Assembly: GCA_025201805.1 (NCBI GenBank)
Contig: MU619331.1
Location: 1-64,000, forward strand
Reading direction: 5' to 3'
Length of the DNA: 64,000 bases
Origin: Parasitella parasitica NRRL 2501
Lineage: Eukaryota > Fungi > Mucoromycota
Below are positions 1-64,000 of this stretch, piece after piece. The translations under genes were made by a program, and so were the position numbers. How positions within the stretch are numbered: the first letter of the stretch is position 1; each line of letters starts with the position of its first letter. The notes beneath the pieces were generated by a model. That model was given only the letters and a program-made list of their open reading frames with translations. It searched no databases and was not told the origin of the DNA.

Positions 1-1194
1 TACATTCTATTCAAGAGTATCGTTTTGAAGCTTTTATAACGACCTTAACTCCTGATAATATATTAATACACACTCACATTTATGGTGTCCCGCCAATACA
101 TAATTACAGTTGTAAACCTCACTTAAAGTCAAAATAAATGTCCCGCGCGTCTCATAACTCAAGTTATGATCAATATAAGTGAATTTATTAAACAGCTTAA
201 GCAGGCTGTCTTTTAAATGTGGGACTCTAACAAGTGTCCTCAGGGTGTCTCCTGTACCCTATAAATGGAGATATTATATCTCATGTCTATAAATGTGGAT
301 CGCAATTGTTGAGTTACAATGAGCATAATCTGGCTTAATGTACGGGTATACTCTTAATATAGCTGGATAAAGCTGTAGAAGAATTGTAGTCATCATCGAT
401 ATATATGTACATAACCTTCCGTCTTCTAATTGATCACGTAAACATCACGTCAGTATTATATGTGCCATCACTGCCAACCGAATTGCTATGTATAGGAATA
501 CGTATGTAATTTCGTGCAATCTCAACGTATGTTATATTTATATCGTTGAATATTATTTCTCACCGCGATGCATTTGATAAATGTACTCCTTTTGATTATA
601 TACTTGACGAGAATTAATGTATGTCGGCGAAACGAGGAAGAGATGTCTTAAATATTACTCAATTTATGTTCATTCAAACCAGTTACTATGATTGTCTATC
701 TTTGATATGTTTTAAAATAATGCAATTTGCTGTCTTGAGCGATCACTGACAGGCACAACTGAATAGTAAAATACACTTTTTCCAGCGCAGTTACTAGGTG
801 TAACAACAGTCAATCTTTTATCGATTTCTGGATCGACTACCTTCACTCCGGCTAAAAATTAAGGGGGGGAGGGTTTTATAGATTATCGCAATCAATGTAA
901 ACCAGATTTCATATCTTGTGATTGCATGCAGCTCGACTCAAACGAGCATATTCGCTATGTAGAGGTTATTAAGAGTTTTATGTGCATAATTGCATCCAAC
1001 ATGTTTATATGTCCTCCATCAAGCAAGCACATATCTTAAAAGGTTTATTGCATTATATCTCGTGACGGCCGAACCCCCCTCGTAAGTTGAGGCAGTAAAT
1101 GAGTTAAAATGACTCAGAGTTTTTCATATTTTTTCCATCCTCTCTCTCTCTCTTTCTTTGCCCAATTGAAGGCCAACTGCCAAATTTAAGAGAA

Positions 1195-2419
1195 ATGGAT
1201 ACTCAACAAGTAGCTTCATCACCTATCTTACTGGGAAATAATGAAACTTCGTTATTTAACAAACCTCAGCAACAGCAAGATAAAAAGTCTAATCTTCGTC
1301 ATCAGCTAGACGATCTTTTGTTTGGATCAGTACGGAATTGATATGTGATTCTCGAGATTTGAATTTAATTTAACACCTAAATGTGATAGATTGCTGGTAT
1401 GATTGGAAAGTTTGTTGAATATCCCTTTGATACCATCAAAGTGAGGCTCCAGACTCAACCATTAGACCGGCCCTATTTCTCAGGTCCCTGGCATTGCTTC
1501 AAAACAACGTTGAAACAGGAAGGCATGAAAGGCTTATTTACTGTAACTAAACTTTTTGTACAGAAGCAAAATTGAAAACTAGTATTAATCGAATTCTAAA
1601 GGGCCTGTCATCTCCATTGGTTGGTTCCATGGTTGAAAATGCAGCATTGTTTGTCGGATATCGACAAGTCCAAAGAGCCATTAGAGATTACTCAGCCACC
1701 ACTGAAGAGCGAGAAAAGTACTTGGATGTTCCCGAAGATGAATTACCATCATTATCTATGAAGCAGTTGGTTTTAGCGGGTGCAGCATCTGGAGCCATCG
1801 CATCTTTCATTTTAACACCAGTCGAGCTGATCAAATGTAAGCTCCAAGTTCAACTAGGTAGCCAAGCTGTAACTCATGGCGTACAATTCAATGGCCCCTT
1901 TCATGTCATCCGACATGTTATGCAAACGCATGGAGTGAGTGGTTTCTATAGAGGATTTGTTGCTACTCTTTTAAGAGAAGCAGGTGGCGGGGCTTTCTGG
2001 TTTGGCACATATGAATATACTTGCGCCCAATTTATCAAATACAGAGAGTCCAAGACGGAGGCTACAGTGCTCAAAAAGGATCTATCTCCGTATGAATTGA
2101 TGTTGGGTGGTGCTTTGGGTGGCATGGCATACAATGCTTCCTTGTTTCCTGTGGACGTGATAAAATCTCAGATGCAAACTGACGAGCAATTAGTCGCATC
2201 AAGTGTTGGGCAACGTTCTTTCTACCAGACAGCAAAGGAGCTTTATTCAGTGGGTGGTTACAAAGCCTTCTACCGAGGGTGCGGCATAACTGTTGCCCGT
2301 AGTGCACCCACCTCAGCGATCATCTTTTTAACTTACGTAAGTTGTCAAGTATTCTATCCGATATTTGCGTGATATTAATCTTGATATTGTAGGAATTACT
2401 CTCTCGCCATTTCGGTTAA
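1195..2419 (+). CDS. Mitochondrial carrier (SLC25), ornithine/amino-acid carrier-like; 4 exons
   Basis: Three carrier signatures PxD/ExxKxxxQ (YPFDTIKVRLQ, TPVELIKCKLQ, FPVDVIKSQMQ). Introns at about 1330-1389, 1543-1601 and 2337-2392; last exon ELLSRHFG*. Confidence 0.88.
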
Positions 2420-2967
2420 AGAAACTAAGAATACCCCCCAGCTATTATTTTTTTTATCACAACTTTTTTCATTGCTTTTTAATGTATTTTATATTTATAA
2501 ATCATATACGACTCATTTTTCCCCCAACATATAAATTGTTTAGTGAATGGTGTTGTGTAAAGACATTTAATGCGACTTCAAATCAACGATTGCTTTTCGT
2601 ACCTAAACTAATCCCAGTTGTCTCCACTTTGGCACGACAGGTAACACTATGTTTTTCACATGTTCACTTGGATATATGCAAAAGGTCAGCAATTTAAAGT
2701 AAGAAAATAAACATGCCTTTTTTTTTTTTCACATAACAATGATGTATCAAAAATGTCAGAGGTTGCATTGGGGCGAGGGCTTTGTGTAATAGTCACATGG
2801 AATCATGTAAAACCTGGAAAAAAGAGCCGAAACACAAGAAAGGTTGGATAATCCTGCGGTTATTATTCATCTGGTTCTTCTACTTGTTTAAAACTTTGCT
2901 CAAGAAGGTAAAGAAAAAACTCTGGAAAACCGAAAAGACTTCTAACTTTGCCACGTCAGATAACATT

Positions 2968-5900
2968 ATGGTCAAAGGGCTTTCTCATATCGTCTACATT
3001 GCTAGCTCTGAAGAGCTATTTGGTCGCACTGTAGAGTTTTACAAGGCTTTCGGATTCAAAGTTTTGAACGCACCCAGCCAAAGCAGCAAAATTGATTGCG
3101 AAAAAAAAGAAACATGGCTCAAAATGTCTGCCGATAAACATTCCATGACGTCTGATGTTGTCATTCGTCTCATTTTGAGTTTATCTTCTGTCCCTCGCCC
3201 TAAACCTTGCGATGATCAGGATTGGGGATTGAATGAATCCGCTTTGGCTTTGTCTGTATTCGACGTTACCGTAAGTTATTTGTTGGCAGATGAAGTATGG
3301 TACACGTATCACTAACAAGATTTATGTAGGCGGTAAAATCTCAGTTGGATATGCTGGGATGCCCTTATCAGGATAGATCTATCAAATCATTCAGTGGCAC
3401 CTTCCAATTGATTGAGCTCTATTCTCTCGATCCTTTGAATAATACTGTGGTCTTTGCCAACAAGCCGTCCTTTCCAAGTCTCCTCGACACACCGCTTACA
3501 GGACCTGGTTCCAGTGAAGAAGCAGCCAAGGATATGGGAAAAGCTAGGAAAATCGGTGTGCTTACATCAGGTGGCGATGCACCTGGCATGAACCCGTGTG
3601 TACGTGCCATTGTGCGTTACGGTATTTCAAAGGGCTGTGAAGTATATGCTATCTATGAAGGTTACCAAGGTAAAGTAGTACAGTAACTGCCCTTAAATGG
3701 GTTGATTTGGCGGCGTAACCCAACAAAAAATTAGGCCTCGTTGATAATGGCATCAAGAGAATGGATTGGAAAGATGTCCGTGGATTCTTGTCAATTGTGA
3801 GTATACGTTTCTGCTAGAAACAAAAATAATAGATGTAATAGATGGATTAGATAAGCCAACTAAACTTAAACTCGAAATTAGGGTGGTACCAACATTGGTA
3901 CAGCAAGATGTATGCCGTTCAAGACTCGCGAAGGCCGTCTACAAGCTGCACAAAATTTAATCAAGAGTGGCATCGATTCGCTTATTGTGTGTGGTGGTGA
4001 TGGTTCATTGACTGGTGCTGATGTGTTCCGTTCTGAATGGAAAGGTTTGAATGAGGAGCTACTGAAGAATGATAGGATTACCAAGGAGGAATCACAAGCT
4101 TACCAAAATTTGACTATTGTCGGTCTGGTCGGCTCCATCGATAACGACATGTCTTCCACTGACATCACTATCGGTGCTGTCACTTCCCTTCATCGTATTT
4201 GCGAAGCTGTGGATTCCATCGCAACAACTGCTTTATCGCACTCTCGCGCCTTTGTTGTCGAGGTAATGGGTCGCCATTGCGGATGGCTGGCTCTTGCTGC
4301 TGGCATCGCTACTGGCGCTGATTTCGTGTTCATTCCGGAGAGACCCCCTAATGAAGAAAACTGGCAAGATACTTTGTGTGCTGTTGCTCATCGTCATCGT
4401 CAACTTGGTAAGCGCAAGACTGTCGTCATTGTCGCCGAAGGTGCACTTGACAAGAATCTGAAGCCTATTAAGGCTGATGATATCAAAAATATTTTGTGCG
4501 AAAAGCTTGGCCTTGACACTCGCGTTACTACCTTGGGTCACACTCAACGTGGTGGTGCTCCCGCCGCGTATGATCGTATTCTGGCTACAATTCAAAGTGT
4601 AGAGGCTGTCGAAGCCGTGTTGAAATCCACACCGGAAACACCTTCACCAATGATTGGAATGAACAATAATCTAGTTACTAGCGGCCCTCTTATGAAGGCT
4701 GTCGAGCTCACACATGAAGTTGCCAAGTCAATTGGAGAAAAGAACTTTGCTCGTGCCATGGAGCTTCGTGATCCTCAATTTGTGGAGGAATTCGAAGCTT
4801 ACAATGCTACAACAATTCTGGACGATGATTCCATGCTGGTTCCTGAGCACCGCCGTCTCAATGTCGGTGTAATCCATGTCGGTGCACCTGCTGGTGGTAT
4901 GAATGCTGCTACTCGCACAGCTGTTCGTTATGCTCTTAATCGTGGTCATAAACCCTATGCTATTCACAATGGTTTCCCTGGTTTAGCTCAGGGCAATATT
5001 GAAGAGTTGACTTGGATTGGCGTGGATGGCTGGACATCAAGAGGAGGCTCCGAATTGGGTACTAATCGTGCTGTACCTGGTGAAGCTGTTGATATGGGCA
5101 TGATCGCTTATCAGCTTCAAAAGTTCAACATTCAATCTCTTTTGGTTATTGGTGGTTTTGAAGCTTTTGCGTCTATCATCAAGTTAGAAGCGGCTCGTAA
5201 GCAATATCCCTCGCTTAATATTCCTATTGCTTTGGTACCTGCCACCGTTTCTAACAATGTGCCTGGTACTGATTACTCTCTTGGCTCAGACACCGCTTTG
5301 AATGCTATTGTAGATTCTTGTGATGCCATTGTTCAATCGGCTCGTTCATCTCGTCGCCGTGTATTTGTTGTCGAAGTTCAAGGCGGTCGTTCTGGCTATT
5401 TGGCTGTGGAAGCTGGTTTGGCTAGTGGTGCAAGCACCATCTATATCCCCGAGGAGGGCGTTAATCTGTCTCGTCTTCAGTCTGATTCTCGCCATCTTAT
5501 GGCGATGTATATGGATGATGCTGCTGACAAGTCGGAAGGCAGAATCATTTTGCGCAATGAAACTGCCAGTAAGACGTACACTACTGATGTTATCTCAGAC
5601 ATATTGAAGGATGAAGGCCATGCCTTGTTTGATTCTCGCACTGCTGTGCTTGGCCATATTCAACAAGGTGTGAACCCTAGCCCCATGGATCGTATCAGGG
5701 CAACTCGGCTCTCTAAATGCTGTATCGATTTCTTTGAAGAGCATTCATCTGCCGCCCTTGAAAATGCTCACAATCACAAGCAGGCTGCTCCTATTGAGCT
5801 GACAAGTGCCACAGAATCTGCTGCTGTTATCGGTGTCTCTGGTGTCAGTGTTAGCTACCGTCCAGTTACTGAATTAATTGCTGTAACCGATATGAAGAAT

Positions 5901-6014
5901 CGAAAGCCTTTAGATGCTTGGTGGATGGTCCATCGTCCTCTTGTAGATCTTTTATCTGGCCGTGGTTTATTTACGCCTCAAGCCCAAGCTACCTTGGCTC
6001 GCGAAAACAAATAG
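2968..6014 (+). CDS. PFK: ATP-dependent 6-phosphofructokinase, eukaryotic duplicated type with N-terminal glyoxalase-like extension
   Basis: Motifs [48 protein letters not shown]; second half has [11 protein letters not shown] and LGHIQQG. Three short 5' introns. Confidence 0.96.
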
Positions 6015-6380
6015 TTTCGTCTTATAACATATTTCTTGTATTTGCATTTTCTTTTTCCACCTATATACTACATAAAGCAATATCTATATCATTATCATCC
6101 ATGAACATATTATATTGCAATAATAATAATGCAAGTTATCATAGTAGTGTGCAAATACTCAGATAACCAGTGAGAGACCAAAATATCCTATAATTTGCAA
6201 TAAATGCGAATTCCCAAACACCAATCCTATCATTTACTACTCCAATGCTGTGTTTCAACAATGCAGTACAATTCTCGCAAAACCGAGATCCGGCATTAGA
6301 AAAAAAAAAAAAAACAAAAAAAAACAAATATTTATTACTTCCTACTATTTGTTTACACGATAGTAAACTGAACAGAAAAC

Positions 6381-7031
6381 ATGACAGCTGCAACCGTTAG
6401 AAAATATGTGATGCTCCATGGCAAGATTGAGACTTTGGCCGATTTTGCTACGATTAACGATTGGATTCTCTCTGACAAATTCGCTCAAGAAGAAGCAAGC
6501 GACTATCCTGAAAACTGCATTTCTGTATACTACACTGTGGATCTGGAACAAAAACAAATTACTGACAAGTACTTTGCCGCAAACTGGAATCCTAAATACA
6601 AAGAAACATTCAAGCAAGTCAGTGTTGCCTGGCTGGAAGAGTATTTTACAGTTGAGGAAAACGATTTAAAGCAATTGGATAATCCAGAAGAAAACATCAT
6701 TGCTCCAGGTGGAGAAATCTTTACCTTGCTAGACATTCAGGGTCAAGGTTTAGGTGTCGTTGCTATGCTCCATCATGGGGATTTTGCTGAATTGGGTAAA
6801 ATGGGTGTAAAGAAACAGTACAATGGCAAAGGGTTATCACATCCCTTGATGTACGAGGCTATTTCGTGGGCTAAAAACCACGAAAGAAGTTATCCACAAG
6901 TGGATATCTACACGGCAGCCCATTTGGGTCCGGCTGTTGGTTTGTACAAAAAGTACGGTTTTGAAGTTGTCCCTGTAGGTGGTTATAATAAATTTGCCAG
7001 AGTGGATTTGGCTATGAGATTGACATTTTAG
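6381..7031 (+). CDS. GNAT-family N-acetyltransferase, intronless, paralog 1
   Basis: Acetyl-CoA motif ELGKMGVKKQYNGKGLS, C-terminal AVGLYKKYGF, upstream WLEEYFTVEENDLKQLDNPEENIIAPGGEIF. Confidence 0.88.
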   Translation: MTAATVRKYVMLHGKIETLADFATINDWILSDKFAQEEASDYPENCISVYYTVDLEQKQITDKYFAANWNPKYKETFKQVSVAWLEEYFTVEENDLKQLDNPEENIIAPGGEIFTLLDIQGQGLGVVAMLHHGDFAELGKMGVKKQYNGKGLSHPLMYEAISWAKNHERSYPQVDIYTAAHLGPAVGLYKKYGFEVVPVGGYNKFARVDLAMRLTF

Positions 7032-7295
7032 ACTAAATCCGACGTTACGGATAAAATACTCTATATAATAAAATATTTTCTGGAAGGATCCATTGCTTAT
7101 TCATTTACTTTGACTATATGCAACTGCAAATCATTTAGAATAACAAAGGTTTAATTGGCTACATTCATAATGACTAGGAGTGAGCAAACCCGTCAAGCCG
7201 GAGCCTCTTCTGGGACTGACCATTTTGAGTTGTATAAATAGGGTCTCCTGATTCACCCGATTAGAATGCTAAATTATTTTAAAACAATACAGAAA

Positions 7296-7940
7296 ATGAC
7301 AATGGGTACATCTTACAGAGAATATGCACTTGTGAAGGGGAAAGTCATAGATTGGGTTGACTTCACCGAACAGAATACTTGGGCTACGAAAAGTGCGAGC
7401 AAGTCTAGTTCACTGCCTGTAGTTTCCAATTGCATATCTGTATACTACGTAGTTGATTCAGACAAGAAGACCATTGTTGATAGACTGAGCATGGTAACGT
7501 GGGATCTCAAGTACAAGTCCGAGTTCAAAGAATTGAGTTTAGTTTGGGTTAAGCAATATTTCGAAGTCGAGGAATCAGACCTGAAGCAACTTGACACACC
7601 TGAAGAAGCCATAATTCAGCCTGGCGGAGAGATCTTCTTTTTACTTGAAGGCTCTGGTAGAGTAGCTGGTGTTGTGGCCACTGTAATACACCAAGGAGTG
7701 TGCGAATTAGCGAAAATGACAGTCAGGAAAGAATGCAATGGCAGAGGCTATGCTCACATTTTAATGCGGGAGTCTATCCACTGGGCGAAACAAAAAGATT
7801 ATCCTTACATAGAACTACTGTCAAGCGTTGAACTGCAAAATGCTATCATTCTTTACAAGAAATACGGATTTGAAACTATTCATCTTGGCCCTCATCCTGA
7901 TTATAAAAGATGCTCTATTATAATGCGTCTTACTTTTTAG
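7296..7940 (+). CDS. GNAT-family N-acetyltransferase, intronless, paralog 2 (start may be 7266)
   Basis: ELAKMTVRKECNGRGYA and AIILYKKYGF; colinear with paralog 1 (NCISVYY, FEVEESDLKQLDTPEEAIIQPGGEIF, MRLTF*). Confidence 0.88.
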   Translation: MTMGTSYREYALVKGKVIDWVDFTEQNTWATKSASKSSSLPVVSNCISVYYVVDSDKKTIVDRLSMVTWDLKYKSEFKELSLVWVKQYFEVEESDLKQLDTPEEAIIQPGGEIFFLLEGSGRVAGVVATVIHQGVCELAKMTVRKECNGRGYAHILMRESIHWAKQKDYPYIELLSSVELQNAIILYKKYGFETIHLGPHPDYKRCSIIMRLTF

Positions 7941-8469
7941 TCATTACATTTGCATCAACTATACGATTTACGCAATCACCTAATAAAACTTCATGTCATG
8001 TATTACAGTTATGCGTTCCATACAGGGCATTGTGACAGATGATACATACCATAAAAACTGCCAATGGCCCAAACGTGCGTTATGAATGCTCTCTATAGAA
8101 CAAGTTATAGTCGTATATATTGTTGAATTATTCGCTAGCAAACCCAACTCCTAGAGGATTTTATATACATACAACATGTTTGATGAGGTTTTTGTCTTGA
8201 CATTGCTGAAATAAGCACCCAACCTAGTGCTTCGCAAATCAAGCAAATGTTCATAGATGTTTAAAAACAAATTTTTTTTTATTGATTGAAGAACAAATAA
8301 ATGTGCTAGCTTTTTCAGTTCTCAACTTTGCTTTACAGGTTAGTTGATTAACAGGATCCACCACGTGAAGGTAAAAGCTCATTACATCCCAAAAAAGTGG
8401 GCAAAAGAAAGTCAAACAAAGACAATCTTTACAACTGACAAATCTTAAATAATATTGCTAAAGAACCTT

Positions 8470-8830
8470 AAGAGAGGGAGGGTCAATCACGGATTGGCAA
8501 GTATTCCAACACGGCGAAAGTCTATGCATCTTACAAGCCAGTAACAACATTACCTCAGCACAACGACGAGCCTCAAATCAAGGGTCTCCGAAGAGGGAGA
8601 TTCTATCGGGTTCGGTCAATACCAACACTAGCAATAGGCTATGCATCAGGCCAGCACAACGACAAAGAAATTAAAAAAAAATAGTAGGCTAATGTCCACA
8701 TCTAGAACAGTCTATACATCTGACGCTTCATAGCATTGTATTAAAAGGTCTCTGGAGAGGGAGTATTTGTCGGGGTCAACAAATATGCTAACGCTAGCAA
8801 CATGCTATACATCCGGCCAACACAACAATA
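8470..8830 (-). ncRNA. Candidate structured non-coding RNA built of 3-4 degenerate repeated modules
   Basis: Four GATGYATAG, three CTCCCTCT and three GTTGTGYTG copies on the minus strand in conserved order, with compensatory stem changes. No credible ORF. Confidence 0.45.
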
Positions 8831-9204
8831 CAAAACATAGAAACAACAGAGAGAGGGATCTGGGGGATGTGGCATTCCACTAAGAAAAGAAAAGAAAAGT
8901 AAAAAAAAAAATTTTTAAAAGAAAAGATGAGAAAAGATGAAGAAAAAACGCGTTACCAAGTTTGTTGCAGTTTTTATTTTAGAGGAGAGGTGTGCCCGAA
9001 GAGGTACAGGCTCTCGAAGCCACGCTTTATTTTCAGTAATATACAGTACTATATACAGTAAGTTATGACTCAATCGAACAGCATCAGTTGGAATGGCAAA
9101 AAGGTACTTTATGACAATGAATAGTAAATAGTAGTGTTAGAGAACAAAAAAATACCTTATGAAGGGTAATTTTTATTGAATAGAAATATAGAAACGACAA
9201 AAGG

Positions 9205-9296
9205 CTAACTTCCGTGCGCTACCATTAAGTAGAATATCACGTTCGAAGGGTATAATCTCAGCAAGGATATTCAAAGGACCCAAGCACCCCTAGTTT
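9205..9296 (-). promoter_or_regulatory. TPP riboswitch aptamer in THI4 3' UTR
   Basis: Minus strand reads AACUAGGGGUGCUUGGG...CUUGCUGAGAUUAUACCCUUCGAACGUGAUAUUCUACUUAAUGGUAGCGCACGGAAGUUAG. It contains GGGUG, UGAGA, AUACCC, UGAU, the UAAU loop and GCG, about 105 nt after the THI4 stop on the same strand. Confidence 0.92.
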
Positions 9297-9400
9297 TTCG
9301 CCGATCATTATGAATCAGAAAAGAAGGATTAAATAACAACCAACATCAAACCTATAAAAAATTAATAACCCATGGAAATTGCCTTATCTGCTTGTCAGAT

Positions 9401-10488
<1,088 letters not shown>

Positions 10489-11127
10489 TCAAATTTCTTG
10501 AGCTCTATTTATAACAAAATTTTACTTTACTTGAAAAATCATATGCAAGTCGTACAACGGATCTTATCCGCTCACAATGATTCACATCTTACGTTTACGT
10601 CTATAAAGTTTGTAGACTCAATGCTGCCAATATTTTTTGGGCTGATGCCGTATACTCTATCGTGCCGAACGAGAAAGAAAGATAACCAAAGTAATGATAG
10701 CTGTTATTTTCATCACGGCCAAGATTTTATCTGTGAAACTTTTGTCATAGCAGGTAAAGCTTGGAGATCTTAATACTCATGTGGCAAATATATCATTTCA
10801 GCATGATAATTTATTGCAAAACTGTTATAATGGTATATACTACAGCGATATAGCCAGCACCAATAGTCCCAATACAGCGCCCGTGATCTTAATGAGATGT
10901 TTCTTTTCATTGATACAAGTTGTCTTGTATTTCTATATTCGCTATTTTTTTCGGAACGGAGTTCAGTGCGAGATCCGAGGAATCCATCTAATAAAATGAC
11001 AAAATGTGGGAGCCGTGGCTGTGAGAAAAGTATAAATATATCCGACAATAATGCTATTATATAAGATGCGTGTAACGTCGCCATTTTTAATCCTACTTCT
11101 TCTCCACATTTACACAAGAATAAACTG

Positions 11128-13578
11128 ATGTCTCAGCAAGCACGTATTGACGTTATAAGCGGTGTCTTTGGTAGACCTCCTCGTGATATTCAATTCCCCA
11201 GGAACAGCGCTGGCAAACAGATGGTTGTCTCGGAAATCTTTGGCACCAATGTCTTTGGCATCAAAGAAATGGGCGACAGACTTCCCAAGCCTGTATTCAA
11301 GACCTTCTGCAATCAGCTCAAAGGCGGCCAAACTCTAGACAAAGTCACTGCCGATGCTATTGCGCACGCTGCCAAAGTTTGGGCTCTTGATCACAATGCT
11401 ACGCATTTTACTCATTGGTTCCAGCCTCTGAATGATACCACAGCCGAAAAGCATGATTCATTCTTGTCATTAAAGACTTCTTCTGTTGGTGGCCTTCGCG
11501 AGGTTGATGCAATTGAAACATTCTCTGGATCAGAGTTGTTGCAATCCGAGCCTGACGCTTCGTCTTTCCCGTCTGGCGGAATGCGTACTACCTTTGAGGC
11601 CCGCGGTTACACTGTTTGGGATACCAAGAGGTAAGTTTAGAAAATCATGCAAAATATGGATGTCGAGGTATTTATTGTGATACACACAAAGTCCTATGTT
11701 CCTTCAAGAAGGCCCTCATGGCACGATGATTCTGTACATCCCATCCGTCTTCATCTCTTATAACGGCGAAGCTCTCGATGAAAAGTCTGTTCTTTTGAGA
11801 TCTTCTTCTGTCATCTCCAAGGCCGCATTGGATATCCTTCATCTGATCGAGCCTGCTGATGGAAGTAAGTTGTTTTGATTCGCCAACTAATCGCGTTGTA
11901 TAGCTGAAAAGCATATTGCGAGATTATTCTGGGTTTAGTGCAAAGAGCCATGGGTTGACCTTTATGTTTGTCTAATTTAGATTCCCCTCGCACAAAAGAG
12001 ATCTTTACTACACTTGGAACCGAACAAGAGTACTTTTTGATCGACAGAGGTTTATATGCCCTTCGCCCTGATCTCAAGACTTGTGGCCGTACTCTTATTG
12101 GCGGTCTCCCTGCTCGCCATCAACAACTTGAAGACCATTACTTTGGCAAAATTCCTACCCGTGTTTTGGCTGCCATGAGTGAGGTTGAACTGGAATTAGC
12201 TAAACTAGGTGTCCCCATCAAGACTCGCCATAACGAAGTTGCACCGTGCCAATTTGAAGCCGCTCCCATCTTTGAGGAGGCTATGCTTGCTGTTGACCAC
12301 AATTTGTTAACAATGGATATCATGCATCGTGTTGCACACAAGTACAAGCTCAAATGTCTGTTTCATGAAAAGCCATTCAAAGGAGTAAATGGATCCGGCA
12401 AGCATTGTAATTGGAGTATCTCTACTGATCGTGGTGACAATCTCTTGAGTCCTAGTACTTCCCCAGAAACAAATTACCGTTTCTTGATCTTTTTGACCGC
12501 TGTTCTTAAGGGTGTCCTTGATCATGGCGATCTTTTGCGCGCTGGCGTTGCATCTGCTTCCAATGATCACCGTCTTGGCGCTCAAGAGGCTCCTCCTGGT
12601 ATTATCTCTGTCTTTTTGGGCTCTGAACTCAATGAAGTATTGAATGCTATTGAAGAAGGTCGCCCTGTCAACAAGACGCTAGCTGGTACCGAAACTACTC
12701 ACATGCACATTGAGGGTACTACTCTTGACCTTAAGGTTGCTACGTTGCCCAAATTAAATCGTGATATGACTGACCGTAATCGTACCTCACCCTTTGCTTT
12801 CACTGGCAACAAGTTTGAATTCCGTGCTGTTGGGTCAAAGCAATCTCCCTCGTTCCCTGTCACTATCCTCAACTCTGCTGTCGCCTCAGCCCTTTTGGAA
12901 ATCAAGAATGACCTCCACAAGCAAATGGGCTGTAAGGCTGTTGCATCTGAGGAAGATATGTTGGTTGTCATTCGCAAATATATTTCCTTAACAAAGAAAA
13001 TTCGTTTTGAAGGTGATAATTACTCGGAAGAGTGGGTCCAAGAAGCTGCTCAGCGTGGTCTTCCTAATATTGTCAAAAGCCCGGAAGCTTTCAAGCGTAT
13101 CTTGAGCCCCCATAACACTGAAATGCTTACTCGTCTTGGTGTTTTTACTGCGGCTGAATTGGAATCTCGTTATCATATTCTTGCTGAAAAGTACACCAAG
13201 GAAATTATTATTGAAGCACAAACTCTGTGGGGTCTCTTGATCCAACATGTCCTTCCTGCTGCCTTTAGTTATCGCCGCGAACTCTCAGAATCTGCTACCT
13301 ACTTGATGCAGCTTGGTTCGGATGCTGCTCCTGAATTAAAATGGCTGGGAGAATTAGCTCCCATTGCTACTGCTCTTCAAGAATCTGCTGAGAAACTGGA
13401 TGCTTTATTGGCCGAACAGCAGCCCATTCAAGAATCTGAGCATGCTGCTGAGCATGCTTGCACCAAAATTGCACCTGCTATTGAAGAAATTCGCAATTTT
13501 ACCGATCAGTTGGAAAGACTTGTTGCCGACAAGCATTGGCCACTACCCAAGTATCATGAAATGTTTTCCACTCTTTAA
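11128..13578 (+). CDS. Glutamine synthetase type III; 3 exons
   Basis: GSIII motifs [97 protein letters not shown]. Introns 11631-11691 and 11865-11980. Confidence 0.93.
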
Positions 13579-14270
13579 TTACTGATTTACTTGAAATCAT
13601 TCCTCGTCATTTTCCATTCTATTTTCAAATTAAACAAGTTATTATATGAAAAATAAAATCCGAAAAAAGTAACGATAAATACCCTTGATGTAACATGTTT
13701 TCAACTGAATCACAAATCATTCATCATCTGTGGCACTGTGAACTTTTTTCTATTAATAGCAGAAAGTATGTCGCAATGGTTTCCACGTATTTTCAAGAGA
13801 AAGACCTGAACTAAGTACGACAAGGATACTGAACATATTTAAACAATTGTCAATTCGATGCGTTTATGCGCAAAGTCTTTTTAATCTGTATGGTTTTACG
13901 CATCCATTGAAAAAGGTAGAAAAAAGCCATTGAAGCGATGCAAATGTCAACTTTTCTTCACTATAGTGTGTGGAGGGGGTGGAATAGCTCGTAATTTTGG
14001 TCTTCATAAAATTTTTCATAGTTGCTGGGATGCACCGGATGTATAAAAGGCTTTATGAACGCAAAACCGAGCTTATAGTTCTTTTATTTACTTCTAAAAG
14101 AAACAATACTGTAATTACACACTGCTGAGAGTCCTTGAAAACTAACTAATTGCATAAACATCCATCATATAAATGCCGCCGTTGGTGTATAACAAAGTAA
14201 GCTTTATTAAAACTTTGCATTTGAAACTGTTTTATAATGCGAATCAAATGTACTTATCCAGTATGAGAGT

Positions 14271-16032
14271 CTAAACAACGGATGATGCTCGTTCAAGGAC
14301 ATCTAAAACCTTCTGGCGGATACCAAACTTGCCATTTCTATCGTTGCTAAACCATTTCACTGTCTCCTCACCAGTTTGCAGATTATGCAGTAGTTTGGCA
14401 TCTAAAATTTCCTTCTCTGAAGGTAGAGCATATCTGCGGTAAGGGTGCAAATGATAGTCTTCATCGTTACGGAAGCTGAGACGTCTTTTGACGTTGGCGT
14501 GGAAAAGCTTGGTTCGAATGTCATTGTGCAAATCCAGGTCTTCAAGTCTTTTAGGGTTCCATCGGGGAGGTTTCTTGTGAATAACATGAGAAGTGACACC
14601 CTCAACTAAGTCATCTAAGAACTACATGTTTAAATTGTCGAATTAATAACAGTTCAGGTGATAATGTATATGAATAGTATGCATCAATTTTAAATGAAAC
14701 GACTACTTACAGGGACAGTTTGCCATAAGACATGTTCCATCCTCAAGCAATCCTTGATAGATAATTTAGATCCTTTTCGAAGATGCTCTAATGTCACTTT
14801 TAGGCTAGTTGGAGAACGTTTCATTAATGTATCTAATGTATCTAATGCGAATTTGGAGCCATCTTCCTTCAAAGCGTCGACAATTCTTTCTACAGTGTTA
14901 TATTGAAAACATTTGTCTATAATAAGTCTATGTTCACCGTGCAATGTATAAGTTTGAGGTGCGTGGTCTTTTTCGACAGCAAACTCTTCGATTGTAGTGT
15001 GAACTAGGTCATGATTGGGCTCATTTATTTCTGCTAAACGAGACCCCAACTCTTTTAAGCGTGAGGAAGGAACAAAATGTGTGGCGATACCAGAAAATCT
15101 AATGTTTTATATGCTGTGTTAATAATGAGGATCAAACTGCTTACGGTATACACTTACAAGGCATCTTCTGCTTTTACAATGCGACTTGTCAGACCCATAT
15201 ATCGACCTAATTGACCATCTAATCGAGAATAAAAAAAGCTTGCCCCCACATCGCAAAACAATCCAATGGCGGTTTCAGGCATTGCGAACTGGGTGTTTTC
15301 AGTTGCGATCCTGAACGGGCCCAAACAGGATATGCCGCCACCAGCGCCCACTATTTCCAATTAATTAGCATAAAGTAGGCGGCAGAAGTATAAAAGCACT
15401 CACTTGTAATTCCATCCATCACGGCAACGTAGGGTGTTTTCATAGTACCAAGGAAATGGATCATCTCGTACTCTGTGTCAATTTGATGTTCTAAATTAGA
15501 GATTCTCTGAGGATCCTTTAGCTGATTGATGACATCTAGAATATTTTTTAGCTTCAAAGACTCCGTGGAGAAGAACAAAACGCATACCTTTCACATCTCC
15601 ACCAGCACATAATGCTCTGCCAACACCTTCCATGAATACAACGTGAACCTTATCTGATTCCTCCCACGCCTACAGGGTAAATGTTTAATATCTTGCGTGT
15701 CAATAACGAAACAAGGAAATGCAAATACCTTCAAGTTTGGATATATAATGTCCACCATCTCCATATCCAAGGCATTCAATCTCTTTGGCCTGTTCAGAAT
15801 TAAATGGCGAGCTCCCAAATTCTTTTTGACCAGAACAGGAGACTATAAAACATATAATCAATATCTGTCAGCAAAATACACAAGATGGGAATCTACCTCA
15901 AGGGAAAGCTGTTGCTGTTGTGATGCAAACTGTAAATAGTAACAATTCCTCGTTAGCAGAGTTCTTGTTATAATATATACACGTAGTAATTACACTTCTG
16001 CTGAGAATCCTAGTTATGGATCTTGAAGTCAT
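14271..16032 (-). CDS. EHD3: 3-hydroxyisobutyryl-CoA hydrolase, mitochondrial (crotonase family); multi-exon
   Basis: LNRPKRLNALD, AVMDGIT, FRIATENTQFAMPETAIGLFCDVG, RSPTSLKVT; basic N-terminal presequence MTSRSITRILSRS. Confidence 0.88.
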
Positions 16033-16344
16033 TTCGAAAGAAGTAACAGAAGAAGAGCTCTTTCGCACACTGTGCTTTATACATTTGCCGGAGAAGCTAC
16101 AGTAATGTTACACTCAAATTGCGGTTGATCATCTTTCTACCGTAGTTAAACTCGAACGGCAGTTGATGTTATTTCTTTTTTTCAAACAACAGATTTATTT
16201 GATACTACTATAGAAGATATATTTATAATTTTGAGCGCTGAAATTTACAATGAGATGAGGTTATTTGATATAATGATGAAAAAATGGGGTAGAGAGTTAT
16301 GATTTTTTTTTCCCCTGGATGTTTAATGAAACATTTCAACTGGT

Positions 16345-17103
16345 TTAGTTGGCAGCTTGTATGGAAAAATCGCTTGCAACAAATCCCCAGCCATCAATGT
16401 CCTCGTGTTCTTGATTGTAGCGTGTGTAAGATTCTCTGCGACGAACAACCTCATTTCCAGCCAGTAATTTCCAACGAGGATAAACAGAAACAACTGTAGC
16501 GCAACTAGCTAAATCAGTATCAGGCACAATTGCGAAATTTACAGATTTGAAGCCGGGTACTCCAAAGTCAACTCCAAAGCCTCTCATTTTAGGTTGCAAA
16601 GAAGCAGACGTAGTACAACGAGCATTCTTAAGTTCCTTTGACTTTACATGCACAAAGTCTTGAATAGATCTTTTCTCGGTCAAGACGAAATCACATGACA
16701 GGATGGCACCAAAGATAAAAGAGCAAGTGATATTTTCCATTACATTTGCGACAAATATACGGAGACATCCAGGTACTTGTGCAGGAGCGGACGGGTCAGC
16801 ATCCGCATCCGCATCAGCAATAGCAGCGGTTTCGACAAGGTGAGCTAAACAGTATTCATCATCAACATCTTCCATCAGCTTGTTTACAGTCATAAAGTTT
16901 TCTTCAATGTCATTCATGATGAAATCCGCATCATTGCTCTCAGCAAAAGGATTGTAGTCGTAGATGGCGACAACTTGATCAGTCTGAATGGGGTCGTAAC
17001 AATGCTGCTTGACCTCAAAGTGCTGAAAGGAGCAATGGATTACAACCAGACTATTATAGATGGTTGTAAAGGGCGAAAAGGTCTTTAGTAAAATATCCAA
17101 CAT
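16345..17103 (-). CDS. Hypothetical protein, intronless (~252 aa)
   Basis: Long uninterrupted ORF with coding-like codon usage, preceded by a pyrimidine tract and a TATA-like element; no family recognised. Confidence 0.6.
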   Translation of the reverse strand: MLDILLKTFSPFTTIYNSLVVIHCSFQHFEVKQHCYDPIQTDQVVAIYDYNPFAESNDADFIMNDIEENFMTVNKLMEDVDDEYCLAHLVETAAIADADADADPSAPAQVPGCLRIFVANVMENITCSFIFGAILSCDFVLTEKRSIQDFVHVKSKELKNARCTTSASLQPKMRGFGVDFGVPGFKSVNFAIVPDTDLASCATVVSVYPRWKLLAGNEVVRRRESYTRYNQEHEDIDGWGFVASDFSIQAAN

Positions 17104-17462
17104 CTTTGCTAAAGACGGACTCGATGAGACAAAGAAGCCTTTTCTTGCTTTACAGGCTTTGTTGTTGTGTGTAGATTTCAAGAAAGGGAAGAAAGAGAAA
17201 AAAAATTCTTTATATATAATGCAAAAAAGAAATTATTTTTAAGGAGTGCGAGACCACCAAGTTGTCTTTCGCACTCGCTGTGATGATGCTGCATTGGTAT
17301 AGCATGAAGGTTACATTAAAATCACTTGACTGGAGACTGGAGGAGCCATTGCATCCGAGAGAGAGAAGTCGCTGGTCTTGAATACAATAATGTGGTCAGT
17401 TAGCGCCCAAACACGTAATTTGTTTATCACTTTACATCTCTTTTGTGCTTTTCCCACTACAC

Positions 17463-19153
17463 ATGCCAAATCACAAAGGGCCACCTGTTGCGTCGATTTC
17501 ATTAACCGTACAAAAGGGAGAGCATCAGTATGCAATTCTAAAGATACTAAGCGATGCCAATGCTAGCACAGAAACGAAAGCGACGCAGGATGTGATATTA
17601 TGCACATACTCAATACCGTCTCATATTTCGATACCAGAATTTCTAGAGTTTGTAGCTCCCATAGACTTGTTTGTAGCTCATTACAGAGTATTTAGGTAAG
17701 TCGCCATTGCTGTGCATACCATCCTCCTCCTTGTCTAATGCCAACGCAGCAACGCATCTCTGGATACTTACATGGTCTTGCTGAAATTCCGGGATCCCTA
17801 TTCTGCCAACAACTATTACCAGCAATACAACAATCGTCTGTTCAGTTCCATGGAGGTATGTATCATTACTGGAGATCCAATGTATCGCAAATTCTAAAAA
17901 TGGACAGCCCGAGACATGTCAAGTGGTTTACGTCGAATCAGTCGAGTTCAGCCCTGTCACCACATCACCTTACACATTTCCTTTTACGCAACAAACAGGG
18001 CTCCAGCAAGACGACCTATTGCCAACATGCCCTGTCTGCTTGGAGCCTATGGATGAGAGTTCTACAGGCTTATTGACCATTTTGTGCCAGCACACCTTCC
18101 ATTGCCATTGTTTATCCAAATGGGGAGACGGCAGCTGTCCGGTTTGTCGCTACTCCCAAAAACCACGTCGTCGATCTATAGAAAACGACACTGCTCGAAA
18201 TACCCCAACCACGACGTTAACAAGGCATTCTAGCGATGAAAACGAATGTGCGACATGCCATTCGAGAGACAATCTGTGGGTTTGTATGACCTGTGGGAAT
18301 GTGGGCTGTGGACGATATGACAATGCGCACGCCTATGAACATTATCGCCAAACAGACCACCTTTATTCACTGGAAATTGAAACGCAACGAGTATGGGATT
18401 ATGCGGGCGATGGATACGTACATCGATTGATACAGAATGCTGTAGATGGAAAACTAGTAGAGTTGCCGAGCACAACCGAGGATTCGAGCATCAATGCATC
18501 ACAGGTAAAATGGGGCGAACGTCAGGGTCCTGCTCTCGGAATGCATTCTCTGACACGGTACTCACACTAGGAAAAAATGGAGGCCATTTCACTTGAATAC
18601 AATTATTTGCTCAACACACAGCTGGACTCACAGCGAATATATTACGAGCGACAAATGGATCAAGTCGCAGCACAGCTTTCGGAGATGAGGTCCAAGACGA
18701 GATCACTGCTCGCAGAATCAGATCAATCACAGACCGAAAATAAACGATTAGAGGCAGAAAATAGGGAAACGGAAAAGCAGATTGTGGAAATAACCAACGG
18801 GAAAGAAAAGGCAAGTAAAAAACTGGAATCTTGGAAGGAGAAATGCGAATCGACCAAACTTGTTTGGCTGGAAGAGAAGGAGGTAAGCCAGATTCACGGA
18901 TGGCTGCAAATCGTTCAAACAACAGACTCTTCTCTAGATGACAAATTCATTACTCGAGAACAACAATTTATTGCTCAAATGCGCAGAGGATAGGGAAAAG
19001 GCGATCAAAGAGCTCAGTGATCAGGTTCAAGATTTAAAGTTTTTTCTTGAAGCCAGAGAAAAGGTTCAGGGACGTCCAGAATTGCAGGGTGGGAGTATGG
19101 AGACTCGCACTCCACAACGTCGGTCAAAGAAAGGGAAAGGCAAAAGGCCTTGA
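17463..19153 (+). CDS. ETP1: BRAP2/ETP1-like RING + zf-UBP E3 ligase; multi-exon
   Basis: RING LPTCPVCLEPMDE..LCQHTFHCHCLSKWGDGSCPVCR, zf-UBP LWVCMTCGNVGCGRY...RVWDYAGDGYVHRL, C-terminal coiled coil. Start is approximate. Confidence 0.88.
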
Positions 19154-19467
19154 ACATGCATACGCATTACTCAGGGCTGCAACATATGTACATAGCTATA
19201 TACACCATTCTATCTTGTATAAAAAACGAATGCTTCATTGCAAACTATGGTAAACACATCTTTCAATCATGACGCCATTGTCTATTGCCATACCGATCCC
19301 TCTACTTGAAGCGAGTACTTGATCTTCCACGGTAAACACTATTGTCATTGCTGAGATTGATAATTCAAATACACATATACTCCTTTATTCATTGTATAAT
19401 TTTAATGTATATCCGGCCTGACTAATAAATAGACAAACGGTATGCTTAGTTACATTCCCTCTTCGTT

Positions 19468-20943
19468 TTATAATTGCGGTGGATGCTGTGGTGGTGTTGC
19501 GCTCAAACCAAATAGACTTCCAGAAACTCGTCGAGAAGAATTGCTGTTTCTTTGAAAACTGCTGCTAGCAGACGAGCTTACAGAAGGTGATCTACTCGTA
19601 TTACTTCCTGGAATAGATTGTGGGGAGACGAAACTATGGGACGAATTAATAAAGAGAGATTCAAATTGATCCAGGCTCAGTGGAGGAATAGAAGTCGAGG
19701 CTGTTGGAGTAGCAGACCTTTGAGATGAATTGGAAACAGAGCGACGTCCCTGTATCAAACCCTTTGAGTCTCTTGCATGTACATCTAGTGTAGATGTTGT
19801 TTTTTCATACCTGCTTTTCATGATTTGGCGAAACATGTACTGCTCGGAATACCCGCGGAACTCGCCTACAGATTATCAAAAGACGGGTTAACGGTTATAT
19901 TCGGATGTAGGACACGAAACACTCGTATATATATACCCATCATCGATATCTTCAACTGGCAGATTGTTCTCTTTTCTGAACTGAATCAATTCTGATTTAT
20001 ACTTGTTGCATTGCTGATGTTTCTGATTATCTGCATTGATGTATGTATACATGTCAAACGTTAGCAATATTATCAATTAATCAAGTATATCTGGATACTT
20101 GCATTCTTTTTCCATCTCCAACGCTCTTGCCCTTAAACTAACCAACTCATGTTTGAGCACCTCTACTAATCCTGGAGGAGCAGGCAAACCAGGATCACCC
20201 ATAAGCTGTCTTGATGCCACAGCTGCAGGTGTTGCAGTCGGTGTCGTAGGTCGCTTTTTGGAGGCACTGCTATTGTGTGTACATGTAAGTTGTATAAAAC
20301 GGAAAATAATAAGCATACTGCTTGTTTTACCCTATTAATGGAGACGAAATTCCCATAGAGACTACAGGACTAGCCGGTATCGAAGAAGAAGAAGAGGATC
20401 CGTGACGAGACGGAATAGGCGAAGTCTGCTGTTGACGAAGCAGCTCCAATTGCTTCTGCAATCTGTTTACCATGTATTCTTGCTCTTGTTCCAAAATGTT
20501 CTCGAGGTCGATTTTCTCCTTTTGAAGCTTTGATTTCATGGTTAGGCAACGTTGCATTATAATGGAACATACAGCCATATTGATACCTGCACTAATTTCT
20601 TTTGCAACATGTTGGTCAGCCATTCTTCTTCTTGCTCAACTTGGATTAATAGCTCTCCTTTTTCTTTTTTTAGTCCTGTTATATGCTTGAGCAGTCTGTT
20701 GGATATAGACTCTTCCTCTTGCTCAGTGAAAACTGACATGTCAACTGCAGTTTTCTTGAGCGACTGATTGTCATTGTGCAAGATGTTGGTGTGCCCTTGC
20801 TCCATTTCTAATTCAAATTCCAGCTTTTTGATGCGAGCTGCTTGCTGCCTGTGCTTTTCATACAGTTTCTTGGCTTCTTCTCGAAGATGATCGATGTTAC
20901 CAAGGGTGGCAATGTGACGGATGTAGTCGTCCTTGGTTGACAT
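19468..20943 (-). CDS. CCDC6-like coiled-coil protein; multi-exon
   Basis: Repeated EQEEE(x)2-3N(x)L(x)K motifs (EQEEESISNRLLK, EQEEEWLTNMLQKKL, EQEQEYMVNRLQKQL) and a Ser-rich tail. Confidence 0.75.
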
Positions 20944-21852
20944 GTCTGAATCAATGTATTTCTGAATGTACCCCTCCTTTTTTTTTGTCGTTTGTTATTC
21001 ATTATTGTCAGTTCCTTTTTTTTTCTTACAATGGATGTTTTACCATAAATGTCAATTTATCAGAACTAGGATAGTGTGTCGCAGCACACGTGGTTGTACT
21101 TTTTGCAAGCTGTTTTTCTTGTTCCACATGCAAAGCGCTCATTTGAAACTCGCTTTTTTCTTTCTTTATGTGCTGATTTTGCAAATCTGTGGGCACAAAT
21201 CTTCAGGGGGGGGGGAGAGTAGGAATTCCGATAAATTTGTATAAAAGTGGATAAACTATATTCTAATAAACCAATCTAAAGCAGAATTGCTTTATGTCCA
21301 AAGGGCAAACTATACGGGAAGAAAGGGGGGCAGTGAGAGGGCTACTGAGAAGAGGGTATGGTGTTGAGAGTTGACAAAAATCCAGGGGAAGTTGAATGTA
21401 CTACAAAGAAAATGAAAAAGAAAGAGAAAAGAGGAAAGAGAAGAACCTGTGTGCTGTGTGTGTGTGTGTAATATTTCTTGCTTAAACTGCATCCTAGCAT
21501 CGTCTACAGATGTTGGTCAGAAGGCTTTATGGACACCCTCACGTCACTGGCTAGTGTATAAAACTTGTAAACAAAATATAAATGAAGCAATTGATACCAT
21601 TATTTATACGGCACATGTACAACCAATGCATCCCAAAGACAGAATATACACTATATTTTAGTGTATCTGCCTAGGGGAAAGGGCATGCCGACTCCTAAAT
21701 GGTAAATTTAGATACAGTACATCCTCACCATCCTCATCATATTAATAGCATCAGCATATATTGAATAATCTCATCAGCAAAACCAAATATAATGCATCAG
21801 TTTTGTTTTTTCTTTGCTTTTTCATTTCTTTCTTCCTCTACCTTTATTTAAA

Positions 21853-22234
21853 ATGAACACTTCTGATAGCTGCGAAATCTGCGCCCGAAAGGTTTATGTC
21901 ATTGAAAAGGTAGAAGCCAATAACCGTGTCTATCATAAGGGCTGTTTCAAGGTAAAGAATGGATTTTTTGTTTGTCCTGGATGGACGGCAGTTTAATTAA
22001 ACACTGTAAACTATAGTGCAAAGAAAACGGCTGTAGACTGACAATTGCAAATTTCCACTACCATAATGGCGAACTATTCTGTCCAAAGCATGTCCCAAAG
22101 CTTCAAGCAGTTGTCATCCAAAGTATGTTTCCAGTATCGGCTTAGACTCTATATACTACTTCATACTAATTCCAAATCGACTTGTAGCAAAAAAGAGAGC
22201 ATTATCATCAGAGTTTAATTTAGGTCGTCTTTAG
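21853..22234 (+). CDS. Small single-LIM-domain protein (~83 aa); 3 exons
   Basis: Spliced sequence CEICARKVYVIEK..YHKGCFK|CKENGCRL...LFCPKH fits the LIM consensus. Confidence 0.8.
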
Positions 22235-22374
22235 AGACAGAGATTTCAATATATAATAGCAATAAATTTCATCATAATACATTTATATCAGAGTGAAAAG
22301 CGTATAAACGATGCATTTGATTTATTTACAAGTACAACAATTGTAAACAGTTGATAGAAAAATAAAAAGATGGC

Positions 22375-24339
22375 TTATACATCTTGTTCTTCTTCTGGTA
22401 CCATTAATTCCTCAATCTCCTTGGTATCAGGGATCTCCAGGGGTATATATATCAAGTAGACTACAAAGGAAAAATACATGGCACAGAAAACCACTACGTA
22501 CAAAGGCCATTGCAATTCATCGAGATAGTTGATAACAAGATGCACATTGAATGCAATCACAACAAACGAAATGATCCAACACACAATGTTTGTGGTGATT
22601 GAATTCTTGAATACCTTGGTCATTACTTGCTGCGATGCCGTTAGTTTTAATATGGGGATAACCGCTGTGGGAAGGCACAAACTATCCAGTTGTATGATTT
22701 AATAAATGGCTTATTATTTTAATAAGATACGCAACGCATTACCTCTGAAGTACATTTAAGAATTCACCCATAGTATCAAATCGATCCACAGCTAATACAG
22801 CTACTAGCATGCTAGGCACCAACGCAACTGCACGAGTTAATGCAACTCGATGCCATTGCTTTTTAAATATAGCTCCCAAAAATCCTTCTACGACCTGTGT
22901 ATAGAAGCGTTGGTCTTAGTAAACTTTGTACTGCATTTAATATGTATAAACACTTATGGCGAAACTTACGTACTGGCCTGCGAGTGTACCAGTCATGGTA
23001 GAACATTGGCCAGCTGCTAATAGCCCCAATGCCCAAAAATATTTCGCACTTTTGCCCAGTGTGTTTGAGAGAACTTCAGAAGCATCGTATAAGCCGGGTA
23101 ATTGAGTGATTATTTGACCAGGTTTGTAAAATACTTGCGCAAACACTACAACAACAGCTAGGTTGATCAAATAGGACACAAATAGCGAAATTGTGGATTC
23201 AATTGCAAAGTAAAAATTGGCCTCCCTCTTTTTATTCTCTGTAGGAGTCGTTCCGAGATAACGAGACATTACAAGTGCACTAGTTTGAGAAGAACAAGTA
23301 AGTGTGTATACCATATATATAATGTGTCCGTATAAATTTAATCAATCAAGTTGTAAATATCTATACCTATGCAAAAACATATTGTGCGGCATAATCACAG
23401 CTCCCACCATGCCAACAGCTTGCACCTTTGCTTCAGCTGGAATCTCAGGCACCAAAATGCCTCTGATAATCGATTCAATGCTAGGATGAGACGCAAACAT
23501 TTCCAGCCAAAAGCAGCCAATCATAACACCAATCAATGAAATGAAGAATATCTCAACTTTGCGAACGCCATATTGTTGTAGCCCCATGAAAAGAAATGTG
23601 TCTGTGGCCGTAATCATGACGCCAATCCACAATTGAAGTCGAAATATGATTTTCAACGCAATCGCTGTGCCAATAATTTCCTGGATGTCGGAACCGATGA
23701 TGGCACATTGAGTAAACAGCCAAATGGCTACGGATGTTGGTCTATTGTAGTTTCTTCTGATGAGTTGAGCAAGATGGCTCTGTGTCACAACACCTAATCT
23801 GAGTGATAGAATCTGGATTGCCAAACCTGATGAACCGCATGTGGTGTTAGCATACATGATGTTCACAACATATTCTTGTGATGCTTTACATTACCCGCAA
23901 CATGAGACCAGAATAAAAGCCATAGCAACTTGTATCCTGCGATGGATCCCGCTTGCAAATCCGATTCAAGGTTTCCAGGATCCAAATATGCGATAGCCCT
24001 ATATGTCAGATGATTTTAGTATAAAGCGAGACTAAATAGAAAAAATATATCTTGAGTTAGATTATTTACATTAGCCAGCCTATGGGTTACAATAAAAAAA
24101 TCAATTCAGCAATATGAATATAATCTGTTTGTATATACTTTACCAGGGCCAGTGTACTGCAGTAGTTTTTTGAATGAAAACGAATTCAATTCTTCTTCAG
24201 CGCCAGTGTTCACTTGTCCTTTGACGTCTATTTCTACATTCCAGTCGTAAGAGTTGTGTTCATTTGCTGTCTGGTAGCTATTTTGTGTGTCTTGAAGTAG
24301 CCTTGAAGTCTCTACAGTTTGGTCGCTTGATAATGACAT
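22375..24339 (-). CDS. NRAMP/SMF divalent metal transporter; multi-exon, includes a 10-nt exon
   Basis: [48 protein letters not shown]. Confidence 0.93.
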
Positions 24340-26599
24340 ATTTCTAATGATATTCTATGTAAAAGAGAAAGAAAACACATAAAAATAAGATTCAATTTTG
24401 AACTTGAATTTCGTCATGCTTTACATCTTAATTGGTCCCTGAATACACTCCTCCTCCCGCCTTATAGTCTCATGTTGAGACGTTGAGCCCGCAGATACGG
24501 TATACATGTACGCTTGCACAAAATCTACCAGCTGTTATTATAATAAAGTGAATAAGCCATTCATCATAGGACACAAACAGATATGGCGTGTTGTGTGATA
24601 CTGTATTTACTCATTTTTTGTATACTACACTATATAACGGTATATTTGGTTTCACTCCTGCTACTATATAAATGGAATGCTGTATATCCATTTAATTTGG
24701 CTCCTTGAATCAGATATTTTTCATATAGTATACTAAGTAACAACAAAGCTACCAGTTCAAAGGTGGGTCTTGTATAAATGTCTATTGATGCCAATGCATT
24801 AGCCCGCTTATCATGTAACAAGTATAAATAAGCACTCTATTTATTCAAGAATACATTTTTAGATGCGAGCCATCACTCAGATAATCTTGGCTTCATGAAA
24901 TATCTAAGTTTAAGCCTTATTTGTGTGCTTTATTTTAAAAAAAACAAACTACCTCCAATCTTGGTTTCAAGAATGATTTGAGTTGTGCCAGATCTCCATA
25001 AGGGGATGGTAGATGATTGTATATAGTACTCAATGTGCTAGAACGAGACCTGACGCGCAGTAAATTTTTGCATAAATATTCTGTTTGACCGATTCAAAAA
25101 TAGTTTTGATGTACTGATAGCGCAATAAATAAATAAATAAAAGAAGCATTCTAATTCATTTTTCGCATATTTCTCATCTAATTTGATCCTTGCATTTATT
25201 TAAAATACAATATATCAGTCAAATTATGTATTCGAGCTTTATTATACCAAGTGAGCGAATGGCCTGAGATGGCCACATTATCTTTAGTAACGTCCTAAAA
25301 AAGATAAACGTTGATCTAATTGTTTTGTCCATAGAAACCATTATTTTAATCCCGTTGTCATGGTGATCGTTCCTGACCGGATCTAAGGTTTAGTGTCGCC
25401 GGTGATTACATAATCGATTGCGAAGGTAACTTGGCACGATTATATTGATTTGCTGCTTGAGTGTAAATAGGTCTTGATCTGGCAATAATAATATTGTGTT
25501 ATAATCTTGTTTAACAAAACGATCTGACTATATTCATAGATTGATTCATACTGATTTATTTTATATAAATAGAGGACTCTTCTTACCATTCAATAAAATC
25601 GTTAGTTTTGTGTCTAGTAAGTTAAGAGTCTTTGTTACTTTCCCAATTTTGCAACAAGAGTACTACTTAACGTAGCGTAACAGTTACGCATAAAAGTAGT
25701 TTGACCTAGCCTATGGTTAAAAAAATATTACTCTAGTATTTTAATAAAGGTATATTCTTCGTTCATCTATAAATCCCACCTCTGGGAAATAAAAAAGATT
25801 TCAGAAAGTTGACCCGAAGCACTGTAGGCGTATGATTAAGCCTTAAAATCCCCCCCCCCTTAAACACATGGCTAGAACCTTGCATCTATATGGATTCAAT
25901 TATTTTTGGTATTTGTTCATTTGTACGAGTATTTTCGTCCTTGGTACATGTTGGATTGTCAAATACCACTTGGTGGTAACATCTACCAGCAGTTTCTACC
26001 GTATTGAGAAACACTACTTTTTTGATCAGACAATTCCCAGTGACTTCATATCACTTGAACTTTTGCATGATGCTTCGCAAAGAAAACCTTTGCTTCTCCT
26101 TGTAAAAGTCCAAACAAGCATAAAATGGATACAGACGAAGCTTTTTTAAATCCTGTAAAGTACATATATTACACCCAAATCTGCACACCCAACTAATTTC
26201 CACTGATAGGATACCGTTTTAAGCATCTTCAAAAGCTCATTCAAGAATAAAAATTCAAAAAGTATATTTCTAACTTTATACACGAAAAGATTCGAAAAAA
26301 ACTGATTTTGTGTACACTCAGTCAACAAAGAAGCACTCCAGCTTTCTTGTGAGTTTTTGCGGCTATTTACAATAGGTATCCTGTCTTGTCGTCATACAAT
26401 GCATATGAAACTGATGCGTTAGTCCATTAGAGGCTGTTCATCGAGCTTCAGAGGAACAAGATAACCTCAATAAATCAGCTTTAGAAGAACAGGGCAGTTC
26501 AAACCAAAGAAAGAAGCTCGAATTGGAGAATTTGGAGAGAATATTACCACAGCTTTTATTAGATTTTTAAAGATGTAGGTAAAAATAAACAAAAAGGTT

Positions 26600-28681
26600 T
26601 TATCTGCTGCCGACATACGACGATCGACTACTGCTATTGCCACCTGCGGCATTGGCGCTCCTGCGACTAGTCTTTCGGCGCAAAGACCCACCGCCAGCAC
26701 CACTACCAGAACTAAAATTGATATTATGAAGACCCATATGGTGAGGATGTGGATGTGGAGGTCCCATTTCGCCATACATGTTCAACATTGAATTAGGTGG
26801 CGGTGGTGGCGGCGGTGGTGGTGGAGGTGGTGGTGGATGATGATGATGTCCTCCCATCATATGTGGATGCGGGGGCATTGGAGGAGGTCCACTCAGTGAC
26901 ATTTGATATAGCATTGCCCTAAAGTCTTCGTCATCTGCTTCGTCCAGTTGACGGAATACGTCTTCAGGCTCCTCATCGGAAGCACTCAATTTATGTGATT
27001 TACTAGATTTTGTATTGCGATGAATAGATGATCTTCTTGAATGGGGTAGCGATTCAGTATAAGGAGAAAGGTCATTCATCATCCAAGGCTGTGGCGGCGG
27101 TGGAGGTGGTAATGGAGGCCCCTGCTGTCGGCCATACATGGGCATCATACCTGGGTGTGGTGGACCTGACATGAATGGGTTTGGTGGAGGTGGAGGTGGT
27201 GGCGGCGGCGGCGGTGGTGGTGGGGGGTGCATTGAGGGAGGAGGCCCATATCTGGCACTGCTTGATCTTTGGCTCGAATAAAAGCCATTCATAGCAGCAG
27301 CCATTGCTTCATCTTCCATAGCAGCAGTATTCTCATCCGCATGACAAAAATCTAGCTCATCACCAGTCTCTTCTTCATCCGGGAATTCTCGATTATATGG
27401 CGAATTACCATAGTGATGCCGCATGTACATCATTCGATCATACCCGCCACTGCTTCTGTTTGATTTATCTTTGGGCGGCGGGCCATAATACATGCGTCTG
27501 TCCATCATATATGGAGGCATAGGAGGTGGTGGAGGCACTATGCCATAAAGGCTATTATCCATCATGTCGTATTGGGGAGGATAGAATCTTCTCTGCTGAT
27601 GATAATGGGGCGAATAGTCATCAAATGAACGTCTTTTTTCCTTGCTTTTATTGTTAAATTCAGAATGGCGGTAGCCATCAGGTGACCCAGGTGCGTAATG
27701 GTGTTCCATTGCGGGTGCACCTCGATCATCTGGGGGAGCAGTGTTTTCCTCGTCATTGTTATGTTGCTGCTGCTGTTGCTGGCCTCTTTTTGTACTAGAT
27801 CTTGATTTATAGTATGAAGCATGTCTTTTGCCGCTGCTGTATGGCCTGGATATGTCGGCAGCATTCAGTTGATATTCATCGTTCTTGAGCTCCTCCAGAT
27901 AGTTGGCTCTCGCAGTAACATGCCGAAGCCGGCGCTGCAGTTCCATTACCTCCATTTGCAGCAAATAATTTTCTTCCATGATTGCGTGTATGTCTTGAAC
28001 AGACAATTGATCTGTGCGGAATGGCATTGGAGGTCGCATTGACGACGATTTGTAAGAGCTGCTTTTGTTGCCACTGCCATGACGATTAGGATGGTTTTGT
28101 TGGTGCTTATGGTACTGAGGCGATGGCGGTTGTCCTGCTGCTGACCTTTGCATGGACGGTGCTGGATGATCGTAGACTTCTTTTTGTTGATCATTGTTGT
28201 GGTTGTTTTTAGATCTTTTACTGTCTGACTGGTTACTGCTGTTATTGTTGGGTATTTCGGTACCGGCACCGGTGGCGGCGGCGGTGGTGGTGGTGCCTGC
28301 CGAATGGTTTGGCTCATTATTGAACGAAAAGTGTCGAATCATTGATTCGACATTAGTGGAAGGGGCGTTCAAGACATTCTTGATATCTGACGAAGAAATA
28401 CCCCTTCTGCTTTGCGAGGTTGCTGAGGATGATGCAGTCATCGTAGGTGGGTTCTTGTGCTGCCTTAGTTGATCACTATCCATCCAAGAATTAGATGGGG
28501 CAGAGCTGGATAAAGGTTGATTGCTAACAAAATTATCCTTTGTAGATGTACCGGCTCTGCTATTCTTTGGCTGATGGTTTAGCTCGTAGTCGTAATATTT
28601 TCTGGCATCTTCTTTTGGGTCTTCTGTCATCATTCTTTGCTGCTGTTGTTGTTGTGTATTGATAGCATTTTCTTTTGACAT
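26600..28681 (-). CDS. Low-complexity Pro/Met/Gln-rich hypothetical protein with a short coiled coil (~693 aa)
   Basis: Long intronless ORF from MSKENAIN; polyproline runs; coiled coil EENYLLQMEVMELQRRL. Confidence 0.75.
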   Translation of the reverse strand: MSKENAINTQQQQQQRMMTEDPKEDARKYYDYELNHQPKNSRAGTSTKDNFVSNQPLSSSAPSNSWMDSDQLRQHKNPPTMTASSSATSQSRRGISSSDIKNVLNAPSTNVESMIRHFSFNNEPNHSAGTTTTAAATGAGTEIPNNNSSNQSDSKRSKNNHNNDQQKEVYDHPAPSMQRSAAGQPPSPQYHKHQQNHPNRHGSGNKSSSYKSSSMRPPMPFRTDQLSVQDIHAIMEENYLLQMEVMELQRRLRHVTARANYLEELKNDEYQLNAADISRPYSSGKRHASYYKSRSSTKRGQQQQQQHNNDEENTAPPDDRGAPAMEHHYAPGSPDGYRHSEFNNKSKEKRRSFDDYSPHYHQQRRFYPPQYDMMDNSLYGIVPPPPPMPPYMMDRRMYYGPPPKDKSNRSSGGYDRMMYMRHHYGNSPYNREFPDEEETGDELDFCHADENTAAMEDEAMAAAMNGFYSSQRSSSARYGPPPSMHPPPPPPPPPPPPPPPNPFMSGPPHPGMMPMYGRQQGPPLPPPPPPQPWMMNDLSPYTESLPHSRRSSIHRNTKSSKSHKLSASDEEPEDVFRQLDEADDEDFRAMLYQMSLSGPPPMPPHPHMMGGHHHHPPPPPPPPPPPPPPNSMLNMYGEMGPPHPHPHHMGLHNINFSSGSGAGGGSLRRKTSRRSANAAGGNSSSRSSYVGSR

Positions 28682-29045
28682 GGTCAAATGAAAAAGAGAG
28701 AGAGAAAAAAAGGTAAGCTGTAAAAATGTAAAGGTGTAAAAAAAAAAATAAGAGAAATGGAAGAGAAGAGAAACAGTTCTAAAACTAGTTGTTTGTTTAC
28801 ATTTATATTCTCTCAAAGATACAAAGATCCTCACATTGCTGTAATCTGATCACAGGTGACAAAATCACTTCCAGGCACATGTCCAAATATGGAGCAACCG
28901 AACACCCTTATAAACGTTCGGTCCGGATCTATTTGAAGCCATAGTTTCAAGGTTATTCTCACTCAGCGAGAACGTACAAGCAATTGAGCGTATTGAAAAC
29001 CATAGTACCTCCTCTTTCAGCTCCCATAAGCACCCATTTTGAACA

Positions 29046-29840
29046 ATGAAGTAATGTATCACTCTCTATCGAAAATGAGAGACATCCATGATATCGACAT
29101 TAGATTATGCTGCATGATTGAATTGTGGATGGATGAAATATAAAATTTTACTAGATGGATTCTAACATGGATTCATATCCAATTTTTTTGTGTTGTTTAA
29201 AGGCTTGAGATTTGCTCCTTCTCTGGTCACAAGATTTATCCTGCCAAGGGTAAGACCTACGTCCGCATCGACTCTAGGTAATTTACGAGATCAAACAGTT
29301 GTAGCCACTGCATAACTAACATTTTATCTATAGAGTAAGAAATCAACATACTCAAGTTTGAGTACAATTCTAATTTTTTTTTTTTTAATGCTGTACAGAT
29401 TTTCCGTTTCATCAACGGTAAGGCCGCCTCTTATTCCCTTCAACGCTTGAACCCTCGCAAGATCAGATGGACCGTCATCTACCGTCGTTTGAACAAGAAG
29501 GGTATGGCTGAGGAAATCCAAAAGAAGCGTGCTCGTCGTACCGTCAAGCACGAACGTGCTGTTGTTGGTGCCTCTTGGGATGCCATCCGTGCCAAGCGCA
29601 ACCAAAAGCCTGATGCTCGTGCTGCTGCTCGTCAAGCCGCTATTTCCAAGTCCAAGGATGCCAAGAAGGCTGCTGCTGCTGCCAAGAAGGCTGCTAACCC
29701 TGCCGTAAGTTGATTGATTTTTTGTGGGAAATAGGCCAATCTCTCATATTTTTCTATTTGTGTATTAGGGCTCTCAAGCCAAGGTTAGCAAGCAACAAGC
29801 CAAGGGCTTCGCCCCTAAGGCCGCTGCCACCTCTCGCTAA
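29046..29840 (+). CDS. RPL24: 60S ribosomal protein L24 (eL24); 5 exons including a 1-nt exon at 29334
   Basis: [35 protein letters not shown]...NPRKIRWTVIYRRLNKKG. Exons 29046-29050, 29203-29277, 29334, 29399-29704, 29769-29840. Confidence 0.95.
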
Positions 29841-30187
29841 ATTGCTTACATCCGACAATTTTAAAATTATGAATAAAAAATGTAATGCATTGTTTATTTA
29901 AGCCAACTTTTTGACAGTTTGCCACTATGCATTATGGAGAAATGGTGGTTTTTGATGAGAAATCATACAGGTTCGTTACTCATATCGTGGCGGTATGCTT
30001 AATCACATTTAAAATGTGCTGCCATGCAACAGATAGTTTGTTTTACATGCAGAAATACAAGGACATTGTACACTTATAGCGTCTCACGGCTACGGCTAGG
30101 CAGATATTGAGGATGGCTTTTATTTTGTGAACAAAACAGTGCAGTAACCCAACCGCCACTGTCCAGGCGATATTCTTCAGAGACAAT

Positions 30188-31227
30188 TTAACGACCTATT
30201 GACAGTTTTAGTTAGTAAAAAGCATGTAAAATACCACTGACATGTGCATTTAAACTTGCCCATCCATCCACCATCAACAACAAGCAATTCCCCATTGACA
30301 TAATTGCTTGCTTGACTAGCCAAGAATACAAGGGGGCCCTTCAAATCTTCTGATTTACCATAACGCTGGGCAGGAATACGAGCTAAAATGTCGTGGTTGC
30401 GAGTTTTATCATTTCTCAAGGCATCTGTCATGTCAGTAGCAATATAGCCTATATCATACAGACGTGTCTATTCGCATTAGTACAAATTCCAACACAACGG
30501 ACACTTTTATAGCATTACCTGGTGCAATGGCATTGACATTGACGTTAAACTGTGCCCATTCGTTTGCCAATGCTTTAGTTAGCGTTGCAACACCACCTTT
30601 TGATGCTGCGTAAGACACAACGTTGAGACCTCCTTGGTAGCTCATTAAGCTGGCAGTGTTGATGATCTTGCCGGATTTCTGTGCGATCATGTGCTTGCCT
30701 GCCGCTTGAGACAAGGCGAATACAGACTTTAAATTGCATTGCATCACTGAATCCCAATCTTCTTCTAAAAAGTCAACAGCTCTTAAGCGCGTATACGCAC
30801 ATGAATAAGATTTTAACATATCATAATTACGAGAGAACAAAATGGTTTCTTACGGCTTTCGTTTTACAATGCCTGCATTGTTTACTAAAATATCTAGTCT
30901 ACCATCAAACTTGCTAAGGACTGATGGAATGCAGTTTTGAATACTGGATTGATCGTTAGCATCCAAAAAGACGATATGGCACTGGCGTCCAAGGGCAATG
31001 ATTTCAGTATATACACTGAGATCTTGTGTGTTTCTTTGCAGCAAACAGACATCTAGAGTAGAACAAATTGTCAGCAATAGTACGCATACGTCACGAACGT
31101 TGTGGATGAAAGCACACTTACCGGCACCAGCCTCTGCCAACGCAACTGCCATGTCACGACCAATACCTCTAGTGCAGCCTGAAATAGCTGCTACTTTGCC
31201 ATCAAGAGAAAACAGATCTTTGCTCAT
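30188..31227 (-). CDS. Short-chain dehydrogenase, KduD-like (2-dehydro-3-deoxy-D-gluconate 5-dehydrogenase); multi-exon
   Basis: [41 protein letters not shown]; ends VDGGWMGR* via a GC-AG intron. Confidence 0.87.
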
Positions 31228-31254
31228 ACTTATTGATAGGATGTAATCTTGATG

Positions 31255-31344
31255 NNNNNNNNNNNNNNNNNNNNNNNNNNNNNNNNNNNNNNNNNNNNNN
31301 NNNNNNNNNNNNNNNNNNNNNNNNNNNNNNNNNNNNNNNNNNNN
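31255..31344. other. Assembly gap (N run)
   Basis: Run of N. Confidence 1.
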
Positions 31345-31499
31345 AAAAAAAAAAAAAAAAAAGAAAAAGTAGCTTACAAATTACTTTGTTGAGCTTTTGG
31401 GGCACTAGCGGGCAATAATTAGCCTCTGTTTTTGCTGTAATACCGTATGTGTGTGGGGTTCCGAGAATACATCACCCACAGTTTATTACAGTTTGTCTC

Positions 31500-32070
31500 G
31501 GGACCTTTAATCCCAAATTAAGATTGAAGATCGCTGTTATTTATATATCCATCAAAATGATCATTTATTTACCTTACCAATTCCGGGCAATACTTTCCTT
31601 CAAACCACGAGGCTTTGAGAGAAGATTTTTTCTTGCTGATGTACCATTAGATGCCCCGTTGAACAAAAGTGCAATTCGTATACTGTTGCGCGCGTACCGA
31701 CGAGGTATTTCGTATCTTGCTCTGCCACAGAGTCGCATTCATCATTATCATACGCTATTGGTGTAGCAAGCTAAATTCCAAAAGCGAATTTGGTTGTAAT
31801 ACCGTTTATTGCTATAGCTACTAGGATAGTATGCGTTATACCACGAGTAATATGTGCTTCCACTATTGCTGACATACCACTGATTGAGCAGGTATTGGAA
31901 CTCTTCATATTGATGTTGGAGCCAGTTTCGCCCAAGAAGGTGCAATCATCGAGACATTTTACATCCGTAATTTCTGCCCATTTCGAGCCAAAGATTGCTC
32001 TAAGGTCAGGCTGACGTTCTCCAATGCTCCCATTGAATTGTGTGTTGTTGTTTAGGAGTATTTATTTATA
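31500..32070 (-). mobile_element. Degenerate Tc1/IS630-like transposase remnant
   Basis: Minus-strand translation of 31980-31801 gives WAEITDVKCLDDCTFLGETGSNINMKSSNTCSISGMSAIVEAHITRGITHTILVAI. This resembles the CVFIDE.GFNINM...AIVE..TR...HTILGAI segment of IS630/Tc1 transposases, with the catalytic D lost and stops nearby. It lies between two gaps. Confidence 0.62.
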
Positions 32071-32482
32071 AATCAGCAATATGTCTTTGCGTTCCTCCTG
32101 AAATTGCGAGGACTTTTGAATAGACATACTCGTCTGCTTTTCGTAAATATTTCATGTGGGGATCTATTCTCACCTCAACTTGAGCCTTGCAAGCAGCAGG
32201 GGCGATTACTCACAGCTTGATTCTAACACAGGAAAATAAAGCTGTCTTTGCACATTATTTTAATTATTTAGACCCTTTCTTAAATGATATTTATTGGATC
32301 GCCTGAATTGGCCATGGATATTTATACAATATACATTTGAAGGCCATGCCCAATAGGTACTGTTGCTATGTGAAGTATATCCATTATCAATTAGCGAAAT
32401 AGATCGGCCCCGCAGAATGTGCCGTGCGCTCAAATCATTGGAACTTTCTGTTACGGGTCCGTAAATTTTACCGACTGATACA

Positions 32483-32552
32483 NNNNNNNNNNNNNNNNNN
32501 NNNNNNNNNNNNNNNNNNNNNNNNNNNNNNNNNNNNNNNNNNNNNNNNNNNN
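32483..32552. other. Assembly gap (N run)
   Basis: Run of N. Confidence 1.
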
Positions 32553-32982
32553 ATTTTTATGAGACCAGTGATTTGATAAATTCCAAATTGTGTCTGCGCA
32601 CATAGCAAGTCATTGTTTAATGATGTCTTTTGCATTGAGAGTATGCATGTATGTCATTTCGAATTGATGATCTTCACTTTGGGACAGTGTGCCACTGATA
32701 TTTATAGATGGCTGACTGGAGCATATTTATCCGAAGATACAAAAGAAAAGGATCATAAAACATCCGCCAATGTTACTTTATTCCACGTGGTACACTGCAA
32801 AATGAAAGAAAAAAAAAAAAAACTAATTCAACAACAGAAAGTTTAATTGTACTCGTTCTTCTTTTTTTTTTTTTTGGATTGAGTGATTCTGTTATTCTGT
32901 TATTCTGTTATTCTTTTCCTCTTTTCTTCTTTTTCCTCTTTTCCTCTTTCTTCTTTGCTCTTCTAGTGTTGTTTACTATCAA

Positions 32983-35900
32983 ATGAAATTCACAACTCGA
33001 GCCATCAACTTTGTCAAAAGAAACAAGAAAGCAGATGAGGACGACCAAGATGACGCCAATGACAACGATCAGCAGCAACAATTGCGACGCATGGAATCCA
33101 CATCATCGTATATGCAGCAGAGAAGACACATCTACGTCAATATGAAGCTACCATCCTCAGAATACGACGACAAAGGAAATCAGATTCATCACAATTATGC
33201 CGGCAATAGAGTGCGAACAGCTAAATACACTCCACTTTCATTTGTGCCAAAGAATTTGTTTGAGCAGTTTCGGAACGTTGCAAACTTGTACTTTTTATTC
33301 CTGGTCATCCTGCAGTGCATTCCTCTGTTTGGCGTGACAGAGCCTGCTGTGTCTGCATTGCCGCTCATTTGTATCCTCATCATCACAGCCATCAAGGATG
33401 CTCTGGAAGACTGGAAGCGTAACCAAAGCGATGATAAAGTAAACAACTCTCATGTGCTCAAACTAACAAATTGGCGCAACGTAAATGTGCCTGAGATCCG
33501 AAAAGGAACATGGTATTTCCTGCATGTTGTTGCCGGATTCTTTGCAGTTATGTCAGGTGCTGATAACAAATATGCGCACAGCTATCGACAAGCCATTGCT
33601 CCATCAGCATCAGCATCAGCATCAGCGTCATCATCATCGGCATCATTATCCATCAATGACCAACCTAATATCAAATCGTCAGAAGACCGCTTGCCTTTGA
33701 CTGAAATAGAGCAAAATGAATTCCCACCGCCACCGCCACAATCACAATCACAGCTACAACTACCTACCAAAACGCTGATGAAAAGCGTCAGAGAACGATC
33801 AGATACCATTCGATCAGGTGTTTCTGGTATTTTTAGCAGGTCCCATAATAACCACACAACCACCAATTTGGAGTTAGAGAAAAAGCCTTATCGTCCAGGT
33901 TCAATTCCACATTCTGTGTTATATCGTGTGTCGACAAAAGATTCTGCTGCTGCTGCCATGTCATCTCGCATCACTGAAGAAGGGCAAGAATATGAAGAAG
34001 TTGACAGAGCAACTTCGTCCCTGAGGCCAATGCCAAGTCATCATAATACTCAGCCGATCAAATGCGCTGATGGTTTCCCCGGAGACCCTCCCTCGGCAAC
34101 ATGTCAGGTGAAATGGGACAACGTCAAATGGAAAGACCTGAACGTTGGAGACTACGTGTTACTAGAGGACAACCGAGATATCCCAGCAGACATAGTCGTA
34201 CTGTCGACTTCAGAAGCAGACAATGTTTGCTATGTAGAAACTCAAAATTTAGACGGTGAAACCAACTTGAAGCAGCGTCAAGGACTACCTGGCACATCTG
34301 GCCTGCGTACAGAACATGATTGCGAACGTGCTCGCTTTTACATTGAAAGCGAGCCTCCACATGTCAATATCTATCAATACAATGCAGTGTTGCGCTGGCA
34401 AATTGACGCAGACGAAGCAGACACCGTCCGATCGGGCGTATCACATGAAAAAGCGGATGCCGTAACATACAACAACATCCTGCTGAGAGGCTGTGTTTTG
34501 AGAAACACAAAATGGGCCATCGGTATCGTTGTTTATACCGGAAACGATACCAAGATTATGATGAACACAGGCCGCACACCCTCAAAGCGTAGCAAAATTG
34601 CCAAGGCTACCAACCCTCACGTAAGTATGGGGATCCACATGTGCCTGTTTCCTTTTATTAAGCTCTTTGTTTTCAGGTTATTGCCAACTTTTGTATTTTG
34701 GCTTTCATTTGCATCGTCAGTTCGATAATGGACAGTGTTCAGTTTCATGGAAAAGGCTCCTCGCGACATTTCGACTTTGGAATCGAAGGTTCAAATGCGT
34801 CCTATTCTGGTTTTGTTACATTTTGGTAAGTTTGCATATATGGCTATTTTTACATATGCGTGTACTAAGGCATCCATGCACAATAAATAGGGTGACACTG
34901 ATTTTGTACCAGAGTATTGTGCCTATTTCTTTGTACATCTCAGTCGAAATCGTAAAAACATTGGCGGTACGTACAAAGCAGTTATGCATGCACCATGACG
35001 TTATTTTTTTTTAATATCCCAAGTTTAGGCCTATTTCATCTTTGCAGATCTCGACATGTATCATGCTGAGACGGATACGCCCTGCATTGCAAAAACGTGG
35101 AATATTTCGGACGATCTTGGACAAATCGAATACATCTTTTCAGATAAAACTGGAACACTGACTCAAAATGTGATGGAATACAAAAAGTGCACCATCAACG
35201 GAGTTTCCTACGGCGCTGCTACAACAGAGGCTACAATGGGTGCACTAAAGAGACAGCAAAGTCAGCGTAATTTTAGACAATCCACAATTGATGATACTCG
35301 ATTTAGCATGAACGACCCTATTCAAAATGTTGGACCCGATGCCACTGAAATGGAGAAAATGAAAACCTCAATGTTTGAAAAACAGGCCATGCTGTACAAG
35401 AACCCTCATATCGGCGACAACCCAACATTTGTAGACCCTAAGCTATTCGATGACTTGCAGGACGAATCGTCCGAGCAAGCTGCTGCCATCACCCTTTTCT
35501 ACCAAACTTTGGCACTCTGCCATACGGTCATTGCTGAACGACCTGATAAAGACAACCCAGATCGCATCGATTACAAGGCACAATCACCTGATGAAGCTGC
35601 GCTTGTTGCAACAGCAAGGGATATGGGCTTCGCTTTTCTGGGTCGCGATACCAACAAGCTGTCCATCAGAGTCAAAAGCGAAGAAAAGACCTTTACACTT
35701 TTGAACGTCCTAGAGTTCAATTCGAATAGAAAGCGTATGAGCGTCATTATCAAGCCATCCGACAGTGATCGTATTGTGTTACTTTGTAAGGGTGCTGATT
35801 CTGTCATTTATGAGCGTCTATGTGCCGATTTTGGTCACCAACACGAACTGGAAAAAAAGCAGCAAGAGTTACGAGATGCTACTACCACGGATTTAGAGCG

Positions 35901-37656
35901 ATTTGCCAATGAGGGTATGTTTGTGATGCATAAATTTCTAAAGTCTTCTAAATTTGACCCTATACATAGGCCTTCGTACACTGTGTTTATCGTATCGCTT
36001 CATTTCTGCCGAAGAATACAAGCCGTGGAACAGAAGGTTTCAGGAGGCGGCCGCCAGTATCCACAATCGCGAAGAACGTCTAGACGCAGTCAGCGAAGAG
36101 ATTGAGCAAAATATGCTGTTGATGGGTGGGACAGCTATTGAGGATAGACTGCAAGAAGGTGTTCCAGAGACCATTGCTGAGCTCACCAAGTCTGGCATTA
36201 AACTGTGGGTGCTCACCGGTGACAAGACCGAAACTGCCATCAACATCGGATTTGCCTGCAATCTATTGACCACTGATATGGAGCTGCTTATTTTGAAGAC
36301 AAGTAACCGTGCTGATACTAACCAGCTACTGGATGACACTCTGAGAAAGCTTGACAAAGAGGCTGAGACTGAAGCAGAAGCTGCAATAGGTGCGAGAAAA
36401 TACGCTTTGATTATTGATGGCACTACCTTGAAGTACGCCCTGGAGAATGCTACTCGCGATAAAGTGCTTGCGCTTGGTATGCGCTGTACTAGTGTCATTT
36501 GCTGTCGTGTTAGCCCCAAACAAAAAGCCCAAGTTGTAAATCTCGTCAAGAAGGGATTGAAGGTCATGACATTAGCTATTGGCGATGGCGCTAATGATGT
36601 GTCCATGATTCAAGAAGCTAATGTAGGCATTGGTATCTCTGGTGTTGAAGGCCGTCAAGCAGTGATGGCTTCTGATTACGCTATTGCTCAATTCCGCTAT
36701 TTAAGAAAGTTGTTGCTGGTGCATGGCCGTTGGTCCTACCTTCGCATTGCTGAAATGATTATGGGCTTCTTTTTCAAGAATATCGTTTGGACTTTTGTCT
36801 TGTTTTGGTACCAGATCTTTTGCCAGTAAGCGCTTTGTTGAGGTGTGTCGATTAGACAGGAAACTAATAATTATGTAACAGGTTTAATGGCTCTATGATG
36901 TTTGATTACTCATTGATCACTCTATACAACCTTGTATTTACATCTCTTCCCATCATCTTTCTTGGTATCTGGGACCAGGACCTGAATGCAAAATTATCTC
37001 TCAAGCATCCTCAATTGTACCGTATGGGCATAAGAAATGACAAGTTCAAAGCATGGCGATTCTGGTTAACCAGTGTAGACTCCGTCTTTCAGTCAGTTGT
37101 GTGCTTCTTCTTCCCCTACATGTTACTTGTAGCAGGTGGCATTGACCCTAATGGCTATGATGCTAATGGCTTGTATGAGATTGGCACGATTGTATCGGGT
37201 ATTTCCGTGTGTGTTGCCAATTTCTTTGTCGTGTTTTCCCTGTACAGCTATACTTGGCTCCATGCTGTTGTAAATGGTTTGTCCATCCTCGTTTATTATG
37301 CGTTTGTTGCTGTATATTCTCAGTTCAATACCTTTATCTTTGCTGGGCATCTGCGTTTGCTCGGTACTGGTTCCTACTGGCTTGTACTCATCCTAACCTG
37401 CGTTGCCTGCTTCATTCCTCGCGTAACTGCTAAACATTATTTGCACCAGTATCACCCGTATGATAATGATATCATCCGTGAAATTGAACTAGTAATATAC
37501 AATGGCATAAACGGTCGAGATGATGAAATACCTTGTGAAGATATAGTTGACGTTGATGAGGAGCTGGCCTCAAGATCAACACCGTATTCACTGTGTCAAG
37601 ATCGCAGAGAAGAACCGTCTTTACAAAAACAGCAACAGCTAGAACAGGCCGAATAA
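32983..37656 (+). CDS. P4-type ATPase phospholipid flippase (Dnf1/Dnf2-like); multi-exon
   Basis: NRVRTAKY..FVPKNLFEQF, NLDGETNLK, PISLY, SDKTGTLT, QSPDEAALV, WVLTGDK, GDGANDVSMIQ. Confidence 0.95.
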
Positions 37657-38813
37657 ACTTATCCGCCTCGCCAAGTTCTTTTCATCTTGGAGCAAAAATG
37701 ATCTATTGCTATATATTACTACTACGCCTTTAATTATTTATTTATTTTTGTATTGTACTTGTGCTAATGTAAAAGTATACCTAATAAAACTTGTTCAATG
37801 TATTATAATTTAAAGCAATTAGTTTAGACATATTGCAGTGTCAGTTCAGAAAAAGCTGAAGCTCTTGTAAGGCAGTTCAGGTCGTTTTTGTTCAGAAATG
37901 ATAATTGGTTCGGGAGAAGGTCCATATCTAGCAATTGCTGTAGAATCTTGATCCTTATAAAAACTTGTAGCATGTGCTTACTTGCTCCTCATCTTTGGAA
38001 TATTTCTTCATAATGACTTTCATGCATCTATATGGTTTTGACTTGGAATCACTACAAAATGATAATATACGGATACAGTATAGCAAGCCATATTCCGAAA
38101 GATTCGTGTTGTAATCATTGTAATATTTCACGACCAAGATGTGCTTTTCACCACCCTTATTGGATATAATTTTGCTATATATTGGTCGGATTAAAATAAA
38201 GCTGATAATGGGCGATATATACCGCACTGTGGTATGTTGCCGACCACAGGATAATTACAAGATTGTTCGGCTAAATAGGATTAGTGTGACATAAAATGAT
38301 ATGAACACCTCCATTTGAAGTATACATCTATGAAGTAACATGGAAGACCAGAACTTGTTATCAGTTCATAATCACTAGTAATTTATGTATATATATCCAA
38401 GTATTTGCGCTGTTGTACATCCAAAATTTGCAAATCTATTTACATTGATCGGCTCAACAAGTAGACATCTATGATCGGTGCAGCACGAAACAAATAAACA
38501 CTGTTAAGCGTGTAACTCCTATAATAAAGATGCCAAAAATACCGTTATTGCTATTGCATTGCATCTCTGAAACTGTCGACCTGATTGAAAAATATAGGAA
38601 TCCGCATAATGTATATCAACACAAGGGAGCTTAAGCAATTCCTCGAACACCCCAGAGACAGCTGATGCTACAATTGGATAAATGTTTCGCAAGAGGAATT
38701 CAATATCCGTATTGCTTGGCATTGACGTTATGAATACGGTATATATTCTGCAACAATCCTTTCTCAACTATTTCCTTCCTCTTTCTTTTTTTTTCGTTTA
38801 TTTTTTTGTAAGA

Positions 38814-40617
38814 ATGGAGAAATTATCTAAAGCTGAATACGTTGCTGTGCCTACCAGCGACACTGAACGTGAAGTAGGATTGCCTCCTTATGAAGAGCAA
38901 GAAGCTATTACTGCCGACAAGTCAAAGAGTAATTCATATAAACGCATTTCTGTCATGCTGTCATGGCCCACTGACCACCTTGCAATTTCAATGTAGGCCG
39001 TAGACGTTTCAGATTCTTGTTGATCGGTGGTGCCGTTACTCTCTTGGGTTTGACCCATCTTTGCACTTCTGGAGCCCTTGGTGGGTCCAATGTAAGTATA
39101 TTGAAGATAAGATGATAAACCATTATGTTATTAATCACTCGGCAAACAATAGAGTATTAGTGATATTGTAAGCAAAGCTAAATACACAGCAATTATTATA
39201 GAATAGAGTTATTAATCTGTTAGTTAGGATCTTTTCCCTGAAAATGCTCCCGAGCCTTGTGCTGTAAGACATTTGGATCAATATAAAGAATTAAAACACC
39301 ATATGGATACCTTGGGATATTCTTTCGGTGGACCTCACCATGCCCTTTCGGGCGCCCAAGCTGCTGAAGAATACAGACCTCATTGTAAGCACCGCAAAGA
39401 TTTCAAGGAAAAGCACTACAAGAGTCATGATGAGTTAGTCTCTGGTCGAGATGAAGAGAAGCCTCATCATCATGCACAAAGTAGCGACCACCACGGCCAC
39501 CATAAAGATGAGCAAGTTCACTCTCATGGTGAAGGCCATCATTGCTCTCAACACCATCGAGAAGAAAGTGCTATTCAGAAGCATGATGGTGGCCATAAGA
39601 AACATGAGCCTTTCTGTAAGGCTGAAGACCTTATCTCTAAATTTTCCGTCTTTGAATTCTCTCCCGAGCAATTCAAGCGTGCTGCTATCTTCTCTGACGG
39701 CTTCTTTGACAGAGGCAGCCATATTGTTCTATCCAAGTCTACCGACGACTCTCTCAAGAACGTCAGAGTAAATGTCACTGTATCTGCTGGTCGTGACGAT
39801 CTTGCTCAAGAGGTCAAGGTATCTGCTTTTGATCATGATGGCGAATACTCTGTTCAAGTTGAACATGGTCATTTCCATCGACCTCATCGCTATGCTCTTC
39901 AGAATATCAAAAAAGGCAAAAAAGAAAAGGGTCACAAGAAGAAAAACTGCCTCATCTATAATGTTGCCGTCGAATTTCCTTCCAACCTTGATTACTTTGA
40001 CCAACTTAATGTCAAGGCCAAGGATGGTTTCTTCAAGGGTGATAAAGACATTGAAGGCGTCGAATTTGGCTCTATCAAAGCTGGCATTGGCCGCGGAGCC
40101 ATTATATTTGATGTAAATGCAAAATTTGCACATAACTTCATATTCCTTTTTACTAACATCGATGTCACAGGGCTTGAAAGCAAAGAACTTGTTGCTCGGT
40201 GTCTTCAGAGGTGTTGTCATGGGCACTTATCAACCTAGTGAGACCTTCTCTGCTGGCACAGTTCACGGTGCTTCCAAGGTCAAGATTGAACCTACCGGCG
40301 AAAATATTAACATTACGGCTTCTTCCATTTTTGGTCCTGTCTCTGTAGATATTGTAAGCGCTTTATAGCATTTTGTGCACTGTAATAGAAGACTGATTTA
40401 ATTTTTAATTCAGCCCGCTGATAGCTATAAGGGTAGATTCACACTTTTCAATCTTTTTGGTGAAGCTTCTACTATCGAAGCACCCAATCCAGAAGACATC
40501 CATGTCCAAAAGTTCGAGCCTACTTTAAAATCTGGCTATTTCAAGGAAGATAACAAGCAATCCCACATTGTTGTCGCTGCCAAGCTTAAGGGTGGTGAGA
40601 GACTCACCTTTTACTAG
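38814..40617 (+). CDS. Hypothetical single-pass membrane protein with His-rich segment and beta-rich C-terminal region; multi-exon
   Basis: N-terminal LPPYEE, RRRFRF followed by a hydrophobic helix, HHHAQSSDHHGHH...HSHGEGHH; consistent GT-AG exon chain to the stop at 40617. Confidence 0.72.
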
Positions 40618-43600
40618 GTTCATAAACATTAAAATAGATAAAATGATAAATTTTATCATCCATTCTCTATCAAACCTTTTGTACATTTTTTTCTTTTCCA
40701 CTAAATCATAGTACAGTACAGTGCCTGGAACCTGGAATCTACCAGAAGCTGATTATGAAGCTTAACTTTTTTAGTAACATTACCCTCTATTTTTCGTTCT
40801 ATTTTACATGTCAAGTATTAAAATTACAAAAAAATAAGAACTTTCGAACTGGCATTGAGCATAATTATAAGCAATAATGGTAAAAGGGCTTCTCTGTCAC
40901 TAGCAATTAGCAACTTATGAATTATTAACAAATAACAAGGGGTTGTTGCAGCAAAACATTGTATTTATTAATAATCCTCTTCTACTTCCATCTCGATGGG
41001 CCACACCTTTTTGATCTTATTACTATTAAGAAAGCTATACCTGTGGCATCAAAATAGTTGCTTATAGAGCTGTGTCAAGTACTAGAATTGATATTGACGT
41101 GATACCATCTCCAGATAGACGTTTTTTACAGCTTAAAAGCAAGAATTTTAGCTTCGTGTGCCATTTTTGATTGATTTTCATAATCTAAAGTGCCCTGAAA
41201 ACACCAGAAATAGTATCCATTGGGAAAAAACTATATTATATATGATTTTGGTACAATTTGAGCATGATTTTTTTTTCGATGCAAAATGACGGATTTTTTC
41301 GATTTTTTCCTTGTATCCACACATCCAAAATCATCGATTACGCATTATCCTCAATTTTGACCCTAAAAATGCAACTTTTTACTATGGCATATATTGGAGG
41401 AAAATGATCGTAAAAGACCAACCCTTGATCTCAAAGACTAAAAATGCCCACTGATTAAGCAAAATATCGACTTTTCCCTCTTTATCTGTTTTTGAGATTT
41501 TTCGGCAGAATTCCTTCCATAGGCATACGGGGATTATGAAAATAACACCATCGTGTAGCGTGCCCAAATGTACCGCTATTATCATAGACTGACAGCCGTG
41601 GTATGCATAGTATCGGAGGATGATATCTTGCCTCAAATGAGTAATTTTGATTTTGTTTTGTCCAAATGGAGATTCTGAAAGAATTTTCTCTTCCTAATTT
41701 TGGACGCGTTTAATCTCCGCTATTAAAGAAAAATAGTGCTTTTTTGAAGAAAGCATTAGCTTTGAGAAGCCATAGCTTGCCCAGTTTAGAAGAAAAACAA
41801 CCACGACTTGGTTTATTTAAATGATGTGCTTCTTTGCTTTCTAATGGTAGCACTTTTATATCTTTACCTAGCTTGAGATTCTTACGCTCCGATTTTGAAA
41901 GATACTTTTCCGAAAAAAGCCAGAAAAGTCGCTAAATTCATCTGATGTCAACTTAAAAAGTACAAAAACTTGCTCTAAGCTATGCAAATATATAATAAAA
42001 AGGTATCTTATGGTCTTATGCATTACTTTGAATTATTTTTTGTGTTTGAGATCGCTAAACATTGTTTTTTTTTTACAGTTTTCGTCTTTTTTCTGACAAT
42101 AACACACTGAAGTTCGCTTGACCAAAAAAAAAAAAAAAATCAGGAGCCTAAGATCTACGATGGCTTTACAAAGACGCACACTTTTGAACCATTCCAATAT
42201 TATGGAAAATATGGCATAGTTTTGACTAGCTGTTCTACTGTGCAACTGAATATAGAAAACCCTGCTTGGTACTTGCCTGATAAGAGACCCTCTACACTAG
42301 AAGATGCCAGATCACCTGAAGATATAAAAAAGTCCCAGAGAAACGGAAACAATCTGCCACCAGGATAACACACTCACTTAAAAAGAATTATCTTTATAGA
42401 AATGTTATGAAATCTCAAGGACATAAATGTGTTTATCTTTAAACTTGCTCTCCGTTCCTGAATCTAATTGGAGGCTTTTGATCCAAAGTCAACAGATACA
42501 CTTGCAACTAAAATCACAGATGTTTGTCAATAGAAAACCATGACTTCTTTTAAAAGACTACCTTAAACTTAAAGATAAGATGTAGATAGCTTATTTTACT
42601 ACACATTCTCTTTGTATTTTCACTATGAATGAAATAAACCGATTACTCTTTCTCTCTAAACATGGAACGAAATCTTTTTAGGCAGACATTTCTCTCCTCT
42701 CAAAAACTTCTTAGCTTTTATCAGAGATAAAAGGTTTGTTACCAGAAACCTTAATATATATTATCACAATCACAATAACAGTACACTGCCATCGTTTCCT
42801 ACTTTTTGGGCGGTCTCATTTTTTTTTGACTATTATAACGATGCTTCATTAACTGTTACAGGTGCTGTACAGAGAATTGAATGATTAGTTAATGCCTCAA
42901 CCATCTTTTGTTTGTTTCTAGTGTATATAAGAGAGAAACTGCATTATTAATCAATCAAAATTTTTTATCTTTATATCTCGGAGAAGTCTCTGCTATCTCA
43001 GCGAATTCAAAAATGCAAAACATATGAGCCATTGATTTAAAGCTTTGTAGCTGTATACTCCCACAGTATCGTGCCTCGTATCTTTCATCGCACCAAGTTT
43101 TAATAGATTTGTTTATTTATCAAGTCCTATATTGTGAGACCATTGATTAGAGGTACTAGATGCATTTTTTCGAAAAAAAAAAAAAGGTTATGCAATACCT
43201 AATGCTCACAAAAATGCAATGGATATTATATAATCCCAGTGCCTTTATCAGGAACTTCCAATGCCTTTTATATAATGTCTTCGGACGCCAATTACGTCAA
43301 CGATGTTAACATGTACGTCGACTGCATAATGATTTTTTACGCTAATGATTCACTATTATTTTAGACCCGCCATATGTCAAATACATGCCCGTTGCCCATT
43401 CTATATTACTGTCCGTTATTATCATGTTCGTTCTATATACTTTGGTCCAATAAACTAGTATTTTCTTTTCATATAAGCGCTTCAAATGTTACAAAAAAAA
43501 AAAAAAAACTCTTAATTTTATGTTTGTGTCTTCGGACTTATTTAGTTTTAGAGCTAACGATAACAGGAATATTAACTTTTAATTTTCGAAAAGAATGAGG

Positions 43601-43876
43601 ATATTGGCTTGAAATATAAGATAGAATTTGGTACAGCAAAATAATTGATATCTTCATTTGATTTTTAATCGTCTAGATTATTAATTAAATTCTTCATCTC
43701 AGTTGAGTGAAACAATCCCCTAGAGCGTTTAGCGAATAGGGTGCTATGGAAGCAATACTGGCAGAAAATATTATTGGGCAATCAGAAACCATGGCAGCAA
43801 CCATAAGGTATATAAGCTTCCACGTTGAGATCTACAAAGCACTAAAATTATAAAAAAATACAATTCATTTTTTAAA

Positions 43877-44437
43877 ATGCAAGAAGCTCTTATTATCGTT
43901 GACGTTCAAAATGACTATTTCCCCGGTGGAAAATTGCCTACTTGGAGGCCTGAAGAAACTGCTAATGAGATAAAGAAGATTTTGGACAAATTTAGACAAG
44001 ATGGCAAAGAAGTCATCCACGTTGCTCATCACGTAACACCTGAAGTGGAAAAAGTTTTGCCTATCTTGAAAAAGGGTACTCGAGGTGCAGAGTTTCACGA
44101 AATAGTCAAGCCATTAGCTTCTGAAAAGGTTATCTACAAGAATTATTCTGACAGCTTCGTTGCTACCGATCTTAAGGAGTATCTTTTGAGCAAACAAATT
44201 GATACAGTCATTGTCGTGGGCATGATGATGCACAACTGTGTAAATGCTACAGCTTATTCTGCGACTGATGAGGGTTTCAAGACGATTGTTGTGGCTGAGG
44301 CTGTCAATACTATGGATCAGGAAATCTTTGGTGAAGTTATCCCGGCTGAGACTATTTGGAAGAGCTTTTTAGCAGGTATTAAATTTGCTTATGCTCAGGT
44401 CAAGAGAGTAGATGATATTTTGAATGGAAATTACTAG
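43877..44437 (+). CDS. Isochorismatase-family cysteine hydrolase, intronless
   Basis: ALIIVDVQNDYFPGG, K..SDSF..TDLKEYL, VVGMMMHNCVNATA (Asp/Lys/Cys triad pattern). Confidence 0.9.
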   Translation: MQEALIIVDVQNDYFPGGKLPTWRPEETANEIKKILDKFRQDGKEVIHVAHHVTPEVEKVLPILKKGTRGAEFHEIVKPLASEKVIYKNYSDSFVATDLKEYLLSKQIDTVIVVGMMMHNCVNATAYSATDEGFKTIVVAEAVNTMDQEIFGEVIPAETIWKSFLAGIKFAYAQVKRVDDILNGNY

Positions 44438-44559
44438 TCTGATTCAACATTTAGCGTATAATCGAAATGTATAAAAATAAATCCTACTGGATGCAGTTGT
44501 TTTAAACAGTACAAAAATATGCTTTGTTTATTTTTGCATAATATACATGTTATGTAATC

Positions 44560-45633
<1,074 letters not shown>

Positions 45634-46173
45634 TTTTTGATGGTTGTTTGATTTTCTGACATTTAGTCTTTCTATTTATTGCTCAATCACATTCTCCTGA
45701 ATGGATAAAATACGGATTGCTTATTTGCCGATGGCCGTATTAAGGCTTCCATTTAGATTCTCAAGGGTAAAATTGGCTGCTTCGAATTAATCATCAGATA
45801 CAAGATGTTTGCCACCTATTTTTGGTGAAAAATGCTTCAGATAGTTAGTACGAGCTCTGGGATACCATTTATCGTGGTTCTAAGTGTTTAGAAAGGTCAG
45901 AGAGGATGTAATTTCTAACAAAATTGCGTTAAAAAATTAATTTGTGATTATAAAGTGTGATATTTACAGAAAATGAGATTATCAATGAAATGCCATAGAT
46001 GTAATGCCATTTATTTCACTAATGTGGCCATGCAACAGATTCTTTATTATTGCCAATTATAGCAGAATTGAGTCCGGTTCGGAGTAGCTTGATCATTGTC
46101 AATGAAGGGCAACAAAGACATCCAGAGCAATTGTGTGGCAAACCTAATTCTTCCTCTTTAAAATTAACACATC

Positions 46174-46920
46174 ATGGGTGCGTACCATCAATATAAAGTA
46201 ATGGATGGTTGAATTTAATAGCAATAGAGATGGATATGCACAATTAGATAGTAGATGGATGACTCGATTTTCTTTTATTTCTGATCGACAATAAATGACA
46301 TTTGATGGATACGCGCAATCAGTTTGAGCGACCAAGATATTTCAACAATGTATACACACGTACACATATACACGTATACGCCCTCTCTCTCTCTTTCTCT
46401 CGCTCGCTTTACATGGTTTATTGCTATTGAATTCAGCCAGCATTTGTCTGTTGTGAAAACCATTGACTTATCGTAATAATATTTAGGTAAGGGACAACCT
46501 AGAGGTTTGAATGCTGCTCGTAAGCTTCGTATTCACCGTCGTGACCAACGCTGGGCCGATAAGGCCTACAAAAAGAGAGCTCTTGGTACCGCTTTCCGCT
46601 CTTCTCCCTTTGGCGGTTCTTCTCACGCCAAGGGTATTGTCCTTGAAAAGATTGGTGTTGAAGCCAAGCAGCCTAACTCTGCTATTCGTAAGTGTGTCCG
46701 TGTCCAACTCATTAAGAACGGTAAGAGGGTCACTGCTTTCGTCCCCAATGATGGTTGTTTGAATTATGTTGATGAAAATGACGAAGTTTTGATTGCTGGT
46801 TTCGGTCGCAAGGGCCGTGCTATTGGTGATATTCCTGGTGTCCGCTTTAAGGTCGTCAAGGTCGCTGGCGTTGCCCTCATTGCTTTGTACAAGGAAAAGA
46901 AGGAGAAGCCCAGATCTTGA
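46174..46920 (+). CDS. RPS23: 40S ribosomal protein S23 (uS12); 4-nt first exon and 309-nt intron
   Basis: ATGG|GTGCGT...TTTAG|GTAAGGGACAACCTAGA gives [15 protein letters not shown]; also [20 protein letters not shown]. Confidence 0.96.
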
Positions 46921-47535
46921 ATTATTCTTTTGTTTCATCTTTATTTCATTTGCTTTTTATATAACTATTAAAAATTAAACATCTCTATGTAAATCAGATT
47001 TATGCAAATTTAATTTCTCGAACTTGACGATTTTCACTGACTTGTGAAGATATTTTGTCGTTTATTTTGTTCAAAGGTGTATGAGAAATAACACAGTACC
47101 CAAAAAACTCAAACAGTATTGTCTGCGATATACAGAGCTGCTATTGTATACAATTAAATGCTGGAACTAGATTGACAAATGCTGATCAACACTGTACGTT
47201 CATTGCCTTCTATTTATGATGCTGGCTCCCAACAAAAAATTTGAATTTGGCTACTTGACAATTTCAGCTAAGCATACCGCACAATACATTTTTCAAGCGC
47301 AATTACTACTTTTCAGTGCATAACATTAGAAATAATACACTACCTCAGATGCCTTTGTTCTTTTAGCAAGCATATATGTAGACAAATATTTAAAAACATT
47401 TTAAGGAAGCATGCTGCGTGTTACAACGATGATACCATCTCGTGTTTCACATGTCAAAATCTACATTTCTACAATCTCCGAGAACGACGTATTTTATTTT
47501 TATCATACCGGTACAGATGAAATCCGTATTATGAT

Positions 47536-48265
<730 letters not shown>

Positions 48266-48424
48266 GCTTTTATTATGATTTCGCAAAAACAAAGAAAGCA
48301 AAGAAAGTAAAGAAAGAAGAAAAGAAGAAAAGAAGGCAGAAAGTATGCTGAAATATATATGAACATTTGTTGGAGTGACATGATGGTGCTCGTCATTTGA
48401 AAAGCCGAATTTTAGGTGTGTTAT

Positions 48425-50277
48425 TCAAATTACACTTGCTTCTGACATTGACAGGTTATGATTTAATCGACTGGATAGTGTTTGTGATTCGACATTAGCA
48501 TGCTCCAGTGTATAACGTAAGAATGGGCTTGTTTCCAGACCTTGCTGTTTTGATTGCACATGCGTAAATGATGGATGGCTCATGATGTCTTTTACTGTCG
48601 GTCTCTCCTTTGCCTCTGTTGTCAATAACCACTCAATCATCTCGCTCATTTCCAGTGATAATTTTGACAATGCAGACTTCTGCTGGGAGAAATCGCCCAG
48701 TCTAAGCATCTCCCACGATTCCCCGGTTCCTGGTAACACAACGCCTGTTGCTAGTTCTAAAAGAATCAATCCCAAACTATAACAGAGATATGGTCAATTT
48801 GTGCTAGTAATTTGTGGCGTAAAGAAAAATAGGCGTACCTGAATATATCTGCTGGTTTATCAAAGTTTTCTCGCAGTAAATCAGGAGCCATGTATCGCCT
48901 ATCTCCCTCTCCTTTTACCCATCGCATATCCACAGGTGTTTGGACTGATATGCCGAAGTCGCCAATCTTCAAGTTGCCTTTGTCATCAATCAAGATGTTG
49001 GATGGCTTTAAATCTAAATGTGCAATGTTTGCTGCGTGTATATCTTGTATTCCAAGCACGACTAGATAGAATATTTGCCAGACTACGCCTTCGATTATTT
49101 TTCTGTTTTTAAATTGGATATATTTGTCGAGACTATATGTTGATGTATATCAAAAAGCTGCTAAATTAATTCCATGCTCAAGTCAAATTTACCTTCCACT
49201 GGGACACAGTTCCAGTTGTATATATAAGTAGCCTCTTTCTTCCCATGAGTTGATCATATTTACACAATATTTACTATCCTTTACTTTTCTCAAATGGTCT
49301 ACTTCGATCAATTGCTGCCATCGATCATCCCATCCAGTAAAGCTGTTTTTGGATTTTTTGACAGCATACAGTTGGTTGGTTGCCAAGCAACGAACTTTCC
49401 AGACTTGAGCAAACTCGCCCGAGCCCATACTACCCAATTTTTCAAATTTAGAGTCAAAGTACGATGTAAATGGCACTGCTGAGGTGTTTTCTGATGCTGG
49501 CAATGATCTGTCTTGTGGGCCATGGTGTTGGAAATAACTGTCTGTCAGAAAATGAGGTTTATCTGTCTGCCACAATGGTCCGTGTTGATGTTGTCGCTGC
49601 AGAATACTCATTTTCACAGCTGAGGACAATACAAATTCTGGTTCGTCTGCAGGATTATGACTTGAGAAGAGCCGATCCACTTCATCGTCAAAACTCGTCG
49701 GCTGTGCACGCTGAAAATACGGTCTGCTGAGCGGTAGGGTTGTTTTATCTTCGGAATCTATTGCTCCTTCTTCATCTTCTTCTTCCTGGTTAAATAAAGA
49801 TGAGGGTATCAAGTTGCATTTTCGTCGATCTTCCTCGTCCGGTAGGTTGCTACTAGATACCAGCTCGCTGTAGAGAGACCTTCGGTAAAATTTCTGGTCA
49901 ATGTCAATAGTATCATTAAAGTAATCGTCCTCGTCGTCTTCCTCGTCGTCTTCATCGATGTCCTCATCAATGCCAAGCAAATCATGGGCCATGCTTGACC
50001 CATGGTTGGTAGAATCTCTAGTTGGTGAGCGGTCGTATCCACTGCCCGGCTCCAATAATGATCCTATCCGATTTTCAAAAGTGGGAGTTTGTGCACCTAT
50101 CGACGAGAGGTAATTATCGCCAACGGCCAAGTCAGACACTTGATCTTCTTGTGTCGAATTGTCAAATAGGGTATCCAGGCGACTTTTTTTTGCTGCTGCA
50201 GTTATAGAAGAGCTTGAGGGCGATAGTTCCCTTTTACTGTTCTGGGTATTTTTAAAATTTGACGTGGACGAGGCCAT
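48425..50277 (-). CDS. SWE1: Wee1/Myt1-family protein kinase; multi-exon
   Basis: MGSGEFAQV, YAVKK, WEERGYLYIQLELC, HLDLKPSNI, KIGDFG, EGDRRYMAP, LP..GESW..LR.GD. Confidence 0.88.
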
Positions 50278-50523
50278 GTTTATCTTTTTAGATAGGAAAA
50301 GGAAACGGGAAAAAGAAAAAAGGAACATCAAAAAATTTTCCTGCCAATGTGTGAAATATAAAAGCATGGAAGGCCTTTCAATATTGTAATTTTGATTGGT
50401 GATGCAGATAGACCTTAACACAAGAGACGTTCGGTTGACAGCATTCAAACTTAACATTATGGTTGCAATAACGCTACATTTTACTCATGAATACACAATA
50501 AAGGGGGAGGGGATCTAAATTAT

Positions 50524-52364
50524 TTAATGCTTTGATTTCTTGTGCTTTTTAGTAGACTTTTTGCCTTCGTTTTTTGATGATTTATGCTTTTTGCTTGCTT
50601 TAACTTCTGCTTTAGCCAATTTACGTTGTTCTTTTTCAAGCTCCTTAGAAACGGATTTCACATGTTTGGTCAACATCTTTTTCTTCTTCTTTTGGTTTTT
50701 TTCGAATACATTGTCGTCTCTCTCCTTCTTCTTCTGAGGACGGTAGGGTGCCAATGATTTCATACCAACGTATTTGTTTAATTCTGCATCTTCTGCCAAT
50801 AAGATTTCTTCTGCCGTTAAACCATAGTCCTCAGGCTCGGTTCTAGCATATTTGAATCGAGTATATAAATCACCACCAATAACATCTTCATAATTAAGTG
50901 CATAGTACTCGTCCATAAGATCATTGAATTTTCTCTTTTTCGATTCTACTTCAGTGGCGGCTGATTTCTTGGTAGTGCCTTGCCCTTCATACTTGTCTCC
51001 ACCTGGGAGGTAATCAGCATCCATTATATCCTCATCAGGTAGACCAGTTTCAATGTCATCGTCCCAAACAGGCTTCTCGTTGAGACCGCCTTCTTGATCG
51101 TTATAGTAATCATCGTCAAACACATTGTCCATTTGAGCATCAAAGATAGAGGGGTCAAAATCGCCATCCAAATCGATATTTTCTAATCCAACAGCCTTGT
51201 TACCAGTAATAAGACGAATATCTTTGAGTTTATCATGGATCTCCTTCATCTTTTGGTTCTTTTTTTGCTTCAGCTCTTCCATCTTTTGTTGCTTGAGTGC
51301 TTCCTTGCGCGCCCTCTCATTAGCCCTTCTCTTTGCTCTTTTGCTTTCTTTTCTACGGACACTGCCTTCAACCTCACGGGAGTAAGTTTTAATAGTGGAT
51401 GCACCCTCTTCTTCGAAACGGAAATTGTATTTACTCTCAAATCGATCAACATCATCAAGATATTCCTCCTCTTTCTCTTTGTCGATTTCATCTAAAGTTT
51501 GTACTTTATCTCCCTTTTTATCGACCCAACCGCGATTTAGTACATAATCCATCAAAAAAGCCTCTTCGCGATCGACATTGGGGTTTTGCTTAAAGTTGCT
51601 CCACTCTTCAAATGCCTTTGCAGAAGGTGCGTCGTCTTTCATATTTTCCAGCAAAAACTTGCGGTAAGCGTTCTCTTCCGCCTCGTTCTCTTCGCTTGAT
51701 TTATTTTTCTTGGTCAAAAACCCATCATCATCCTCATCTGCGTCGTCAGAATCAGCAGCATTTTTGAAGGCGTTGCGCAAATCCTCTTGTTCTTGTTGAT
51801 GGGTTTTAGTTTTCACAGATTCATCCTGTTCATTGACAAAGCCACCATGCTTTAACAAGATATCACGCTCGTAATCTTTGAGCTTAATAACAGGTTCCTT
51901 AGTCTTGCTGCTTTTCTTTTCGGGTTTGTTGGTATCTATATGCTTGAAGAAATTGGTTGAACTTTCGTATACACGAGGATCTTTGGCTTGGATAGCGGCA
52001 ATTGTCTTGAAGATTTGTGAATCAACAGCAGGTGTCAACAAGTTGGCATCATCGTCTTCTTCTTCATCAGAATCATAAGACGAACTTTCATCCTCTGTAT
52101 CACTTCCAGCTGCAAGCCTTTCAGCAGCTACTTCAGCTTCAATTTCTGCGAAAACATACATTTATTAAAACCAAATTTTGACAAATAGTGTTCTGATTCG
52201 CATTTACCTGCAATTGCCTGATTTACTGTTTCATTAGAAATTTATAGCGTTAGTCCCCTCAAGACGATCAACATTAATACAAACTTACATAGTTCAGGGC
52301 GCTTGTATTCTGAAGAAGGGCTGGTTCTTTCTCTGATTTGAACTTTGAATTCGTTGGTAGCCAT
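50524..52364 (-). CDS. KRI1: KRI1 40S biogenesis factor; 3 exons including an 18-nt exon
   Basis: KDPRVYE, FLMDYVLNRGW, FESKYNFRFEE, YSREVEGSVRR, LNYEDVIGG, YGLTAEEILLAEDAELN. Confidence 0.92.
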
Positions 52365-52619
52365 GTTGAGTTGAAGAGAAAAAATATTTTCTCTGGCAAT
52401 GTTAGGTTAACCAACTAACTGTTACCGGTTTTTGATGGGTGGGACCGTCCAATTCTTTTTGCTTCCAGCTACCATAACGATGTTTACCATGGTTGATCTG
52501 CCAACTTTTGGATTCGTCTCAATTCCTATATTTTAAAGCAAAATTTGTGGATTACTCTTTTGCTACATGGTTTTTTTTTAGAAAGATTTCGAATAGGATA
52601 CACATAATTTGTTGAAATT

Positions 52620-53119
52620 TCATTTATGACAATAACCGCCATTCTCCGGGCACATACCAGACTTGCAGCATTTGCCAGGTTTACAGCAGTTTTGACCTTC
52701 TTTGCAAACAGAATTATCTGTAAGACAACTTGTACCAGTCGATAGTGACCCGCAGGACCATCACATTGAGTACTATTTGTGAAATCTTCTCTTAATTTCT
52801 TGCATCTAGCTTTGCTGTAGATACCGCCATAGCAATATAATGGAAAGCAACTAACACTTATTCCATCTGACTCTGGACATGTAGAGACATTTTCAACAGC
52901 AGTACGTCTTTTATACTCAAAGCATCCTTGCGGATGACATGACCCTGGATGCTCCTTACAAACTCGTAAACTTGGGCAGTCTTTTTTTACTTCGCAGGAA
53001 ATACAATCAGTAGAACAAAACGTAGTGAATGTATTTAGATAAACAGAGAAAGCTAACATATAGGCTTTTGCAAGCATTTCAAGAAATAATAATAGAAGTT
53101 CTGAAGGACAGGAAATCAT
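52620..53119 (-). pseudogene. Cys-rich putative secreted protein, frameshifted near 52740
   Basis: The Cys-rich ORF continues in another frame as TSCLTDNSVCKEGQNCCKPGKCCKSGMCPENGGYCHK*; no intron is evident at the junction. Confidence 0.5.
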
Positions 53120-55162
53120 TGTATTTATAAGAAAATTGTAACTATGAATAATGCGGTGCAGTGATCTTCAAATTATCGTTCCAAAGCAATAATATGCGCG
53201 CTCGCTACCTGTTTTCAGACACAATTATGTGTAGTGTTATTTATACTGAGGCATCATAATAACAATTGAAATTGACAATACAGTTTACATAATTATACGA
53301 ATCACTTACCATTGCAGGGTTATCCTTTTTTTTTTAGAGGGTCAAACGATTAATCCTGTTTGTGCCTTCAGAAAAGAGAGCCACATTATTCTCCTGTTGC
53401 TCTATAAAAACATCAGTTAGCTATCACAAGGCCAAACCATAAGATAGCTATTCCTGAATGTACTGTACGATAGAACTCAAGTTTAGGATTTTAAACATGC
53501 TCTTAAAAAGCTATTTAAACTTGAGCAACCACTATTGATATAAACACTCATTTGTGTCTCTCAAAATTGTAGTAGTATGCTTTAGTTGATCGCGTATGAC
53601 GTCTTGATAGCGCCATCTTCGCAACATTACATTATCCATTCATGTCAAAAATAGCAAGGATGTAACAATAGTGATTTATCAGAGTGAGAAATTATTCTAA
53701 TAAAATGGTTGTGAATTAATCAGGTAAATATTTCGTTAATTACATGGAAAAGATGATGGTTTATATACTAGTGAATTTAAGTGGGATAAGATATAAGTGT
53801 GATTTAGAGAATGGAACGATAGATTGTATCTATTGTCCATGAACATGTCATGTTGAGTTATAAATAGGGAACATCATCCATTGGGATTTGTTCCTGGATT
53901 GTGAGTTACTTGAGTTTGACTTTCGGTTGGGAAATTGACACATGAAACAGTAGTACATGGCTAAGAAGACTATACAAAATCTTTTTATGCTAGCTGTTAT
54001 GTCAAAATAAGTCAATGAAAATGAATCTGCTTGAGATTTACACTATATTAGAAATACATCTTTTGGTAGTATTTTACAAACCAACATTATGTGCTAACGT
54101 CATAATTTACGACTGTAACAAAGGTTTAGTATTTAGAGCATGCGGTGGAGATCCCCGATTTACCTACGCACATTGGCTTTAGCTCTTTGCTCTGAATACA
54201 AGCCTTATAGCATGTTATTGATATAGCATTTCCGGATATACCTATTCTTCTATTTTACATAAAAGAGAAGATTGGGTACGATGTCTCCCCGACATCCCTC
54301 GATCTGACCTTGATGTAATCTTTGAATAAGCCTAGAAGCTTACAAGAGGTTCAATTACAACCTGTAGCTTATTCCTTATTTGTAAAAGAATTACTAACAA
54401 TTAATATCATGATCCTTACATTATAACTTTAGATATGATATAAGTTGCCTTTTTATGGACACAACATATCTGATTGGTTTTCTAAAGAAAAATTTAGTGT
54501 TAACAGCATAAACCATCTCTCCCTACGACAACTTTATTGTTTCTGATCAAGAATAGCCTTTATACAGATGATCCAAGCAATTAAAATTAAATAATGCCGC
54601 GGGATAGATTCTCACGCACATTGTCATATTCGACCAAGCGATAGGTTATATTCTATTATATAATTATTACAAATACTGTTCAACATTATCGTACAAGATA
54701 ACATCGTTAGTTAACATTTATGCTTGTATTTGAATATATAAAAAATGTGTCATAACTGTAAATTGACGAGGTATTTCTCTGCAACATTTACAACAAAATT
54801 TAACTCAATGATGAAGGACTGATGAGAGCTTTTATTATGTAGATCCAGTTGGAACTTGTGTTCTCCTTAACAAATCACTTGTGAATAAACTGTGGAATAA
54901 ACCGATGAAGCCGAAAAAATAAAAAGAAGCTTCAGCAATAGTAAAAGAAAAAGAAACAGTGCATAGTTATTTGGCTTATGCTACATCTTGTTTTGATTTC
55001 TCTCAAGCTGCGCAATTACGCAGGAAATTATTTTGTACACCTTAATTTAACTATCACACGAATTGATATTAAAAATCTCCCCACCACCACCCCTTCTCTT
55101 TGTTTTTATTTTACTTCCTTTTTCTTTACCCTCTTGTGTATTATAATATAAAAATAAATAAA

Positions 55163-56341
55163 ATGAAACGACGATTTCCGCCTTGTATATTGATATTCTG
55201 CTTTTTACTATTAAATTGTATAAAAGGACAGCTACTACTAAATCCCTCCAAAACAACAATGAAAAACGGCCTGATAGCTCGAGACAATGATCATAATAAC
55301 GACGATGATAAACTTAGCAATGGACAAAACAAGGACGGTGATAACGATAGAGATAGAGATAAAAAAAATAATCAGGAACAAGTTACAACAGAAGTCAACA
55401 TTATCTACACTACTATTGTCTACACATCAGCTCCAACAGCTGTATCTTCAGCTGCAACATCTTCACCTTTACCAAGCATGTACAACGTGTCTAATACAGG
55501 ATCTGCTCACCAAGAACAACAGCCACAGCAGAAATCACCATCTTCCTCGTCAAATTTAGACGATCCGAATAAAAAAGAAGATCTGGCAGAGAGCCTCAAA
55601 GATGATCAGCAAGCATTGAAGCGAATGATTATGATATTATCCCTTGTGGGCGGATTAGGTGCGATTGCTGTAGTTGCAACTATAGTAATATTCACGAGGA
55701 TGAGAGTAAAAAATAGAAAACAGCGAGAAATTGACCAAGAAGGACACGAAGGCTCGACATTTGAATTAAGTGCTGATGTAGATCGACGTTCGTCCAACTC
55801 GAATACGAGTGAATCAGATAATAATGACAGAAGGAGCGGTGGAGGGGCACAGGGCTCATTATTAGGTTCAAATTCACCAAGTGTGTCTATATCTTCAACT
55901 GCATCATTGGCGAATGGTAGGACATTAACTGAACCATCAGCGCCACCGGCGCTCCTGATGATTGACGGATTGGAACCCTTGCATAGAAATCGACGCAATA
56001 TTATATCCATGAGCTCGCAGACTACAGCTCCTTCGCCATCAGCACCTACAGCCAAGGAATTAGACGCTATGGAAGAAGATGAAAATAACGGAGCAACTTC
56101 ATCCACGTCGTATAACCAGCATATACTTCACCACGGCCATCATCATCATCAACAACAAATAAATAGCTGTTCAAGATGCACACCCATGATGATGGCACCT
56201 GAATTACCGCCGCCGGCCTATACACCGAGTGCACCACCACATTACGCTCTACCAATAGAAGCGACTGTGATAGAAACATCCCCCTCTTCTTCGTCAAGTA
56301 TGTCACCATTACCTTCAAGGAGACATTCGTTGGGAGGTTAG
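55163..56341 (+). CDS. Type I single-pass membrane protein with signal peptide and PY motifs
   Basis: Signal-like MKRRFPPCILIFCFLLLNCIKG, S/T-rich segment, TM helix IMILSLVGGLGAIAVVATIVIF followed by a basic stop-transfer, cytosolic PSAP, PPPAY and PPHY. Confidence 0.8.
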   Translation: MKRRFPPCILIFCFLLLNCIKGQLLLNPSKTTMKNGLIARDNDHNNDDDKLSNGQNKDGDNDRDRDKKNNQEQVTTEVNIIYTTIVYTSAPTAVSSAATSSPLPSMYNVSNTGSAHQEQQPQQKSPSSSSNLDDPNKKEDLAESLKDDQQALKRMIMILSLVGGLGAIAVVATIVIFTRMRVKNRKQREIDQEGHEGSTFELSADVDRRSSNSNTSESDNNDRRSGGGAQGSLLGSNSPSVSISSTASLANGRTLTEPSAPPALLMIDGLEPLHRNRRNIISMSSQTTAPSPSAPTAKELDAMEEDENNGATSSTSYNQHILHHGHHHHQQQINSCSRCTPMMMAPELPPPAYTPSAPPHYALPIEATVIETSPSSSSSMSPLPSRRHSLGG

Positions 56342-56705
56342 ACTGCTGGCACAGAAATATCAGGGGAGAGGATACTGATATTCCCTTTTCCTGTTCCCTG
56401 TTGCTGTAAAATTCATTATACATGACATATACCCAACTACTATTTAATAAATGTACAGCAAACATGCCGCTGTAGGCTCATTATACAACTCGCCATGTTC
56501 GTTTTAATATCATCTACACAGTGTTGCCTCCATAGGATTGCCAATCGTCAAATGTTGCCATGCATGTATCTCCTTACAAAGCATCTCCTGACTGTCTACA
56601 AATCATCTCCTTTTCGTAAACTTATATAAAGCGTTCAAGAACCTTCAATCTCTCGGTTTCGACACTTTCTCATCCTTTCTTTGTCTTGCTACTTTGTTTT
56701 GAAAA

Positions 56706-56975
56706 ATGTTTAAACTCGTCTTGGTGGTCGCTCTGTTCTCTGTCATCATCACATTAGGCCAAGCTGGTAGTTATCATCGAAGCGCAGTTCTCAAAAGAGA
56801 AGAAGAATTCTGTGACATTTCTTGTCCAGACCAAACTTGTATAAATAGCTGCTATCGTAGCTTGGAAGCACACAGATTGAGTGTAGACAACATTCCTTCG
56901 CGCAACGTCTCTGCTGTATGCCACGACGGTTACTGTTTTTGTGGTTTCGAGGCTTGTCTTGATGGTCAGTGCTAA
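56706..56975 (+). CDS. Small secreted Cys-rich peptide precursor, defensin (CS-alpha-beta)-like
   Basis: Signal peptide, KR (Kex2-type) site, mature part with CxxxC and CxC spacing; TATAAA about 80 nt upstream. Confidence 0.72.
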   Translation: MFKLVLVVALFSVIITLGQAGSYHRSAVLKREEEFCDISCPDQTCINSCYRSLEAHRLSVDNIPSRNVSAVCHDGYCFCGFEACLDGQC

Positions 56976-57279
56976 GACTGGTGACTGTAATAATACACTA
57001 TAAAATTAAATAAATTTTTGTTGCTTGATCAAACCACATTTGTTTATGAGTAATCTACTGCCAAAATCACTATTTTCTGCCTCTACTCTGAAAAGAGAGC
57101 CAGTTGAAGAGACGTTGGGTAAAGAAATTAACTGACATTGATTCATAGTCCTAATACCGCTCGCTATAGAGTCGCATCCATCATCACAGCAGCAACAAAA
57201 AAGACAGAGACACAACAATAAAGTTACTGCTTCCTCGCAGCAACCTCACTCCATCAAAACACCTGTCGACTCACCTTTC

Positions 57280-59137
57280 ATGGATCCAAAAAGATCGATC
57301 CGCAGCAAGGGCAGATTAGCGAATGATCTGCAAAACACAGACGACAGTGGCAATGACGACAGTTGTAGTAGCAACAATAGTAGTAGCAGTAGTAGTAGCA
57401 GTAGTAGTAGTAGTAATGAAGAGGAAGAGGAAGATATTGAGATGAAAATGCTACGGCAGGATCATGTGTCTGTGTCGCACATCAACCATACCATGCACCA
57501 TCTGCTATTAAAGGTATAGTATTTCTTGCTGTGGTGGTATACTGCATTTTGGACTGAAGGTTAAAAACAGCTCGAACGACAGCAATCAAAACAAAATCGT
57601 TACCTTGCAAAACTTAAACAGATCAGCAAGTCAATTAAGAAAACTAGTCGACTGATCGGATACAATGCGAATTTGTTATCTGAGCAATGCAGCACCGCAA
57701 CAACAAAGAATATGCCTGCCACTCTTATACCAGCTCCTCAGCTTGCGAAAAGATCTGTACCATTCTCAGCAAGGATAAAACAAACAAAATCTACACAGGA
57801 CACAAACAGCAATGGTGATGGTAGTACCGAAAGGGAGGCACTTCCAGATGTGATGATAGTGAGCCCAGAACCCCCACAAATAGTGCTACCACCTGCACAA
57901 CATCCAGGTCCTCGCCCAGCCTCTAGATTCCCAAAACCCAAGCATCTATCTAACAGGGATTTCAAGGAAATTGGATTCGGCCGTAGTCAGCTCATGGACA
58001 TCTACACTCTTCGTAGGAAACATGGAGACGTAGTATTCAATAAAAAGCCACGATCTTTGCTGTACAACATAACTGATGGTAGTTTGAACAATGGCATGAA
58101 TGAGCTCATGATTACGACATCTTTGGATGGAGAGTTGCAATTCTGGAACGCTGCTGAAAGAAGAAAGATTAAAACGATCGGCAAAGACCACATCTACGAT
58201 TCTTGGATTGATGATATATGCTGGGCCACGCCTACCACATTGGCATTTTGCCCCCCACAGAAATCAGACGAGCCTGTCAAACTGGTCCACATTGGTAACG
58301 TGACCAAAACGAATGTAGAAGGCCGCATTCAGACACTGGAGGAGTCTCCTCATGATAACGGCATTTCGGTCATTGGATCATTGGAAACTGGCGATTACAA
58401 CACAAGGAATACCGAGAAATGTAGCTTTGTTACAGGTGGATATGACAAAAGCGTCTACCTCTGGAGTCTCAAGAGAGAATCCCCTGATGATAATTTCACA
58501 TCAACTGGTATTTCTAGGCTGAACATCAAACACACGTCTGCCGTTTATTCACTCTGTTATGACAGATTCAAAAACGTGCTATTGTCTGGCGGTGCTGATG
58601 AGAGACTGGTGCTATTTGACATTCAAGCAAATACATCACTTCGAGAATTAAGACTGGCACAGCGTGTCAGTCAGATAATTCAGAGTAAGGCCAATCCAAA
58701 TATTATGCTCATCACGTAAGTCTCTCACAACTTCATGATGTAATTTTATACTTAATGAAAATAATAGCTCTACGCTTCGCTCTGAGCAATTTTATATTTA
58801 TGACCAACGGATGCCTGGCTATGATGGCATCAAATTAAGATTTGGTCAGCATGAATCAGAAACACTTTCAAGATTCACGAAGCCTGATATGCATGAAAAT
58901 GGTTATGTTGTGTGTTGTGGGCATCAAAGCTCATCTAAGCTTAATTTTTGGGATCTGCGATTTACGGATGTTCATAAATCAATATCATTTAGTATGGATA
59001 CGCCATCTACCACTCGCATTCTTCGATCTATGTTTATACCTAACACTGAAACAATTGTCTCTCTCTCTTCGTCCCGTACCATGAGCTGGTTGGATTATAA
59101 CGTCAAAAAAGATGAGGTTGTTAAATGTCTGGTTTGA
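57280..59137 (+). CDS. WD40-repeat protein; 3 exons
   Basis: TSLDGELQFWN, VTGGYDKSVYLWS, LSGGADERLVLFD, KLNFWDLR. Confidence 0.82.
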
Positions 59138-59192
59138 ATAAATGCTTTGCAATTTAGATTACGTATTTATTACAGTTTGACTCTTTAATAGA

Positions 59193-59248
<56 letters not shown>

Positions 59249-59254
59249 AAGAGA
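59193..59254. repeat. Compound (GT)n(GA)n microsatellite
   Basis: Directly visible between two convergent 3' ends. Confidence 0.95.
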
Positions 59255-59342
59255 ATATTACAGATGTAGAATATAGTGATGAAAAAGGGGTTTATCATTA
59301 ATATGTTTGATTTTGTATACTTTTTTTGTAGGATAACACAAT

Positions 59343-60500
59343 TTACTCTTCTTCTAGCAAAACATTGTCTTGCTGCTGCTGTTGCTGTTGCTGCTGTTGC
59401 TGTAAGACGCCACGAAGACGACGTTCTTTCTCACTTTCAAGCTGTCCGTACAGAAGATAAAGCGCCCTCTCGTTAGACTCCATGGTTCCTTGAATAGTAA
59501 ACATTCGTTCGCCAGATTCATCATGAGGCGTTTTAGCAATGGATATGTGAGATCCCGATAATTGACGAATCTCTGAAATCTTTGATCCACCTTTACCAAT
59601 GATACAGCCTACCATATCGCTTGGAATAGAAATCTGTTGTGTGCGAACATCAGCATTGGATGGGGGTTGTTGTGGTTGTGGAGGCTGGAACGATGTGCGA
59701 CGAGATGATGACGATAAAGATGATGAAAGATCTGTTTGATTGAAATCCGCACCGTTGCCGGTGCGAGTAAATGAAGCACGTCTATCGCTTACGGTCGAAA
59801 CCTTGGTTGGATTATACAAAATTGTACCATAAGCTCTATCTTTGTCCTCAATAAGACAAGCACCGATCTCTGAAATGGCTTGCAAAAGTGCCTCGACTGT
59901 ACCGCGTACTTCAACAACGCGTTCTGTGCTCTGAGGCAATAGCGTTTTACTTGCTGTCATGCGAACGCCTGAATTATCTTGGATCTGCTTGATCTTGGCA
60001 CCCTGTCTTCCGATTACTGTACCCATCAAGTTGTGCGATATTAACAATCGCAAAGTAGCCACGGAATTGATAGCCGTAGAGCTATTAATAGCATCTTGGG
60101 GTACAGATGGCGCGTTGTTAGCAGTGATGCCATCCATAGTGGCCCCAGCAGTTGGATTATCTATCACGGTGCGGGCAATTAATGAATAGGCCTAATCAAT
60201 GCTTATTAGCATTCAGCAGCAAACGGGCAATATATATATATTTATATATCCTACCATGGCAACGCCCTCCGGAGTACCACTCACTGTCAGCACACGATCA
60301 TGAACACCTTGAATCACTTTGGAAACACCAGCTTTTACACCAGTTTCTTCTCTTAATTCGGCGACATTTTTACCTCCTTTCCCAATAATCACACCTGCCT
60401 CTCTTGTAGAAACCAAAGCGCGGAGCGTAAGCTGATCCTCTTGGTTAGAATATGATTGTTGTTCAGATACGGCAGAGTTGTCGTCTTGATGCTCAGGCAT
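59343..60500 (-). CDS. Triple KH-domain RNA-binding protein (PCBP/hnRNP K, Pbp2/Hek2-like); 2 exons
   Basis: Three GxxG loops: VIIGKGGKNV, TVIGRQGAKI, CIIGKGGSKI. Confidence 0.9.
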
Positions 60501-60618
60501 TTTACACTTGAGAAAAATAGAGAGAGTGAGAGAGGAAAGAAAGTAGAAAAACGAAAAAATATACAGAGGATATTAAAATTTTTAGGGTGATATGGTAATA
60601 CAAGATTTAGATATTTTA

Positions 60619-62063
60619 TTAAATACAGCTAGTACAAAACACTATGGAGAATCCCTGTTCATCCTGTCTCATTTTAGCAGCAGAATCCAGTTGTTTACAG
60701 CATTTAGTACACGATAGACACTTTTTATGCCATCGAGTAGCCAGAGGACCAGGCGTATCTTCCATAATTGAAATACTAGTCTGGCATTTGGGACATGTCT
60801 TGGATCCCCCCAGCTTGGGTGACCTTCGTTTTGGCACCATGCTGAATGCATGGCAAGCATGGCAGAATGGGTTGCCGTTGACTTCAAAGACTGGCTCCCC
60901 TAGATTGATCTTACAGCCATTAGCGTGACATTTGAAGCAATCGAAATGGTAGGATTTGTTGTTGAATTTGAAGGCATCTTGTTTGATGGGTCTGTCACAG
61001 CTGTAGCAGTATCGGTCGCACTGTGAATGATAAAACGTCCTTCCATCTGTGGTACATTCGCCATCTTTGAAGGGCAAATGACATTTACTACAGAGAAAAC
61101 AAGATTTGTGAAACCATGCATATTGTTCTGGAGATCCAATTGCAATTTTGATCTTTTTGCGTGTAGCATCCCCCAGTGGTTCATGGCAGTGATGGCAAGG
61201 CTTTTGTGATAATGATGATTTTTTAGGTGTGGCTACAGGTGTAGATTGAGAGGATCTAGGTGGTATAAACATCGATGTGAGGCCGTGGTTTCTATTTGAT
61301 TTGGTGGGTATATATTCTTTTTCTCGGTTATCTGGAGACGGCGTTCTTGACAGGGGAGGGGTGATTGACAAATCTTGGAGTTTTGATTGAAGGGATCTAT
61401 CCATTGAAGTGCAATTATTCTGGCCATATCGTCCGGTGCCAGCTTGAGCCATAAAGCATGGTTCACAGCACGGACGGTTCTGTAAATCGACTAGCGGATT
61501 GGCATCAAGTTGTCTTTTACATTTGAAACAAACAAAGCATCCTGTGTGCCAGCATTTTTTGGAATACTCAATATAGCTTTGACTGCTCGAAACAGGCTTA
61601 TGGCATGCTGGACTATAGGCAGATTAGGCGGCAGTCTAGAATATTGTGTTTATACATACCATCCACCTTTGCTAAACAGTTTTGAATGGCAGTCTTTGCA
61701 GTAAGAAAGCTTGTCTTCCGTAACAACTTGTTTGTATTCCAATATTTTGCTACAGCAAGTGCATAATTTACTAATGGGATCATAGAATGCTGACTGAGTA
61801 ACTGGGATTCTTTTGGCAGAAGGAGATTTAGGCGAAATATTTGTTGGGGATAGTATTGTGCCTGCATACTGCGATTGCCATCTATCAATTACCGACACTC
61901 CACCCTCAGACATGATGGAACTGATTGTGGATTCTATTTCGTTTTTAACATTAGAACACAAATCTTCAGCCAGAAGAGAATTCTATACTTTACGAACTGA
62001 TCTTCCACCACATTTGCCACATTTTGTATCTGCAAGTTCACCACAGTGTTTACAAAATCCCAT
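60619..62063 (-). CDS. Multi-LIM-domain protein; multi-exon
   Basis: N-terminal MGFCKHCGE..KCGKCGG; LIM patterns CHHC..FHKSCFLCSKC, CYSC..YHFDCFKC, CPKC..WHKKCLSCTKC. Confidence 0.85.
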
Positions 62064-62219
62064 TGGAAATAATAAAAGATAAGAATAAAACGAAAAAAAA
62101 AAGGGGGGCAACATCTAATGACAAGCTAATTTATATTACAACAGACATTAGAAAACATTCCCAAAATGGTACAAAAACAACATTGTGTTTTTTATGGCAA
62201 CTTGTATACAATCAATATT

Positions 62220-62822
62220 TTATTCCATTATATTAGAAACACCTTTTTCGACGAATTGTTTGTCTTCTTCTACAGGTTCCTCGTCCTCCTCTGTCAAAGT
62301 CTCCAAAAAGAATTCCGCGACCTTTTCATGATTTCTTTGTTGTGCTTCGTATATGGGGGAGTGGTTCATGTTATTTTTAGTCTATTTTCGATATGAGCAT
62401 TAAGATCATCCATCAATCTCTTTGAAAGACTATCGCAATACCTTGCAATTTCCTCCTGCTTTGACCAAAGCCTTGACTACATCTAAATGACCGTTCAGAG
62501 CAGCCCAATGAAGCGGTGTGTTGCCTTCCGCATTCTGGGTGTCGATTAATTCAGCTTTAGTTTTATCATCCAAATCAGCAAGCTTCTCGACAATGTATTT
62601 CACGATATCTAGTAAAAAAAAATCAAAAAGGTGCCCAGTGTCATATCGACATACTGTCTTACCAATATGGTTATTGGCACTAGCCATGTGCAGAGCCGTC
62701 TTTCCAGATTCATCCTTTTCGACAAAATCTTTGGGCGAAGCCTTGATTTCCTTTAGATGCTCCAGCTCACCTGCACGAGCATAGTATATGATATCGTCTA
62801 ACATTTCTTGATAATCTGTCAT
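62220..62822 (-). CDS. YAR1: Ankyrin-repeat protein Yar1 (Rps3 chaperone)-like; 3 exons
   Basis: DDIIYYARAGEL, GKTALHMASANNH, NAEGNTPLHWAALNGHLDVVK, acidic tail. Confidence 0.85.
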
Positions 62823-64000
62823 TTTTATGCAATATGAGATAAAAGAGTATACTTTTGTTGAGATTGACAGGTTGATTTGTAAAAAAAATTGTTGAAAATT
62901 GAGGCTTTGATTCTTCTGTTGTGATATGCTCTCCGACGCTTTGTTTTGATCTTGTTACGCATGATACCAAATAATAATATCGAGAAGTTTGTAACCTGTT
63001 GATCCAAAATTCTCATTGTCTTCGTTTTTATATATACATAGAAAAACAACATATCTGTTTATGAGATGCTGCCATGATAATTAAAACGATGTAGAAAAAT
63101 TTTGATACAATTCTGTCTCTGATGATAATCTTGTTTAACAATAACAGGCGCAAGAGTCTGTCAAACAAATTTAAAGAGTAAGGCTTTTATTATCCATTGA
63201 TATTTACAGTATTAAACATTCATCCAAACCACACAAGGTGTATATGCGCAAGTTGGTGAAAGAAAAACAGGCATTTTTTCAAGCTTAAGAATGCGCAATG
63301 TCTGTCACTTTTGCGTATCGAAACGCACCCAAGAGATTTGGAGAGGAACAGATAACTGCTCGCAAGCTGAAGACACTCCAACTATTGGACATTACCACGC
63401 GCTCAAATGATTAGGCATTCAACCGACGGCCTCTGCTGGTTGCAACTTCGATCTGCAAGTGATTGGTTGATGGGATAGCCTTGAAGATCTTACTATCACA
63501 TACAATGACGAACGGCTATCCGTCGAAGTGCCGCCCTAAACATGCAATTGGCTCGAATATGTCTTTTTTCTAAATACATCAATCTCAAGCCATATGTATA
63601 GTATTCGATTACGGATATTCTAAGCGAACTGGATCTTGATTTTTGTGGTTCATTAATCAATTTCTGTCCTTTCCAAGGCTGTTCGTAACTTTATTTTCGG
63701 AAGAACCTCAATTCCATGGCAAATTTCTAAACTAATTTACAATTTAAAATCGAATATGCGCAAGAGTGCTGATGACTTTACGAATTCACCCAAATCCTAA
63801 ACGGTTACATCTCTCTGAATTAAATGGATCAAATCTTTCCGAAATTAACGTGGAAGACCCTTACTACAATGAAGGACCTGACCTTACAGCTCCTATTCGG
63901 TAACTGAACATATCCATCGATTTGACGATTAGTTTGGAAATGGAGATGAAGAGAATGAAGAGAATGAGAGAAGTTTTATGCTTGGCAGGTTTTTGTCCGG

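Follow-up and report, generated by a model that had tools for sequence, protein, structure and literature searches.

We are highly confident that the gene for ribosomal protein eL24 (RPL24) in Parasitella parasitica carries an internal exon of just one nucleotide, an A at position 29334, located between two short U2-type GT-AG introns. All coordinates refer to the window, i.e. the whole analysed stretch of 64,000 nucleotides from strain NRRL 2501 (contig MU619331.1, positions 1 to 64,000), in which the gene occupies positions 29046-29840 of the + strand. Its parts, and the evidence from which each was defined, are as follows:

29046-29050, + strand: coding part of exon 1, ATGAA, i.e. the start codon and two letters of codon 2 (sequence)
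29051-29202, + strand: intron 1, 152 nt, GTAATG..AAAG (joint of 29050 to 29203 with GT..AG ends in cDNA contigs of runs X3 and X5)
29203-29277, + strand: exon 2, 75 nt, (K), 24 residues and AG, the first two letters of codon 27 (translation)
29278-29333, + strand: intron A, 56 nt, GTAATT..CTATAG, phase 2 (sequence; same position in 10 Mucoromycotina loci)
29334-29334, + strand: one-nucleotide exon, A, third letter of codon 27 (AGA, Arg) (X1 joint and sole AG-N-GT site)
29335-29398, + strand: intron B, 64 nt, GTAAGA..TACAG, phase 0 (sequence)
29399-29704, + strand: exon 4 (the large exon), 306 nt, 102 codons, IFRFINGK...AANPA (translation, Pfam, PDB chains, cDNA contigs)
29705-29768, + strand: last intron, 64 nt, GT..AG (joint of 29704 to 29769 in a 1300-nt X1 contig)
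29769-29840, + strand: last exon, coding part, GSQAKVSKQQAKGFAPKAAATSR and the stop codon TAA (29838-29840) (translation)

Judging by the family profile and by similarity to solved chains, the gene product is ribosomal protein eL24. Exon 2 matches positions 4-26 of the Pfam family PF01246 (Ribosomal_L24e) with 37.1 bits and the large exon matches positions 28-66 with 47.4 bits, both above the curated cut-off of 27 bits. Solved eL24 chains from the PDB align to the large exon from residue 28 (9axt_Bi, E=1.8e-30), and the best protein database matches are Mucoraceae eL24 sequences with 95-97% identity.

The requirement for an additional letter follows from the reading frame. Exon 2 ends with GAC TCT AG at 29277, in phase 2, and is followed by GTAATT, while the large exon starts with ATT TTC CGT at 29399, in phase 0, which makes an in-frame direct joining across the 121 nt between them (29278-29398) impossible. 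Since the profile matches stop at position 26 and resume at position 28, and exon 2 ends with AG, exactly one letter of codon 27 is missing relative to the homologs. The sequence-only reading of this DNA had claimed that a single 121-nt intron would shift the frame of the gene, and that skipping of the A would yield an out-of-frame product. Computation agrees on both points: direct joining of exon 2 to the large exon leads to a stop after 16 codons, at 29448-29450, and to a product of 43 residues, and the profile positions 26 and 28 flank the gap. With the A included, codon 27 reads AGA (Arg27), within the conserved motif DSR-IFRF.

Neither exon end is adjoined by an A in the genome. The 121 nt contain a single AG-N-GT site, CTATAG/A/GTAAGA (29332-29336, N being the A at 29334; slashes mark exon borders), which separates two ordinary GT-AG introns, 56 nt and 64 nt long, and the one extra nucleotide of the transcripts is the genomic base between this AG and this GT. 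Among 20,000 dinucleotide-preserving shuffles of the stretch, a YAG-N-GTAHG site leaving two introns of at least 45 nt appeared in 0.2%. Both flanking introns possess their own complete set of canonical signals (GT, branch site, YAG). In intron A, the branch site is ACTAAC (29315-29320), whose branch A at 29319 lies 15 nt from the 3' splice site; in intron B, the candidate branch site CTAAT (29370-29374, within TTCTAAT at 29368-29374) is followed by a T run and then by TACAG ending at 29398. The initial description of these elements (the exon ends, ACTAAC, the A at 29334, TTCTAAT, and TACAG) was correct in every detail checked.

Transcripts were analysed in run X1, a public run with 35% of the gene's sampled words (about the share expected from the exons alone), and in three runs with lower shares, all compared with positions 28900-30000 as assembled contigs, which drop rare variants. 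The type of X1 is recorded as “RNA? (a guess)”, and its cDNA status was taken from the contigs themselves. They are mostly 99+% alike to the window, with zero depth over every intron and with adapter tails; being intron-free and adapter-tailed, they represent cDNA. In the X1 joint of 29277 to 29399, 121 nt are skipped with GT..AG ends, and exactly one letter, an A, stands between the two sides, which gives the mRNA junction GAC TCT AGA ATT TTC CGT. The contigs read ..CTCTAG-A-ATTTTCC.., just as had been predicted, and the skipped form, in which exon 2 is joined directly to the large exon, is absent from the contigs of the four runs, in which rare forms are dropped. Every transcript form seen among these assembled contigs includes the A at 29334. 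Intron A has zero contig depth in all four runs (bins 29307-29380), exon 2 is covered by cDNA contigs, and those over the large exon do not differ from the genome. The other two introns of the gene are likewise confirmed by cDNA joints with GT..AG ends, and the 1300-nt X1 contig extends to 30000, covering the 3' UTR of the eL24 gene. The A in the cDNA and the sole AG-N-GT site thus bear out the one-nucleotide exon between introns of 56 and 64 nt that had been proposed from the letters alone.

A second X1 contig reads GA+TAGCAGA+ATT and differs from the window at 20 positions between 29399 and 29583. These are exactly the 20 differences between the window copy of the gene (L001) and its paralog L002, so this second paralog also has transcript proof of the single A. 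Contigs of relatives (X2, X3, and X5; 88-99% likeness) read AGA ACT TTC or AGA ACC TTC at the junction. The same letters bear on the sole single-intron solution, one 120-nt intron with GT..CA or TA..AG ends that keeps the G at 29278 or 29398. Such an intron would restore the frame and still encode Arg, as AGG, but the cDNA letter is A, not G, in both transcribed paralogs and in the relatives' contigs, and neither set of ends is canonical, while the stretch offers two complete canonical introns. Since the cDNA reads AGA, we regard the AGG-type intron as excluded and give it practically no weight.

The genome assembly (32.8 Mb, 450 contigs) contains three eL24 copies on three contigs: C95 (the window), C101:6991-7293, and C18:284752-285051. 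Over the large exon, these paralogs share 93-97% protein identity, and all three have the order exon 2 ..AG, GT..YAG, A, GTA(A/T)G..YAG, A(T/C)T TTC CGT, while their intron sequences cannot otherwise be aligned. The layout AG/GT..YAG/N/GTAHG..YAG/ was found in 10 loci from eight species of Mucorales and Umbelopsidales, with otherwise different intron sequences, so that it is conserved in orthologs and paralogs despite intron divergence. The three paralogs are joined here by seven loci of other Mucoromycotina genomes, including the independent assemblies of Mucor circinelloides, Rhizopus delemar, Lichtheimia ramosa, and Umbelopsis sp., as well as those of Cunninghamella echinulata, Absidia repens, and Syncephalastrum racemosum; a comparison of AG-N-GT across Mucorales had been suggested as a check, and its outcome is in favour of the exon. 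Mucoromycotina were sampled as Mucorales and Umbelopsidales, Endogonales being absent among the protein matches. Across the loci, lengths of 56 to 102 nt were recorded for intron A and of 52 to 399 nt for intron B. Several candidate branch sites are weak in the relatives, and in intron B of Lichtheimia no branch site matching YTNAY was found.

The exon letter itself is variable. In Syncephalastrum racemosum (L011, about 1208-1275), exon 2 ends with AA and the single letter is G (AATAG/G/GTAAAG), which gives AAG (Lys), in agreement with the Lys of the public protein model P0076. The micro-exon has therefore survived a change of its own letter, and Syncephalastrum provides a natural variant of it.

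This conservation also bears on the possibility of an assembly error, i.e. a single 121-nt intron with a base missing from the assembly beside an exon end. The A of the cDNA could in principle stem from an unassembled A adjoining 29277 or 29399. However, the same phase mismatch and the internal YAG/N/GTA occur in the two further eL24 contigs of this genome and at seven loci of other species, the exon ends lie outside homopolymers, and public gene models fail at the same junction in many assemblies. Ten loci with the same layout exclude an assembly indel, which is indirect support for the assembly, and we consider the chance of such an error to be negligible. The one-letter exon is real.

A reasonable scheme for the splicing of this region can be suggested. 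In fungi with short introns (~60 nt), intron definition is the usual mode, and introns A and B would each be recognised independently in this way, since each has its own 5' splice site, branch site, and pyrimidine-rich 3' splice site. Their removal would be sequential, one after the other: a single base separates the 3' splice site of intron A from the 5' splice site of intron B, and the bound factors would overlap, which makes simultaneous handling impossible. Once either intron is out, the A would stand at the edge of a normal-sized exon, and removal of the other would be an ordinary splice. The three exon letters before the donor of intron B are AGA both before and after the removal of intron A, so the sequence gives no order of splicing.

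Such a process would resemble recursive splicing, except that one letter is kept. Zero-nucleotide recursive splicing at ratchet points (AG/GTAAGT) is known in Drosophila and vertebrates, where introns are removed stepwise (also cited in PMC4674806). As at these points, in eL24 a 5' splice site comes immediately after a 3' splice site, and removal would have to proceed in steps; but at ratchet points the mRNA retains nothing and the introns are very long, whereas in eL24 one letter is kept and the introns belong to the shortest class. A zero-nucleotide recursive site was accordingly rejected for the window, as AG and GT are separated by one base, which the cDNA retains. A stwintron was rejected as well, since donor, branch site, and acceptor of both introns are already intact before splicing. 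We suggest that the eL24 exon is a good natural substrate for dissecting how two adjacent introns are removed in order. It is also easy to study, because the gene is essential and abundantly expressed and the included transcripts are found in public runs.

A real one-letter exon may in addition act as a control point, with an excess of eL24 causing the A to be skipped and the frameshifted mRNA, encoding 43 residues, to be directed to NMD; we hold this to be improbable. With its early stop (29448-29450) falling far upstream of the final exon junction, the skipped form is a plausible NMD target, and splicing-based autoregulation is known for several ribosomal protein genes of yeast, worms, and people. 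Moreover, the first 13 nt of intron B (GTAAGAAATCAAC, 29335-29347) are identical to those of Mucor circinelloides (L014:1321-1333), while the rest of both introns has diverged. On the other hand, the contigs of the four runs, which drop rare forms, contain no skipped form, no conserved structure or Rfam family was found, and the intron sequences differ freely among the paralogs. The literature searched contains no published evidence for eL24 regulating its own mRNA. The conserved GTAAGAAATCAAC may represent an element extending beyond the 5' splice site or may just reflect the shared ancestry of two or three close species. In its full form, this proposal would make inclusion of the A a sensed and regulated step, with excess eL24 or slowed splicing favouring direct joining and with GTAAGAAATCAAC being a part of the control element, which we likewise regard as rather doubtful. 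If true, regulated inclusion would explain why all copies descended from the ancestor that Mucorales and Umbelopsidales share have retained such a fragile arrangement.

The origin of the two introns can be traced by comparison with outgroups. Benniella (Mortierellomycotina) and Glomus cerebriforme (Glomeromycotina), as placed by taxonomy look-up, as well as Basidiobolus meristosporus and Calcarisporiella thermophila, possess a single phase-0 intron that directly follows codon 27, which is complete in them (AGG in Benniella and Glomus, AAA in Basidiobolus, AAG in Calcarisporiella), and the one-letter exon is absent from all four. Since intron B occupies the exact position of the outgroup intron, a position common to these early-diverging fungi, it represents the old intron, and intron A is a novelty of Mucoromycotina. 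As judged from the compared sequences, intron A, located one base upstream and in phase 2, arose before the split of Mucorales and Umbelopsidales and was kept in all later copies.

Two origins of this arrangement are possible. Intron A could have been inserted at a CAG/A site, and this site fits the protosplice consensus MAG/R. Alternatively, the old intron could have been split after the loss of one base at the exon end. The present data cannot tell these origins apart; we lean towards insertion because it does not involve a frameshifted intermediate in an essential gene. The exon has a readable origin, with an extra intron placed one base upstream of an older phase-0 intron.

One-letter exons are the smallest that the spliceosome can keep, and only a handful of them is documented. 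The literature searched contains no paper on a one-letter exon in eL24 or in Mucorales. The class itself is rare but already known, and eL24 is an unusually old and well-expressed case of it. A single-nucleotide exon was published for APC11 of Arabidopsis by Guo and Liu (2015, PMC4674806). Like the eL24 exon, it consists of one A, is internal and constitutive, lies between two canonical GT-AG introns, is essential for the frame, and was missed by annotation. For APC11, Guo and Liu proposed intron definition with one intron removed after the other, and they cite a mini-exon of potato for which the downstream intron is removed first (PMC4674806). Unlike eL24, APC11 is a plant gene encoding a low-abundance protein, and its rice counterpart has no intron at this place, i.e. 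the conservation is shallow (PMC4674806), whereas eL24 is an essential and highly expressed ribosomal protein, with the exon kept across two fungal orders and in all paralogs. The evidence also differs, the APC11 exon being backed by a mutational test and the eL24 exon by sequence and cDNA contigs.

Another example is represented by the CYP621A P450 genes of Fusarium, for which Nelson and Syed (2026, PMC12940212) described a one-nucleotide exon, presented by them as the second case overall and the first fungal one. It resembles the eL24 exon in being fungal, in having an AG-N-GT core (AGGGT in CYP621A), in being located inside an over-long “intron” of about twice the median length, and in the failure of most gene models at the site; in both cases, the support comes from reads of public runs and from conservation in orthologs. 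The CYP621A exon supplies the middle letter of a Gly codon and belongs to a gene that is seldom expressed, in a single genus; that of eL24, found across Mucoromycotina, supplies the third letter of a codon for Arg or Lys in a housekeeping gene. In addition, a long-read annotation of Coprinopsis cinerea lists 13 1-nt exons in the passages considered here (PMC12230235), and this list predates the first-fungal claim of the CYP621A paper (PMC12940212). As far as these passages go, the Coprinopsis entries are similar to eL24 in showing that one-letter exons recur in fungi with short introns; they give genome-wide counts, and within them a gene-by-gene description, conservation, and origin are absent (PMC12230235).

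The prediction that gene predictors would miss such exons is borne out by public annotations. Dozens of public eL24 models of Mucorales and Umbelopsis (among P0002-P0075) are wrong at this junction, including some from agents of mucormycosis. The errors are of three kinds: six residues are dropped in P0006, P0018, P0027, P0034, P0035, and others; the intron is read through in P0002, P0004, P0015, P0025, P0065, and P0069; and exon 2 is in a wrong frame in P0009, P0011, P0013, P0014, and P0062. Models from Mortierellomycotina and Glomeromycotina, which have the single intron, are mostly clean at the junction. The one-letter exon is already implicit in some public annotations: the NCBI protein P0001 of Parasitella parasitica has the correct DSRIFRF and is 100% identical to paralog L002 over 100 residues. 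For the window copy, no correct model turned up in the protein search. The upstream donor used in many public models (..GKTY/TFRF, with VRIDSR dropped) was rejected as a candidate, no such joint being present in any run. The read-through protein models of Mucor (..DSRVRNQ..) imply the same letters as GTAAGAAATCAAC.

Some additional features of the eL24 introns may be mentioned. At 152 nt, intron 1, which interrupts codon 2, far exceeds the gene's other introns in length. Scanned against Rfam for snoRNAs and regulatory RNAs, the segment 28500-30500 gave a single match at chance level (E=0.99) and no family in intron 1. In paralog L002 (minus strand), intron B has a length of 126 nt and contains a (GAGAGAAA)n microsatellite at about 1840-1890 in locus coordinates. 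In Absidia (L013), intron B reaches 243 nt, and the 399-nt intron B of Cunninghamella (L012) is very AT-rich.
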